Positions 1 to 64,000 of a stretch of DNA of 64,000 bases are shown here, one piece after another. Positions within the stretch are counted from its first letter, which is position 1. Every line of letters starts with the position of its first letter. The stretch comes from an uncultured Ruegeria sp. (GTDB lineage Bacteria > Pseudomonadota > Alphaproteobacteria > Rhodobacterales > Rhodobacteraceae), in contig CAXXPZ010000034.1 in the NCBI GenBank assembly GCA_963422555.2, positions 13,069 through 77,068 on the forward strand. The letters are read 5' to 3'. The notes under the pieces are model-generated. The model was not told the DNA's origin, made no database searches, and saw only the letters and a list, made by a program, of their open reading frames with translations. The position numbers and the translations under genes are program-made.

Positions 1-64
1 CCATCCCTTGCCGCGCCGGATTGTCAACAGTCTGCAATTACGCGATTTTTCCTTTTGGGCAAAC

Positions 65-91
65 AAAAAAGCCGGGCACGGGCCCGGCTTT
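65..91 (-). terminator. Rho-independent terminator after guaA
   Basis: GCCGGGC-acgg-GCCCGGC hairpin with an A6 run (U-tail on minus strand) immediately past the guaA stop. Confidence 0.7.
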
Positions 92-93
92 GA

Positions 94-1653
<1,560 letters not shown>

Positions 1654-1747
1654 GCTTGGCTATTAGGTCGCAAGTCTTGCTTGTGCAAGCGCAATGACGT
1701 CAAATGCGACCCACAGTTTGATCGGCAATATCAGAGGAACAGGAGAA

Positions 1748-2206
1748 ATGACCGAGATTGCGTTCCGAGCGGCGAAACCAGTGGACTCCGAGGCGATACG
1801 TCTGTGCATCGCCCGGGCCTATGCATCGGCTTTAAGCGACATTGCCGATCTGCCGGACGTGACCAGTGGCATTGAACAGGATATCGCGGCCCACAACGTG
1901 ATCGTGGCCACGGAACGGCAGCATCTTCTGGGAGTGATCATCTTTGACGAAACGCCCGATGCTGTCATGATATTCAACCTGGCTGTCATCCCCGAGGCGC
2001 AGGGGCGTCGCGTCGCGCGTCGCCTGCTGGATCTGGCCGAATCCCATGCTCGCGACCAAAAGCGTGAATTTCTCAGGCTGAAGACGCACAAACTGATGCA
2101 GGACACCCGTTCAGTCTATCGTCATCTGGGCTGGGCCGAGGTTGAAACCACGCAAAACGCGGTGCTTTTGGAAAAGCCGGTGGTTATCGGTGGGGCAGAG
2201 GCGTGA
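1748..2206 (+). CDS. GNAT family N-acetyltransferase
   Basis: NLAVxPEAQGRRVARRLL acetyl-CoA motif A and YRHLGW; AGGAG RBS before ATG 1748. Confidence 0.8.
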   Translation: MTEIAFRAAKPVDSEAIRLCIARAYASALSDIADLPDVTSGIEQDIAAHNVIVATERQHLLGVIIFDETPDAVMIFNLAVIPEAQGRRVARRLLDLAESHARDQKREFLRLKTHKLMQDTRSVYRHLGWAEVETTQNAVLLEKPVVIGGAEA

Positions 2207-2323
2207 ATTGTCCGCGACGCCCCATGTCGCTTTCTCCCCGATTACGCCGTTCTAAACCCTCGGCATTGCGTGGCGATCTTGTAACAATCCAAACAACATT
2301 GACCAAACAGACGGGATAATCTC

Positions 2324-3869
2324 ATGGCAGAGGCAAACACCCGCCGCAGGGCGCGAGGAGGCGGAGGCGCCGCGCGTCGAGCCGAACGCACTGCGGTTGT
2401 CATCGAAACCGCAAAGTACATTGAGCGTAACATTCCCAATTTCGAGGTCCTCAACGAGGAAGCCTTGGAACTGATCGAAAAGAACGCGGAAACCGTGCTG
2501 GAAGAAATCGGCGTCAATTTCGTCGACAACCCGGCCGCATTGGAGCGTTGGCGCGAAGCGGGCGCGGATGTGGATGGTGAACGCGTACGCATCCCGCGCG
2601 GGACTGGCCCGCCAGTTAATCAAGACCGCACCGTCGGAGTTCACCCAGCACGCCCGCAACCCCGAGAAATCAGTGGTGATCGGTGGCCGCAATCTGGTGC
2701 TGGCCCCGGTCTATGGGCCGCCCTTCGTGCGCGACGCCCATGGCGGTCGGCGTTATGCGACCATGGACGATTTCAGCAAGTTCGTGAAACTGGCCTATAT
2801 GTCGAAATGGCTGCACCATTCCGGCGGCACCGTGTGTGAGCCGACAGATGTGCCGGTGAACAAGCGCCATCTGGACATGCTGATGGCGCATATGACCCTG
2901 TCGGACAAACCCTTTATGGGGTCAGTGACCGAACCCAGCCGGGCCCAGGATTCGGTTGAGATGTGCGAGATCCTATTCGGCAAGGATTTCGTGCAGGAAA
3001 ACACGGTGATGACCTCGCTGATCAACATCAACTCGCCAATGACGTTTGACGATGTGATGATGGGTGCGCTTGAGGTTTACGCCAAGAACAACCAGGCGTG
3101 TATCGTCTCACCGTTCATCGTGGGCGGCGCAATGGCGCCGGTATCGGTGGCAGGCACGCTGACGCAGGTTCTGGCCGAGGTTCTGGCCGGCGTCGCCTAC
3201 AGTCAGCTCACCCGTCCCGGCGCTCCGGTGATTTTCGGCGCGTTTGTGTCGTCGATCGACATGAACTCGGGCGCGCCGACGTTCGGAACCCCTGAGGCAT
3301 CGCTTGTCACCTATGGTGCGGGTCAGTTGGCACGGCGTCTTGGGTTGCCGTTCCGGTCCGCGGGCTCTTTCTGCGGGTCGAAACTGCCTGATGCGCAGGC
3401 CGCCTATGAGACCGCGAACTCGCTGAACATGGGGCTGATGGCTGGCGTGAACTTCATGCTGCATTCCTGTGGTTGGCTTGAGGGCGGGCTGGTGGCAGAT
3501 TTTGAGAAATTCGTCATGGATGCCGATCAACTGGGTGTTCTGCACGGTCTGGCCAAAGGCATCGCACACGACGAAAACGCGATGGCGCTGGACGCCATTC
3601 GCGAGGTGGGCCCGGGCGGTCACTATCTTGGCTGCGCCCATACACAGGAAAACTTCAAGCAAGCTTTCTGGAAATCCGAACTGTTGGACTACAAGCCGTT
3701 CGAAACCTGGGAAGAAGAAGGCGGTCGCGATACCCGGACGCTGGCCACGACGCGGGTCGAGCATCTTTTGGCGCATTACAAGCAGCCGCAGCTTGACCCG
3801 GCCGTCCAGGCCGCGCTTGAGGCCTATGTGGCCGAGAAAAAAGCATCCATGCCGGATGCCTTTACCTGA
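2324..3869 (+). pseudogene. mttB: Trimethylamine methyltransferase MttB/MtgB family (non-pyrrolysine), frameshifted
   Basis: ORF 2324 (..RVRIPRG) and ORF 2568 (LARQLIKTAPS..) join if one G of GGG at 2600-2602 is removed; GSKLPDAQA, GWLEGGL and VGPGGHYLG motifs. Confidence 0.85.
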
Positions 3870-4169
3870 TCATTGAAGACGCGCGGCGCGGCTGGCCTGA
3901 TACAGCTGCGCCTCGCCGATCAGCGCGATCATCAGATCAAGATGGCGGACCAGAGAATAGGCCGCGTCGTCTTCCTGACGCTGCGTGTTGACGTCACGCT
4001 CAAGCTCCATCAACCGGATCAGCGCACCACCGGAACCGGGCAGGGATCCGTATCCGAGAATGCGCTGAAGGTGCCGTTCGCGGTCGTAATCCTGCGCCCC
4101 GATCTTGGCTGCGCGGGTCAGCAGGCGGGGGCGGCGAAGGGTGGCAATCATTGTCATCAGGTCCTGCAC
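3870..4169 (-). CDS. gafB: DUF6477 family protein, probable GafB (GTA-associated)
   Basis: LRRPRLLxRAA...Y.R.RHL...YS..RH pattern; divergent from the DUF6456 gene between guaA and lipA. Confidence 0.7.
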   Translation of the reverse strand: MQDLMTMIATLRRPRLLTRAAKIGAQDYDRERHLQRILGYGSLPGSGGALIRLMELERDVNTQRQEDDAAYSLVRHLDLMIALIGEAQLYQASRAARLQ

Positions 4170-4309
4170 AGCGTGTTCCTTTTCGTTTCAAATCGATGCT
4201 GATGGTGTGACACAACCTAAGCGGGTGTTGCCTTGCGTCGCCTCGCGCCGAACTATGGTTTCACGAGTGTTTATCTTTTTGAATCAATTCTGCTGCTTGC
4301 CGTCTGTGA

Positions 4310-4325
4310 TTAACGAACGAGTAAC
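4310..4325 (+). promoter_or_regulatory. Putative CtrA-binding site upstream of gafA
   Basis: TTAA-cgaacga-GTAAC is one mismatch from TTAA-N7-TTAAC; a further TTAAC half-site lies at 4350-4354. Confidence 0.55.
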
Positions 4326-4409
4326 AAAAGCACCTCTAGTTAGATTTGGTTAACTAAGAATCCGACGGCGAACAGTGGCAGTTTGTTTGGTCGACAAGGG
4401 CGAATATCT

Positions 4410-5516
4410 ATGGAAAACAACATGGCTTTCATCGTTCCGGCATGGGTCCCCGAGGGGGCGCAGCGCTATCTGGATCACACCGAGTCCGGTCGATCCATAC
4501 GCGACATAGCGCGGTCTGCTGGGTGCCATGCATCAACCATTCTCAGACAAATCCGCAGGATCGAAATGCGCCGGGATGATCCGTTGGTGGACGCGGCATT
4601 GCAGTCGCTGGCCCAGACACATTTCCCGACATTGGGCGCGCAGGATAAAGGGATTACCGAGGTCGGGCAGGCCACAGATCCGCAAACACCCGGAGATGAC
4701 GAGTTCGACCGCGAGGTCCTGCGCGTGCTGCGTCGCCTATGCGAAACCGGTTCGGTTCTGGCGGTGGCCGAAGACATGGACAAGGCTGTTGTCGTACGTG
4801 ACACCGGCACCAGCAGCAGCACGCGCACCGCCGTGGTCGACTGCAAGATTGCGCAGGCAATGGCGCTGAAAGACTGGATCTCCTGTGACAACCCGGGTCG
4901 CATTTCGCGCTATCGTATTTCCACGTCGGGCCGCGCGGCGCTGAGCCATCTGATTGCCAAATCCGAAAATCAGGCACGCAGCCGCAATGACCACGGCATG
5001 GCCGAAGCCCAGGCCGCGTTCCAACCTTGCGCTGCAGGGGTCGGGGCCACGGGTGGTGAGCGCCCGCGCCGGATGCGATACAGCGCCGCTGAAAGTCCTC
5101 TGATCGCGTTGGCCCGCAGGCGGGATCGGGACGGCAAGCCATTTCTGGACGACAAACTGATCGCCGCCGGAGAACGCCTGCGCGAAGACTTCGAACTGGC
5201 CCAAATCGGACCACAGGTCACCCAGAACTGGGATCGGTTTCTGACCGGTGGCGGCCGTGGTGGTTTCGAGCCCGACGCTTTTGCCGGGCGTGGCTCCTCG
5301 GACGCGCGGGACCGGGTGGCGCAGGCCTTGTCCGATCTGGGGCCGGGTCTCAGCGATGTGGCGCTGCGGTGCTGTTGTTATCTCGAAGGGCTGGAACTGG
5401 CGGAAAAGCGCATGGGCTGGTCGGCGCGGTCAGGCAAGATTGTTCTGCGCATCGCGCTGCAACGGCTCAAGCGACACTATGACGATCAGGCCGAGAGGGA
5501 CCGCCTGATCGGATAG
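4410..5516 (+). CDS. gafA: DUF6456/HTH protein, GTA activation factor GafA
   Basis: N-terminal HTH (SIRDIARSAGCHASTILRQIRR), AESPL..LARR, C-terminal GLELAEKRMGWSARSGKIVLRIAL; guaA-lipA synteny. Confidence 0.8.
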   Translation: MENNMAFIVPAWVPEGAQRYLDHTESGRSIRDIARSAGCHASTILRQIRRIEMRRDDPLVDAALQSLAQTHFPTLGAQDKGITEVGQATDPQTPGDDEFDREVLRVLRRLCETGSVLAVAEDMDKAVVVRDTGTSSSTRTAVVDCKIAQAMALKDWISCDNPGRISRYRISTSGRAALSHLIAKSENQARSRNDHGMAEAQAAFQPCAAGVGATGGERPRRMRYSAAESPLIALARRRDRDGKPFLDDKLIAAGERLREDFELAQIGPQVTQNWDRFLTGGGRGGFEPDAFAGRGSSDARDRVAQALSDLGPGLSDVALRCCCYLEGLELAEKRMGWSARSGKIVLRIALQRLKRHYDDQAERDRLIG

Positions 5517-5576
5517 TTCACGCCAGATGCCATTGGTTTGTCTTGCGGCTTGTGTCGCAAGTGATAGTCAGGGGTT

Positions 5577-6500
5577 ATGAATTTTACGCTGAGACAATTG
5601 CTGTATTTCCGGGCTGTCGCCGAACAACGCAATTTTGGTCGCGCCGCGCAGGTGTGCAACGTATCACAGCCCGCCTTGTCGGTTCAGATCAAAGCGCTGG
5701 AAGAGGCGATGGGCGGGCCGCTGTTTGAACGGCAGGCCCGCGATATCCTGCTGACACCGCTTGGCCGGGATGTTCTGGGACGAGTGCGTCTGGTTCTTGA
5801 GGCTGCTGATGGTCTGGACAGGTTTGCGCGTGATCATTCGGGGGGGCACCGGTCTTTGTCACTGGGCATCATCCCGACGGTTGCGCCCTATCTGTTGCCG
5901 GGTGTACTGGCTGGGCTGCGTTCGGGTGATGTGTCCCTGCGGGTGCAAATCCGTGAGGCCAGAACCGAAAGGCTGTTGTCGATGCTGCGTGCCGGTGAGA
6001 TCGACGCCGCCGTTTTGGCCTTACCGTCCGGCAGGGGGGATCTGTACGAACAACCCCTGTTCGAGGATCAGTTCCTTTTGGCTGGCAGCCCAGAGCGGAT
6101 GAACCAACTGGGTGTCCACCCGGACGCGCTGCGCCCCCTTGATCTGCAGGCCGCGCAATTGATGTTGCTGGAAGACGGGCACTGCCTGACCGATCAGGCG
6201 CTTGAGGTGTGCGGACAAGACAGAACAAGCGGTCAGATCAATATGGGGGCCTCTTCGCTGGCCACTCTGTCGCGGCTTGTCGCCGAAGGGTTCGGGCTGA
6301 CCCTGATGCCGGAACTCGCCGCCCGATCCGAGACTGATGCGGTCCCCGGATTGCGATTGCAGCGCTTTGGCGCGCCGCAGCCATCTCGGACCATTGGTCT
6401 GGTGCGTCGGGCCTCGACGACGTCCGAGGAATGGTATGACAGGTTGGCGCAAGTGATCCGGCAGGTGGGCGAGGGGATCGTGAAAGAAATGCGTAACTGA
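5577..6500 (+). CDS. oxyR: LysR family hydrogen peroxide-inducible activator OxyR
   Basis: LysR HTH; LLEDGHCLTDQALEVC redox cysteine pair; adjacent to a peroxiredoxin. Confidence 0.85.
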   Translation: MNFTLRQLLYFRAVAEQRNFGRAAQVCNVSQPALSVQIKALEEAMGGPLFERQARDILLTPLGRDVLGRVRLVLEAADGLDRFARDHSGGHRSLSLGIIPTVAPYLLPGVLAGLRSGDVSLRVQIREARTERLLSMLRAGEIDAAVLALPSGRGDLYEQPLFEDQFLLAGSPERMNQLGVHPDALRPLDLQAAQLMLLEDGHCLTDQALEVCGQDRTSGQINMGASSLATLSRLVAEGFGLTLMPELAARSETDAVPGLRLQRFGAPQPSRTIGLVRRASTTSEEWYDRLAQVIRQVGEGIVKEMRN

Positions 6501-6544
6501 AAAGGCCCGCTGTTGACGGGCCCTTGATTGATCAACTGACTGGG

Positions 6545-7093
6545 TCAGGCCAGCGCGGGTTCGCGGACCTCGTCCAGATGCTTCATCAGGTTTTCCGGCG
6601 AAGACTCGCCATAGGGATCTTCGGGGCAGTTATCCATCAGGCCAGGCTCTTCGAACCAGGCTTCGACAACGCCGTCGTTGATGATGGCGGCGTATCGCCA
6701 GGACCGCATGCCAAAACCCAGATTGTCCTTGTCGACCAGCATGCCCATCTTGCGGGTGAATTCACCCGACCCATCCGGGATCACCTGAACATTCTTCAGA
6801 CCCTGATCCTGGGCCCATTTGTTCATGACAAAGCTGTCATTAACGGACATGCAGTAGATTGCATCGATGCCCTTTGCAGTGAATTCGGCAAAGCCGTTTT
6901 CAAAACTCGGCAGTTGGTAGGTCGAACATGTGGGCGTGAATGCGCCCGGCAGAGAAAACAGGATCACGCGTTTACCGGCAAAGTAATCGGCGGTGGTCTT
7001 GTCCTCCCAGCGGAACGGGTTGGGGCCCTCGACCGCCGTGTCGCGGACGCGTGTGTGAAAGGTAACCTGCGGTAGCTGTGTGCCGGCCTTCAT
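6545..7093 (-). CDS. Peroxiredoxin (Prx5-like)
   Basis: PGAFTPTCS and VNDSFVM motifs. Confidence 0.92.
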   Translation of the reverse strand: MKAGTQLPQVTFHTRVRDTAVEGPNPFRWEDKTTADYFAGKRVILFSLPGAFTPTCSTYQLPSFENGFAEFTAKGIDAIYCMSVNDSFVMNKWAQDQGLKNVQVIPDGSGEFTRKMGMLVDKDNLGFGMRSWRYAAIINDGVVEAWFEEPGLMDNCPEDPYGESSPENLMKHLDEVREPALA

Positions 7094-7355
7094 GATCAAA
7101 CTCCTGTGATTCACGTTATCTTGAGGATCGGATTAAAACGATTCAAAACGACCTTCAACGGCGGAAATGCTGCATTGGCGAATTGAGTAATGTGTATGGA
7201 AAATGTTTAAGTAGAAAGGGTTAATTCCTCTGCATCGTTGACCCTGCCGCACCTGCATAGTGGCGATGCATAGCGGCCATGCGCTGTTGCTCTGGAGGCG
7301 CGGTGCAAACTATGTTACGCAGATTGGAAATGACCCTAAGTCAGGAAAGCCGCCC

Positions 7356-8306
7356 GTGCGTGATCTGAAAATACCCGAGCAACGTCATCCTGAAAAAGCC
7401 CATCGGCCGGACAATGCCCAGCCGAAAAAGCCCAAATGGATTCGCGTCAAGGCGCCCGGTGGCAAGGGCTATGCTGACACCCACAAAATCATGCGGGAAA
7501 ACAATCTGGTCACCGTCTGCGAAGAGGCCGGATGTCCGAACGTCGGCGAATGCTGGAGCCAGGGCCACGCCACCATGATGATCATGGGCGATATCTGCAC
7601 CCGCGGCTGTACTTTCTGCAACATCGCCACCGGTCGCCCCGACACGCTGGACGCATTCGAACCGGGCCGCGTGGCCCATGCGGTTGAAAAGCTGGGTCTG
7701 AACCACGTGGTGATCACCTCGGTCGACCGCGATGATCTCAAGGATGGCGGCGCCGAGCATTTTGCGCAGACGATCCGGGCTGTGCGCCATCGCTCGCCCA
7801 AGACAACCATTGAAATCCTGACACCTGATTTCATCAAATGTGAACCTTCGGTTCTGGAAGCCGTGGTCGAGGCGCGGCCTGATGTGTTCAACCACAATCT
7901 TGAAACGGTTCCGGGCCTATACCCCGAGGTGCGCCCCGGCGCGCGTTATTTCCACTCGCTGCGCCTGTTGCAGCGTGTGAAAGAACTGGATCCCGCGATG
8001 TTCACCAAATCCGGCATCATGGTCGGGCTGGGCGAGGATGAGCAGCAAGTGCGCCAGGTCATGGACGACATGCGCGCGGCAGATATCGATTTTCTGACAA
8101 TCGGTCAGTATCTGCAGCCCACGCCCAAACATCACCGTGTCGACCGGTTCGTAACGCCGGAAGAGTTCGCGACCTATGAAAAGGCGGCCTTTGGCAAGGG
8201 CTTTCTGATGGTCTCGGCGACGCCTCTTACCCGCTCGTCATACCATGCGGGCGATGACTTTGCCCGCCTGCGCGATGCCCGGCAAAAGAAGCTTAACCAA
8301 GGGTGA
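7356..8306 (+). CDS. lipA: Lipoyl synthase
   Basis: [12 protein letters not shown] and CTRGCTFC clusters, RSSYHA; GTG start at 7356 ([14 protein letters not shown]). Confidence 0.97.
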
Positions 8307-9455
8307 CACCGCACGATCTGACGTGGCTGACGGACCGCCGCCACGAATTGCACCGACGCCCCGAAATCTCGGGGGAGGAGCAGGAAACAGCTGCGAAAAT
8401 GCGCGACCTGTTGAGTACCTGTTCTGCGGACCGGGTCCTGACTGGCATCGGCGGGCATGGCGTTGCGGCAGTTTTTTAACAGCGGCCAGCCAGGGCCAAC
8501 CGTGGCTGTCCGGTGTGAGTTGGACGGCCTGCCGATACAGGAAACCTCGGATTTATCTTACGCCTCTGAGTGTCCCGGCAAGGGGCATCTGTGCGGGCAT
8601 GATGGCCATATGGTCATGGTGCTGGGCGTGGCACGGGAACTTGGCCGCACGCGCCCGGCGACCGGTTCGGTCGTATTGATCTTTCAACCCGCCGAAGAGA
8701 CCGGAAAGGGTGCGGTTGCTTATCGCGACTATCCGAAATTCGCTGAACTTGCGCCGGATTACGTGTTGTCACTGCATAACCTGCCAGAGTTGAAAAGCGG
8801 GGTTGTCGAGCTGTGCCAGGGGCCTGCCAATTGCGCCTCGCGCGGGATGCGCATTGCGCTGACGGGCAAAACCTCGCACGCGGCTGCACCGCAGGATGGC
8901 GTTTCACCTGCGCAGGCATTGTCTCGGCTGATCCCGGAGTTGACAAGGTTGGGGCAGGGCGATGCACTGAACGATACCTATGCATTGACCACGGTGACTC
9001 ATGCCAATCTGGGGGCCGCGACTTTTGGCGTGGCGCCGGGGCAGGCTGAGTTGTGGGTGACGCTGCGTACCGTGACGGATGCGCGTATGGCGCAATTGGT
9101 TCAGTCAGCCGAATCCGTTGTTCATGCGATAGCGCAGGTCGAAGGATTGCTTGTAAGTATTGAATATGATGATGTTTTTGATGCCTGTATGAATGATGCC
9201 GAAGCTGTTGGTGTCCTGTCTGATGCCTGTGCGACGCAGGGCGTTCCGCTGCAGCTTTCGTCGCAACCTCAACGGTTTTCCGAGGATTTCGGGCAATTTG
9301 CCAAAGGCGCAAAAACCGCGATGTTCTGGCTGGGCGCTGGTGAGGATCATCCGCAGTTGCACAACCCAGATTACGACTTTCCCGACTCGCTGATCCCTAT
9401 CGGTACCGGTGTTTTTCTGGCCGCGATTGAGCGCCTGTTGGGGGTCAGGGTCTGA
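8303..9455 (+). pseudogene. M20D amidohydrolase, frameshifted
   Basis: GTG at 8303 gives RHELHRRPEISGEE..GIGGHGVAAVF then a stop; removing one T from T6 at 8472-8477 joins it to RCELDGLP..HLCGHDGH..FQPAEETG. Confidence 0.8.
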
Positions 9456-9618
9456 ATCGGCCCGGTTCGGTCTTGGCCCAGTCCGGCCACAGGCCAAGAT
9501 ATTCGATCCCTGCAATCATCAGACAGATCAGCAAAACCGCGATCACCAATTTCACCCGCCGTTCCGACGGCGGATTGCGGGCCCATTTTGACATTCGCAG
9601 CAGTTGGAGGATGTTCAT
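9445..9618 (-). CDS. Small (57 aa) single-TM membrane protein, not in ORF track
   Basis: MNILQLLRMSKWARNPPSERRVKLVIAVLLICLMIAGIEYLGLWPDWAKTEPGRFRP; co-directional just downstream of hpt. Confidence 0.6.
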   Translation of the reverse strand: MNILQLLRMSKWARNPPSERRVKLVIAVLLICLMIAGIEYLGLWPDWAKTEPGRFRP

Positions 9619-9633
9619 GGGCAGGGCCTTGGA

Positions 9634-10176
9634 TCAATCCTCGACAAACCGGACTTTGCCGATAAAGGGCAGATTGCGGTTTCGTTGCGCATAGTCGATG
9701 CCGTAACCCACGACAAATTCGTCGGGAATTTCGAAACCGATCCAGTCGGACCGGAAATCGACCTCACGGCGGCTGGGTTTGTCCAGCAGGGCGATTGACT
9801 TTAGCCGTTTTGGCGACCGGCTTTGCATCAGTTGCGTGACGTGGTTCAACGTATGGCCGGTATCGACGATATCTTCGACGACCAACACATCGCGCCCTTC
9901 AATTGCGCCGCGCAAGTCTTTGAGAATACGGACTTCCCGACTGCTTTCCATGGAATCGCCGTACGAAGATGCCTCAAGGAAATCGACCTCGATAGGCAGA
10001 TCAAGTTCGCGCACCAGATCTGCGATAAACACAAAGCTGCCGCGCAGCAGGCCAACGACGACCAGCTTGTCGGTATCCCCGAATTCTGCCGTGATATCGC
10101 GGCATAATTCCTCGATCCGGGCCGCGATTGCCTTGGCCGAGATCATCTCATCTATCACATATGCGCGGTCGCTCAT
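9634..10176 (-). CDS. hpt: Hypoxanthine phosphoribosyltransferase
   Basis: [18 protein letters not shown] motif, FVVGYGIDY; start MSDRAY at 10176. Confidence 0.95.
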
Positions 10177-10248
10177 CGCTGCCCCCTTGATCTTTGGCGC
10201 GCAACATACGACATGACGCGCCATTGTCACCTGCAAATACCGAAAGCC

Positions 10249-10695
10249 ATGCCAACCCATTCCGAAACGCGCCACCTGCCATATACCGCCCAGCAAATGT
10301 ACAATCTGGTGGGGGATGTGGCCAATTATCCAGAGTTTCTGCCCTGGTGTGCGGCGGCTCGTATCCGGCGGACTTATACCGCAGGTGAGGGCAAGGTGAT
10401 GGAGGCGGATCTGGTGATTTCGTTCAAGGTGTTCCGCGAACGGTTCGGCAGCCGCGTGACGCTGTTTGATGCGCAAAAGAAGATCGATACCGAATATCTG
10501 GATGGCCCGTTCAAATATATGCGGTCCGACTGGCAGTTCGAGGACGCGCCAGAGGGCGGCTGCAACGTGTCCTTTCATGTGGACTTCGAATTCAAGAATG
10601 CCATGTTGCAGGGGATCATCGGCGTTGTCTTCAACGAAGCCATGCATCGCATCGTCCGCGCCTTTGAAAAGCGGGCGGCTGATCTTTACGGCTGA
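10249..10695 (+). CDS. RatA/PasT (COQ10 START-domain) protein
   Basis: [18 protein letters not shown] and AFEKRA motifs. Confidence 0.88.
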
Positions 10696-10733
10696 GGCTT
10701 TACCCCCACGACGCGCACGCTAGACTGCGCCAC

Positions 10734-12029
10734 ATGACGGATTTAACAAACTCTCTTGCTGACTTTGCCGCCGGGCCGGTTTCAACCACCGCGCAGGGCC
10801 GTATCGTGACATCCCTGTCTGCGCTGGACTGGCTTGCCGTGGGGCGCGCAGGCGCTGATGAGCCCGTTTCGCACATCATCCGCGACATGGTTCTGGCCGA
10901 AGGTGGTGCCGGGCAGGCACACCTGTTCGGCGGCAGTGCTGCGCCTTTGCGCGCGGCGGCGTTGGTCAACGGCACGATCTCGCACGCGCTGGATTATGAC
11001 GACACACATTTTGCCCATATCGGCCACCCCTCGGTGGCCGTGTTCCCGGCTGCGCTGGCGGCCGCCGAATTTCTCGACAAACCGGTTGTCGACCTGCTCG
11101 AGGCGGCGCTGGTGGGGATGGAGACGTCGATTCGCATCGGTCTGTGGCTGGGGCGCGGCCATTATCAGGCGGGCTTTCACCAAACCGCGACGGCAGGGGC
11201 CTTTGGGGCGGCTGTGGCGGCGGGACGGGTGATGGCGTTCGATGCGGACCAGATGCGGCAGGTTCTGGGTCTGACCGCAACTCGTGCGGCAGGCCAAAAG
11301 GCGCAGTTCGGCACCATGGGTAAACCATATAATGCAGGGTTTGCCGCGTCGAACGGGGTCGAGGCGGCCTTGCTGATCCGCAGCGGCTTTCAACCCAATG
11401 CCGACGCGATCGAAGGACCAAATGGTTTCGGTGCCTTGCATCTTGGGGCGGATGACACGGCCGGCGCGCTAGCGGGTCTGGGTGATGAGTGGCTGTTCGA
11501 AAGTGTCAGCCACAAGTTTCACGCCTGCTGCCACGGTCTGCACGCCGCACTTGAGGCCGCGCGAGAATTGGACATTGCCGAGCCTGAAGTGGCCGAGATA
11601 AAGATCAAGACGAACCCCCGCTGGATGAGCGTGTGCAACCGGCTGTCGCCGACCACCGGGATGGGGGCGAAATTCTCGTACCGGACGGTCATCGCGATGC
11701 AAGCCCTGGGTCATGACACTGCTTTACCAGACAGTTTTTCAGACGAAGTTTGTACCAACCCGCGCCTGACTTCCCTGCGCGAACGGATATCGGTCGAAGC
11801 TGATGACAGCCTGTCCGAAACACAGGCCCATCTGACGCTGTTGCGCCGGGACGGCGCCCGGCTAGAGGCCCAGCATGATCTGCAGGCGCCTTTGTCCCTG
11901 TCCGACCGCGAAGACCGGGTGCGCAACAAGGCATCGAAATTGATCGGACGCGACCGGGCTGACGAGATCTGGTCAATGCTGCGCACCGGCGGGCGCGCAG
12001 CTGATTTCGCCGCCCGGCTAAACGGTTAA
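10734..12029 (+). CDS. MmgE/PrpD family protein
   Basis: [18 protein letters not shown] and KFHACCH motifs. Confidence 0.88.
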
Positions 12030-13063
12030 GTCACGCGCCAGTGCAATGCGAATCCCGGGTCGAACACCGTAACGGGCCCATCGCCGCTTTCGATTTTGGC
12101 CGGGTATTCAACCGGGTCGCCCTTGATCAGCGTGATGGTATCCGCGTTGACCGGCAGGCCATAGAATCCGGGCCCATGAACCGAGGCGAACCCTTCGAGC
12201 TTGTCCAGCGCGCCCTCGCGTTCGAACATCTCGGCCAGCAGAGACATGGTATTCGTGGCCGTAAAACATCCGGCGCAGCCGCAGGCCATTTCCTTGTTGG
12301 CGTCGGTATGGGGCGCGCTGTCCGTTCCCAGAAAGAACCGCGCATCGCCTGATGTGGCCGCAGCCAGCAAGGCCAGACGGTGTTCTTCGCGCTTGGCGAC
12401 GGGCAGGCAGTAGTAATGCGGTTTGATCCCGCCTACCAGAATATGGTTGCGGTTGATGATCAGATGGTGCGCAGTAATTGTCGCCCCCAGATCGGCCGCG
12501 TTGGCTTTGACGTAATCGACGCCGTTCGACGTGGTGATATGTTCCATCACCACACGCAGGCCGGGCGTCGCCTTGCGGATCGGATCCAGAACGCGGTCGA
12601 TGAACACCGCCTCGCGGTCAAAGATGTCGATTTCGGCATCAGTGACCTCGCCATGGACACACATGGGCAGGCCGATCTCGGCCATCTTCTCCAGCACCGG
12701 GCGCACTTTGTCGAAATCGCGCACACCCGAGGCCGAGTTGGTCGTTGCCCCCGCCGGGTACAACTTGACCGCCTTGATCAGCCCGCTGGCATGGGCAGCG
12801 GCCATATCCTCGGGGTCGGTATCCTCGGTCAGATACAATGTCATCAGCGGCTCAAACGACATGTCTTCGGGCAAAGCCGCCAGAATGCGGTCGCGATAGG
12901 CGGCGGCGTGATCACCGCGCACCACCGGCGGCACAAGGTTGGGCATGATGATGGCACGGCCAAAATGACGCGCGGTTTCGGGCAGGACGGCCTGCAGCAT
13001 GGCGCCATCGCGCAGATGCAGATGCCAGTCGTCGGGGCGGCGGATCGTGAGGGTATCGGTCAT
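12026..13063 (-). CDS. pyrC: Dihydroorotase
   Basis: [21 protein letters not shown] and GTDSAPH motifs. Confidence 0.97.
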
Positions 13064-13234
13064 GCCACCCCGCTAGCACAGGCATCGCCGCGGTAAAAGA
13101 CCATCCCTTTCAGGTCGTGAAAGATCAAAAGGACTTGCCAACCGGTCGGATCGCCGTACCTCTCCGCCAGGGATGACGGTCTTGACGCGCGGATGCGGTC
13201 ATGACCTGTTGGGCGCAGTGAAAAAGGGGTCCTC

Positions 13235-14143
13235 ATGACGCAGCCAAAATCCATCGATGCCGTGCAGCAGATGCTGAAAGATCAAGGCTATGTCTGTGGT
13301 CGGGCACTGGCCACCGTTGTGTTTCTGTCGCTGAAACTGGGGCGTCCGCTGTTTCTGGAAGGTGAGGCCGGGGTCGGCAAGACCGAGATTGCCAAATCAC
13401 TGGCCGCCGGATTGGGTCGCCGCCTGATCCGTCTGCAATGCTACGAGGGGCTGGATGCGTCTTCGGCCGTTTACGAATGGAACTTTCCGGCCCAGATGGT
13501 GGCGATCCGCACCGCCGAGGCCTCGGGCGGGGCCGAACGGGGCGCGTTGCAGACCGAGCTGTTCTCAGACGATTATCTGATCGAACGCCCTTTGCTGCAG
13601 GCGATGCGGCCCGACGAAAACGGCGCGCCAGTTCTACTGATCGACGAGTTGGACCGCACCGATGAGCCGTTCGAGGCCTTCCTGCTTGAGGCGCTCAGCG
13701 ATTTTCAGGTCACCATCCCCGAACTCGGCACCATTCAGGCCCCGGAACCGCCCATCGTCATCGTCACCTCGAACCGCACGCGCGAAGTGCATGACGCATT
13801 GAAACGCCGATGCCTGTATCACTGGGTCGACTATCCGGATTTCGACCGCGAGATCGAAATCCTGCACGCCCGCGCCCCGGAAGCCGCCGAGGCGCTGAGC
13901 CGCGAGGTCGTGGCCTTTGTCCAGCGCCTGCGCACAGAGGATCTGTTCAAAAAACCCGGCGTGGCCGAGACCATCGATTGGGCCAAGTGCCTGTTGGCCT
14001 TGGACGTCATCAACCTCAGCCCCGAAGTGATTGGCGACACGCTGGGCGCGATCCTGAAATACCAGGACGACATCCAGAAACTGCAGGGATCCGAGGCCAA
14101 ACGGATACTTGATGAGGCCAAGACCCACCTCGAACCCGCCTGA
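13235..14143 (+). CDS. coxD: MoxR-type AAA+ ATPase (CoxD-like)
   Basis: GEAGVGKT Walker A, LLIDELD Walker B, TSNRTREVHDALKRRC. Confidence 0.85.
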   Translation: MTQPKSIDAVQQMLKDQGYVCGRALATVVFLSLKLGRPLFLEGEAGVGKTEIAKSLAAGLGRRLIRLQCYEGLDASSAVYEWNFPAQMVAIRTAEASGGAERGALQTELFSDDYLIERPLLQAMRPDENGAPVLLIDELDRTDEPFEAFLLEALSDFQVTIPELGTIQAPEPPIVIVTSNRTREVHDALKRRCLYHWVDYPDFDREIEILHARAPEAAEALSREVVAFVQRLRTEDLFKKPGVAETIDWAKCLLALDVINLSPEVIGDTLGAILKYQDDIQKLQGSEAKRILDEAKTHLEPA

Positions 14144-14145
14144 TG

Positions 14146-14192
14146 CTTCATCTTTTTCCAAATACTCCGGGGGTATGGGGGCAGCGCCCCCA
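14146..14192 (+). repeat. Intergenic REP/RPE-like repeat, copy 1
   Basis: CTTCATCT..AAATAC..GGGGGT.TGGGGGC...GCCCCCA; 37/47 identical to the reverse complement of 25620-25666. Confidence 0.7.
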
Positions 14193-14201
14193 TGAACGGT
14201 A

Positions 14202-15458
14202 ATGGCCGAACACCTTACGCTGGATATCCCCGATAACCCCAAACTGGCGCAGAATATCACCCACTTTGCCCGGGCGTTGCGCAAGGCAGGCCTGCCGATT
14301 GGCACTGGTCGGGTGGTCGACGCGATCCGCGCGGTCGAAGCGGCCGGGTTCACCGAAAAACGCGATTTCTACTGGACGCTGCACGCCTGTTTCGTGAACC
14401 GCCCTGAACATCGCACCGTATTTGCCCAGGTCTTTCGCCTGTATTGGCGCGACCCGCGGTATCTGGAACACATGATGGCCATGATGCTGCCCGCCATTCG
14501 CGGCGTTCAGGAGGAGCGCAAAGCCGACGCAGGCGAAAAACGCGCCGCCGAAGCGCTGCTGGACGGGGTCGAACGTGATCTGCCCGAGACCCAACCGCAA
14601 GACGAAGGCAGCGAGATCGAGATTGATGCGACCCAGACCGCGTCCTCGGAAGAGCGGCTGCGCAACTTGGATTTCGAACAGATGAGCACCGCCGAAATCG
14701 CTCAGGCCAAACGCGCTCTGGCGCGGATGACATTGCCGGTCAAACCGATCCAGTCCCGCCGGGGACAGGCCAGTCATCTGGGACATCGCATCGACCGGGC
14801 CCGCACCCTGCGGCCCGCCATGCAGCAGGGCGGCGAATTGCGTGACATCGCGCGGATGCAGCCCAAACCACGTTGGCCGAACCTAGTGGCGCTGTGCGAC
14901 ATCTCAGGCTCGATGAGCCAGTACAGCCGGATCATCCTGCATTTCCTGCACACGGTATCGAACGCCAAAGGTGCCGGTTGGGCCAAAGTGCACGCGTTTA
15001 TCTTTGGCACGCGGCTGACCAACATCACCCGTCACCTGCATCAGCGCGACGTCGACGCAGCTCTTACTGCCGCCGGGGCCGAGGCGCAGGACTGGGAAGG
15101 TGGCACCCGGATCGGCGACTGCCTGCATCAGTTCAATCGCGACTGGTCGCGGCGTGTCATGGGGCAGGGGGCAATGGTCCTGCTGATCACGGACGGTCTC
15201 GAGCGCGGCGAACCGGACCAGCTTGCGGCAGAGATCGAGCGTCTGCACCTGTCATCCCGGCGTCTGATCTGGTTGAACCCACTGCTCAGATGGGATGGCT
15301 TTGCCCCCAAGGCGCAGGGTATCCTGACGATGTTGCCCCATGTCGACAGTTTTCGTGCGGGGCATTCGATTGCCTCGCTCCAGGATCTGGCCGCCGTGAT
15401 CTCGCAACCCGACGACCAGGGGCAGAAAGCACGGCTGATGGCCGCACTTTCTGGCTAA
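14202..15458 (+). CDS. coxE: VWA-domain CoxE-like protein
   Basis: CDISGSMS MIDAS, GGTRIG, ITDGL and WLNPLL motifs. Confidence 0.85.
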   Translation: MAEHLTLDIPDNPKLAQNITHFARALRKAGLPIGTGRVVDAIRAVEAAGFTEKRDFYWTLHACFVNRPEHRTVFAQVFRLYWRDPRYLEHMMAMMLPAIRGVQEERKADAGEKRAAEALLDGVERDLPETQPQDEGSEIEIDATQTASSEERLRNLDFEQMSTAEIAQAKRALARMTLPVKPIQSRRGQASHLGHRIDRARTLRPAMQQGGELRDIARMQPKPRWPNLVALCDISGSMSQYSRIILHFLHTVSNAKGAGWAKVHAFIFGTRLTNITRHLHQRDVDAALTAAGAEAQDWEGGTRIGDCLHQFNRDWSRRVMGQGAMVLLITDGLERGEPDQLAAEIERLHLSSRRLIWLNPLLRWDGFAPKAQGILTMLPHVDSFRAGHSIASLQDLAAVISQPDDQGQKARLMAALSG

Positions 15459-15461
15459 GCG

Positions 15462-15962
15462 TTACGACAGCTGTTCTTCGTTACACTTGCGGGCCATTTC
15501 CATGGCCTTGTAGGTGCCGGTCAGATCGACCGTAAACGCAAATTCCTTTTCCGGAAAAACGATCATGACCTCTTTCTTGGCAAGATCATCGGCAAATTGG
15601 GGGTCGTCGGACAGCACATATCCACCCGAATAGCCCTTGGTGATATTGCCTTTCATCCCCGTCGCTTCGCCGACATAGATATTTTCACCCAAAAGGATGG
15701 CGACGGCCTCTTTCTCACCGCGCTTGATATCGGTCTTGGCCTTGGTAAAGACGCCGACATAGCCAACGCCGCGATCTTCGGTCAGGCCCATCTGTACGAC
15801 GTTTTCCGAGGCGTCGACCGCTTCGATCAGGCAGGATTTCTTGTCCTCGTCGATAAAGACTTTCCAGCCTTCAACCTCTCCATATTTCAGAAATGTATCC
15901 GCCGAGACGGCCGTGGCAGTGGCCAGTCCGATCATCGTGGCCATCGAGATAATGCGTTTCAA
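15462..15962 (-). CDS. Hypothetical secreted protein
   Basis: TTG start with GGAG RBS; signal-peptide-like LKRIISMATMIGLATATAVSA; coding-like codon use. Confidence 0.65.
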   Translation of the reverse strand: MKRIISMATMIGLATATAVSADTFLKYGEVEGWKVFIDEDKKSCLIEAVDASENVVQMGLTEDRGVGYVGVFTKAKTDIKRGEKEAVAILLGENIYVGEATGMKGNITKGYSGGYVLSDDPQFADDLAKKEVMIVFPEKEFAFTVDLTGTYKAMEMARKCNEEQLS

Positions 15963-16254
15963 CTCTCTGTCTCCGTTTTGAAATTTGCAGGGGGCTGCGC
16001 AGCAAAAATCAGGCTGCGCATGGTTCACGCTAAAACCCGCAGGCAACATAATCAATGCTTTGTGTATGTGAATGCCTGATCCGAGGGAAAATCCACTCAT
16101 GCCACGCCGTGGACCGACTGATTGCACTAAGGATTTCGCCTTGCGTGTGCGGCCATGGCCAGTCGGTGCATTTGGATCAGACCTATTCCGCTGTGGCTGC
16201 TTTTCATTGCGCCAAACCTCCCTATGTTGGATCGCAAGACTGCCGGAGGATTTG

Positions 16255-17223
16255 ATGGACAGATTTGACAACAGCCCGGAAACCGCACTGAACTGGTATC
16301 GCTCTGGCAAGGGCGCGGCGCTGGCCACTGTTGTGCAGGCCTGGGGCAGCGCGCCCAGACGGGTTGGCTCGCAACTGGTGATCGGTGGCGATGGCCGGAT
16401 CGAAGGGTCGGTATCGGGCGGCTGCGTCGAAGGTGCTGTGATCGTCGAGGCGCTGGAAGCCGTCGAAGAGGGCGAGGCCCGTCTGTTGGAATTCGGCGTC
16501 AGCGACGAAGATGCCTTTGCCGTGGGTCTGGCCTGTGGCGGTACGATCCGGGTGCTGGTGGAACCTGTTGGCAAGGTGCTGCCCGAAGCGATGCTGGCCG
16601 ATCTGATCGCGGCGCGCGCTGAACGTCAGCCGATTGCCTATGAGGTCAATGTCGAAACCGGCCATCGGGCCTTGCGGCGGAACGCCTATTCCGAACGTCT
16701 GCGCATGGACCGATCCGGATTCGAGGACGACGGTCAGACATTTGTCGCGGTTCACAACCCTCCGCTGCGGCTGATCGTGGTGGGGGCGGTTCACATCGCG
16801 CAGGCACTGGTCCCGATGGCGCGGATTGCCGGATATGACCCGGCCATCGTCGATCCGCGCGAAGCCTTTGCCTCGAACGCTAGGTTTCCGGGTGAGAAAA
16901 TCCTGACCGATTGGCCGGATGAGGCCGTGACGCGGCTGGGTCTGGATTCGCGGACGGCGATTGTGTTGCTGACCCATGATCCGAAACTGGACGATCCGGC
17001 CCTGCAGGCTGCCTTGCAGGCGAATGTGTTTTATATCGGTGCGCTGGGATCAGCACGCACGCATGCGAAACGAGTTGAACGGATGACGCAGGCCGGGTTC
17101 ACCGCGGATCAGATCGCGCAGATACATGGCCCGATTGGTCTGGATATCGGTGCAGCGGATCCGTCGGAAATCGCCGTTGCGATTCTGGCGCAAATGACCG
17201 CCGTTCTGCGGGGCAAGGCGTGA
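16255..17223 (+). CDS. XdhC/CoxI family molybdoenzyme maturation factor
   Basis: GSAPR, GSVSGGCVE, GLACGG, FYIGALGS and PIGLDIGA motifs. Confidence 0.9.
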   Translation: MDRFDNSPETALNWYRSGKGAALATVVQAWGSAPRRVGSQLVIGGDGRIEGSVSGGCVEGAVIVEALEAVEEGEARLLEFGVSDEDAFAVGLACGGTIRVLVEPVGKVLPEAMLADLIAARAERQPIAYEVNVETGHRALRRNAYSERLRMDRSGFEDDGQTFVAVHNPPLRLIVVGAVHIAQALVPMARIAGYDPAIVDPREAFASNARFPGEKILTDWPDEAVTRLGLDSRTAIVLLTHDPKLDDPALQAALQANVFYIGALGSARTHAKRVERMTQAGFTADQIAQIHGPIGLDIGAADPSEIAVAILAQMTAVLRGKA

Positions 17224-18221
17224 AATTCGGCCCGGTTCCTGTCGGGCAGGCAAGCGGTGCGATTCTGGCGCATTCGGTCAAGGTCGGGGATCGAAAGCTG
17301 CGCAAGGGGCTCGCCCTGACAGACGAGCATCTGGCGCTGATGGATCAGGCGGGCTTGTCCGAGGTGACGGTTGCGCGGTTGGAACCCGGCGATTGTCACG
17401 AGGACGAGGCTGCCCGGATGCTGGCCGCCGCCTTGGCTCCTGACCCCGCACAGGCCAATTTGCGCGTGACCGAGGCGTTCACCGGGCGCGTGAACTTGCT
17501 GGCGGGCGGTCCCGGGGTGGCTGTGCTGGATGTGGCGGCCTTGCAGCGCTTCAACCAGATCAACCCGATGATCACGGTGGCAACCGTTCCGCAATATCAG
17601 CAGATGACCACAGGCGGCATGGTGGCGACGATCAAGGTCATCTCATATGCCGTTCCGGGCGCTGACGTTCTTTATGCCGCACAGTTGGCTCAGGGCGCGA
17701 TCCGGCTGGCAACACCGGTGTTTCGCACAGCCGGTCTGGTCGTGACCGACATTCCCGGCGGCCCGCCCAATGAAAAGGGCATTGCCGCCATTCGCGGACG
17801 GGTCGAAGCCTTGGGGATGGAACTGGCCGATGTGCAGATCGTTCCCCATCGCTCGCCCGAGATTGCCGGGGCGCTGGCACAGGTTCAAGGCGACGTGGCG
17901 ATGATCTTGACCGGATCGGCGACGTCGGACGAAAACGATGTGGCGCCCGCGGCAGTCCGCGCTGCTGGCGGCGCGGTTGATCGGTTTGGAATGCCCGTCG
18001 ACCCCGGCAATCTGCTGTTCCTCGGAGAATTGCAGAATCGGTCAATCATCGGTCTGCCCGGATGCGCCCGTTCGCCTGCCTTGAACGGCGCAGATTGGGT
18101 GCTGTCCCGCGTGGCCTGCGGAATCGAAACAACCGGCGATGACATCGCGGGTATGGGGGTTGGAGGGCTTCTCAAGGAAATCCCGACCAGACCGCAACCG
18201 CGCGCAGCAAAAACCAAGTGA
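17220..18221 (+). CDS. Molybdopterin-binding (MoeA-like) accessory protein
   Basis: MKFGPV..GAILAHS, GMPVDPGNLL, GLPGCARSP; location in cox cluster. Confidence 0.8.
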   Translation: MKFGPVPVGQASGAILAHSVKVGDRKLRKGLALTDEHLALMDQAGLSEVTVARLEPGDCHEDEAARMLAAALAPDPAQANLRVTEAFTGRVNLLAGGPGVAVLDVAALQRFNQINPMITVATVPQYQQMTTGGMVATIKVISYAVPGADVLYAAQLAQGAIRLATPVFRTAGLVVTDIPGGPPNEKGIAAIRGRVEALGMELADVQIVPHRSPEIAGALAQVQGDVAMILTGSATSDENDVAPAAVRAAGGAVDRFGMPVDPGNLLFLGELQNRSIIGLPGCARSPALNGADWVLSRVACGIETTGDDIAGMGVGGLLKEIPTRPQPRAAKTK

Positions 18222-18376
18222 CGTAACGGCACTTTTGCCTGATCGTTGCATTGCCCCAGTATCAGGAGGCTGAGCGGCAAAGATGCTGAAAAATCGCGCA
18301 AATATTTTTGTTCTCAAACAAAATTTCCCGTGTTTAACTCAGGGCTAACGAAAATACACCAAATAGGGAGGATCTC

Positions 18377-18862
18377 ATGACACAGGTCTCTATGACCGTG
18401 AACGGCAAAGCCGTTAGCGGCAACGTCGAGGGTCGGACATTGCTGTCCAGCTTTCTGCGGGAAAACCTGTCGCTGACCGGTACCCATGTTGGCTGCGACA
18501 CCGCGCAATGCGGGGCGTGCGTGGTACATGTGAATGGCGAAGCGGTAAAATCATGCAACATGCTGGCGCTGGAGGCTGACGGATCGGATGTTGGCACCAT
18601 CGAAGGTCAGGCCGATGCGGACGGGTCGCTGAATGTGATCCAACAGGCGTTTCAGGATCATCACGGTCTGCAATGCGGATTCTGCACGCCGGGCATGGTG
18701 ATGAGCGCCGCCTCGCTGCTGAAAGAAAACCCGCGCCCGACCGAGGACGAGGTGCGCAAGTATCTTGAGGGCAATCTGTGCCGGTGCACGGGGTATCACA
18801 ACATCGTCAAAGCGATCATGGCCGCATCCGGTCAGGACGTCAGCAGCATCGCCGCTGAATAA
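18377..18862 (+). CDS. coxS: CO/xanthine dehydrogenase small (2Fe-2S) subunit
   Basis: [18 protein letters not shown] and GNLCRCTGY motifs. Confidence 0.92.
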
Positions 18863-18988
18863 CGCGGCCAAAAAGAATTTTCGACGAAAATTCTGTAACT
18901 GCCCAGGTGGTCTGACTGCGACGATTTGAATCGGGCCATGCGGGTTATTTTTGTTTCTTGGTTAGCGTTTCTGTGACTCGATAGGCGT

Positions 18989-20551
18989 ATGGATACTGCT
19001 CACCTGACCCGCAGCCGGCTTGCGACCTTCTCAAAGTCAAATCTGATTGATCTGGTCATTGTTCTGGCGGAGCAGAACGCGGCCTTGCGCACCAAGATCG
19101 AGAGGCTTGAAGAGCAGATCGCGGATATCACCGAACAAAACGCCCAACTTTTCAAGCAAAACGTAGAGCTGGAGAAGGCCAACAAAACCCTCGCACAGCG
19201 CGTAGAGGACCTGGAGCGCCGCCTTGGGCTTAACAGCTCAAACAGCGGCAAGCCTCCCTCAAGCGATGGGCTGTCGAAGCCTGCGCGCAAGAAGCGAACC
19301 AGAAGTTTGCGCGGGTCCTGCGGGCGCAAGTCCGGAGGTCAGCCCGGCCATCCCGGCAAGACGCTGCGCCAGACCTCGACGCCGGAGCAGATCATCGATC
19401 ACTACCCACACATCTGTCCGGACTGTAAGCACAGGCTGTCTGGCGTTGTTTGCGACCGGTATGTGAGGCGACAGGTCTTTGACCTGCCACCCCCACCGCC
19501 GCTTATTGTCACTGAGCACAGGGCGCGTGTCTGCGTCTGCCCGGCCTGTGGCACCCGGGTGCAGGCCACGTTTCCCGCAGGGGTGAACGCCCCGGTGCAG
19601 TATGGCGACAACCTTGCCGCCATGGCGAGCTATCTTCAAACCCGGCACTGCATCCCTGACAACCGCCTGGCGCAGATATTTTCCGACCTTCACGGGGTCG
19701 ACATTTCCGCAGCAACGCTGGCGTCGCTCGTCGCCAGAACCGCGGCTGTAATGCGGCCCGTTGTCAACAGGATTCAAGCGTTGTTGTGCGGCCCAGACGT
19801 TGCGGTGAAGCACATGGATGAGACCGGCCTGCGCATCAACGGCAAGACCCGGTGGCTCCACATCCTGTGCTCACCAGACTTGAGCCATTTCCGGATTGGC
19901 CGTAGCAGAGGCGATGTGACGCAGGAGGTGACCGGAAGTGTCGTTCACGACAACTGGGCGTCCTACAGAAAGATCCCCGGAGTGCGTCACGCCTTATGCA
20001 ACGCCCATCACCTTCGGGAATTGCAGGCTTTGATCGACATTGAGAAAGAGCCATGGGCCACGGAGATGCGCTCCATTCTGCTGGACGCCAAAACAGCCGC
20101 AGACAGGGCGCGAGACCGGAATTCCCGCGCGGTGGTGCCCGCCCGGATTGCTGCCATCGAACGCCGATATGACGCATGTTGCCAGACGGCCATCCGGATG
20201 CACGAGGCGCTTCCCCCGCTGGTCCCGGACAAGGTCGGCAAAACGCGGCGAGGCAAACCAAAGCGCAGGATCGGACATAATCTCGCGCTGCGGATGCAAA
20301 CCCGCAAAGAAGAGGTTCTGCTCTTCCTCAACGACCTGAGTGTGCCGTTTACAAACAATGAAGCCGAAAGGGACCTTCGCATGACCAAGGTCCGTCAAAA
20401 AGTGTCGGGATGCTTCCGAACTCACGTCGGCGCAGAAAACTTCTGCACGCTTCGAACCGTCATTGAGACGGCGCGCAAGCAGGGGTGGAGCATACTCGAA
20501 ACCTTGAGAACTCTCCCCGATCAACTCATCCTGAACCTCAAACCATGCTGA
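18989..20551 (+). CDS. IS66 family transposase (single-ORF ISBst12 group)
   Basis: Coiled coil, LNSSNSGKPPSSD, CPDC/CPAC zinc finger, HMDETG, LCNAHHLRE, TNNEAERDLR. Confidence 0.93.
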   Translation: MDTAHLTRSRLATFSKSNLIDLVIVLAEQNAALRTKIERLEEQIADITEQNAQLFKQNVELEKANKTLAQRVEDLERRLGLNSSNSGKPPSSDGLSKPARKKRTRSLRGSCGRKSGGQPGHPGKTLRQTSTPEQIIDHYPHICPDCKHRLSGVVCDRYVRRQVFDLPPPPPLIVTEHRARVCVCPACGTRVQATFPAGVNAPVQYGDNLAAMASYLQTRHCIPDNRLAQIFSDLHGVDISAATLASLVARTAAVMRPVVNRIQALLCGPDVAVKHMDETGLRINGKTRWLHILCSPDLSHFRIGRSRGDVTQEVTGSVVHDNWASYRKIPGVRHALCNAHHLRELQALIDIEKEPWATEMRSILLDAKTAADRARDRNSRAVVPARIAAIERRYDACCQTAIRMHEALPPLVPDKVGKTRRGKPKRRIGHNLALRMQTRKEEVLLFLNDLSVPFTNNEAERDLRMTKVRQKVSGCFRTHVGAENFCTLRTVIETARKQGWSILETLRTLPDQLILNLKPC

Positions 20552-20566
20552 CCAATTCCGGGCTTG

Positions 20567-23011
20567 TCAGGTCGTTGTAGTTGGAGAGTTACTCTGACTA
20601 CAGTTGACCGCCGCGCGGAGGCTGGCTGCAATGCTAGTGGCCTCTGGCACAGCGTCTGCCACTTCAAGTAAGCGCTTGATTGCAGAGATGTCGTTCGCAT
20701 ATTGCTGTCTTCGTCTGGTGTAGCTATCGCGGGTCTTGGTGCAGATGAGCGTATAAGGACTACCCTTGCGTTCAGTTTCACAACTCAAATCCGCACCCGC
20801 TCTTTCGATCACGGACCGCAGATGCGACCGCAACTCCCTTCTCACTGGAATTTGATGTGTGGTTGTAACCGGATCTGCACAAAATCGAACAAGTTCGGCA
20901 CAGTATTCGCACCCGCACCCCAAGTCATTTGAGCTAACGACCCAATCGGTCGGTTCAGGAGGTGTGGTACGACTGCGAGCCAGCAGGACGTTGGCCGAGT
21001 GCCGCCAAAACCGCGCGAATGCCTCACTTTCTGATGCCTGCGCGTGAAACGACGTGCCCAATTTTGCCAGAACGGGTGGCAAGGTGCGATCAGGCGGCAC
21101 GATGTCGGGCGCGTTGACAAGATTGCCAACCACCCCAGCAAGGCTGCTTTCCAAATCAAAACTCCAGGCCAACTGAAAAATTTCCCGGAGCGTGCGTTCA
21201 GGCAAAGGCGTGGCAGACTGTCGACGCGACCCGTACCAAAATGGCTCTGCGTTTTTTGGCCGGTGTACGTTGAGCGCGACCGGTATCTCCGAACAAAGGT
21301 GCTTGATAAGATCTTTCAGTGCATTCCGCGTCATGACTTTCTGCCCCTGATCACTTGCCTCACTCAGGCCCATGACCAGATTTATGACAGCTTCTGGCTG
21401 CTCTGTGCATTGTGCGCTAACAAGGCCAAGAAGCCGCTTCAGCATGTCTTTTTCAGCCAATTCCGATGTTGCTTCAATCAGTGCGGCTTTGAGACCCGGT
21501 CCGTAATACGGTATCACAACCCGATCGAGAAATAATTCCGTTGCTTTCCGACTTCCGATACGACAAAGCCGTGACAGCATTACTGCGCCGCTCTCTTGCC
21601 ACTCATCCCGGTCCGAGTAATGCAAGACTTGGGGCGCTGGCCAAGCTTCAGCAATTTCAGCCGCAATGGTGTCAAGCGACAAATCATTCCCGTCAGAGGT
21701 CGCAGCGCGTTGCTCAGACTGTACAAAAAGGACGGAAAGCGCCTTGGCACCGGCTTGGGCAAGAACACGAGGGCCTTCTTTAGCAGGCCAAAGAACAAAG
21801 GCCGCGCTTCGATAGTGTCGCTCAACTGTGGCCCCCTCATTGCCGCTCGCCTCCGTCAAGCGATTCACGTCAGGTTCCCAATTTGTGATCCGTTCTGGTG
21901 GCATCAATTCGTTTTGCGCCAACGCCAGTTGGCCATAAGCGCTCGCGCCCAAATCGGGATGCACCCAATCATCAAGCTCACATCTCCGCTCAATGATATC
22001 ATAGAGTTCGTATTCGTCCGCGCCGATGTCTTCGATTTCCCAGACATAGTCCCGCCCAAGGTAGGCAGCGGCGGCATATTCATCAACATGCACGATGGCC
22101 GCGTGGAGGGAACAGTCAGCCTGTGCCGCAGCTGCAATCAAAGCACGCCCAACCGTTGCATCCGTGTTTTTTAGGGTTTCAAACGACAGACCTGCGATGC
22201 TGTAATCATGCTCGAGAAGCCAGACAAGTTTTTCAGGCGCGTCCGACGTTGCGAAGCAGTTTTTGATCTCCTTCGCAATCTGACCCATAAGATCTGCATA
22301 GTTCGGTGCCGAGGTGGCCACATTTTGACCCGGAGTGAGAACCAAATTGTAAACCAGACAGGCGCGATGACCTTCTGTCACAGGCCTAATTTCATGTTCG
22401 CAATCAGCATAAAAGGCCGCAAAAACCAGTTCGGAAGGATCGTTGCTACACATTTCGACAATCGTCTCTCGACCGCGATGGCGGATGATCAGTTCGCCCC
22501 CTTTCCCTGCAACCGGTAGTGAAACGACCAAGGTCGCCACCATGCCGGTAACCTTCTCGGTATCACGGTGCGGCGCAAAAAAACCGCCTTCCTCGTAAAC
22601 GAGGATTTTGTAAAGTTCCGCGTCGACAGCTTCCGGCGGGTAGCCGAGGCCTTCGGCCGCACGGTTGAGGATGCGATTGAATGTTTCGCCCCAGGTTTCT
22701 CCTCCTACGCTGATTTGATCTGGCGAAACCTGCCAACAGTCACGAACGGACCTGTCCAAAATTGTTTCTGCGCCGCGTCCATATGGTGCGCGTTCACCAA
22801 GTGTGATCAAGTCCTGTAATTGTGCCGGTTGGAGAGGGAATGCGAGGACGCCTGTCGTGTGGTTCCAGATGCGAGGCATTGGGGTAGGAAACCGCCCATA
22901 CACACAATAGTCGCCCGGTCGGTCGATCATCGAGATCAGTTCGGAAAGGGCTGACAGCCGCTCATCGAAAGTAAAGTAACCGCCGTCCACATCACTGGCA
23001 TAATAGCTCAT
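20567..23011 (-). CDS. Large 2OG-Fe(II) oxygenase domain protein (IS passenger)
   Basis: HRD..H..R facial triad (FFAPHRDTEK..CEHEIRPV..GHRACLVYNL), long helical C-terminus with CGCEYC motif. Confidence 0.8.
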   Translation of the reverse strand: MSYYASDVDGGYFTFDERLSALSELISMIDRPGDYCVYGRFPTPMPRIWNHTTGVLAFPLQPAQLQDLITLGERAPYGRGAETILDRSVRDCWQVSPDQISVGGETWGETFNRILNRAAEGLGYPPEAVDAELYKILVYEEGGFFAPHRDTEKVTGMVATLVVSLPVAGKGGELIIRHRGRETIVEMCSNDPSELVFAAFYADCEHEIRPVTEGHRACLVYNLVLTPGQNVATSAPNYADLMGQIAKEIKNCFATSDAPEKLVWLLEHDYSIAGLSFETLKNTDATVGRALIAAAAQADCSLHAAIVHVDEYAAAAYLGRDYVWEIEDIGADEYELYDIIERRCELDDWVHPDLGASAYGQLALAQNELMPPERITNWEPDVNRLTEASGNEGATVERHYRSAAFVLWPAKEGPRVLAQAGAKALSVLFVQSEQRAATSDGNDLSLDTIAAEIAEAWPAPQVLHYSDRDEWQESGAVMLSRLCRIGSRKATELFLDRVVIPYYGPGLKAALIEATSELAEKDMLKRLLGLVSAQCTEQPEAVINLVMGLSEASDQGQKVMTRNALKDLIKHLCSEIPVALNVHRPKNAEPFWYGSRRQSATPLPERTLREIFQLAWSFDLESSLAGVVGNLVNAPDIVPPDRTLPPVLAKLGTSFHAQASESEAFARFWRHSANVLLARSRTTPPEPTDWVVSSNDLGCGCEYCAELVRFCADPVTTTHQIPVRRELRSHLRSVIERAGADLSCETERKGSPYTLICTKTRDSYTRRRQQYANDISAIKRLLEVADAVPEATSIAASLRAAVNCSQSNSPTTTT

Positions 23012-23244
23012 TGATCGCTGACCCCCAAATTGTCATCTCAGGTTTCTATGCAATCTGTTACCCCAAACTTCTGAAATTCGGCAATGCGCCTTTCCGACAT
23101 TTCAGGACGATCCCACGATGATTTTGGTTGATTCTTGCCGATGCAGCGCTCGACCACCTCGTCCGCAAAGAATGTCATATTGAATTCAGTCAGAGGGGTA
23201 GCTGGGTAGTTACGAAAATTCTTTTTTAGGGAGGAGAACAAGCA

Positions 23245-25605
23245 ATGCCCAAAGATAGTGGCATCGGAGCCAGTTCCAAGCGGCGTGAGGACGTGCGCTT
23301 TCTGACCGGAGCAGGCAATTACACCGACGATATCAACGTACATGGCCAGGCCTATGTGCATTTCCTGCGATCCGATATCGCGCATGGCCGGATCAATACC
23401 GTAGACACTTCGGCAGCCGAAGGCATGCCGGGCGTGGTCAGGGTTTTCACTGGCAAGGATTTTGAAGGCGTGGGCGGAATGCCCTGCGGTTGGGAGGTCA
23501 CCGACCGGCACGGCGCGCCGATGCAGGAACCGCCGCATCCCATTCTGGCGCAAGGTAAAGTCCGCCACGTGGGCGATCCGATTGCAGCTGTTGTCGCAGA
23601 TTCGCTGGAACAGGCGCGTGATGCGGCCGAAGCCATTGTGCTGGACATCGAAGCGCTGCCCGCCGTGCTGGATATGAAAGCAGCGGCGCAGGATGGCGCG
23701 ACGCTTGTCCATGACGATCTGAAAAACAACATCTGCTACGACTGGCATCTGGGCGAGGCGGACAATGACAAGGTCAACGAGGTCTTTGCCAATGCGGCCC
23801 ATGTGACCAAACTGGACCTGGTTAACAACCGTCTGGTTGCCAACCCGATGGAGCCGCGCGTAGCCGTAGCGGAATACAGCCGCGGGACCGAGGATTATAC
23901 GCTCTATACCACCTCGCAGAACCCGCATGTGATCCGCCTGCTGATGTGCGCCTTTGTTCTGGGCCTGCCCGAACACAAGGTTCGCGTCGTGGCACCGGAT
24001 GTGGGTGGCGGTTTCGGCACCAAGATCTTCCATTACGCTGAAGAGGCGTTTTGTACCTTCGCCGCCAAGGCCTGTAACCGTCCGGTCAAGTGGACGGCCA
24101 GCCGGTCCGAGGCGTTCATGTCGGATGCGCAGGGCCGGGACCATGTCAGCCGGATCGAACTGGCGCTGGATGCGGATAACAACTTTGTCGGCCTGCGGAC
24201 CGATACCTATGCCAATCTGGGCGCATATCTGTCGACCTTTTCCAGCTCTGTTCCGACCTGGCTGCATGGGACACTGATGGCAGGCAACTACAAGACGCCG
24301 GTCATTCAGGTGAACGTCAAGGCGATGTTTACCAACACGGTGCCGGTCGATGCCTATCGTGGTGCAGGCCGCCCCGAGGCGACCTATCAGTTGGAGCGTG
24401 TGGTCGACAAAGCCGCGCGTGAGCTGGGGGTCGATCCGATTGCGCTGCGGCGTCAGAACTTTGTCACTCAGTTCCCCTATGACACGCCCGTGGCGCTGAC
24501 CTATGACACCGGTGATTACAACGGGACGATGGACAAGCTTGAGACTGCCGCCGATCTGGCAGGTTTTGCCGCGCGCCGTTCGGCAAGCGAAGCCAAAGGC
24601 AAGCTGCGTGGTCTGGGTATCAACTGCTATATCGAGGCGTGCGGGATTGCACCGTCGAACATCGTCGGCATGCTGGGGGCCCGCGCGGGTCTTTATGATG
24701 CGGCGACGGTTCGGGTGAATGCCACAGGCTCAATCAGTGTCATGGTTGGTGCGCATAGCCACGGGCAAGGGCACGAGACCGCCTTTCCGCAGGTTGTGGC
24801 CGACATGATCGGCATCGACGAATCTATGGTCGAGATCGTGCATGGCGATACGTCCAAAATTCCGTTCGGCATGGGTACCTATGGCTCGCGCTCGCTGGCG
24901 GTTTGTGGCTCGGCCATGGTCAAGGCAACCGCGAAAGTGATCGACAAGGCCAAGAAGATTGCCGCCCACCTGCTGGAGGCGTCCGAGGCGGATATCGAGC
25001 TGAAGGATGGGCAATTCAGCGTCGCGGGCACCGACAAGTCGGTGGCCTGGGGCGATGTGACCCTGACGGCATATGTGCCACACAATTTCCCGTTGGAGGT
25101 TGAACCGGGGCTGGAGGAGACCGCGTTTTACGACCCGGCCAACTTTACCTTCCCGGCGGGTGCCTATGCCTGTGAGGTCGAGGTCGATCCCGAAACGGGA
25201 CAGGTCACGATCGAGGCGTTCACCGCAGCGGATGACTTTGGCAATATCGTCAATCCGATGATTGTGGACGGTCAGGTGCATGGTGGCATTGGTCAGGGTA
25301 TCGGCCAGGCCTTGCTGGAGAACTGCGCCTATGACGAAAACGGTCAGTTGCTCAGTGCGTCCTTCATGGATTACGCCATGCCGCGCGCTGACGACGTGCC
25401 GTTCTATAGCGTCGATCATTCCAGTCAGACACCGTGCACGCACAATCCATTGGGCGTGAAGGGCTGTGGCGAGGCGGGGGCCATCGGGTCTCCGCCAGCG
25501 GTGGTCAACGCGGTGCTGGATGCGATCAATTCGGGTGGCAAGGCTGTCGATCACATCGATATGCCGGTGAGCCCGTCGCGCGTCTGGACAGCGATGCACG
25601 GTTGA
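23245..25605 (+). CDS. coxL: CO dehydrogenase-like molybdopterin large subunit, form II
   Basis: AYRGAGRPE form II signature, GGGFG, KGCGEAG; coxS-L-M order. Confidence 0.9.
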
Positions 25606-25619
25606 GTTGGCGGGAGGGC

Positions 25620-25666
25620 TGGGGGCTCGGCCCCCAGACCCCCGAGGTATTTATAGCCAGATGAAG
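25620..25666 (-). repeat. Intergenic REP/RPE-like repeat, copy 2
   Basis: Inverted homolog of 14146-14192, containing the GGGGGC..GCCCCC hairpin. Confidence 0.7.
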
Positions 25667-25699
25667 GGCGGATCCGCGCCTTTCGGAAAGGAAGACGAA

Positions 25700-26491
25700 A
25701 TGTACAATTTCGAGTTTGAAAAACCCTCGACCATTGGTGATGCGGTTGCGGCGCTGGGGGCTGAGGATGCGCAGGCATTGGGAGGTGGGCAAACCCTGAT
25801 CCCGACGTTGAAGCAACGGTTGGCAGCGCCATCCGCATTGGTGTCGCTAAGCGGCATTCCCGATTTGAAGGGTGTCTGCATCGAAGATGACGGGTCGGTT
25901 ACCATCGGTGGCGCCACCACCCATGCGGCGGTGGCAACTGAGGCGGCCAGCAACTATCCGGCGCTGGCGGCATTGGCCGGCCAGATCGGTGATCCTGCGG
26001 TGCGCAATCGCGGAACAATTGGTGGCTCGATCGCGAACAACGATCCTGCGGCCTGCTATCCAGCGGGGGCGCTGGCGTCTGGCGCGACGATCATCACCAA
26101 CAGTCGGCAGATTGCGGCGGAAGAATTCTTTGAAGGCATGTTCAGCACTGCCCTGGAGGAGGGTGAGATTATCACCTCGGTCCGGTTTCCGGTGCCGCAG
26201 GCGGCGAGCTATCAGAAGTTCCTGCAACCAGCCTCGCGGTTTGCGCTGGTGGGCGTTTATCTGGCTCGGTACGCGGATGGTGTCCGCGTTGCCGTGACGG
26301 GCGCCAGTGAGGATGGTGTGTTCCGCTGGTCCGAGGCAGAACAGGCGCTGAACAAAGAGTTCCGCCCGGATGCGTTGATGGATCTGAAGATCAATCCGAT
26401 GAACATGATCGCGGATTTGCACGGCTCCAAGGCCTATCGTGCGCATTTGGTCAGTGTCATGACAAAACGCGCCGTCGAAGCCTGCATGTAA
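25700..26491 (+). CDS. coxM: FAD-binding medium subunit
   Basis: GGGQTL, VRNRGTIGGS and ANNDPAAC motifs; ATG 25700 with RBS. Confidence 0.9.
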   Translation: MYNFEFEKPSTIGDAVAALGAEDAQALGGGQTLIPTLKQRLAAPSALVSLSGIPDLKGVCIEDDGSVTIGGATTHAAVATEAASNYPALAALAGQIGDPAVRNRGTIGGSIANNDPAACYPAGALASGATIITNSRQIAAEEFFEGMFSTALEEGEIITSVRFPVPQAASYQKFLQPASRFALVGVYLARYADGVRVAVTGASEDGVFRWSEAEQALNKEFRPDALMDLKINPMNMIADLHGSKAYRAHLVSVMTKRAVEACM

Positions 26492-26515
26492 CCGGCGGGA
26501 CGGCAGAAATATCAT

Positions 26516-26542
26516 AGCCCCGGTCAGGTACCGGGGCTTTTT
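26516..26542 (+). terminator. Terminator after coxM
   Basis: AGCCCCGGT-caggt-ACCGGGGCT hairpin followed by a T run. Confidence 0.65.
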
Positions 26543-26547
26543 CCTTT

Positions 26548-27616
26548 AGCTCTATTCGTACATCGTATTGATGCTCATTCCAGCGAGGGCGCTGGCGAGG
26601 CAGTGCCTCGGGGTTGGGTTCTTCTGCAGGACTATGAGATGGAACCAGCGCAGATAGCTGGCAAGATATTTTGTGGCGATCCCCCGGCGGTTACCAATAA
26701 ACCCCTTGAGGCGGGAGTGACGGTTGTTGACGTTTTGGATATGGAGTTCGCCGCGAACGCGTTCACCGGAAGACTGGTTGAGCGCTTCGTGGCTGACACA
26801 CAGGGCGGCAGCACACGGCGGATAGCTGGTGCCCCCATCGGTCACCAGCAGTGCATCCTTGTCCATGACCGGCGCGAGAACCTCCCGCAGAGCGGCAGCA
26901 TTGACCGCAGGCAGGACGGCACTAACGGTCGTGCCGGAGCGATCTGTCGCGACCAGAACCGGCACCTGCTCATCGGACAGGCCCCGCTTTGTTGCCTTGC
27001 CCCCGCGCTTTCGGGCCTTTCGGTCCGGCTTTTTTGCAGAGGATTTGCCTTCCGTGGCCCGTGTCCAAACACGATCCCCTTTGCGGCTTTCAAGAAAATA
27101 GGTTTCGTCGGCCTCGACAATGCCCTTCAGTTTTTCGGCGGTGGATTTGATCCCGGCAAGGAAGCGGTGTCGCCAGCGAAAGGCGGTGCTCCCGGCTATG
27201 CCACAGCGCTTTGCCGAAACTGCCACCGTATCGCCATTGGCGAGGCATTCGCTGAACGTCAGCCAAAGATCCTTGCGGTGCAGGCCGCTCAGTGGTGTAC
27301 CCGTCACCGCTCCAAAGGTTCGATTGCAGGATCGGCAAAGATAGCGTTGCATTCCCCGCGACTTGCCATTGGCCACTGCACCGTGTGCGCCGCAATGCGG
27401 GCAGGTCCGGTCTTCTCCAACACCCATCTCAACTGCCGCAACCGAGGCTTCACCCGCTGGGCGACCGGCCAGAACCTCACCGACCTCTACTTTCTGCGCC
27501 TCGCTCAACGTGTCGACCTCCGACAACCAGGCAAGAAAGGCTTTCCGGTCCATAATGCGCATCCTCCTGTATTTCAGACAAAATATAACACATCAATACG
27601 ATGTGCGAATAGAGCT
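26548..27616 (-). mobile_element. IS1595-family element, copy 1
   Basis: ~25-bp IR GCTCTATTCGTACATCGTATTGATG; 8-bp duplication TTTCCTTT at 26540-26547 and 27617-27624. Confidence 0.93.
26552..27562 (-). CDS. IS1595 family transposase
   Basis: CPHCG..YLCRSC zinc ribbon, VEADETY, LVTDG, HIQNVNNRHSRLK. Confidence 0.93.
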   Translation of the reverse strand: MRIMDRKAFLAWLSEVDTLSEAQKVEVGEVLAGRPAGEASVAAVEMGVGEDRTCPHCGAHGAVANGKSRGMQRYLCRSCNRTFGAVTGTPLSGLHRKDLWLTFSECLANGDTVAVSAKRCGIAGSTAFRWRHRFLAGIKSTAEKLKGIVEADETYFLESRKGDRVWTRATEGKSSAKKPDRKARKRGGKATKRGLSDEQVPVLVATDRSGTTVSAVLPAVNAAALREVLAPVMDKDALLVTDGGTSYPPCAAALCVSHEALNQSSGERVRGELHIQNVNNRHSRLKGFIGNRRGIATKYLASYLRWFHLIVLQKNPTPRHCLASALAGMSINTMYE

Positions 27617-28515
27617 TTTCCTTTTCTGATCCGGGGTGGTTTGGATGGCTGCCAATAGGCGCCCGTATCCTCGCGGGCTTTCAGGTGGCGCTCGGCCTGT
27701 TCGAGGGCAGTATCGCCGCCTGCGGCAACGAGGTGGCCCAGTAGGCATTCCAGCACGGCCATTGCGCCGGAAAAGCTGGAAAAATGATGCAGGGTTCGCG
27801 TGCTGACCGTCAGGATCACATCTGGTGACAGGCCGGGCGCGATGACATCACTGTCGGAGAGCAGGATAACCTTGAGACCCTGTTCCTGCGCAAACCGTAT
27901 CGCTTGAATCGTGTCGGCGGAATAGGGGTGAACGGTGATGGCAAACAGGCAATCAGAGACATCTGCACCCAGCAGGTCGTCGATGGCCGAACCCACGTGG
28001 CGCGGCACCAGTTGCAGACCGGGATGGGCCATACGCCCTGCGTAGTGAAAGTAATAGGCCAACGCATGGCTGGCGCGCGTTGCGGTTACAAAACAGTGCC
28101 GTGCGCCCATGATCAGCTGGGTTGCCGCGCGGATCTTGTCAGGGTCAAGCAATCTGAGAGAGCGGGTCACGACATTCAGTTCGTTTTTCGCAAACTCAGC
28201 CTGTGCGGCCCCGTTTGCGCCGCCTTGGCCGAGCTGGTGCAACCAGTTTTGCCCTAGCCGATCCTCGGCATCGGTTACCAGGGCGGTTCGGAAGGGCTGT
28301 CTGAACGCGTCAAAGCTGTCAAACTCCATGCGCTGCGCCAAACGCACCAGGACGTTCGAGCTGACGCCGATCTTGTCGGCCGTGACACGGATCGGATCGA
28401 TCCCGAAATCGCCGGGATGGTCTATGATGTATTTCGCAGCGGCCTGCAGTTGGGCGGGCATGTCGTCGATATTGCGGCGCAGATGGTCTGCCAGTTGGGT
28501 AGGGCGGAGTTTCAT
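27574..28515 (-). CDS. MurR/RpiR family transcriptional regulator (last residues replaced by IS sequence)
   Basis: RpiR HTH plus SIS domain; native end KGKSPGT* lies across the IS at 26524-26547. Confidence 0.82.
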   Translation of the reverse strand: MKLRPTQLADHLRRNIDDMPAQLQAAAKYIIDHPGDFGIDPIRVTADKIGVSSNVLVRLAQRMEFDSFDAFRQPFRTALVTDAEDRLGQNWLHQLGQGGANGAAQAEFAKNELNVVTRSLRLLDPDKIRAATQLIMGARHCFVTATRASHALAYYFHYAGRMAHPGLQLVPRHVGSAIDDLLGADVSDCLFAITVHPYSADTIQAIRFAQEQGLKVILLSDSDVIAPGLSPDVILTVSTRTLHHFSSFSGAMAVLECLLGHLVAAGGDTALEQAERHLKAREDTGAYWQPSKPPRIRKGKALFAHRIDVLYFV

Positions 28516-28627
28516 TTCGTAAGAAAAACAAATGTTCTGAAAATATCAAGTTGAAAACACAACTCGGTCGCGTAGATCGGCAATACGATCCCGGATATGG
28601 TGAATGACGAGGCTTAAGAGCAGCGCA

Positions 28628-29389
28628 ATGCGGACAGACGATTTGACCCCCTACATTCTGGTTGCTCCAAACGGTGCACGGCGCGGGTCTTCGGACCATC
28701 CAGCGCTGCCGGTTTCAACGGCTCAGATTGTTGCAACCGCGCGTGCGTGTCGTGATGTGGGGGCGCAGGGTTTGCACCTGCATGTGCGTGACGATCTGGG
28801 GGCGCATTCACTGGATGCTGGCCGGTACAATGAGGTGATTTCGGAATTGCAACATACTGCGCCCGGCATGGATATTCAGATCACGACCGAGGCCGCCGGA
28901 ATTTTTGATGTCGAGGCGCAATATGCCTGCCTGCGGAACGTGCAGCCGGAATGGGCCTCGATTTCCGTCAGAGAGATCGCACGGAACCCCGATCTTGCGC
29001 CACGGGTGTATGCCTTGTGCGAAGATCAGGGGACGCGGGTGCAGCATATTCTTTACGACGCGGAGGATGTCGATCTTTTGACACGGTGGCAGAACCTCGG
29101 TGTGGTCAGGCCCGATCAGATCGATCGATTGCTGGTTCTGGGACGCTATGCCGAGGGTCAGGACACCACGCCCCAGGAATTGGATCGGTTTCCAAGCGAT
29201 GCCTCGCCTTGGATGGTCTGCGCCTTTGGGTCACAGGAACATGCCTGCTTGTCCGAGGCCGCAATGCGCGGGGCGGATGTGCGGGTTGGATTTGAAAACA
29301 GTTTGACCGCGCCGGATGGTCAGCAATGGGCCGACAATGCCGCATCGGTCGCGGCGTTGGTGGCCCGGATAAAGGGAGCAGTATTATGA
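28628..29389 (+). CDS. Beta-keto acid cleavage enzyme (BKACE/DUF849)
   Basis: VAPNGARR..HPALP, HLHVRD and VRVGFENS motifs. Confidence 0.88.
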   Translation: MRTDDLTPYILVAPNGARRGSSDHPALPVSTAQIVATARACRDVGAQGLHLHVRDDLGAHSLDAGRYNEVISELQHTAPGMDIQITTEAAGIFDVEAQYACLRNVQPEWASISVREIARNPDLAPRVYALCEDQGTRVQHILYDAEDVDLLTRWQNLGVVRPDQIDRLLVLGRYAEGQDTTPQELDRFPSDASPWMVCAFGSQEHACLSEAAMRGADVRVGFENSLTAPDGQQWADNAASVAALVARIKGAVL

Positions 29390-30708
29390 GCCATGTTTTT
29401 CCACGCCACACCAAATCAGTCTTGCCCGTTGCAGCGGGTGGGGACGGCTGTTACCTGATCGACGATCAGGGAAAGCGGTACCTGGATTGTGGCGATGCTG
29501 CGGTCTCGTGCCTTGGGCATTCGAACGAAGCCGTAATCCGTGCCGTACAGCAGCAGGTGGAACAGATCGCTTTTGCGCATACCGGGTTCATGACATCCGA
29601 ACCGGCCGAGGCGCTTGCGGATCTGCTGATCAAACACGCACCGGGAGATTTGGATCGGGTCTATTTTGTCTCAGGCGGGTCCGAGGCGACCGAGGCCGCG
29701 ATAAAACTGGCGCGGCAGTATTTTCTTGAAATTGGGCAGCCTGAGCGTCGGCATGTCATTGCGCGCCGCCAAAGCTATCATGGCAATACGCTGGGCGCAT
29801 TGTCGGCTGGCGGCAATGAATGGCGCCGCGCGCAATTCGCACCGATGCTGATCGACATGACCCATATCGCGCCTTGCTATGAATATGCCGACAAGGCGGA
29901 TGGAGAGAGCCAGTTCGACTATGGCCAGCGCGTCGCCAACGAGTTGGAGACCGAAATTCTGCGTTTGGGGCCCGACACCGTGATGGCCTTTATGGCCGAG
30001 CCTGTGGTTGGCGCGACGCTGGGTGCGGTTCCGGCGGTTGCGGGGTATTTCAAACGTATCCGCGAGATTTGCGATCAATATGGCGTGTTGTTGATACTGG
30101 ATGAGGTGATGTGCGGCATGGGCCGCACCGGCCACCTGTTTGCCTGTGATCACGACAGTGTTGCGCCGGACATTCTGTGTATCGCCAAGGGGCTCGGGGC
30201 CGGATACCAGCCGATTGGCACCATGTTGTGCTCGGGCAAAATATACGACGCCATTCGCGACGGATCCGGGTTTTTTCAGCACGGTCACACCTATATCGGC
30301 CATCCGGTTGCCACAGCCGCAGCGCTGGCCGTTGTGACGGAAATGACCGAAAAGAATTTGCCTGCACGGGCCGCTGCGATGGGTGAGCGGGTGCAATCCG
30401 CGTTGGAGGCCGCGTTGGGCCAGCATCCGAATGTAGGCGATATTCGGGGGCGCGGGCTGTTTCGCGGGGTCGAATTGGTCGTCGACCGCGACAGAAAAAC
30501 ACCCTTTGACCCAGCTCACGGAGTTGCGGGCCGGATCAAAAAGGCGGCATTGGCCGAAGGGTTGATCTGTTATCCGATGTCGGGCACTCGGGACGGCAAG
30601 ACGGGTGACCACATTCTGCTGGCGCCGCCCTTCATCATCGAAGACGCACAGATTGACGAACTGGTCAGCAAGCTTTCCAGGGCAATCGAGGTTTCGCTGC
30701 CGGGCTGA
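29386..30708 (+). CDS. Class III PLP aminotransferase
   Basis: SGGSEA, SYHGNT, LILDEVMCGMGRTG, AKGLGAGY; ATGA overlap with BKACE gene. Confidence 0.92.
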   Translation: MSHVFPRHTKSVLPVAAGGDGCYLIDDQGKRYLDCGDAAVSCLGHSNEAVIRAVQQQVEQIAFAHTGFMTSEPAEALADLLIKHAPGDLDRVYFVSGGSEATEAAIKLARQYFLEIGQPERRHVIARRQSYHGNTLGALSAGGNEWRRAQFAPMLIDMTHIAPCYEYADKADGESQFDYGQRVANELETEILRLGPDTVMAFMAEPVVGATLGAVPAVAGYFKRIREICDQYGVLLILDEVMCGMGRTGHLFACDHDSVAPDILCIAKGLGAGYQPIGTMLCSGKIYDAIRDGSGFFQHGHTYIGHPVATAAALAVVTEMTEKNLPARAAAMGERVQSALEAALGQHPNVGDIRGRGLFRGVELVVDRDRKTPFDPAHGVAGRIKKAALAEGLICYPMSGTRDGKTGDHILLAPPFIIEDAQIDELVSKLSRAIEVSLPG

Positions 30709-30725
30709 CGAACCGGCAAGCAGGA

Positions 30726-31044
30726 TCAGAAGGTCATGTTCCCCATGGCCTTCTGATAATGTGCATTGAACGCCATGATCGGATGCTCTGACTGCGACGA
30801 ACAGGCGTCGTCCACCACCAGCGCACCATGTTGCAACGCGCCGCTTTCAAGGCCGCGCTGGACCGAGTCGACGATCGGCCCGTCCTCGGCAAAGGTGGTG
30901 GTTCGGTGCTGCAGGATGATTTCACGCTCGACTGTGTTGGGCTGTCCGTGGGGCAGCCACCAGTCGACCTCGATCTTGGTTTCGTTCACGCTCAGGGGTT
31001 TCCACCGATAGGTATTCACGATCCCACCGGGGTACACTTGCAGG
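30726..31044 (-). pseudogene. Rieske non-heme iron oxygenase alpha subunit, C-terminal fragment
   Basis: LQVYPGG..FAEDGPIVDSVQRGLES..SEHPI..FNAHY; in frame with the 41572-42367 fragment once the insert is removed. Confidence 0.85.
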
Positions 31045-31324
31045 TGTGACACGTCAGAAATAATGATCAATGCGGGACTATGCCGGACTACCCCGGATCG
31101 GGCGGATGAAAGTCGCCCAAATCCTTTATAACATTGAGCCTGGACGTTGATCCGGGCAGCCAGACCAGAAGTGCGGTCGATACCGCCCGCGACAGAGAAA
31201 ATGATCATTCAGGCGCGTTGCAGGGTCGTTGCAGGGCTATATACGGGGTTTTTTCCGCGCCAGAAACGGGCGCTGATCGGCCCGGAAATCCGCATGTAAC
31301 CGAGGCGGTTCCAGCGCCAGTGGA

Positions 31325-31807
31325 TCAGACAGTTTCAGCGGGCTTTCCCCGGTCGCCCGGGGGATCCATACGGAGGATATCCCAGGGGGGCATCCAGCCG
31401 TTACCGGTCTCGTCCGGCCATCCCTGGCGGGCGGCCTCCTCATCGGGGATATTGAAAGTGCCGGTGCATCCATTGCGCTCACACCAGGCATAGAGGTGTC
31501 GGGCCGCGTCCTGAAGCGAAGCGACCAGCCGCTCACGCTCCGCGCCGACCGGCCCGTCCGGACGTGTCGCGCGGCCTTCATAACGGCTCTGGCTACAGAG
31601 ATCGTTCCAGAGATGCCCGATCGCGATGCGAAGCCTCGTGCCGTAATGACCGTGTTCCCGGGGGTGCTTGTCAGCCAGCACGTCCCGCAATGATTGCAGC
31701 GACTGCGCGACCGGTGTTCTGGTATCCTGTCCGAATCCGTATCTGCAGAGCGGATCATTGTGGTCTGTAAGGTGACCTTTCAGGGGGCCGTCGGTTTTCC
31801 ATGTCAT
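31325..31807 (-). CDS. Hypothetical protein near element left end
   Basis: 160-aa ORF (MTWKTDG..) whose ATG overlaps the stop of the upstream truncated ORF. Confidence 0.55.
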   Translation of the reverse strand: MTWKTDGPLKGHLTDHNDPLCRYGFGQDTRTPVAQSLQSLRDVLADKHPREHGHYGTRLRIAIGHLWNDLCSQSRYEGRATRPDGPVGAERERLVASLQDAARHLYAWCERNGCTGTFNIPDEEAARQGWPDETGNGWMPPWDILRMDPPGDRGKPAETV

Positions 31808-32015
31808 TGTTTCAGCCATTCGACCAGTCTTTCGATGATCCTCGTCATTCCCGCCTCGCCAAAGCGTTCAAGGTTGACGCGGTTGCCCCCGGTGATGGCG
31901 TGAGCGTAGTCAAGATACCCTGCGCGGGCAAGGGCAGTTGCGGTGGCGTGTCCGCGCAATTGGAACAGAGCGGCCTGATCCATGCCCAGGCCGGCGGCCT
32001 CGGCGTCAACCAGGC
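31804..32015 (-). pseudogene. 3' remnant of a hypothetical gene truncated by IS3
   Basis: Open frame LVDAEAAGLGMDQAALFQLRGH..RLVEWLKQ* running from the IS3 boundary, coupled by ATGA to the next ORF. Confidence 0.45.
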
Positions 32016-32065
32016 TGAACCGCCCCGGGTTTACCGGAGAGTAAAACTCTCAAAGGATGAACCCT

Positions 32066-32398
32066 ATGGAGAAGAAAAAGTCACCCCCGAAGTACACGGC
32101 TGAGTTTCGCGCCCGCGGCGTTCGGCTTTATAAAGACCATCGCGCGGATTACGCCAGTGACAACGCGGCCTACCACGCGATCGCGCCAAAGCTCGGCTGC
32201 TCGCCGGACAGCCTCAGAGTCTGGTGTCAGCAGGCTGAGCGCGATGCCGGCGAACGCGATGGGCTGACCAGCGAGCAGAAGGCACGTCTGAAAGCCTTGG
32301 AGCGTGAGAACAAGGAATTGCGCACGGCCAATGAGATCCTGAAGAAGGCGAGCGCGTATTTCGCTCAGGCGGAGCTCGACCGCCCATTCCGGAAATGA
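32066..32398 (+). CDS. IS3 OrfA
   Basis: KYTAEFRARGV HTH and LERENKELRTANEILKKASAYFAQAELDR leucine zipper. Confidence 0.9.
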   Translation: MEKKKSPPKYTAEFRARGVRLYKDHRADYASDNAAYHAIAPKLGCSPDSLRVWCQQAERDAGERDGLTSEQKARLKALERENKELRTANEILKKASAYFAQAELDRPFRK

Positions 32399-33297
32399 TC
32401 GCATTCATCGATAATCATCGGGACGAGTTCGGTGTCGGGTCGATCTGCAGGGTGCTGCCGATCGCGCCATCGTCCTATTATGCACATCTGTCTATCCGGC
32501 GCAGCCCGGACAAAGCCTCGGATCGGGCCAGGAAGGACGATAAGGATGCGCGGGAAATCCAGCGCGTCTTTGATGCCAGCCGGGGACGCTATGGCGCGCG
32601 CAAGGTATGGCATCAACTGCGCCGGGAAGGCTATGACATCGCACGCTGCACGGTGGAACGCCTGATGAAAGTCATGGGGTTGCAGGGTGTTACACGCGGC
32701 AAGAAGAAGACCACGATCCCGGACCCTGCACAGGCCTGCCCGGAAGACAAGGTCAATCGCGCGTTCACGGCCACCGCACCAAACCAGCTCTGGGTCTCCG
32801 ACTTCACCTATGTGTCGACCTGGGCCGGGATGGTCTACGTGGCCTTTGTCATTGATGTCTTTGCGCGCAAGATCGTGGGCTGGCGCGTGTCCACGTCCAT
32901 GGCCACCAGCTTCGTGCTGGACGCGCTGAACCAGGCGATCTGCCAACGAATACCATCACAGGCAGACGGGCTCATTCACCATTCGGACAGGGGGTCGCAA
33001 TACCTGGCGGTTCGGTACACAGAGCGGTTGGCCCAGGCCGGGATCGACGCATCGGTCGGCAGCGTCGGAGACAGCTATGACAACGCCCTGGCAGAAAGCA
33101 TCATCGGCCTGTTCAAGACCGAAGTCATTGAGTTCTTCGGCACATGGAAAACGGTTGGCCAGGTTGAGTGGGAAACCCTGGACTGGGTCAGCTGGTACAA
33201 CAACAAGCGGCTGCACGGCGCGATCGGGCACCGGCCGCCACAAGAACTGGAGGACGCATTCTATGCAAACCTGAACACCCTTGATAAAGTCGCCTGA
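32395..33297 (+). CDS. IS3 OrfB integrase-like DDE domain
   Basis: WVSDFTY, HHSDRGSQY and DNALAES motifs. Confidence 0.93.
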   Translation: MIAFIDNHRDEFGVGSICRVLPIAPSSYYAHLSIRRSPDKASDRARKDDKDAREIQRVFDASRGRYGARKVWHQLRREGYDIARCTVERLMKVMGLQGVTRGKKKTTIPDPAQACPEDKVNRAFTATAPNQLWVSDFTYVSTWAGMVYVAFVIDVFARKIVGWRVSTSMATSFVLDALNQAICQRIPSQADGLIHHSDRGSQYLAVRYTERLAQAGIDASVGSVGDSYDNALAESIIGLFKTEVIEFFGTWKTVGQVEWETLDWVSWYNNKRLHGAIGHRPPQELEDAFYANLNTLDKVA

Positions 33298-34056
33298 GTC
33301 TTGAGCAAAAAAGTCTCCGGTAAACCCGGGGCGGTTCAGAACTTCGGCCTCGGCAATCCGCAATTCGGGACCGGTGATCTGCGCATCGGCAACCAGCCGC
33401 TGTCGGATTTTCCCGGTGCCAAAGCCACCATCCTGCGCGGTCCCGATCCCGCCTGGCCCGCCAATGTGGACACCATCGAGGGCAGCGGCGTGCTCAAGGG
33501 CCGGGCCTACACCACGCGCCGCAGCAGCGCGGGGACCACCCGGGTTGATTTCGACTTCATCATGCGGAGCTTCGAGATCGACCGCAAGTCGGGCAAACGC
33601 CGCGCGATACCGCGCCGCGTGGAAATCGGCTGGCGCAGGGTGGGTGTACGCGAGGCCTGGACCAGGGGGGAGGTGACCCTGAAGAACCCCAACGCGCCGG
33701 CCGATGCCTACCGCCGGACCATCCGCGTCCGCCTGCCCGCCGCCGCCACGTGGCAGGTCCGGGTCCGCCGCTTCGAGACAGCCTCGACCGCCGATAACGA
33801 GGTCGACGAGATCTCCTGGACCGCGCTGCGCTCCTTCCAGCCCGATACCGCCGACTATACCGGCCAGACCCGCGTCCGCCTGCGCCTGCCCGCCTCCGTC
33901 CGGGCCTCCGGGCAACTGCCTGTGGTGCACGCCATCGCGCATCAGCCCGTGCCCGCCGGCACCACCGCGGACGCGGTTCCCGGGGCCACGAGCAACCCGG
34001 CCTGGATTTACCTGGCCTTCCTGCGCGGCCAGTACATCCAGGGCCGCCTCGCCTGG

Positions 34057-35478
34057 CTACTCGATTCACACATTTCCAGCGATCCCATATCCGAGTTGGA
34101 TTGACCTAAATTGATAGAGACCGCGCAACATAACCACGGGGCCCGGTTTCCCATAATATCCGGTCCAGCCACCGAGACGGGCGCACACCCAGGCTGCAAA
34201 GGCGAGCGACCCCTTTGGATGCGGGTTTTTCTGCTTTTCGGTCTTACCTTCAAGCGAAGCGGATACGGCCTCAAGGACCGGTTGATCCTGCGCCTCGAAT
34301 ACATCCTCCAGCGGGCGTTTGCCTGCGCCATCCCGGTCCTGCACGAGCTGCATGCAGGATATCCCCGCGATAAGCGTCATTGCGCAAAGAGTTTTGAAGG
34401 GTGCGGGCTCCATAGACACGTTTTCGATGTCGAAACCTTTGGTCTTAATGGTCCGGAAAACCTGCTCAATGACCCAGCGCCGACGGTAGAGTTGAGTGAT
34501 CCATCGTGCCTGTTCGAATGTTTCGACCCGATGGCTGGTCAGCAGGCGCCAACGTGCAGGCTGCACACCTACTGGCGGGTCGATTTCTCGCGCCTCAACG
34601 ATGTAGACGGACGTGCTGGCGGGAACGCCTTGTTCAATCGGTCTGTTTTTGGGGTGCGGCAGGGTAACGCAAGCGAAACGAACGCCAATCCGGGCCGTGC
34701 GCTTCTTCTGCCCGGGTCGCGCGGGCAACTCGACCGTATGTTCTTGCTGCGGCGTGCCCTCAAGGCTGAAAAAGAGCTTGCCTGTATCATCGGAAAGATT
34801 GCGATCATGGGACGCTCGGACCAGGACGTCCACGCCTTTTGGGCGGCATGCAAACATCTCGAAGATGTCCCCTTCACGGTCGGCTATAACCGTGACATTC
34901 GCAGCCGCGTTCAGAACGGCGGCACTTGTTTGCATGCTTTCAAGCCAGCGATAGCTCTCTTTTTCACGAAGAGGTCGATTTTTGGGCGGCTTCTTGCGGC
35001 CGCCAGAGCGTTCAATGAGTTGCATGTCAACCGCTCCGAGCAACGTGCCCTGTTCGGCCTCCACCGCGATCGTAGCATGGCCGACAATGCAGTTTCCCGA
35101 CCCATCATCACGAAAGCTCGTTGTGTCTTGAATCGCCAGAACATGCAGACCGTCAACGCGCCCGGACGTGACCTTCCCGGCCTTTTCAACAATCTTTTTC
35201 ACTGTCACCTTCTCGTTCCTCAAAAACCGACCAAAGCGAACCTCACCTGCGCGATTGCCGCCGACGCTACGCACCGAAATACCACGAGGACCGACCTCGA
35301 CAAGACGACCATGCAAAAAGCGTTCAGCCTGATCCAAACGACAATCACCAAAATGCGAACTCGAGTTTTGCATCTCTACCCCCTTGAAACAGCAAGACAG
35401 GAGATAGAACCGATATGACAAAACGGCAAGGTTCAGAACCTAATTCCGCGTGCGGGAAAAGATGTGTGCATACAGTAG
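34057..35478 (-). mobile_element. IS4-family element, copy A
   Basis: IR CTACT..AT.CACACAT; 10-bp duplication CCTCGCCTGG (34047-34056, 35479-35488). Confidence 0.92.
34066..35421 (-). CDS. IS4 family (IS50/Tn5-like) transposase
   Basis: AIQDTT, IADREGD, YRRRWVIEQVFRTIK (YREK motif), ARLGGW. Confidence 0.92.
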   Translation of the reverse strand: MSYRFYLLSCCFKGVEMQNSSSHFGDCRLDQAERFLHGRLVEVGPRGISVRSVGGNRAGEVRFGRFLRNEKVTVKKIVEKAGKVTSGRVDGLHVLAIQDTTSFRDDGSGNCIVGHATIAVEAEQGTLLGAVDMQLIERSGGRKKPPKNRPLREKESYRWLESMQTSAAVLNAAANVTVIADREGDIFEMFACRPKGVDVLVRASHDRNLSDDTGKLFFSLEGTPQQEHTVELPARPGQKKRTARIGVRFACVTLPHPKNRPIEQGVPASTSVYIVEAREIDPPVGVQPARWRLLTSHRVETFEQARWITQLYRRRWVIEQVFRTIKTKGFDIENVSMEPAPFKTLCAMTLIAGISCMQLVQDRDGAGKRPLEDVFEAQDQPVLEAVSASLEGKTEKQKNPHPKGSLAFAAWVCARLGGWTGYYGKPGPVVMLRGLYQFRSIQLGYGIAGNV

Positions 35479-36716
35479 CCTCGCCTGGGGGCTGGGCCTG
35501 CCCGATGCCCGTGACTTGCCGAGGGCCGCGTGCCGGGGATCATCGACCTGCCCACCATCGCGGCCTGGGCGCGATGGTGCGACACCAACAAACTCACATG
35601 CAATCTCGTGCTCGATCGCAAGATGCCCGTCAGCGCGGTGATCAACACAATCTGCCAATGCGGCCGCGCCAGCCCGACACGGGCCAGCGGCAGGCGCGGC
35701 GTTGTCTGGGACGATCCCGCCACCCCCGCAACCGCGCTTGTCACACCGGGCAATATCGTCCAGGGCAGCTTCACCGTCACATGGTCCGGCGAGCAGGTGG
35801 CCGACGAGATCGCCGTTCGCTATCTCGATCCGGATGCTGACTGGCAATACCAGACCCTGCGCCGCCCCATGCCGGGCGTCACCGCGCAATCTCGTGCCCC
35901 GCCGCACCGCCACCGTCACGCTGGGCGGTGTCACCGACGCCGCGCAGGCCGCCGTGGAGGCCAACCTCCAGGCCGCGCGCCAGATCTATCACCGCCGCCG
36001 CATGGCCTGGGAGATGAGCGCCGAAGGCCTCAACATCGCGCGCGGTGACGTGGTGCGCCTCACCCACAGCCTGATCGACGGCGGGATGACCGGGCAGCTT
36101 GCCGCCGTCGCGCCGCCAGACCCCGACACGCCGGAGCGCTGGGATCTCGGCCGCAGCTTCGAGATCCCCGGGGACGAGGACTGGTTTGCCATGCTGCGCC
36201 TCGCCGATGGTCGTCTGCACACCAGCCCGATCGAGGCCGAGGGTCCCCTGGTCCGGCCCGCCACGCCGCTGCCCGCAGACTGGGCGGGTGAGGATAGCGA
36301 GCCGTCAGACGTGCTCTGGCGGGTCTATCCCGGCGATGCCCCACCCGCACCGGTCCGGATCGTCGGTGTTGATCCGGTCTCCGACACCCGCATCCGGCTC
36401 GAGGCGATCGACGAGGTCGCCGCCTATCACAATGCCGCCACCTCCGATCTGACCGCGCCCCTGCCCCTGCCGGCACTGCAAAGCCCGCGCGTGCTCTCCG
36501 CACAGGCCTCCGACCGCACGCTGCCCGATGAGCGCATCGGGATCACCCTGCGCCTCACCACCGCCGGGCCCTGGCGCGGCGCGACCGTGAGCACCCACGA
36601 CAGCCATGGCTGGCGCGTTGTTGCCGAAATCACCGACGCCACCACGATCTGCACCTGGACCACCGATGATGATCCGGGCAGCGAGATCTGGATCGAGATC
36701 ACCCCCGGCAGCCACG

Positions 36717-38138
36717 CTACTGTATGCACACATCTTTTCCCGCACGCGGAATTAGGTTCTGAACCTTGCCGTTTTGTCATATCGGTTCTATCTCCTGTCT
36801 TGCTGTTTCAAGGGGGTAGAGATGCAAAACTCGAGTTCGCATTTTGGTGATTGTCGTTTGGATCAGGCTGAACGCTTTTTGCATGGTCGTCTTGTCGAGG
36901 TCGGTCCTCGTGGTATTTCGGTGCGTAGCGTCGGCGGCAATCGCGCAGGTGAGGTTCGCTTTGGTCGGTTTTTGAGGAACGAGAAGGTGACAGTGAAAAA
37001 GATTGTTGAAAAGGCCGGGAAGGTCACGTCCGGGCGCGTTGACGGTCTGCATGTTCTGGCGATTCAAGACACAACGAGCTTTCGTGATGATGGGTCGGGA
37101 AACTGCATTGTCGGCCATGCTACGATCGCGGTGGAGGCCGAACAGGGCACGTTGCTCGGAGCGGTTGACATGCAACTCATTGAACGCTCTGGCGGCCGCA
37201 AGAAGCCGCCCAAAAATCGACCTCTTCGTGAAAAAGAGAGCTATCGCTGGCTTGAAAGCATGCAAACTAGTGCCGCCGTTCTGAACGCGGCTGCGAATGT
37301 CACGGTTATAGCCGACCGTGAAGGGGACATCTTCGAGATGTTTGCATGCCGCCCAAAAGGCGTGGACGTCCTGGTCCGAGCGTCCCATGATCGCAATCTT
37401 TCCGATGATACAGGCAAGCTCTTTTTCAGCCTTGAGGGCACGCCGCAGCAAGAACATACGGTCGAGTTGCCCGCGCGACCCGGGCAGAAGAAGCGCACGG
37501 CCCGGATTGGCGTTCGTTTCGCTTGCGTTACCCTGCCGCACCCCAAAAACAGACCGATTGAACAAGGCGTTCCCGCCAGCACGTCCGTCTACATCGTTGA
37601 GGCGCGAGAAATCGACCCGCCAGTAGGTGTGCAGCCTGCACGTTGGCGCCTGCTGACCAGCCATCGGGTCGAAACATTCGAACAGGCACGATGGATCACT
37701 CAACTCTACCGTCGGCGCTGGGTCATTGAGCAGGTTTTCCGGACCATTAAGACCAAAGGTTTCGACATCGAAAACGTGTCTATGGAGCCCGCACCCTTCA
37801 AAACTCTTTGCGCAATGACGCTTATCGCGGGGATATCCTGCATGCAGCTCGTGCAGGACCGGGATGGCGCAGGCAAACGCCCGCTGGAGGATGTATTCGA
37901 GGCGCAGGATCAACCGGTCCTTGAGGCCGTATCCGCTTCGCTTGAAGGTAAGACCGAAAAGCAGAAAAACCCGCATCCAAAGGGGTCGCTCGCCTTTGCA
38001 GCCTGAGTGTGCGCCCGTCTCGGTGGCTGGACCGGATATTATGGGAAACCGGGCCCCGTGGTTATGTTGCGCGGTCTCTATCAATTTAGGTCAATCCAAC
38101 TCGGATATGGGATCGCTGGAAATGTGTGAATCGAGTAG
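36717..38138 (+). mobile_element. IS4-family element, copy B (inverted relative to A)
   Basis: Same 1422-bp sequence as copy A; own 10-bp duplication GGCAGCCACG (36707-36716, 38139-38148). Confidence 0.92.
36774..38129 (+). pseudogene. IS4 transposase with nonsense mutation
   Basis: TGG>TGA at 38004-38006 removes the last ~41 aa relative to copy A. Confidence 0.85.
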
Positions 38139-38804
38139 GGCAGCCACGCGGCCCCCACGGGCGCGGTCTATACCGCAAAACACAGTCTTGTCGGCGACAG
38201 GACCGTACCCATCGCAGCGCCCACCGGCTTCGCGGTCGAGATCCTCGCCGATGGCAGCCGGCGCTTTGTTGCCACGCCGCCCGCACACCCCGGTGTCGTC
38301 GGCTACGCCCTGCGCTACGGTCCCGCATCCGCCGCCGCAAGCTGGGCCGCGCTCACGCCCCTGGTCCATGGCCGGATCACGCGCCTGCCGGTCGAGACGC
38401 GCCTGCCCCCCGCAGGCCGATGGCGCTTCGCCATCGCCGCCCTGGACCGGGACGGCATCCCCGGCACACCCGCCTTTACCGGACCCGTCGATCTGCCCGA
38501 CGCCGTCAAACTGCCCGTGACCCAATATGCGTTCCGCGCCACGGCCGCAGGCGCGCTCCCGCGACACCCGGCCAGCGGCGGCACCACCAGCGATGCCCAT
38601 GTGCCAAAGGACTGGTCCCGCACACCTGTCAGCCTGACCGCGCTGACGCCCTGGCAGTGGATCAGCGAACGCGCCGGGCGCAGCGGCTGCGGGCCATGGA
38701 CGAACTGGAGCGCGCCCGCGCTGTGGTCGACGCTCGGTGCCGATGGCGATCCCGGGGCGGATGGCAAGCCCGGTGCGGACGGCAAGGACGGGCGGGACGG
38801 GCGG

Positions 38805-39452
38805 GACGGCCCGGGCGTGGAGTTGATCTTCCGCCGCACCCGCACGGCCAGACCTCCCGCTACGCCCCAAACCACGGCCAGCCAGCGCCGCATAGATGAT
38901 CACGTGCCCGCCGGCTGGTTCGACGATGCGCCGGGCGTGACCACATCCGAGCCCTGGCTCTGGGTCTCCGAGCGGCGCGGCACCAGCGGCAACTGGGGCA
39001 CCTTCTCCGCCCCCGCGCTCTGGGCGCGCTACAGCTATGATGGCCGGGACGGGACGGATGGCCCACCGGGCAAAAAGGGCGACAGGGGCGACAGGGGAGG
39101 TCCGGGACCGCGCGGTGAAACCGGGGCGGACGGCCCGGGCGTGGAGTTCATATTCAGGCTCACAGGCACACCGATCCGGCCCGCAACACCCCACACCAGC
39201 GCCAGCCAGCGCCGCATAGATGATCACATCCCCCGGGACTGGGACGATGATCCCTCCGGGGTCTCCACCGCGAGACCCTATCTCTGGGCCTGCCGCCGCA
39301 CAGGATCAAGCGGCAACTGGAGCGCCTTCTCCGCCCCCGCGCTCTGGGCGCGCTACAGTGCGGACGGGGCAGATGGCCGGGACGGGACGGATGGCACACC
39401 GGGCAAAAAAGGCGACAAGGGTGACAAGGGCGACAGGGGCGACAAGGGTGAC
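38805..39452 (+). repeat. Tandem ~324-bp (108-aa) repeat with Gly-X-Y linkers in tail fibre
   Basis: GACGGCCCGGGCGTGGAGTT at 38805 and 39129; repeated ASQRRIDDH..SAPALWARYS..DGRDGTDG..GKKGD. Confidence 0.85.
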
Positions 39453-40380
39453 GGGGGTTCGCGCGGCGCGGGGATGTTCTCCGCCGAGGTCAGTTCGAGG
39501 GGCTGGCAGGATTATCGCGCAAATCTTGCAACACCCAACAACAATGTGATCGGTGACGTGGTTACGCTTGTCGATGCCGCGGGCGGCTGGGCCGAGACCC
39601 GGGCCTGGTCAGGGCGGGCCTGGGTCAGGGTCGAGCATGTGATCGACGGCAACACCGTCATCCCCGGCACCCTGCTGGCCAATGCCATCGCCACAGACCA
39701 GATCGAGGCCCGTCACCTCAAAGCCGATCAAGCGGTCATCTCCAGCGGCCTGCAGCTCGGGGGCGGCATCATCACGTTCGGACATCTCGACAACAATCTG
39801 ATCGGCGGTATCGCCCAGGGCGCGCGCTTCAGGATATCCGTGTCCGGGGGAACCTCCGCAAGGACCTATCGCGGGAGTGTGAAGGTCCTGCCCCGCGTGG
39901 CCGGCACCTCCGAGATCGTGGTGCGGCGCGACAGCGCCAACGAGGTGATGCGATACTCGGCGGACCTGGTCAACATATCCTTTACCCCGTCGAAGGTCTG
40001 GAAGGTGATCCGGACGCGCACCAGTCAGGATGACGAGAGGTCCGGGCGCTTCGCGGCTTTGCACAAAGCGTATCTCCGTATTGAAATCCGGCTTGACAGC
40101 ACGGTGATTGCAACCAAAAGCCTCACCTTCACAGACAATTCATTTACACTCCGGAATCCGGTGATTTCGGGGACGCTGTCCAAAAGCCTGACGCCACTCG
40201 CCCGCCAGAAGCGGCTCACAGCCCGCGCAAGCATCACTGTGCCCAGCACCAGCAAACAGCGGTATATCGGACCCAGCAGCAGCAGGCGGGGGTCATCGGT
40301 TCCGACGCGGTGGAGCTTCAGCGCCCAGGTGGCACTCACAGCCCGCGAAACGCGGCCCTTCGCCTGACGGGAGGCCTCCG

Positions 40381-41025
40381 ATGACCCAGACGACGCTCAC
40401 CTACGATACCTTTGTCCAGGCCCTGACCGGGCTTGCGGAACAGGGCCTGCCCCATGGCATCCTGCCCTGGACCGCGTTTCCCGAAGATGCCATCCCGCCC
40501 AGGGCGATCACCCGGCCCATGTGGGACGGCTATACATGGAACCCGCCGCAATTCGCGGCCGCCGCCGATGCCGGTCTCTATGGCGCGGCGGACGCGGAGG
40601 CGGCAGCGAAGCCCGCATGGGCCGCCCTTGTGGCAGAAGCCCGCCGCCTGGACCACGCGGAGGCGCGCAGGCTCAAACAGGCCGAACTGGCCGAAGAACT
40701 GGCCCGCCACACCACGTTCCGGCACGCAGGCCGCCTCTGGCAGGGCGATCCCGAAAGCGCCGCCGACATCACCACCGCCGCGCTCCGCGCCGGCCAGGCA
40801 GGGACCTGGCCAGGGGACCATGTCTGGATCGACGCCGCAAATGCCCGCATCCCCATGACCGCCGCCGACATCACGGCACTCGCCGCCGCACTCGCCGCAT
40901 GGCGAACCGCCAGACGCCTGCGCGCACGTACCCTCAAGGACGCCATTCTGGCGGCCACAACAGCCGAGCAGATCAACGCGATCGATGTTACCGTGGGATG
41001 GCCGGATGAAAGTGACGCGGAGTGA
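40381..41025 (+). CDS. DUF4376 domain phage tail-associated protein
   Basis: GRLWQGDPES..WIDAANARIPMT..ARTLKDAILAA..INAIDV..W pattern; directly after the fibre gene with GGAGG RBS. Confidence 0.7.
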   Translation: MTQTTLTYDTFVQALTGLAEQGLPHGILPWTAFPEDAIPPRAITRPMWDGYTWNPPQFAAAADAGLYGAADAEAAAKPAWAALVAEARRLDHAEARRLKQAELAEELARHTTFRHAGRLWQGDPESAADITTAALRAGQAGTWPGDHVWIDAANARIPMTAADITALAAALAAWRTARRLRARTLKDAILAATTAEQINAIDVTVGWPDESDAE

Positions 41026-41081
41026 CAAGATAACACCCCACATGACATACACGCTGACAACCCACAGAAAAGGAAAGCCAA

Positions 41082-41375
41082 ATGAAACCCGACGAAGATC
41101 TGGTCAACAAAATTGAACGACCACGCCCCGGCATCCGGCCCGTTGTGGTGCTGCTCTACCCCCACCATGACTATTGTTGTGTTGAAGATCCAATTTACGA
41201 CACACGGACCGAGTGCCGCTTCAAGCATCTGACCTTGCTCAACGAGGCGCTGATAAACCATCAGGTGATGTTCACCGAGGTGACGGGCATTGTCGGCGTG
41301 ACAGGGAAGCCCGGTGAACCCGGAACGGTATACGTACGCAAGCAAAAGCTTTCAGAGACGCCCGATGAGAACTGA
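41082..41375 (+). CDS. Hypothetical protein near element right end
   Basis: 97-aa ORF with AAGGA RBS, lower GC than the tail genes. Confidence 0.45.
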   Translation: MKPDEDLVNKIERPRPGIRPVVVLLYPHHDYCCVEDPIYDTRTECRFKHLTLLNEALINHQVMFTEVTGIVGVTGKPGEPGTVYVRKQKLSETPDEN

Positions 41376-41571
41376 CATAATCATAGGCGGCGCGTGGTCG
41401 AATCCCGATTCCCGGCAAACGGTCTCTTGGCTGCTGTCTCCCGCGCTACTGCGCTACTGCTCCGGTGAAAGCCCGAGCCCAACCAGAATTTAGAGAAGTT
41501 TTTGGGTAGAAAAATCGCCCGGATTTATCACCAAAGTGTCGCGAATTGATCATTATTTTTGTCGCGCTACA

Positions 41572-42367
41572 GCAGGGCAAACAGGGGAAAGAACCACCAA
41601 GTCAGGAATTTGTCGGTCCGCGCTGCGGGGTCTGCGACATAGGCATATGATTTCTGCGAATCCGGCCGGGCCGGGCTGGCGTGCCGGATGCCATAATCGA
41701 ACCCGCGCGTCCGGTATTGCTCGGGGTCGACGACGCCGGTGGTCAGGGTCTTGTGAACCACGGCGCAGTGGTAACATTCGTTGAAATTCTCGGCGACAAC
41801 TTTCCAATTTGCGCGGGCCAGACGTTCCGTTCTGTCGGCGCGCTTATAGCTGGCAAGGTTGGGGGCGTAGTCCGAGATTTCACGCAACGCGCTGCCAGCC
41901 TGTTCCGTCAAACCGCGCGCATCGGGATCGAGATTGACCAGAACCAGCCCAAAGAACAGATCAACCTGAACCGGGCGCAACCTGTATTGGCTTTTGTCAA
42001 AACCCGGAAACGCCGTGGCATTTGGCGCGGCGCGCAGTTGGCCGGTCGTGTCATAGGTCCAGGCATGGTAGGGGCAGGTCATCTTTTTGGTGCAGCCCTT
42101 GCCGTTCAACAACTCGTGCCCGCGATGGACGCAAACGTTGTAAAAGGCCCGAACCGCGCCATCCTGGCCCCGAATGATGATGACCGAGACACCGCTGACG
42201 TCCTCGACCACATAATCGCCGAAATCGGGAATATCGGTTTCATGACCGATCAGGTGCCATGACCGTTTGAATATCCGGTCCTGTTCCGCGGCAAAGACAC
42301 TTTGGTCGCAATAAGCCCGCGACGGAAGCGACCGGTACACGCCGCCTGAAAATGACATCTCGCCCAT
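41572..42367 (-). pseudogene. Rieske non-heme iron oxygenase alpha subunit, N-terminal fragment
   Basis: CVHRG..CPYHAW Rieske motif, NWKVVAENFNECYHCAVVH mononuclear iron site; interrupted after FPLFAL. Confidence 0.88.
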
Positions 42368-42550
42368 GGCAACCTCATCTGTCTTGTTGCGCCAGACTGA
42401 ATTGGAAATGCCTGTGGTTCTTTCCATTTTGCGCCAAGGCCCCGTCGAAATCAGAGCGCCGGAAATCGACACGCGGTCGGTTTCAGACCTTCAACATGTG
42501 GCGGTTCGGTTGAGGTTGCGCAAATCGCGCGTCTTGAAATTGTAGTGAAC

Positions 42551-42582
42551 AAAAAACCCTGCCAGAGCATCTCGGGCAGGGA
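42551..42582 (-). terminator. Terminator after infC
   Basis: CCCTGCC...GGCAGGG hairpin with A-run (U-tail on minus strand). Confidence 0.6.
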
Positions 42583-42606
42583 TCGAAACCAGATATCCGC
42601 TACTTG

Positions 42607-43155
42607 TTATTTCTGCGGAAGAGGGCCGATCATCATGATCATCTGACGGCCTTCCATCTTCGGCATGTTTTCAACCTTGCCGACGTCTTTGATGTCTTCG
42701 GCCACGCGCTGCAGCAGTTCGCGCCCCAGATTCTGGTGTGCCATCTCGCGACCACGGAACCGCAGAGTGACTTTGACCTTGTCGCCATTGTCCAGAAACT
42801 TGAAAACGTTGCGCATCTTGACGTCATAGTCATGCGTGTCGGTGTTGGGCCGAAATTTGACCTCTTTCACCTCGATGATTTTCTGCTTTTTGCGGGCTTC
42901 AGCTTCGCGTTTCTGCGTCTCGTACTTGAACTTGCCGAAATCCATGATCTTGCAGACCGGCGGGTTCGCGTTGGGCGAAATCTCGACCAGATCCAGGCCG
43001 GCATCCGCAGCAAGTTGCATGGCCTTGGCAGGATGAACCACCCCGACATTTTCGCCTTCTGCGCCAATCAGGCGAATTTCGGAGGCACGGATCTTGTCGT
43101 TGACGCGCGGTCCGGTGTCTCTTTGCGGCGGCGCGTTGTGAGGTCTGCGAGCTAT
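42607..43155 (-). CDS. infC: Translation initiation factor IF-3 (non-canonical ATA start)
   Basis: ATA-GCT-CGC-AGA-CCT ([10 protein letters not shown]) with AGGA RBS; [22 protein letters not shown] motifs. Confidence 0.93.
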
Positions 43156-43314
43156 GGGTTCATTCCTTTGATGATGGCAGAAATTCGAGCCCGGAATTTA
43201 GACCGCTCCGGGCATCGTTTCAAGCGGCATAACGGCCTGTCAGACCGAAAATTCCGGGTTTTGTCAGGGGTTTTACAGTGGCCGGGCATGTTTTTGCCCG
43301 GCCAGTGAAACGGA

Positions 43315-44151
43315 TCAGCCGACAAAGGCCTTTTCGATCACGAATTCCTTGGGGTCCGAATTTGCACCTTCGTGCAGTCCGAACCCTTCCAGGATCGCCT
43401 TGATGTCGTGGTTAAAGGCCAGGCTGCCGCAGACCATGCCGCGATCGGTTTCCGGGTTGATCCCGCCTTCGATGCCCAGATCGGCAAAGACGGTCCCGTC
43501 CTGCAGCAGGGTGGTGATGCGACCCATCTTGGGGCTCTCTTCGCGGGTGGTGGTCGGGTAATAGCGGATCTTGTCGGCAAAACCCTCGCCCATCAGTTCG
43601 GCCAGCAACTCGTCCTGACGGATGCTGTCAATCAGCTGGCGACCATATTCCAATTCCGCGACTTCGCGGCAGGTATGGGTGATGATGATCTCGTCGTAAT
43701 CCTCGTAAGTCTGCGGTTCGCGCAGCAGTGAGGCAAATGGCGCAAAACCGGTGCCAGTGGCAAAGAACCACAGGCGTTTGCCGGGCAGCAATGCATCATG
43801 CACCAGGGTACCGACCGGTTTTGGGCGCAGGATGATCTGATCGCCGGGTTTGATATGCTGCAGTTTCGAGGTTAGCGGACCGTCCTGCACCTTGATCGAA
43901 TAGAATTCGAGTTCCTCGTCCCAGGACGGAGAGGCGATGGAATAGGCGCGCAACAGCGGTTTGCCGTTGTCACCCAGCAGGCCGATCATCACGAACTCAC
44001 CCGAGCGGAACCGCAAGGACGCAGGACGCGACACTTTGAACGAGAACAGGCTGTCGGTCCAGTGCTTGACCTCGGTCACGGTCTGGGCGTCGGGCAGGAC
44101 GGGGGCCTTTACGGCGGTTGCTTCGGTCACGGATTTCATCTCTGTCATCAT
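43315..44151 (-). CDS. fpr: Ferredoxin-NADP+ reductase
   Basis: RAYSIAS, GPLTS, ATGTGFAPF, MVCGS, EKAFVG motifs. Confidence 0.93.
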   Translation of the reverse strand: MMTEMKSVTEATAVKAPVLPDAQTVTEVKHWTDSLFSFKVSRPASLRFRSGEFVMIGLLGDNGKPLLRAYSIASPSWDEELEFYSIKVQDGPLTSKLQHIKPGDQIILRPKPVGTLVHDALLPGKRLWFFATGTGFAPFASLLREPQTYEDYDEIIITHTCREVAELEYGRQLIDSIRQDELLAELMGEGFADKIRYYPTTTREESPKMGRITTLLQDGTVFADLGIEGGINPETDRGMVCGSLAFNHDIKAILEGFGLHEGANSDPKEFVIEKAFVG

Positions 44152-44259
44152 TTCTCTGCCGGTCTGCTTAACCGACGTCTCCGTTTAATCGTTGATCCAA
44201 GTCAGGAAAAGGGGACAAACTGCCCCCCCCCTTAATTCACAAGCTGGCGATGGGCGGGC

Positions 44260-44667
44260 TCAACCGCGCAGGCGGGCCTGATAATTATGGTCTTTCCAAT
44301 CAGCACGGGCCAGCCACTGATCCTCGGGCTGTCGGGCAGACAACGCGTGGTCGATCTCGACCTCGTCAAACCCGCTGCGCCGCGCCATGGCGTATTGATC
44401 GGCCAACACGTGACCCTTGGCGCGCAACCGGCCGTCATAGCCTTTCAGGCGCAGTACCCGCGCGATGGTAAAGCCGCGCCCGTCACCAAAGGACGGAAAA
44501 TCAACGCGCACCATCCGGGCACTGCCCAGACGTTCGATCAATTCATCCGGGTCAGTGTCCGAGGCCACATCCAGCGCAACAACGTCATTCGCTGCGTCTT
44601 CCAATGTGACAAAGCCATCGGTCCAGTCGTCTGGGGCGAACCCGTCATCCGTTACGATTACATTCAT
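44260..44667 (-). CDS. DUF934 domain protein
   Basis: FPSFGDGRGFTIARVLR..LRAKGHVLADQY; in cys operon. Confidence 0.85.
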   Translation of the reverse strand: MNVIVTDDGFAPDDWTDGFVTLEDAANDVVALDVASDTDPDELIERLGSARMVRVDFPSFGDGRGFTIARVLRLKGYDGRLRAKGHVLADQYAMARRSGFDEVEIDHALSARQPEDQWLARADWKDHNYQARLRG

Positions 44668-45425
44668 GTTTTCTCTCCGGTGCGGACCATCTTGCCGTCG
44701 ACAAAATGGATGCCGCACTCTTCCTTGTCTGCGTTGCGCCAGCGTCCGGCGCGGGGGTCTTCGCCCTCTTTGACCGGCGAGGTGCAGGGAGCACAGCCGA
44801 TCGAAGGGTATCCTTGGGCCACCAGCGGGTGCCGGGGCAGGTTGTTTTCTTCCATATAGGCGCGCACATCCTCGGGCGCCCAATGGGCCAGCGGGTTGAC
44901 CTTGATCCGGCCAGTACCGTCCTCGACCTCAAAGAATTCCAGCGCCGCGCGGGTGCCGGACTGGAACCGTTTGCGCCCCGAAATCCAACCTTCGTAACCC
45001 GACAACGCCCGTTGCAGAGGGAATGTCTTGCGCAAATTGCAGCAGGCATCCGTGTCACGCAGGTGCAGCGCCCCATAAGGATCGTCGCGCTGAACGTCGT
45101 CTTCGTCCGCGCGGATGATACGGACGTTTGTCAGCCCCAGACGCTCGCTGACCTCATGCTGGTATTCCAGCGTTTCGGTAAACAGCATCTGGGTGTCGAT
45201 GAACACGACCGGTGTGGCCTTGTCGACCACCGCCGCCATATGCAGCAACACCACCGATTCCGCCCCAAAGCTGGAGACCAGCGCAAGCGACTCCACCTCG
45301 TGCAGCGCGCCATGCATCACATCATGGGCGCTGTGGTGACGAAACCGGGCGTTCAGCGCCTCGACCCGTTCGGTCAATTCGGCGCGGTCGCGGCCCAGTT
45401 CCGTTTGGATCAGATCAAGCGGCAT
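44664..45425 (-). CDS. cysH: Phosphoadenosine phosphosulfate reductase
   Basis: SSFGAES, CCNLRK, GYPSIGCAPCT and ECGIH motifs. Confidence 0.92.
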   Translation of the reverse strand: MPLDLIQTELGRDRAELTERVEALNARFRHHSAHDVMHGALHEVESLALVSSFGAESVVLLHMAAVVDKATPVVFIDTQMLFTETLEYQHEVSERLGLTNVRIIRADEDDVQRDDPYGALHLRDTDACCNLRKTFPLQRALSGYEGWISGRKRFQSGTRAALEFFEVEDGTGRIKVNPLAHWAPEDVRAYMEENNLPRHPLVAQGYPSIGCAPCTSPVKEGEDPRAGRWRNADKEECGIHFVDGKMVRTGEKT

Positions 45426-47079
45426 TCGCCTGCGCCTCGGGATAAAGCGCCGCCTTGAACGGCGCCATGCCGACACGGCGGTAGGTTTCCAGGAAGGTTT
45501 CCTCGGCGCTGTTGCGCTGTTCCAGATAGGTCTCGACGATGCGTTCCACCGCAGGAACGATCTGGTCATAGGCAAAACCCGGACCGGTGCGTTCGCCGAC
45601 CGCCGCCGTTTCGGTGGCGTCACCGCCCAGCGTGATCTGGTAGTTTTCCACACCAGCGCGGTCCAGGCCCAGAATGCCGATATGGCCGACATGGTGGTGC
45701 CCACAGGCGTTGATGCAGCCCGAAATCTTGATCTTCAGGTGACCAATGTCATGCTCAAGCTTCAGATCGTCAAACCGGGTTGCGATTTCCTGCGCAACCG
45801 GGATCGCACGGGCAGTGGCCAGCGCGCAGTAATCCATGCCGGGGCAGGCGATGATGTCGCTGATCAGGCCGATATTGGCGGTCGCCAGTTCGTGTTCTTT
45901 CAAACGCGCGTGGATCGCGGGCAGGTCCGATTTGTGGACATGCGGCAGGATCACGTTCTGCTCATGGCTGATGCGTAGTTCGTCATAGGCGAACTCTTCG
46001 GCCAGATCGGCCATCACGCGCATTTGCTCAGCCGTTGCATCACCCGGCGTCTGGCCGTGTTTTTTGATTGAGATGGTGACAATCGCATGGTCCGCGTTCT
46101 TGTGCGGCGCGATGTTGGTGTCGACCCACGAACGGAATACCGGATCGTTGGTGTAGGCACCTTCAAACGAGGCCACCGAACCGTTGCGGAAGGCAGGAGG
46201 GGCAAAGTGGCCCTTGATTTCCTCCAGCAAGGCCATATCCGCGCCCTTGAACTGCGGGCGGACCTTGAGAAAGCGTTCGTTGACCTTGGCGCGGATCGCA
46301 TCGATGCCATGCTCGTGCACGGTGATCTTGATGCGCGCCTTGTATTTGTTGTCGCGGCGACCGATCTGGTTCCAGACGGAAACGGTGGCCTCAAGATAGG
46401 CCAGCAGATCGTCAAAGGCGACGAATTCGGACAGTTCCTTGCCGATCATCGGGGTACGGCCCAGACCGCCACCAACGATGACGCGGGCGCCCAGCACACC
46501 GTCACGCTCAACCAGTTGCAGACCGATGTCATGCGCCTTGATCACGGCGCGGTCGTTTTCAGACCCTGTGATGGCGATCTTGAATTTACGCGGCATGAAC
46601 TGGAATTCCGGGTGGTCGGTCGACCACTGGCGCAGCAATTCGGCGTAAGGCCGGGGATCGGCGACCTCATCCGCGGCGGCACCGGCGAAATGGTCGGCGG
46701 TCACGTTGCGGATGGTGTTGCCGCTGGTCTGGATGGCGTGCATGCCAACCTCAGCCAGCGCGTCCAGCATATCTGGTACGTCGTTCAGCTTCGGCCAGTT
46801 GTACTGGATGTTCTGGCGGGTGGTGAAATGGCCGTAGCCCTTGTCCCACTTTTCGGCCAGCAGGGCCAGTTGGCGCATCTGTGCACTGCTGAGCGTGCCA
46901 TAGGGAATAGCGACGCGCAGCATGTAGGCGTGCAGTTGCAGATACAGGCCGTTCATCAGGCGCAGCGGCTTGAATTCATCCTCGGTCAACGAACCGTCAA
47001 TGCGGCGCTCGACCTGAGCGCGGAACTGCGCGTTACGCTCTGCCAGAAAATCTGTGTCAAACTCGGAGTAGCGATACAT
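45415..47079 (-). CDS. cysI: Sulfite/nitrite reductase hemoprotein
   Basis: TTRQNIQ, PRKFK, ACPGMDYC and SGCINACG motifs. Confidence 0.9.
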   Translation of the reverse strand: MYRYSEFDTDFLAERNAQFRAQVERRIDGSLTEDEFKPLRLMNGLYLQLHAYMLRVAIPYGTLSSAQMRQLALLAEKWDKGYGHFTTRQNIQYNWPKLNDVPDMLDALAEVGMHAIQTSGNTIRNVTADHFAGAAADEVADPRPYAELLRQWSTDHPEFQFMPRKFKIAITGSENDRAVIKAHDIGLQLVERDGVLGARVIVGGGLGRTPMIGKELSEFVAFDDLLAYLEATVSVWNQIGRRDNKYKARIKITVHEHGIDAIRAKVNERFLKVRPQFKGADMALLEEIKGHFAPPAFRNGSVASFEGAYTNDPVFRSWVDTNIAPHKNADHAIVTISIKKHGQTPGDATAEQMRVMADLAEEFAYDELRISHEQNVILPHVHKSDLPAIHARLKEHELATANIGLISDIIACPGMDYCALATARAIPVAQEIATRFDDLKLEHDIGHLKIKISGCINACGHHHVGHIGILGLDRAGVENYQITLGGDATETAAVGERTGPGFAYDQIVPAVERIVETYLEQRNSAEETFLETYRRVGMAPFKAALYPEAQANAA

Positions 47080-47146
47080 GTCTAGCTGTCCTTAGTTGCA
47101 GCCCCGAACCTTGGGGCCTTGATAGGGGAGAGAGAAGGGCCAGAGG

Positions 47147-47461
47147 TCAGGCCCGGGGCTGCGGGGAAGTTTCCTGTTTGCCGTGGGCATAGTTGGACGG
47201 ACCAGTTCGGCGGAAGTCTTCCCGGAAATGGGTGGGTTCGGGGCCGTTTTCGCTGGCCACCGCATCGGCCAGATAGGCACCGACGATCTTGTTGGCCTGA
47301 CGTGCGGCATCCAGCAGGCGAACCTGCGCATGGGCTTCGTCGGTGATCAACTCCGCATCGGACAGTTCACGCGACCAGCGGTCGTCTTCGGTCAGGTAAA
47401 TCACGTCGCCTTCCAGCAGGTCGTTGGCGGTGACGACTTTTGGGGTAAATGCGCGGGCCAT
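47147..47461 (-). CDS. DUF2849 domain protein
   Basis: KVVTANDLLEGDVIYL..HFREDFRRTGPS; typical position between cysG and cysI. Confidence 0.8.
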   Translation of the reverse strand: MARAFTPKVVTANDLLEGDVIYLTEDDRWSRELSDAELITDEAHAQVRLLDAARQANKIVGAYLADAVASENGPEPTHFREDFRRTGPSNYAHGKQETSPQPRA

Positions 47462-48237
47462 CAGGCAAGCTCCTTGTTGAATTCGGTCAGGGCGGCAGCC
47501 GCATTGCGCGGTGCGAGGCCATAAAATGTCAGGGCAGGGCCGTCCATTTCGGCGGCGGCCAGGTCGGTCGGCAATTGATCCAGCGTTGTGGACAGCACCC
47601 GCTGATCCGTGCGCGAGGCGTTTTCGACCAGCGTCACCGGGGTGGCGCGATCTGCGCCGTGCATGATCAGGCGACCCTGAATGAACCGGGCCGATTTCTT
47701 GCCCATATAGATTGCGGCCACCGACCCCGGGCGCGCCAGCGCGGCCCAGTCGTGATCGGCAAAGCCTTTCATGTCGTGCCCGGTCAGAAACCGGATTGAC
47801 GAGTTTCGCCCCCGACGGGTCAGGCTTTGACCGATGGTCGCAACCGCAGCCGAGGCGGCCGTGACACCGGGCACGATGCGCCAAGGGATACCTGCGGCCT
47901 CAACAGTCTCGATCTCTTCGTCGAGGCGGCCAAAGACGGTGGGGTCGCCCGATTTCAGGCGAACGACGCGTTGTCCCTTAAGGGCATGCGCGACCAGCAG
48001 GGCTTCAATGTCGCTTTGGTCCCAGGACGGGCCGAACCCGGCCTTGCCCACATCGATCAGCACAGCCGTTTTACCGGCCAGCGCAAGAACCTCGTCGCTG
48101 ATCAGGCGGTCATGCAAAACGACATCTGCCCGGTCAAAGGCCGCAATGGCCTTGACGGTCAGCAATTCCGGATCGCCGGGGCCCGCGCCGACAAAATCGA
48201 CATGTCCGGTGTCACCTATCGTTTTCGAATGCAGCAT
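47461..48237 (-). CDS. cobA: Uroporphyrinogen-III C-methyltransferase
   Basis: VGAGPGDPELLT, VVRLKSGDP and VPGVTA motifs; methyltransferase domain only. Confidence 0.88.
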   Translation of the reverse strand: MLHSKTIGDTGHVDFVGAGPGDPELLTVKAIAAFDRADVVLHDRLISDEVLALAGKTAVLIDVGKAGFGPSWDQSDIEALLVAHALKGQRVVRLKSGDPTVFGRLDEEIETVEAAGIPWRIVPGVTAASAAVATIGQSLTRRGRNSSIRFLTGHDMKGFADHDWAALARPGSVAAIYMGKKSARFIQGRLIMHGADRATPVTLVENASRTDQRVLSTTLDQLPTDLAAAEMDGPALTFYGLAPRNAAAALTEFNKELA

Positions 48238-48380
48238 CTGTTGGTCCGGCTGTGGTTTGACTTGTCTTGTAATATAGGAAATATTCCCCCCAAAGCGCCA
48301 TATTGCCGGTCAAATAAGGACATTTGTTCTAAAATGCTGCAGGCGCAGAACGTGAGTTTTGAAACGAGAGGAAAACAGGG

Positions 48381-48860
48381 ATGTCGGTGCGAATAGACGC
48401 CACAGATCGGAAAATTCTGGCCGAGCTGCAGCGCGATGCCAGCCAATCGCTGGACGAAATCGCGGCTCAGGTCGGCAGTTCCAAGACGCCGGTCTGGAAT
48501 CGAATCCGCAAGCTCAAAAGCGCGGGCGTCATTGGTCAGCAGACTGTGCTACTGGACGCCGAGGCACTGGGGTTCGAGGCCACGTTCTTTGTTCTGATCC
48601 GCACATCCGAACACGAATCCGACTGGCAGCGCAGGTTCCTGAAGGCGCTGCGTGACCGGCCCGAAGTGCAGGAGGCGCATCGGCTCGCGGGCGACATCGA
48701 CTATATCCTGAAAGTGCGGGTACAGAACGCGCGCGCCTATGATGCGTTTTACCAAAACCTGATTTCAGAAGTGAAGGTACATAACGTCACCGCGCTGTTG
48801 TCGATGGAAGAAATCAAATCTACGACCATGTTGCCGCTCAGAACATTGTCCGACGACTGA
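48381..48860 (+). CDS. Lrp/AsnC family transcriptional regulator
   Basis: DRKILAELQRDAS..HTH, RLAGDIDY; divergent from the cys operon. Confidence 0.9.
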   Translation: MSVRIDATDRKILAELQRDASQSLDEIAAQVGSSKTPVWNRIRKLKSAGVIGQQTVLLDAEALGFEATFFVLIRTSEHESDWQRRFLKALRDRPEVQEAHRLAGDIDYILKVRVQNARAYDAFYQNLISEVKVHNVTALLSMEEIKSTTMLPLRTLSDD

Positions 48861-48925
48861 CGGGCTGGGTGCGGTTGTCAGGTCTGAACCATCAACCGGG
48901 TCAGCCCGTGGAAGTGATAGGTGTT

Positions 48926-49994
48926 GGCTCTATTCGTACATCGTATTGATGCTCATTCCAGCGAGGGCGCTGGCGAGGCAGTGCCTCGGGGTTGGGTTCT
49001 TCTGCAGGACTATGAGATGGAACCAGCGCAGATAGCTGGCAAGATATTTTGTGGCGATCCCCCGGCGGTTACCAATAAACCCCTTGAGGCGGGAGTGACG
49101 GTTGTTGACGTTTTGGATATGGAGTTCGCCGCGAACGCGTTCACCGGAAGACTGGTTGAGCGCTTCGTGGCTGACACACAGGGCGGCAGCACACGGCGGA
49201 TAGCTGGTGCCCCCATCGGTCACCAGCAGTGCATCCTTGTCCATGACCGGCGCGAGAACCTCCCGCAGAGCGGCAGCATTGACCGCAGGCAGGACGGCAC
49301 TAACGGTCGTGCCGGAGCGATCTGTCGCGACCAGAACCGGCACCTGCTCATCGGACAGGCCCCGCTTTGTTGCCTTGCCCCCGCGCTTTCGGGCCTTTCG
49401 GTCCGGCTTTTTTGCAGAGGATTTGCCTTCCGTGGCCCGTGTCCAAACACGATCCCCTTTGCGGCTTTCAAGAAAATAGGTTTCGTCGGCCTCGACAATG
49501 CCCTTCAGTTTTTCGGCGGTGGATTTGATCCCGGCAAGGAAGCGGTGTCGCCAGCGAAAGGCGGTGCTCCCGGCTATGCCACAGCGCTTTGCCGAAACTG
49601 CCACCGTATCGCCATTGGCGAGGCATTCGCTGAACGTCAGCCAAAGATCCTTGCGGTGCAGGCCGCTCAGTGGTGTACCCGTCACCGCTCCAAAGGTTCG
49701 ATTGCAGGATCGGCAAAGATAGCGTTGCATTCCCCGCGACTTGCCATTGGCCACTGCACCGTGTGCGCCGCAATGCGGGCAGGTCCGGTCTTCTCCAACA
49801 CCCAGCTCAACTGCCGCAACCGAGGCTTCACCCGCTGGGCGACCGGCCAGAACCTCACCGACCTCTACTTTCTGCGCCTCGCTCAACGTGTCGACCTCCG
49901 ACAACCAGGCAAGAAAGGCTTTCCGGTCCATAATGCGCATCCTCCTGTATTTCAGACAAAATATAACACATCAATACGATGTGCGAATAGAGCT
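48926..49994 (-). mobile_element. IS1595-family element, copy 2
   Basis: Near-identical to copy 1 (1069 bp); 8-bp duplication TAGGTGTT at 48918-48925 and 49995-50002. Confidence 0.93.
48930..49940 (-). CDS. IS1595 family transposase
   Basis: Same protein as 26552-27562 apart from one M/L change. Confidence 0.93.
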   Translation of the reverse strand: MRIMDRKAFLAWLSEVDTLSEAQKVEVGEVLAGRPAGEASVAAVELGVGEDRTCPHCGAHGAVANGKSRGMQRYLCRSCNRTFGAVTGTPLSGLHRKDLWLTFSECLANGDTVAVSAKRCGIAGSTAFRWRHRFLAGIKSTAEKLKGIVEADETYFLESRKGDRVWTRATEGKSSAKKPDRKARKRGGKATKRGLSDEQVPVLVATDRSGTTVSAVLPAVNAAALREVLAPVMDKDALLVTDGGTSYPPCAAALCVSHEALNQSSGERVRGELHIQNVNNRHSRLKGFIGNRRGIATKYLASYLRWFHLIVLQKNPTPRHCLASALAGMSINTMYE

Positions 49995-51184
49995 TAGGTG
50001 TTTGAATACTGCGCTGTCTCGGTCAGGCGCAGGTTCGGGCATCTGTCAAACAGAACGCGCAGGGCAACGCGCATTTCAAGCCGCGCCAACGGGGCACCTA
50101 CGCAGAAATGCAGGCCGCCGCCGAAACTGGCATTGGCCGTGATCTCGCGGGCAGGATCGAACAGATCGGGATTGGGCCAGATGTCCGGATCCCGGTTTGC
50201 CGCGCCCAGCAGCAGGGCAACCTGATCACCACGGGTAAAGGATTGGCCGAACACCTCGATATCCTCATAGGCGTATCGCGTGAACATGTGCAGCGGCGGG
50301 TCGTGGCGCAGAATTTCCTCGACTGTCTGGTCAATGGTGTCAGCGGTGTAATCTTGTGACCGGACCCCTTTCGTCAGCACTGTATTCAGCCCATTTCCAA
50401 GGCTGTGCACGGTTGCCTCATGTCCCGCGTTCAGCAGCAGGATGCAGGTGGCGATCAACTCATCGCGGTTGAGTTTCTCGCCGTCCTGCTCGGCCTGGAT
50501 CAGGCGGGTGATCAGATCGTCGCGCGGGTCTTTGCGGCGTAGATCGATATAGGTGGTCAAAAAGGCGGTAAAGGCGCTGGACGCCCCGGGCCGCCGCGTC
50601 TTCGGTTTGTTGCGTGCGACTGGCCTGATACATCGCGACCATGTCATGCGACCATTCCAACAGCTGCGGCGCCATCTCTTCGGGCACGCCCAGAAGGCGG
50701 CAGATCGTGACCACGGGAACCTGCGTGCAATAGGCTGGCAGCAGATCGAACGGCGTATCGGGAAAACCGTCGATCAGCGAATGGCATAGCTGCTCAATCT
50801 CGGGCTCTAACGCCGAAATGGCCCGCGAGGTGAAGGCGCGCAGAACCAGGGCGCGCAGCCTTGTGTGACGGGGCGGCTCAAGCTCCAGCATCGAATGCGC
50901 CTCGACCGTCAACCAGGGGGCCAGATGCGCCGGACCCGGCGTTGCCAGTTCGGGCGGGACCTCGCGGCCAAAGCGGCGGTCGCGCAGCAGGGTGTGAACC
51001 GCCCGGTGCGACACGGCTGCAACCATGTTGTAGTCGCTCCAGAACACCAAATCCCCATGCTGACGCGCCGCATCGTAAAAAGGATAGGGGATCTGCACAA
51101 AGGAAGGATCGGTCGGGGATTGGGTCAACGTCTTCATGTGCTGCACACTTGCCATGGCGCGCGTCGAATGCAAGACCCTAGAAT

Positions 51185-52918
51185 ATGCAAAGGATTTGGA
51201 TCATCCTCGGGTTTCTGTGCGCGGTCGGGCTGCTGTCCGCCGGGGTCTGGACCTACGGCTATCGTCAGGCGCTTTCGCAACTGAGCGAAAAGGCCGAAGC
51301 CGACCTTGAACTGGCCGCTGACCGGTTGAGTACACAGATGCAGGTGTATCAGGAGCTGGCAGTGCTGATGGCCGCTCATCCCGTTCTGCAGGCGCTAGAA
51401 ACCCCGGAACAGCGCCGGGCGGCGCAAGTGATGTTGCTGGACGTGGCGGACAAAACTGCAGCTGTTGACATAATGTATCTGGATCACAACGGTCGGGTTC
51501 TGGCTGCGGCGCAACCGGTGACGCAGCACTCCATGGTCGGGCACCCTGCGTTCAGACGCGCCATGCAAGGGGCATTGGGCAGTGCCCATGGCGTCCAGCC
51601 GGACAGCGGTGACAGGATTTATTCCTATGCGGCCCCAACCTTTGGCCCATCGGGGCGGGTCGAGGGTGCATTGATCGTCATCGCCGATGTGCAGGACGTA
51701 GAACAGACCTGGCGCGGCAGTACCGAGGCGGTGTTTTTCATCGATGCGGACGGGGTTGTCTTTATCTCGAACCGGTCCGATTTGCTGCTCTGGCAGCGCA
51801 CGGACGGCCAGCAGGGGTTGACGCCGCCTGAGGGTGGCGCGGTTGATTTCGCCTCGATCCGGGTTGGTGAGCATGAGCTGTGGAAGCTGAACTGGGGCCG
51901 CTATCTGCCGCATCACGCACTGCATTTGACCCTTGATCTGCCGGTGATCGACATGACCGCCGAGGTGCTGGTGGATGTCGCACCCGCGCGACGGTTGGCA
52001 ACGTTGCAGGCCGCCGCTGTCGCCGCGATCTGTTTGGCATTCGGCGCGTTTCTGTTCCTTGCGACCGAGCGTCGGCGTACTCTGGCCGAGGCCAACGCAG
52101 TGCTGGAAAGCCGGGTGGCGCAGCGCACGCGGGCCCTGACGGCCGCCAACACCGCCCTGCGCCGTGAAGTGTCCGAGCGGCAGGATGCAGAGGCCGCGCT
52201 GAGACAGGCGCAGGCTGATCTGGTTCAGGCAGGAAAGCTGAGCGCGCTTGGCAAAATGTCCGCCGGAATCAGCCATGAACTGAACCAGCCCCTGATGGCT
52301 ATCCGCCAATTTGCCGACAACGGATCAGCCTTTTTGTCCCGTGGCAATGAGGCCCGGGCCGGGGAAAATCTGGGGCGGATATCCGACATGGCCACACGCA
52401 TGGCCCGGATTATCAAGAATCTGCGGGCCTTTGCCCGCAATGAAAGTGAACCGATGGGGCGGGTGGATCTGGTTCAGGTTCTCAACACCGCTGTGGAATT
52501 GACCGAGACCCGATTGCACGCCGATGCTGTCACGTTGGACTGGGACGCGCCAAACACGCCGGTCTGGGTCTGGGGAGGCGAGGTCCGGTTGGTTCAGGTC
52601 TTCGTCAATCTGATCAGCAATGCGGCGGACGCAATGGCGGGACGAGAGGACGCGCAGGTTACGATAACGCTCTATCCAGACGGGCGGCCACGGGTTTCCA
52701 TCCGCGACACCGGGCCCGGCATCGAGGATCCCGACCGCGTGTTCGAGCCGTTTTATACGACCAAATCCGTCGGCAGCTCCGAAGGGATGGGGCTGGGCCT
52801 GTCGATTTCCTACGGGCTGGTGCAAAGTTTCGGGGGCGACATCCGGGGCACAAATACGCCGGACGGCGCGGAATTCACGGTCGAACTTGACACCTGTACC
52901 AAGGAAAAGGCCGCATGA
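51185..52918 (+). CDS. dctB: C4-dicarboxylate sensor histidine kinase
   Basis: Two TMs with Cache domain, SHELNQPL H-box, N/G/F boxes. Confidence 0.9.
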   Translation: MQRIWIILGFLCAVGLLSAGVWTYGYRQALSQLSEKAEADLELAADRLSTQMQVYQELAVLMAAHPVLQALETPEQRRAAQVMLLDVADKTAAVDIMYLDHNGRVLAAAQPVTQHSMVGHPAFRRAMQGALGSAHGVQPDSGDRIYSYAAPTFGPSGRVEGALIVIADVQDVEQTWRGSTEAVFFIDADGVVFISNRSDLLLWQRTDGQQGLTPPEGGAVDFASIRVGEHELWKLNWGRYLPHHALHLTLDLPVIDMTAEVLVDVAPARRLATLQAAAVAAICLAFGAFLFLATERRRTLAEANAVLESRVAQRTRALTAANTALRREVSERQDAEAALRQAQADLVQAGKLSALGKMSAGISHELNQPLMAIRQFADNGSAFLSRGNEARAGENLGRISDMATRMARIIKNLRAFARNESEPMGRVDLVQVLNTAVELTETRLHADAVTLDWDAPNTPVWVWGGEVRLVQVFVNLISNAADAMAGREDAQVTITLYPDGRPRVSIRDTGPGIEDPDRVFEPFYTTKSVGSSEGMGLGLSISYGLVQSFGGDIRGTNTPDGAEFTVELDTCTKEKAA

Positions 52919-54144
52919 CGCGAAAGGTGCTTTTGGTTGATGACGATGCAGCGGTGCGCGAGGCGCTGGCCCAGACGCTGGAGCTTGCGGAGTATGAACC
53001 GTTATCTGCAGGGTCTTTTGTTGCTGCCAAGGATCACATTCGCCGGGATTTTGCCGGGGTGATCGTCTCGGATATCCGGATGCCGGGAAGGGACGGGTTT
53101 CATCTGTTGACCTATGCGCGCGAGGTCGATCCGGAATTGCCGGTCATCCTGCTGACCGGAGAAGGCGACATTCCGATGGCAGTGCAGGCCATGGGGCAGG
53201 GCGCGTTCGACTTTCTGGAAAAGCCCTGCGCTGCGGATGATTTGTTGTCGGTGCTGCAAAAGGCCCACGCCGTGCGGGCCGAGGTTCTGAGCCAGCGAAA
53301 CCAAAAACGAGAGCTTGAGCGCGGCGATCCCGCAGCGCGTATGTTGTTCGGGTTGTCCGAACAGGCCGAGGCACTACGTGCACGCGTTCGCTCGGTCGCA
53401 CTCACCCGGGCCGAGGTTCTGGTGACGGGACCAGCAGGAAGCGGTATTTCCAAAGTGGCCGAGGTCGTGCACCTGATGTCGCCGGACGGGCAGGGACCAT
53501 TTGTCAAACGCCCGGCGTCCGGATTGTCGAGCGAGGATCTGGTGCGCAGTTGCGAAGATGCGGCCGGGGGCTCGTTGTTTCTGGATGAAATGTCCGCCAT
53601 GTCCGACGCCACCCAATACTCGGCCTTGGATATCATCGAAAAAGGCTCCCCCACGCGGATCATCGCCGGATCGACAGCCAATCTGGCCGAGATGTCGGAA
53701 CAGGGGCAGTTCAACGCCGATCTGTTCTATCGGCTGGATGTTATGCGCGTGCGCATTCCGTCGTTAGCCGAGCGGCCCGAGGATATTCCGGTGATCTTTC
53801 GACACTATGTTGCGCAAGCGGCGGAACAGGCCGGGATCACCGCGCCCGAGATCACGTCGGATCATCTTGCGGCGCTGATGGCACAGGAGTGGCCCGGAAA
53901 TGCGCGGTCGCTGATGTCCGCAGCGATGCGGTTTGTACTTGGTATGCCCGAAGACGCGGCGAAAGCGGCTGATCAGGGGTTGAGCGAGCAGATGGCGGGT
54001 GTTGAACGGTCACTCTTGATCGCAGCACTGGGGCGGCACAACGGAAAAGCCTCGGACGCGGCGAAGGCGCTGAAACTGCCGCGCAAGACATTCTATGACA
54101 AGCTGGCACGGTATCAGATACGACCCGAGGACTACCGTCGCTAA
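52915..54144 (+). CDS. dctD: DctD-like response regulator lacking the GAFTGA loop
   Basis: Receiver, degenerate AAA+ (LFLDE, DLFYRL, WPGN) and Fis-type HTH. Confidence 0.88.
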   Translation: MTRKVLLVDDDAAVREALAQTLELAEYEPLSAGSFVAAKDHIRRDFAGVIVSDIRMPGRDGFHLLTYAREVDPELPVILLTGEGDIPMAVQAMGQGAFDFLEKPCAADDLLSVLQKAHAVRAEVLSQRNQKRELERGDPAARMLFGLSEQAEALRARVRSVALTRAEVLVTGPAGSGISKVAEVVHLMSPDGQGPFVKRPASGLSSEDLVRSCEDAAGGSLFLDEMSAMSDATQYSALDIIEKGSPTRIIAGSTANLAEMSEQGQFNADLFYRLDVMRVRIPSLAERPEDIPVIFRHYVAQAAEQAGITAPEITSDHLAALMAQEWPGNARSLMSAAMRFVLGMPEDAAKAADQGLSEQMAGVERSLLIAALGRHNGKASDAAKALKLPRKTFYDKLARYQIRPEDYRR

Positions 54145-54270
54145 CGAACGGCTCCCGTCGGCTTTGACTGCATTGACATGCAGTACGCCGTTGGGCCCGG
54201 CAGCCCGCTGAGGCGGGCTGCGGTGGGCACCTGGTGTCTGGGAAGCGATTCGATCCACTGATTCGATATG

Positions 54271-54320
54271 TGTGCGGAATTCCGCACAAGCGTCGACGTC
54301 GCTGTGCGAAATTTTGCACA
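54271..54320. promoter_or_regulatory. Tandem DctD-type binding sites upstream of dctP
   Basis: Palindromes TGTGCGGAATTCCGCACA (54271-54288) and TGTGCGAAATTTTGCACA (54303-54320), 32 bp apart. Confidence 0.75.
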
Positions 54321-54510
54321 CCTGAATCGAAGGGAAGAATATGCAGATGAGATGTGCGTTCTAAATAATTGAAACGAAATGAAAATAATCTCCACAAGTC
54401 GCTTGGTAACAAATCGTTGAGGCGTAGGCGGCGATTCGCTTCACTTCGCCCAGCGGTTGCTGAATCAGCGATCAGCCACGAATTGATAAAAGTCCGGGAG
54501 GAAAAGACAG

Positions 54511-55512
54511 ATGAAGTTTCTGACAACAGCCGCCACCGCGCTGGCCCTGTCCGTCACCGCGACCGCGGGTATGGCGGCCTGCGAAGATGGCGAGATCGTC
54601 GTCAAGTTCGCGCATGTGACCAACACAGACAAACACCCCAAGGGCATCGCCGCGTCGCTGCTGGAGCAGCGCGTCAACGATGAAATGCAGGGCGTGATGT
54701 GCATGGAGGTCTATCCGAACTCGACGCTCTATAACGATGACAAAGTGCTGGAGGCGATGTTGCAAGGCGACGTGCAACTAGCCGCCCCGTCGCTGTCGAA
54801 ATTCGAAAAGTTCACCAAGCAATTCCGCTTGTTCGACCTGCCGTTCATGTTCAAGAACATCGAAGCCGTAGATGCGTTTCAGGCGTCGGCTGACGGTCAG
54901 GCGATGAAAGACAGCATGCAGCGCCGTGGTCTGCAAGGGCTGGATTTCTGGCACAATGGCATGAAACAGATGTCGGCCAACCAGCCGTTGCTCGACCCAA
55001 GCGATGCCGAAGGCCTGAAATTCCGGGTGCAATCCTCGGACGTTCTGGTCGCCCAGATGGAGGCCATCGGTGGCAGCCCGCAGAAGATGGCGTTTTCAGA
55101 AGTCTATGGCGCGCTGCAGCAGGGCGTTGTGGACGGGCAGGAAAACACCTGGTCGAACATCTACGCTAAGAAGTTCTTTGAGGTGCAGGACGGCATCACC
55201 GAGACCAACCACGGCATTATCGACTATCTGGTCGTGACCTCGGTTGACTGGCTGGACAGTCTTGATCCCGAAGTCCGTGACCAGTTCCTGACCATCCTGA
55301 CCGAAGTTACCGAGCAGCGGAACAAGGAAGCCTTTGCCGTGAACGAAGCGGCCAAAGCCTCGATCACCGACGCCGGTGGAATCATTCGGGATTTGAACCC
55401 CGACCAGCGTCAGGCCTGGGTTGATGCGATGAAACCTGTTTGGGACAAGTTCGCCGACGACGTGGGTCAGGACAAGATCGACGCCGCTCAGGCCATTAAC
55501 GCCGGGTTCTGA
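54511..55512 (+). CDS. dctP: TRAP transporter solute-binding subunit
   Basis: Signal peptide, HPKG, GLKFRVQSS, VDGQENTWSNI. Confidence 0.92.
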   Translation: MKFLTTAATALALSVTATAGMAACEDGEIVVKFAHVTNTDKHPKGIAASLLEQRVNDEMQGVMCMEVYPNSTLYNDDKVLEAMLQGDVQLAAPSLSKFEKFTKQFRLFDLPFMFKNIEAVDAFQASADGQAMKDSMQRRGLQGLDFWHNGMKQMSANQPLLDPSDAEGLKFRVQSSDVLVAQMEAIGGSPQKMAFSEVYGALQQGVVDGQENTWSNIYAKKFFEVQDGITETNHGIIDYLVVTSVDWLDSLDPEVRDQFLTILTEVTEQRNKEAFAVNEAAKASITDAGGIIRDLNPDQRQAWVDAMKPVWDKFADDVGQDKIDAAQAINAGF

Positions 55513-55630
55513 TCCCGGTTCAGGCCGCGTGACCGATGACTGGGGAGTAACCGGTCACGCAGGCCGGGAGGGCCAGACCATGGCCCGCCACTTAACTCTC
55601 TCATCACAGAAAATTTGCGGGGACAGAGAC

Positions 55631-56308
55631 ATGTCTGGTTCAAAAACCGGCCAGAGCGGTTTGATTGACCACATCGAAGAAAGCCTGATTGCGTTGTTGT
55701 TGGGCCTGATGACGGTCGTGACCTTTGCCAATGTGATTGCGCGATTCGTGTTCAATTCCAACATCCTGTGGGCGCTGGAGCTGACAGTATTCACCTTTGG
55801 CTGGCTGGTGTTGCTGGGGGCGTCTTACGCGGTCAAGAAACACGCGCATCTGGGTGTGGACGCGATCCTGAACATGCTGGCCCCGGCTCCGCGCCGTATT
55901 CTGGCGCTGATCGCGGTGACCTGCTGTCTGGTGTTCTCGCTGCTGCTGCTCAAAGGGTGTTACGACTATTGGGCCGTCTTTGCTGATCTTCCGCCCACAT
56001 CCGGCCGCTGGTTCCCGACCGGGTTCGACACCGGTGCGCGCAGTCAGAGCTTTTATGAGGTTGACGACATCCCCATGGTGGCGCCGCTGCGCTTTCTCGA
56101 AGACCTGATCAACTATGGCGAGGGGTATGAGAAACTGCCCAAGGTGGTGCCTTATCTGGTGTTGCCCGTCTCAATGCTGCTGCTGGTGATCCGCTTTGCG
56201 CAGGTCGCGGTCCAGATATGGCGCGGCGAAACCGACCGTCTTGTCGCCAGCCACGAGGTTGAGGACGAGATCGAAGAAGTCCGGGCCCAGCAAGGGGAGC
56301 AGAACTGA
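55631..56308 (+). CDS. dctQ: TRAP transporter small permease
   Basis: Four TM segments, WALEL..HLGVD. Confidence 0.88.
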   Translation: MSGSKTGQSGLIDHIEESLIALLLGLMTVVTFANVIARFVFNSNILWALELTVFTFGWLVLLGASYAVKKHAHLGVDAILNMLAPAPRRILALIAVTCCLVFSLLLLKGCYDYWAVFADLPPTSGRWFPTGFDTGARSQSFYEVDDIPMVAPLRFLEDLINYGEGYEKLPKVVPYLVLPVSMLLLVIRFAQVAVQIWRGETDRLVASHEVEDEIEEVRAQQGEQN

Positions 56309-57684
56309 TGGACGTCGTACTCCTGTTCTCGATGGTCATTGGCCTGCTGCTGATCGGTGTGCCGATTGCGGTGGCTTTGGGCCTTAGCTCGACCCTGTTC
56401 CTGTTGATTTATTCCGACAGTTCGCTGGCCTCGGTCGCGGGCACTCTGTTTGAGGCGTTTGAGGGGCATTTTACCCTGTTGGCGATCCCGTTCTTTATCC
56501 TTGCGTCCTCATTCATGACCACGGGTGGCGTGGCGCGTCGGATCATTCGGTTTTCGATTGCCTGTGTAGGGCATTTACCCGGTGGTCTGGCCATTGCCGG
56601 TGTGTTTGCCTGTATGCTGTTTGCCGCGCTATCCGGCTCTTCTCCGGCGACGGTGGTTGCCATCGGTTCGATCGTGATCGCAGGGATGCGGCAGGTTGGG
56701 TACTCCAAGGAATTCGCAGCTGGTGTGATCTGTAACGCGGGCACGCTGGGCATCCTGATCCCGCCATCCATCGTGATGGTTGTTTATGCTGCTGCGGTCG
56801 AGGTTTCGGTCGGGCGCATGTTTCTGGCAGGTGTGATTCCGGGTCTGTTGGCCGGTCTGATGCTGATGGTCACGATCTATGTCATGGCCAAGGTTAAAAA
56901 CCTGCCCAAAGGCGATTGGAAAGGGTGGGGTGAGATCTTTACCTCGGCCCGCGAAGCGGGTTGGGGCCTGTTCCTGATCGTCATCATTCTGGGCGGCATC
57001 TATGGCGGTATCTTTACACCTACCGAAGCCGCTGCGGTTGCTGCCGTCTATGCCTTCTTTATTGCCAGCTTTGTCTACAAAGACATGGGGCCGCTCAGCA
57101 CCGACGGCGATGGGCAGAATATCTCGTTGCTGAAAAAACCCTATGCTCTGTTAACTGCGTTCTTCCACCCGGATACCAAGCATACGCTGTTCGAGGCTGG
57201 AAAGCTGACCGTCACACTGCTGTTCGTGATTGCCAACGCGCTGATCCTTAAACATGTGCTGACCGATGAACAGGTGCCGCAACACATCGCCGGCGCCATG
57301 CTGTCGGCGGGTCTGGGGCCGGTGACGTTCCTGATCGTGGTCAACGTGATCCTGCTTATCGGCGGTCAGTTCATGGAGCCGTCGGGCCTGCTGGTCATCG
57401 TGGCGCCGCTGGTGTTTCCGATTGCCATCGAGCTGGGGATCGATCCGATCCATCTGGGTATCATCATGGTGGTCAATATGGAGATCGGGATGATTACACC
57501 TCCGGTCGGGTTGAACCTGTTCGTAACCTCGGGTGTGGCGGGCATGCCGATGATGGGCGTGGTCAGGGCTGCGTTGCCCTTCCTGGCCGTGCTGTTCGTG
57601 TTCCTGATCATGGTGACGTATATCCCGTGGATATCGACCTTCCTGCCCAATACGTTCATGGGCCCCGAGATCATAACAAACTGA
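56308..57684 (+). CDS. dctM: TRAP transporter large permease
   Basis: LLAIPFF, SGSSPAT, LIPPSI and TPPVGLNL motifs. Confidence 0.92.
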   Translation: MDVVLLFSMVIGLLLIGVPIAVALGLSSTLFLLIYSDSSLASVAGTLFEAFEGHFTLLAIPFFILASSFMTTGGVARRIIRFSIACVGHLPGGLAIAGVFACMLFAALSGSSPATVVAIGSIVIAGMRQVGYSKEFAAGVICNAGTLGILIPPSIVMVVYAAAVEVSVGRMFLAGVIPGLLAGLMLMVTIYVMAKVKNLPKGDWKGWGEIFTSAREAGWGLFLIVIILGGIYGGIFTPTEAAAVAAVYAFFIASFVYKDMGPLSTDGDGQNISLLKKPYALLTAFFHPDTKHTLFEAGKLTVTLLFVIANALILKHVLTDEQVPQHIAGAMLSAGLGPVTFLIVVNVILLIGGQFMEPSGLLVIVAPLVFPIAIELGIDPIHLGIIMVVNMEIGMITPPVGLNLFVTSGVAGMPMMGVVRAALPFLAVLFVFLIMVTYIPWISTFLPNTFMGPEIITN

Positions 57685-57695
57685 TATCGTTCAGA

Positions 57696-57736
57696 AACAG
57701 ATGGGCCGGACGCCCCTTGGGTCCGGCCCATCTGTT
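57696..57736. terminator. Bidirectional terminator between dctM and tpiA
   Basis: 16-bp perfect stem AACAGATGGGCCGGAC / GTCCGGCCCATCTGTT. Confidence 0.75.
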
Positions 57737-57759
57737 ATTTCATCACGCAAATGGTCAGA

Positions 57760-58509
57760 TCAGGCGTTTTCCAGCGCCTGAATAATCCCCGAGAAATCGG
57801 CAGCCTTGAGACTGGCACCGCCCACAAGCACCCCGTCAACGTTAGATACGGCGAAAATTTCGGCCGCATTGGACGGCTTGACCGATCCGCCATACAGCAG
57901 CCGGACAGACCGGCCCACGCCCTCGCCAAAGCGGCGTTCCAGACGGGCGCGCATGAAATCATGCACCTCGCCAATCTGATCCAGTGTCGGAACCTTGCCG
58001 GTTCCGATCGCCCAGATTGGCTCATAGGCGACAACCAGATTTTCGCCCGTCGATTGATCCGGGATCGATCCGGACATTTGCCCACCGATGATGTCCAGCG
58101 TATTGGCGGCCTCGCGTTGTTCCAGGCTTTCACCGACGCAGATGACGGTCGCCAGCCCCGCATCCATTGCAGCGCGCGCCTTGGCCCTGACGTCTTCGTC
58201 CTGTTCTCCGTGATCTTGTCGCCGCTCGGAATGGCCGAGTATCACGTATTTTGCCCCGGCATCTTTTATCATTTCGGCACTCAGATCACCGGTATGCGCG
58301 CCCGAGACCTCAGCATGGCAATCCTGACCGCCAATGGCCATGCCGCCATCGCCGACGGCCTGCGCGGCCCGGTTTAGCAAGGTTGCGGGTGGGCAGATGA
58401 GGATGTCGATATCGGGGTTTGGGTGCAAATCGGAAAGTGCGTCCAGTTCGGTCAGGGCGGCCCCGGTTCCGTTCATTTTCCAATTGCCCGCTGCCAGTTT
58501 ACGCCGCAT
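57760..58509 (-). CDS. tpiA: Triosephosphate isomerase
   Basis: AGNWKMN, GHSERR, AYEPIWAIGTG and YGGSV motifs. Confidence 0.97.
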   Translation of the reverse strand: MRRKLAAGNWKMNGTGAALTELDALSDLHPNPDIDILICPPATLLNRAAQAVGDGGMAIGGQDCHAEVSGAHTGDLSAEMIKDAGAKYVILGHSERRQDHGEQDEDVRAKARAAMDAGLATVICVGESLEQREAANTLDIIGGQMSGSIPDQSTGENLVVAYEPIWAIGTGKVPTLDQIGEVHDFMRARLERRFGEGVGRSVRLLYGGSVKPSNAAEIFAVSNVDGVLVGGASLKAADFSGIIQALENA

Positions 58510-58634
58510 CTCTGTCTCTCCGTAATCCACAATTCGCCAGGTTTCAGTTAACACCCCACCCGGGCGCTTACAATTCCACTTGCGATCCGTTGCGTTGCAA
58601 GGCAGGAGTTTCGTGCGAAAATTACGGGTGCAGC

Positions 58635-59549
58635 ATGATCGACAACCTGAATCTCAAGAACCTGGATCAACGCGACCCTGAGGAACTGGCGCGGTTGGCG
58701 CTGGCGGTGCGCGAGATGGGGTTTCTGACCGTCACGGGTACCGGGCTTGATGCTGATCGGTTGGCTGAGGTTTTTGACGCCTATCGTGGATTCTTCCGGC
58801 TACCCGAGGCCGAAAAACAAATCGTCGACATGACCAGAACCGGTTCAAACCGGGGGTGGGGCGCGCCCAAGTCCGAGCAATCCAACCCGGACGCCAACCC
58901 CGATTTCAAGGAAGTGTTCGACTGCGGCTATGAACTGCCCGCAGGCGACCCCTATATCGCGCGTGATCTTAGCGTCTATGCGCCAAACCTGTGGCCAGAC
59001 AACCCAACGGATTTTCGGGAAACGATCCAGGCGTACTATGGCGACGCCTGCGCGGTCGCCATGAGGATACTGCGCGCCATCGCCGTCGCGTTGGGCCGAG
59101 ACGAGGCCAGCTTTGACGAAGCTTTTGGCACTCCGATGGCGCTGTTGCGCGGCAATTTCTATCCCACGCGTCCGGATTGGGCGGGTGAAAAAGACTTTGG
59201 CATCGCTGCGCATACCGATTTTGGCTGCCTGACTCTGCTGGCGACCGATGGCACACCGGGGCTTGAGGTCAAGACACCTGACGGTGATTGGCAGACGGTT
59301 CATGCGGAGCCGGGAAAATTCATCATCAACTTTGGCGAAATGCTGGAATTCTGGACATCCGGAGAGGTCAAGGCCACGCTGCACCGGGTCAAAGGCGGCA
59401 CTCAGGAACGGCTGTCGATCCCGCTGTTTTTCAACCCGTCTTTCGATACCAATGTCGCGCCGCCAAATTCGGGTGAAACAATCTCAGCAGGCAAGCATCT
59501 GACGCGCCGGTTCAACGAGACTTACGTACACCTGCAAAAAGCATCTTAA
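58635..59549 (+). CDS. IPNS-like 2OG-Fe(II) dioxygenase
   Basis: DFKEVFD, HTDFGCLTLL, HRV..RLSIP motifs. Confidence 0.87.
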   Translation: MIDNLNLKNLDQRDPEELARLALAVREMGFLTVTGTGLDADRLAEVFDAYRGFFRLPEAEKQIVDMTRTGSNRGWGAPKSEQSNPDANPDFKEVFDCGYELPAGDPYIARDLSVYAPNLWPDNPTDFRETIQAYYGDACAVAMRILRAIAVALGRDEASFDEAFGTPMALLRGNFYPTRPDWAGEKDFGIAAHTDFGCLTLLATDGTPGLEVKTPDGDWQTVHAEPGKFIINFGEMLEFWTSGEVKATLHRVKGGTQERLSIPLFFNPSFDTNVAPPNSGETISAGKHLTRRFNETYVHLQKAS

Positions 59550-59911
59550 CGCTGTGTGGCGAGGCTTTCGTCGAATTTGATGGATTCGCCGCAGCCGCAG
59601 GCATCAACAACGTTGGGGTTGCGGAATTTAAAGCCGGATTCCAACAGCGAGACCTCATAATCGATCTCGGTGCCGAACAGAAACATCTGGGCCATGGGCG
59701 CAATGATGATCCGGGCACCGTCCTGTTCGACCACCTCATCATTGGTGTCGGCCTGATCGACATAGTCCATGGTATATTCCATACCGGCGCAACCACCCTT
59801 TTTGACACCAATGCGCAGACCGGCATGGCCGCCTGACTGCATCAGGCGAACAATCTGTTCGGCAGCTTTGGGTGTCATGGTCACGGCTTGTTTGCCGGGA
59901 ATACCAAACAT
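59546..59911 (-). CDS. sufA: A-type Fe-S carrier (IscA/SufA)
   Basis: GGCAGMEY and CGCGES motifs. Confidence 0.88.
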   Translation of the reverse strand: MFGIPGKQAVTMTPKAAEQIVRLMQSGGHAGLRIGVKKGGCAGMEYTMDYVDQADTNDEVVEQDGARIIIAPMAQMFLFGTEIDYEVSLLESGFKFRNPNVVDACGCGESIKFDESLATQR

Positions 59912-60094
59912 GAACGTCTCCGATTTTCACGCGTTGCCCCTAATCTAGGGCCGACGGGGGCTGGGCTCAAGGGACGGCGACTAATGACATTCAACAATCG
60001 CGCAAGCGTGACGCCAATTTGGCACGGGTTGCGTCAGATCGGCGGATGGCATTAGCCTGTCCGCAATTCATGGCAATCGTATTGGAAAGGCGCA

Positions 60095-60436
60095 GTGGAA
60101 ATGATCACATCTGGATTAACAGGCGCCATCAAACCGGTCCTGATGGTCGTTATCGGGCTGACATGTCTTGGTCAGGCCTCATGGGCGGCGGCTGAAACCA
60201 AGCGCCATCCGGTCAATTGCGCCACGGCCGAGGGCGATCTGCGCGCCATCGCAGCCGAAAAGAAACACGCTGAAGATCAACAGGTTGAAAGCGTTATTTC
60301 AATCACACCCGCCGGTGCTTTGCTGGGTTTGGCCACCGGAACCGAAAACAAACGGCTCAAGATGTTGTCGGGCGACTATGTCACTCAGCTGGACGATCGC
60401 GCAGCCGAGATCAAATCGACCTGCAACGTCAAATAG
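60095..60436 (+). CDS. Hypothetical secreted protein
   Basis: Signal-peptide-like N-terminus, two Cys in the mature region. Confidence 0.6.
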   Translation: MEMITSGLTGAIKPVLMVVIGLTCLGQASWAAAETKRHPVNCATAEGDLRAIAAEKKHAEDQQVESVISITPAGALLGLATGTENKRLKMLSGDYVTQLDDRAAEIKSTCNVK

Positions 60437-60444
60437 AGGTGTTG

Positions 60445-60480
60445 AAAAAAATGGACCGCCCTCGGGCAAGGGCGGTCCAG
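60445..60480 (-). terminator. Terminator between convergent genes
   Basis: TGGACCGCCCT...AGGGCGGTCCA hairpin with A7 run. Confidence 0.6.
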
Positions 60481-60511
60481 AATGGGCCCGAAGAATTGGG
60501 GACGGCTGTAG

Positions 60512-61720
60512 TCAGAGGCCCATGCAGTTCGCGTAATAAGTCACGGTTGCCGGCCAATCTGAAAAGACGCCCTCAACCTTTACATCCTGCGCCAGAACAT
60601 CCAGCAGTTGATAATACATGCTGTCATCGGTGGTGAGGTCGGCAACGGACTGGAAGTACCAACCGCCACCCGAGGCCAGCGGCCCCGAACGCTCCAGCGT
60701 CCACGTGATCAGTTTCAATCCGGCCTCTCGGGTCTGCGTGGCCCAGACGGATGGTACGATCTCACCGTTTTCCTCGGTCACCAGCATCCACATCGGAGGC
60801 GCGATATAGTTGACACCTTTGGCGTGCAGTTCCTTGAAATCATGCGGGAAAGTAGATGGATCGCTGTGATCGAAACCATCGATGTTATACGAGTTGTCCA
60901 GGAACACGGCCTGTTTGCCGAACTCAGGCTCGTATTCGATCCAATACAAAACATCATCCAGATTAAAGCTCTGCGCCCAGACATCTGACGCAGGCACGCC
61001 CGCGGCCTTGTATTCGTCGATCAGCTTTTGGGCATAGTCCTGCTGGCTGAACCCGTCAAACGGCATGCCCACCGACGGGGATTTCAGTTCCGGAGTGAAT
61101 TTTGCCCCCAGATCACGGAACAAGGCAATCGATTCCGCGTGGGTCATGGTTTGTGCGACATCGGCAAACAAGGTGCTGCGCCAGTCGGCCACACCGCCCT
61201 GATACGCCTCGGGCGTGGTTGCGGCCTTGTCTGCGCTGTCCATTTTGGGCGTCAGCGTTCTGAACTGTTCCAATGTCAGGTCCGAGGTACGGCATTCCGC
61301 CTGCGCTTCGTCACTGCCATTGGCGGGGGAAAAGGGAACGATGCAGGTGTCGGCCAGATCGCTGATCAGGATGTTGGTCGTTGTGTGCAGGTCGTTCTGG
61401 GCATGGCGGCAGACCAGTTCATGGTCTTTGGTAAAGGTTACGTCGCATTCCAGAATTCCGGCCCCCATGCGCGCGGCAGCGATATTTGATTCGACCGTGT
61501 GTTCCGGAAACAGCAGCGGTGCGCCTCGATGGCCGATGGAAAATGTAGACGTCTTGGGGGTTTGCGCCGAACAGGCCTGTAATTTGGTCTTGAGCTCTCC
61601 GTCCGGAAGCTTGTCAATCAGATAGGCCGGGCGCGGGCCATAGCTGATCTGGGGTGCCGTGCCGTTGGCAGCAGCCAGCGTGGGCAGCAATAGGGTGGCG
61701 CAAACAAGTGAAATACGCAT
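60512..61720 (-). CDS. Periplasmic glycerophosphodiester phosphodiesterase
   Basis: IGHRGA..PEHT, ECDVTFTKD..LVCRH, GVFSDWP. Confidence 0.9.
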   Translation of the reverse strand: MRISLVCATLLLPTLAAANGTAPQISYGPRPAYLIDKLPDGELKTKLQACSAQTPKTSTFSIGHRGAPLLFPEHTVESNIAAARMGAGILECDVTFTKDHELVCRHAQNDLHTTTNILISDLADTCIVPFSPANGSDEAQAECRTSDLTLEQFRTLTPKMDSADKAATTPEAYQGGVADWRSTLFADVAQTMTHAESIALFRDLGAKFTPELKSPSVGMPFDGFSQQDYAQKLIDEYKAAGVPASDVWAQSFNLDDVLYWIEYEPEFGKQAVFLDNSYNIDGFDHSDPSTFPHDFKELHAKGVNYIAPPMWMLVTEENGEIVPSVWATQTREAGLKLITWTLERSGPLASGGGWYFQSVADLTTDDSMYYQLLDVLAQDVKVEGVFSDWPATVTYYANCMGL

Positions 61721-61845
61721 TTAAGATCTCCGGATTGCCATGCGCGGGTCTTGTTGCGCATCAATGTGACACCCCGAAAACAGAAGCGTAACAGTCCGGA
61801 CACCGTTTTGTAACAGCGCGGTATTTTCTGTGGATATGTCGGGGG

Positions 61846-62208
61846 TTACATGAAACCCAGTTCGAGGCGGGCCTCGTCTGACATCATTTCCATACCCCAG
61901 GGGGGTTCCCATGTCAGCTCGACATCGACTTCCTTGACGCCAGCCACAGGCTCAATCGCCTCGACGATCCAGCCGGGCATTTCACCGGCGACGGGGCAAC
62001 CCGGGGCGGTCAGGGTCATGATGACTTTGACGGCGTTTTCGCCACTGATGTCGATAGTGTAAATCAATCCCAGATCGTAGATATTGACTGGAATTTCAGG
62101 GTCATAAACCGTCCGGCAGGCATCCACCACGGGTTCGTACAGGGGATGTTCAATGGTTGATGGCGCAATCAGGGGGCTGCCTTCAAGCTGTTCGCTGGGG
62201 TGGGTCAT
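61846..62208 (-). CDS. SUF system Fe-S assembly protein (DUF59/SufT)
   Basis: VYDPEIPVNIYDLGLIY, TLTAPGCP and WEPPW motifs. Confidence 0.9.
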   Translation of the reverse strand: MTHPSEQLEGSPLIAPSTIEHPLYEPVVDACRTVYDPEIPVNIYDLGLIYTIDISGENAVKVIMTLTAPGCPVAGEMPGWIVEAIEPVAGVKEVDVELTWEPPWGMEMMSDEARLELGFM

Positions 62209-62305
62209 TGATGCCTCGGGTGTGTTATCTGACAGATTATATAGGGAAAGTCCCCGGCAGCGTCCAGTGGTGCCGTGGTGCCCGAAGTGCGGGCGCCGCG
62301 CCGAT

Positions 62306-62584
62306 TCATTCGTTTATGTCGTGATCGAACCTTTTCACCTGCCCATGCGGCAGCGCGAACATCCGGCGCAGGATCAGCCACGCGGTCAGCGACAAGGCAG
62401 CAAAGATCAGCAACAGGATCGGCAGGGCCGGCGTCAGCCCCGGGATCAGCAGCAAGATCCCGGTGACAGCGGCGCCGATGGCAAAGCCCAGAAAGATAAA
62501 GCCGGGCAGGACCACTTCGAGGATGGCCAGGGTCAGAGCGGCCGCCAGCCAGATCCACCAGGTCAACCAGAAGGGATCAGCCAT
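62306..62584 (-). CDS. Short NfeD-like membrane protein
   Basis: Hydrophobic ILEVVLPGFIFLGF; coupled to SPFH gene. Confidence 0.75.
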   Translation of the reverse strand: MADPFWLTWWIWLAAALTLAILEVVLPGFIFLGFAIGAAVTGILLLIPGLTPALPILLLIFAALSLTAWLILRRMFALPHGQVKRFDHDINE

Positions 62585-63474
62585 TATTTGCTTCCTTTCA
62601 ACATGTTAAACGCGTTTCCAAATGCTTCGAGGGCGTTTGCAGGCACAACAATTGTCTGCGAACCCGTGCCATTGCCCAGCGCATTCAGCGCCTCGACCTG
62701 TTTCAGGGCAACCTGATATTGTGCGGCCTCAAGCCCGTTTTCCTGAATGGCCTTGGCAACCACTCCGGTGGCGTAGGCTTCGGCCTCGGCCTGAATGCGG
62801 CGGGCTTTGGCGATTTGTTCGGCCGCGTACAGCTCGGCTTCGGCCTGCAGCTCGACCGCGCGTTTTTGACCTTCGGCTTCGGTTACCTGCGCCCGACGGG
62901 CACGTTCGGCGTTCAGATGTTGCAGCATCGCATCCCGCGTGGCCTGGTCAAGGTTCACGTCCAGAATCTCGGCCCTGGTCACTTGGATGCCCCAGTCGTC
63001 CACAGCGGTTTCAACGCTTTCCTGAATGCGGTCGATCAGCTGTGCGCGGTTCGACTGAACTTCGTCCAGATCCATCTTACCAATCTCGGCGCGGACGATA
63101 CCGGCGACAGTGGTGGCAATCGCGCCATCAACGTCGCGGATCCGATAGACTGTCTTTTCGGGCTCAAGAATACGGTAGAACACCGAAGTGTCGATTTGCA
63201 CCAACACGTTGTCCTTGGTGATGGCGTCCTGCGTTGCGTTCGGCAACTGACGCTCCAAAATGGATATCTTGTGTCGCGCAACATCCAGAAAGGGAACAAT
63301 AAAGTTGATACCGGGTCCAAGCACGGCATGCAGGCGACCGAACCGTTCAACCACGAATTTCTCGGATTGTGGAACGATCTTTATACCTTTTAGGATGACG
63401 GCAATGATGAAGGCCGCCGCCAGTAAATAGATGATGTTTGATGTGAGCAGGCCAATAATCTGGTCTTCGGTCAT
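62584..63474 (-). CDS. SPFH/band 7 (stomatin-like) protein
   Basis: VVERFGR, AITKDNV and AERARRA motifs. Confidence 0.92.
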   Translation of the reverse strand: MTEDQIIGLLTSNIIYLLAAAFIIAVILKGIKIVPQSEKFVVERFGRLHAVLGPGINFIVPFLDVARHKISILERQLPNATQDAITKDNVLVQIDTSVFYRILEPEKTVYRIRDVDGAIATTVAGIVRAEIGKMDLDEVQSNRAQLIDRIQESVETAVDDWGIQVTRAEILDVNLDQATRDAMLQHLNAERARRAQVTEAEGQKRAVELQAEAELYAAEQIAKARRIQAEAEAYATGVVAKAIQENGLEAAQYQVALKQVEALNALGNGTGSQTIVVPANALEAFGNAFNMLKGSK

Positions 63475-63656
63475 ATCTGTCCTCTGTTATTGTGTACGAT
63501 GGTATACATGTGGGGATTGAGTCGCCCAATTTCAACTCTGGTATGGATTGCGCGGGCGGCGATGCAAATCTATGAAATCGATTATATCAAAGGTAATTTC
63601 TGTGCTGTGGCTGCTTTGCATCCCGGCCTGATTGCGCTATCGGGCAGGAATGAAAC

Positions 63657-64000
63657 GGCTCAGTTTCCAATTCGTATGCATGGCCTGTCGATTGCGTTGG
63701 CGAGACACGCACGGGGTGAGGCGCTTTCCAGTTCCAGATGCTGAAACCATCGCAGGTAGTTGTCGAGATATTTGGTTGCGACCCCCCGGTAGCGCCGCAG
63801 GAAATCCTTCAACTGGCTGTGTCGATTGTTGACTGTCTGAATGTGAAAGGCGTCGCGCACCCGCTCACCACTGGACAGGTTCAACGCTTCGTGGCGCACA
63901 CCGATTACGGCGGCACAGGGCGGATAGGCGCGGTGACCATCACTTACCAGAACGATATCCTCGTCCACGACCGGTTCGATGACCTCCCGCAAGCTGTCAG
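63657..64000 (-). mobile_element. Second-type IS1595-family element (3' part, runs off window)
   Basis: LVSDG..HEALNLSSGERVR..HIQTVNNRHSQLK..GVATKYL; related to but clearly distinct from copies 1 and 2. Confidence 0.85.

What the first reader, a model, noticed from the sequence alone, without database searches (positions are those of the whole stretch)
31045..41571. 10.5-kb transposable phage-like element with TGT...ACA ends and a 5-bp duplication splits a Rieske oxygenase gene
Seen: the Rieske gene breaks at FAL|QVYPG with GCAGG duplicated on both sides. The insert begins TGTGACACGTCAGAAATAATGATCAAT and ends, in reverse complement, TGTAGCGCGACAAAAATAATGATCAAT. Its cargo is phage tail material (TipJ-like, collagen-like fibre, DUF4376). 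Known: TG(T)...(A)CA ends with 5-bp duplications mark the MuA/TnsB DDE clade (Mu, Tn7, Tn5053). Inference: this is the remnant of a siphovirus-tailed transposable prophage (RcapMu/D3112-like lifestyle) whose symmetrical TGT/ACA ends look Tn7/Tn5053-like. It could be an undescribed lineage of transposon-phage hybrids, or a non-autonomous tail-carrying satellite mobilised in trans. No transposase of this clade remains inside.
Basis: partly seen in the sequence, partly recalled or inferred. Interest (0 to 1): 0.85.

Follow-up and report, generated by a model that had tools for sequence, protein, structure and literature searches.

The report
Decayed Mu-like prophage with rearranged genome
A jumping-phage insertion splits a Rieske oxygenase gene; it is likely the insertion-sequence-gutted remnant of a roughly 42-kb Mu-like phage whose intact relatives have an unusual gene order and a transposase lacking Mu's enhancer-binding domain, so it is a variant of a known kind rather than a new transposon-phage hybrid.

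Summary
The insert is one of many copies: this genome holds 9 left and 12 right ends at 17 different target sites, and no two copies seen share an internal deletion. About 4.2 kb is insertion sequence; an IS3 without target duplication joins the MuF tip to mid-TipJ. Intact relatives (38–43 kb, same ends, 5-bp duplications) encode MuA/MuB-type transposition proteins and a full Mu-type head. The transposase groups with phages RS1/HS6/RS138, and a clade with TnsB+TniA is rejected (p-AU 4e-32). RcapMu's own ends are nearly as symmetric, so the 'Tn7-like' ends are ordinary. The satellite reading has no support. What is less ordinary: the repressor-to-MuF half is inverted, putting the packaging genes at one end (not matching Mu, B3 or KS10); the transposase clade lacks the enhancer-binding domain; hosts carry 1 to more than 10 copies. 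Verdict: a new variant of Mu-like transposable phage, here a decayed copy.

The parts
30726..31044 (-). 3' part of the host Rieske ring-hydroxylating oxygenase alpha subunit gene (QVYPG... to stop), including the duplicated 5 bp
   Evidence: Ring_hydroxyl_A; empty-site frame; intact orthologues
31040..31044 (.). Left copy of the 5-bp target duplication GCAGG
31045..31071 (+). Left phage end (TGT + first predicted transposase-binding site at 31051-31071), followed by 10-bp tandem repeats at 31072-31096
   Evidence: 9 copies in the genome
31189..31209 (+). Second predicted transposase-binding site, 145 bp into the left end (Mu-like spaced L sites)
   Evidence: profile score 22 bits against 0.09 background hits per 400 bp; weaker hit at the same position in G467
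31325..31819 (-). orf164, unknown function, last gene of the leftward arm
   Evidence: 67% identical homologue in the same place in G467; no Pfam family, no PHROG below E 0.09
31804..32015 (-). 3' tip (residues 389-458) of the MuF minor head gene
   Evidence: 97% identical to the full MuF on contig C15 (Phage_Mu_F)
32016..33338 (+). IS3-family element (orfA 32057-32398, orfB 32395-33297) without target duplication, at the inferred ~31-kb deletion
33339..34056 (+). TipJ/central tail fibre piece 1 (starts near codon 282 of the full 1,652-codon frame on C14)
   Evidence: FNIII-A_GpJ, phrog_31
34057..35478 (-). IS4-family element 1 with 10-bp duplication
   Evidence: DDE_Tnp_1
35479..36716 (+). 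TipJ piece 2, frameshifted
   Evidence: Phage-tail_3, phrog_31; 29- and 10-bp extra letters against contigs of public runs
36717..38138 (+). IS4-family element 2 with 10-bp duplication
38139..40367 (+). TipJ C-terminal part with collagen-like repeats and PB4-spike-like fibre domain
40381..41025 (+). DUF4376 tail-fibre-associated gene, intact
   Evidence: 61% identical to G467
41082..41375 (+). orf97, unknown function, 9 near-identical copies in the genome
41545..41571 (-). Right phage end (TGTAGCGCG..., same first 9 bases as the RcapMu and B3 right ends)
   Evidence: 12 copies in the genome, one cut to ~20 bp
41572..41576 (.). Right copy of the target duplication GCAGG
41572..42367 (-). 5' part of the host Rieske oxygenase gene (MGEMS...FAL)
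   Evidence: Rieske and Ring_hydroxyl_A

Best explanation
The 10.5-kb insert has Mu-type ends and a 5-bp duplication and is likely the decayed remnant of a ~42-kb Mu-like transposable siphovirus prophage that jumped into the Rieske gene and later lost about 31 kb, probably by IS3-mediated deletion. Shown: ends, duplication, split gene, IS content, many copies at unrelated sites, intact relatives with the same ends. Inferred: a phage-encoded DDE transposase (TnpA) with its AAA+ partner (TnpB) bound the ~21-bp end sites, nicked at the CA-3' ends and joined them to a target with a 5-bp stagger, as MuA/MuB do; repeated replicative transposition in the surviving host lineage gave at least 17 insertion events; IS3 and IS4 elements then invaded the copies, and recombination between IS3 copies (or adjacent deletion) removed repressor, transposition, packaging, head and most tail genes here. 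The parent's order, read from G467, G492 and G493, is end<-orf164<-MuF<-portal<-terminase<-gp27/gp26<-Mor<-accessory genes<-TnpB<-TnpA<-cro | CI-> ... lysin<- | protease->capsid->tail->end: Mu order with the repressor-to-MuF half inverted. Its TnpA lacks the N-terminal enhancer-binding (I-alpha) domain and is predicted to transpose without an enhancer. This copy cannot move or make particles alone; with both ends intact it could be moved in trans if an intact copy survives.
For: 9 left and 12 right ends 99-100% alike (one left end 85%), 17 different flanking 5-mers, no similarity among flanks. Other copies hold protease, capsid, gp36, gpG, tail tube, tape measure, full TipJ, CI, cro, Dam, lysin, full MuF and a TnpB fragment 66% identical to G467. 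G467:C28:220177-262010 is a 41,834-bp copy with the same ends and a GAAAC duplication, encoding rve+Mu-transpos_C TnpA with D212/D271/E307, AAA_22+MuB_C TnpB, DUF3164, gp27, TerL, Portal_Mu, MuF. G492 has 11 left and 10 right ends, 6 shared 5-mers; G493 has 4 copies, all 4 duplications paired. Same gene order in G467, 2 of 2 mapped G492 stretches and 4 of 4 G493 copies; an end follows MuF also in L113. TnpA groups with RS1/HS6/RS138/MuM16-1 (SH-aLRT 99; 100 without B3, IS3 and RS138). The window's IS3 has no duplication, whereas 20 of 47 full IS3 copies have one. I-alpha: 0 of 79 rows in one clade (SH-like 96) nested among 39 rows that have it.
Against: TnpA, terminase and portal are not found in G000 (73% complete), so the parent's transposase is read from relatives 60-78% identical, not from this phage. 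No contig of the 4 runs laid spans the IS3 junction, so the internal deletion rests on the G000 assembly. 27 of 47 IS3 copies also lack a duplication, so its absence is common here. Trees are quick or FastTree searches with long branches; the careful search did not finish. I-alpha loss is not tied one-to-one to gene order: 5 of 72 viral loci have the divergent order and keep I-alpha. No virion, induction or transposition assay.
Confidence: 0.87

Rival explanations
1. The copy is really a longer or full prophage, and the assembler joined two IS3 copies inside it, so the 31-kb deletion is an artefact.
For: G000 is 73% complete with 13% of its bases in high-copy repeats; 7 of 21 ends run to a contig end within 6.7 kb. 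In public runs the contig over the MuF tip is up to 5.8 kb long, and contigs over the TnpB fragment run on 609, 1,551 and 2,920 bp upstream in 3 of 4 runs, at depths above host flanks where these are covered, so intact early regions likely exist in near-identical populations.
Against: C93 is a second two-ended copy with its own, different IS3 junction, and C73 has a third; the window copy also has two private IS4 insertions with 10-bp duplications and frameshifts, so it is dead either way.
Confidence: 0.07
2. A non-autonomous, tail-carrying satellite or mini-Mu that spreads in trans.
For: Both ends intact; tail-fibre DNA is in 6-9 copies while head genes are in 1.
Against: No two copies seen share a deletion; distances from an end to the first IS differ in every copy; TipJ here lacks its first ~280 codons and is broken twice; full-length autonomous relatives have the same ends; tail genes lie next to the right end, which is enough to explain their retention.
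Confidence: 0.04
3. A Tn7/Tn5053-like transposon that captured phage tail genes (transposon-phage hybrid).
For: TGT...ACA ends and 5-bp duplication; RS1-type TnpA lies on the Tn552/TnsB/TniA side of the split from MuA.
Against: AU test rejects lineage+TnsB+TniA as a clade (p 4e-32); best hits are phage transposases at 33-40% against 22-26% for TnsB, TniA, Tn552; no TnsA, TniQ or resolvase among 31 proteins scanned; no shared target; RcapMu, RS138 and B3 have TGT ends too.
Confidence: 0.02

Closest known systems
Rhodovulum phage RS1 / Rhodobacter phage RC1, Ralstonia phage RS138, Pseudoalteromonas phage HS6, Shewanella phage MuM16-1
   Same: Same transposase clade (rve + Mu-transpos_C, 33-40% identity), MuB-type ATPase, DUF3164, Mor, gp27, Mu portal, MuF, siphovirus tail.
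   Different: RS1, RS138 and HS6 have Mu order with the repressor near one end (only the first 5.9 kb of MuM16-1 was seen); RS1 and MuM16-1 TnpA keep the I-alpha domain (RS138 and HS6 score weakly).
Rhodobacter phage RcapMu; roseophages vB_RhkS_P1 and vB_PeaS-P1
   Same: Alphaproteobacterial Mu-like siphoviruses; near-symmetric TGTAG ends in RcapMu (20/27); long MuF 41% identical over 95% in RhkS_P1 and PeaS-P1; NlpC/P60-TipJ tail type.
   Different: Transposases belong to the D3112 (RcapMu) or MuA (RhkS, PeaS) clades; Mu gene order; I-alpha present.
Burkholderia phage KS10
   Same: MuF-portal-terminase at one end pointing outward, split from protease and capsid; central repressor; no I-alpha hit; capsid 38% identical.
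   Different: In KS10 the early operon points toward the head-tail genes; here it runs with the packaging genes. KS10 TnpA is D3112-type, and the paper reports no TG...CA ends or direct repeats (PMC2628397, passages).
Pseudomonas phage B3 (Beetrevirus) and Leptospira transposable prophages
   Same: Two arms diverging from a central control region; capsid 38% identical to B3; B3 right end starts TGTAGCGCG; no enhancer-binding domain (B3; Leptospira: PMC8705779, passages).
   Different: B3 inverts only the early operon and keeps terminase-portal-MuF with the head genes; its TnpA is barely alignable; 6-bp repeats are reported for the B3/Tn552 type, 5 bp here.
Tn7 (TnsB) and Tn402/Tn5053 (TniA), Tn552
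   Same: Same DDE superfamily, TGT ends, AAA+ partner.
   Different: Not a clade with this transposase; no targeting or resolution module seen; this element is a phage with head and tail genes.

Membership tests
Mu-like transposable phages | TG...CA termini | tested here: met
   window and all 20 other G000 ends; 2 of 8 G493 ends start TT
Mu-like transposable phages | Short target duplication at unrelated sites | tested here: met
   17 different 5-mers, no flank similarity; paired duplications in G467, G492, G493
Mu-like transposable phages | DDE transposase followed by AAA+ ATPase | tested here: met
   met in G467, G492, G493; in G000 only a TnpB fragment; absent from the window copy
Mu-like transposable phages | Mu-type portal, MuF, gp27, protease I, gp36, gpG, Mor, DUF3164; 37-43 kb length | tested here: met
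   lengths 38.4-43.3 kb
Mu-like transposable phages | GemA | not tested
   not among the 31 proteins scanned; not searched for separately
Mu-like transposable phages | Replication by transposition; virion DNA with variable host ends | not testable with these tools
   needs induction and sequencing of particles
RS1/RS138/HS6-type (Tn552-related TnpA) phages | Transposase clade | tested here: met
   SH-aLRT 99-100
RS1/RS138/HS6-type (Tn552-related TnpA) phages | Mu gene order and N-terminal Mu DNA-binding domain | tested here: not met
RcapMu / D3112 group | D3112-type transposase and Mu order | tested here: not met
B3-like phages | Two arms around a central control region | tested here: met
B3-like phages | Only the early operon inverted; B3-type TnpA; 6-bp repeat | tested here: not met
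KS10 organisation | MuF-portal-terminase terminal and split from protease/capsid | tested here: met
KS10 organisation | Early operon co-directional with head-tail genes | tested here: not met
Tn7 family | TnsB-clade transposase | tested here: not met
   AU p 4e-32 for lineage+TnsB+TniA
Tn7 family | TnsA, TniQ/TnsD and a fixed attachment site | tested here: not met
   none among 31 proteins scanned, not every ORF; no shared target
Tn5053/Tn402 family | TniA clade, TniQ, resolvase and res-site targeting | tested here: not met
Phage satellite / natural mini-Mu | One conserved reduced genome found at several sites | tested here: not met
   breakpoints differ among copies

The most novel reading that the evidence does not exclude
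The parent defines an undescribed clade of transposable phages (about 79 transposase rows in the sample, in Rhodobacterales, Rhizobiales and unnamed metagenomes) with a fourth genome order beside Mu, B3 and KS10, in which the control region moved to the middle and the transposase then shed its enhancer-binding domain. These phages transpose enhancer-independently, tolerate a TT end, carry either siphovirus or contractile tails, and build up to 4-17 insertions per living host, acting as chromosome shufflers and gene disruptors.
Probability: 0.4. Interest if true: 0.55.

Novelty: new variant of a known kind. Interest (0 to 1): 0.36.

Why it matters
The insert itself is a dead prophage copy and an ordinary gene knock-out. 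The value lies in its lineage. It gives natural, closely related pairs of transposases with and without the enhancer-binding domain, and of genomes with terminal and central control regions, which makes a standing question about Mu testable: why the transpososome needs an enhancer and how gene order is constrained. Hosts that survive with 4 to more than 10 copies bear on target immunity and on how transposable phages rearrange chromosomes. It is not a new class of element.

Tried and rejected
Mu-transpos_C and Portal_Mu family searches in G000 were empty but had no positive control; the AAA_22 search gave 29 mostly unrelated ATPases. A DNA search with the left end found no real match in 60 relatives; G467 and G492 were not in that draw. 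Family-wide samples of 400 genomes gave 4 distant capsids and no lineage transposase (no control); the metagenome scan gave 2 distant hits. L108-L110 share terminase, portal and MuF, but no lineage transposase was found in that genome; left aside. My idea that I-alpha loss and central control region always go together was weakened: it holds for named phages (7 of 9 with a terminal repressor over the Pfam cut-off, 0 of 4 central) and for 10 class-wide genomes (10 of 10 with I-alpha, 5 of 5 mappable in Mu order), but 5 divergent-order viral loci keep the domain and the divergent order needs at least 2 changes on the tree. The end profile did not score inner right-end sites, although ~20-bp repeats are visible by eye in G492 and G493. 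No RNA holder listed. The function of orf164 and orf97 was not resolved. Three look-ups in earlier findings returned nothing. Two papers that may bear on novelty were not held: Toussaint and Van Gijsegem 2018 (title seen only in reference lists) and the 2023 ISME J survey of transposable phages (recalled, nothing seen).
Full report
1. Observation. GCAGG flanks the insert at 31040-31044 and 41572-41576; the insert (31045-41571) starts TGTGACACG and ends, reverse-complemented, TGTAGCGCG. The empty site restores a 369-aa Rieske oxygenase reading FAL-QVYPG. Among 69 congeners, 4 hold an 80-86% identical orthologue and all 4 are intact at this site. In run X1, host contigs reach 27-29 bp into both ends, just short of the 31 needed to count as bridging.

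2. Anatomy. From left to right: end, orf164, the last 70 codons of MuF (both pointing to the left end), an IS3 (32016-33338), TipJ from about codon 282 broken by two IS4-family elements, DUF4376, orf97, end. IS DNA with duplications is 4,187 bp; phage DNA is 6,340 bp, 15% of the intact relative. Both IS4 copies have 10-bp duplications; the IS3 has none and joins genes about 31 kb apart in the relative, which points to IS3-mediated deletion (inferred; 27 of 47 full IS3 copies also lack a duplication).

3. The genome. G000 (3.63 Mb, 73% complete, 13% of bases in repeats of depth 13 or more) has 9 left and 12 right ends, 99-100% alike apart from one 85% left end and truncated right ends. They carry 17 different flanking 5-mers, 4 of them paired against 0.12 expected, with no similarity among flanks. 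Distances from end to first IS differ in every copy. Across copies one finds full MuF, CI, cro, Dam, lysin, protease, capsid, gp36, gpG, tail tube, tape measure, full TipJ and a TnpB fragment, but no TnpA, terminase or portal. That gap may be partly an assembly effect: in 4 public runs of one study (one may be the source), phage arms in X1 lie at depth 30-45 against 4-6 for host flanks, and contigs over the MuF tip and TnpB fragment run on beyond the points where G000 has an IS; depth is not copy number and the run-on letters were not shown.

4. Intact relatives. A MuF search of 69 congeners found two close carriers. G467 (its transposase is named Ruegeria atlantica by the database) holds one 41,834-bp copy with the same ends and a GAAAC duplication. 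It encodes a 589-aa rve+Mu-transpos_C transposase, an AAA_22+MuB_C ATPase, DUF3164, a Mor-like protein, gp27, terminase, Mu portal, MuF and orf164. G492 has 11 MuF genes, 11 left and 10 right ends. G493, a Rhizobiaceae MAG reached through the portal, has 4 copies (three measured at 38.4-43.3 kb), all four duplications paired, two of them swapped between contigs; 2 of its 4 left ends begin TTT.

5. Gene order. All mapped copies read end<-orf164<-MuF<-portal<-terminase<-gp27<-Mor<-TnpB<-TnpA<-cro | CI-> ... | protease->capsid->tail->end (orf164 is missing from 2 of 4 G493 copies). RS1, RS138, HS6, RhkS_P1, PeaS-P1 and RcapMu have Mu order; B3 inverts the early operon only (PMC5977238, passages); KS10 has terminal MuF-portal-terminase but its early operon points the other way (PMC2628397, passages). 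The order here is Mu with the repressor-to-MuF half inverted. Split head modules are thus in print (KS10; Leptospira groups TG1, NN, TG2 in PMC8705779 section 2.5, figures and supplements not seen). I did not find this exact order described in 5 searches or in passages of PMC8224337 and PMC5488378, but two relevant papers were not held.

6. Transposase. Best phage hits are HS6, RC1/RS1, RS138 and MuM16-1 at 33-40%. A quick IQ-TREE of 21 proteins puts the lineage (100) inside that clade (99), apart from TnsB, TniA, Tn552, MuA, D3112 and RcapMu (careful search unfinished). With 15 rows, holding the lineage with TnsB and TniA costs 75 log-likelihood units, p-AU 4e-32. RcapMu's ends match each other at 20 of 27 positions against 22 here, and RcapMu and B3 share the first 9 bases of the right end. 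The left end has a second site 145 bp in, as spaced Mu L sites do (Mu layout recalled). The ends are therefore ordinary for these phages.

7. Enhancer-binding domain. PF02316 passes its cut-off in 7 of 9 named transposases from phages with a terminal repressor and in 0 of 4 with a central one; my own profile recovers 7 of 7 left-out training proteins and scores the 6 lineage proteins at 0.5 bits or less. Of 120 listed homologues (276 found), 115 entered a core-only tree with 7 references: one clade of 79 rows (SH-like 96) has no I-alpha (70 lack it, 9 have N-termini too short to score), nested among 39 rows that have it; 3 low-scoring rows fall outside. Against a strict link with gene order, 5 of 72 viral loci have divergent order and keep I-alpha, and that order needs at least 2 changes; one such locus, L201, lies next to the I-alpha-less clade, which fits inversion first, loss later, but does not show it. 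Order was seen for only four members of the clade with a transposase (G467, G492, G493, L202). Leptospira prophages with two arms are also reported to miss this domain (PMC8705779, passage). The role of I-alpha in binding the enhancer between c and ner is established Mu biology, recalled.

8. Mechanism. Shown: ends, duplication, broken host gene, IS content, multiplicity, intact relatives. Inferred: MuA/MuB-type integration and replicative spread, IS-driven decay, enhancer-independent transposition. Rivals: assembly artefact for the deletion (0.07), satellite (0.04), Tn7/Tn5053 hybrid (0.02).

9. Verdict. A decayed copy of a Mu-like transposable siphovirus; the lineage is a new variant by gene order and transposase domain make-up. 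Interest 0.36.

Noticed in passing
G493:C8:129708 and G493:C9:1993163 (L125, L127): Two prophage left ends begin TTT instead of TGT yet have matching 5-bp duplications, so an AA-3' end appears to have been transposed.
   Followed up: partly
G492 (L082-L103); G493 C5/C8: In G492 none of the four left-right pairs lying 44-58 kb apart shares a duplication, while 6 five-mers pair across contigs; in G493 two copies have swapped flanks. Chromosome shuffling between copies, or collapsed assembly.
   Followed up: partly
L037; G493 copies: The same control and head region comes with a contractile-type tail in L037 (read from translations); G493 copies give no hit to the siphovirus tail markers.
   Followed up: partly
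L238-L266 (25 of 72 viral loci): A separate clade of related transposable phages has late genes converging on the early operon, yet another gene order.
   Followed up: partly
G000 whole genome: Heavy IS load: 47 full IS3 and 35 full IS4-family copies of the two types found in the insert; 13% of bases in high-copy repeats.
   Followed up: partly
G000:C28:22862-23753 (L010): One left end is only 85% identical beyond ~170 bp, suggesting a second related phage; its duplication pairs with the C33 right end.
   Followed up: no
L004:3219-4595: MuF has a ~200-aa C-terminal extension with an HNHP motif, shared with RhkS_P1 and PeaS-P1; no Pfam match; possibly an enzymatic tip.
   Followed up: no
L064:13528-19221 and L063:13-1053 (G467): Accessory region between lysin and CI holds two Dam-type methylases, a KAP NTPase and a reverse-transcriptase-domain gene; possible defence cargo or an intron.
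   Followed up: no
G000 flanking 5-mers: Weak preference for G/C at positions 1 and 5 and A/T at 2 and 4 among 17 sites; not tested statistically.
   Followed up: partly
window 26552-27562: IS1595-family (ISXO2-like) transposase upstream of the RpiR-type regulator and aminotransferase cluster that lies next to the Rieske gene.
   Followed up: no
G000:C30:20500-27000 (L035): Another prophage early region (CI, cro, DnaA_C-type gene) partly similar to this phage; relation unclear.
   Followed up: partly
L108-L110 (G494): Three terminase-portal-MuF blocks related to this phage in one MAG with no lineage transposase found.
   Followed up: partly
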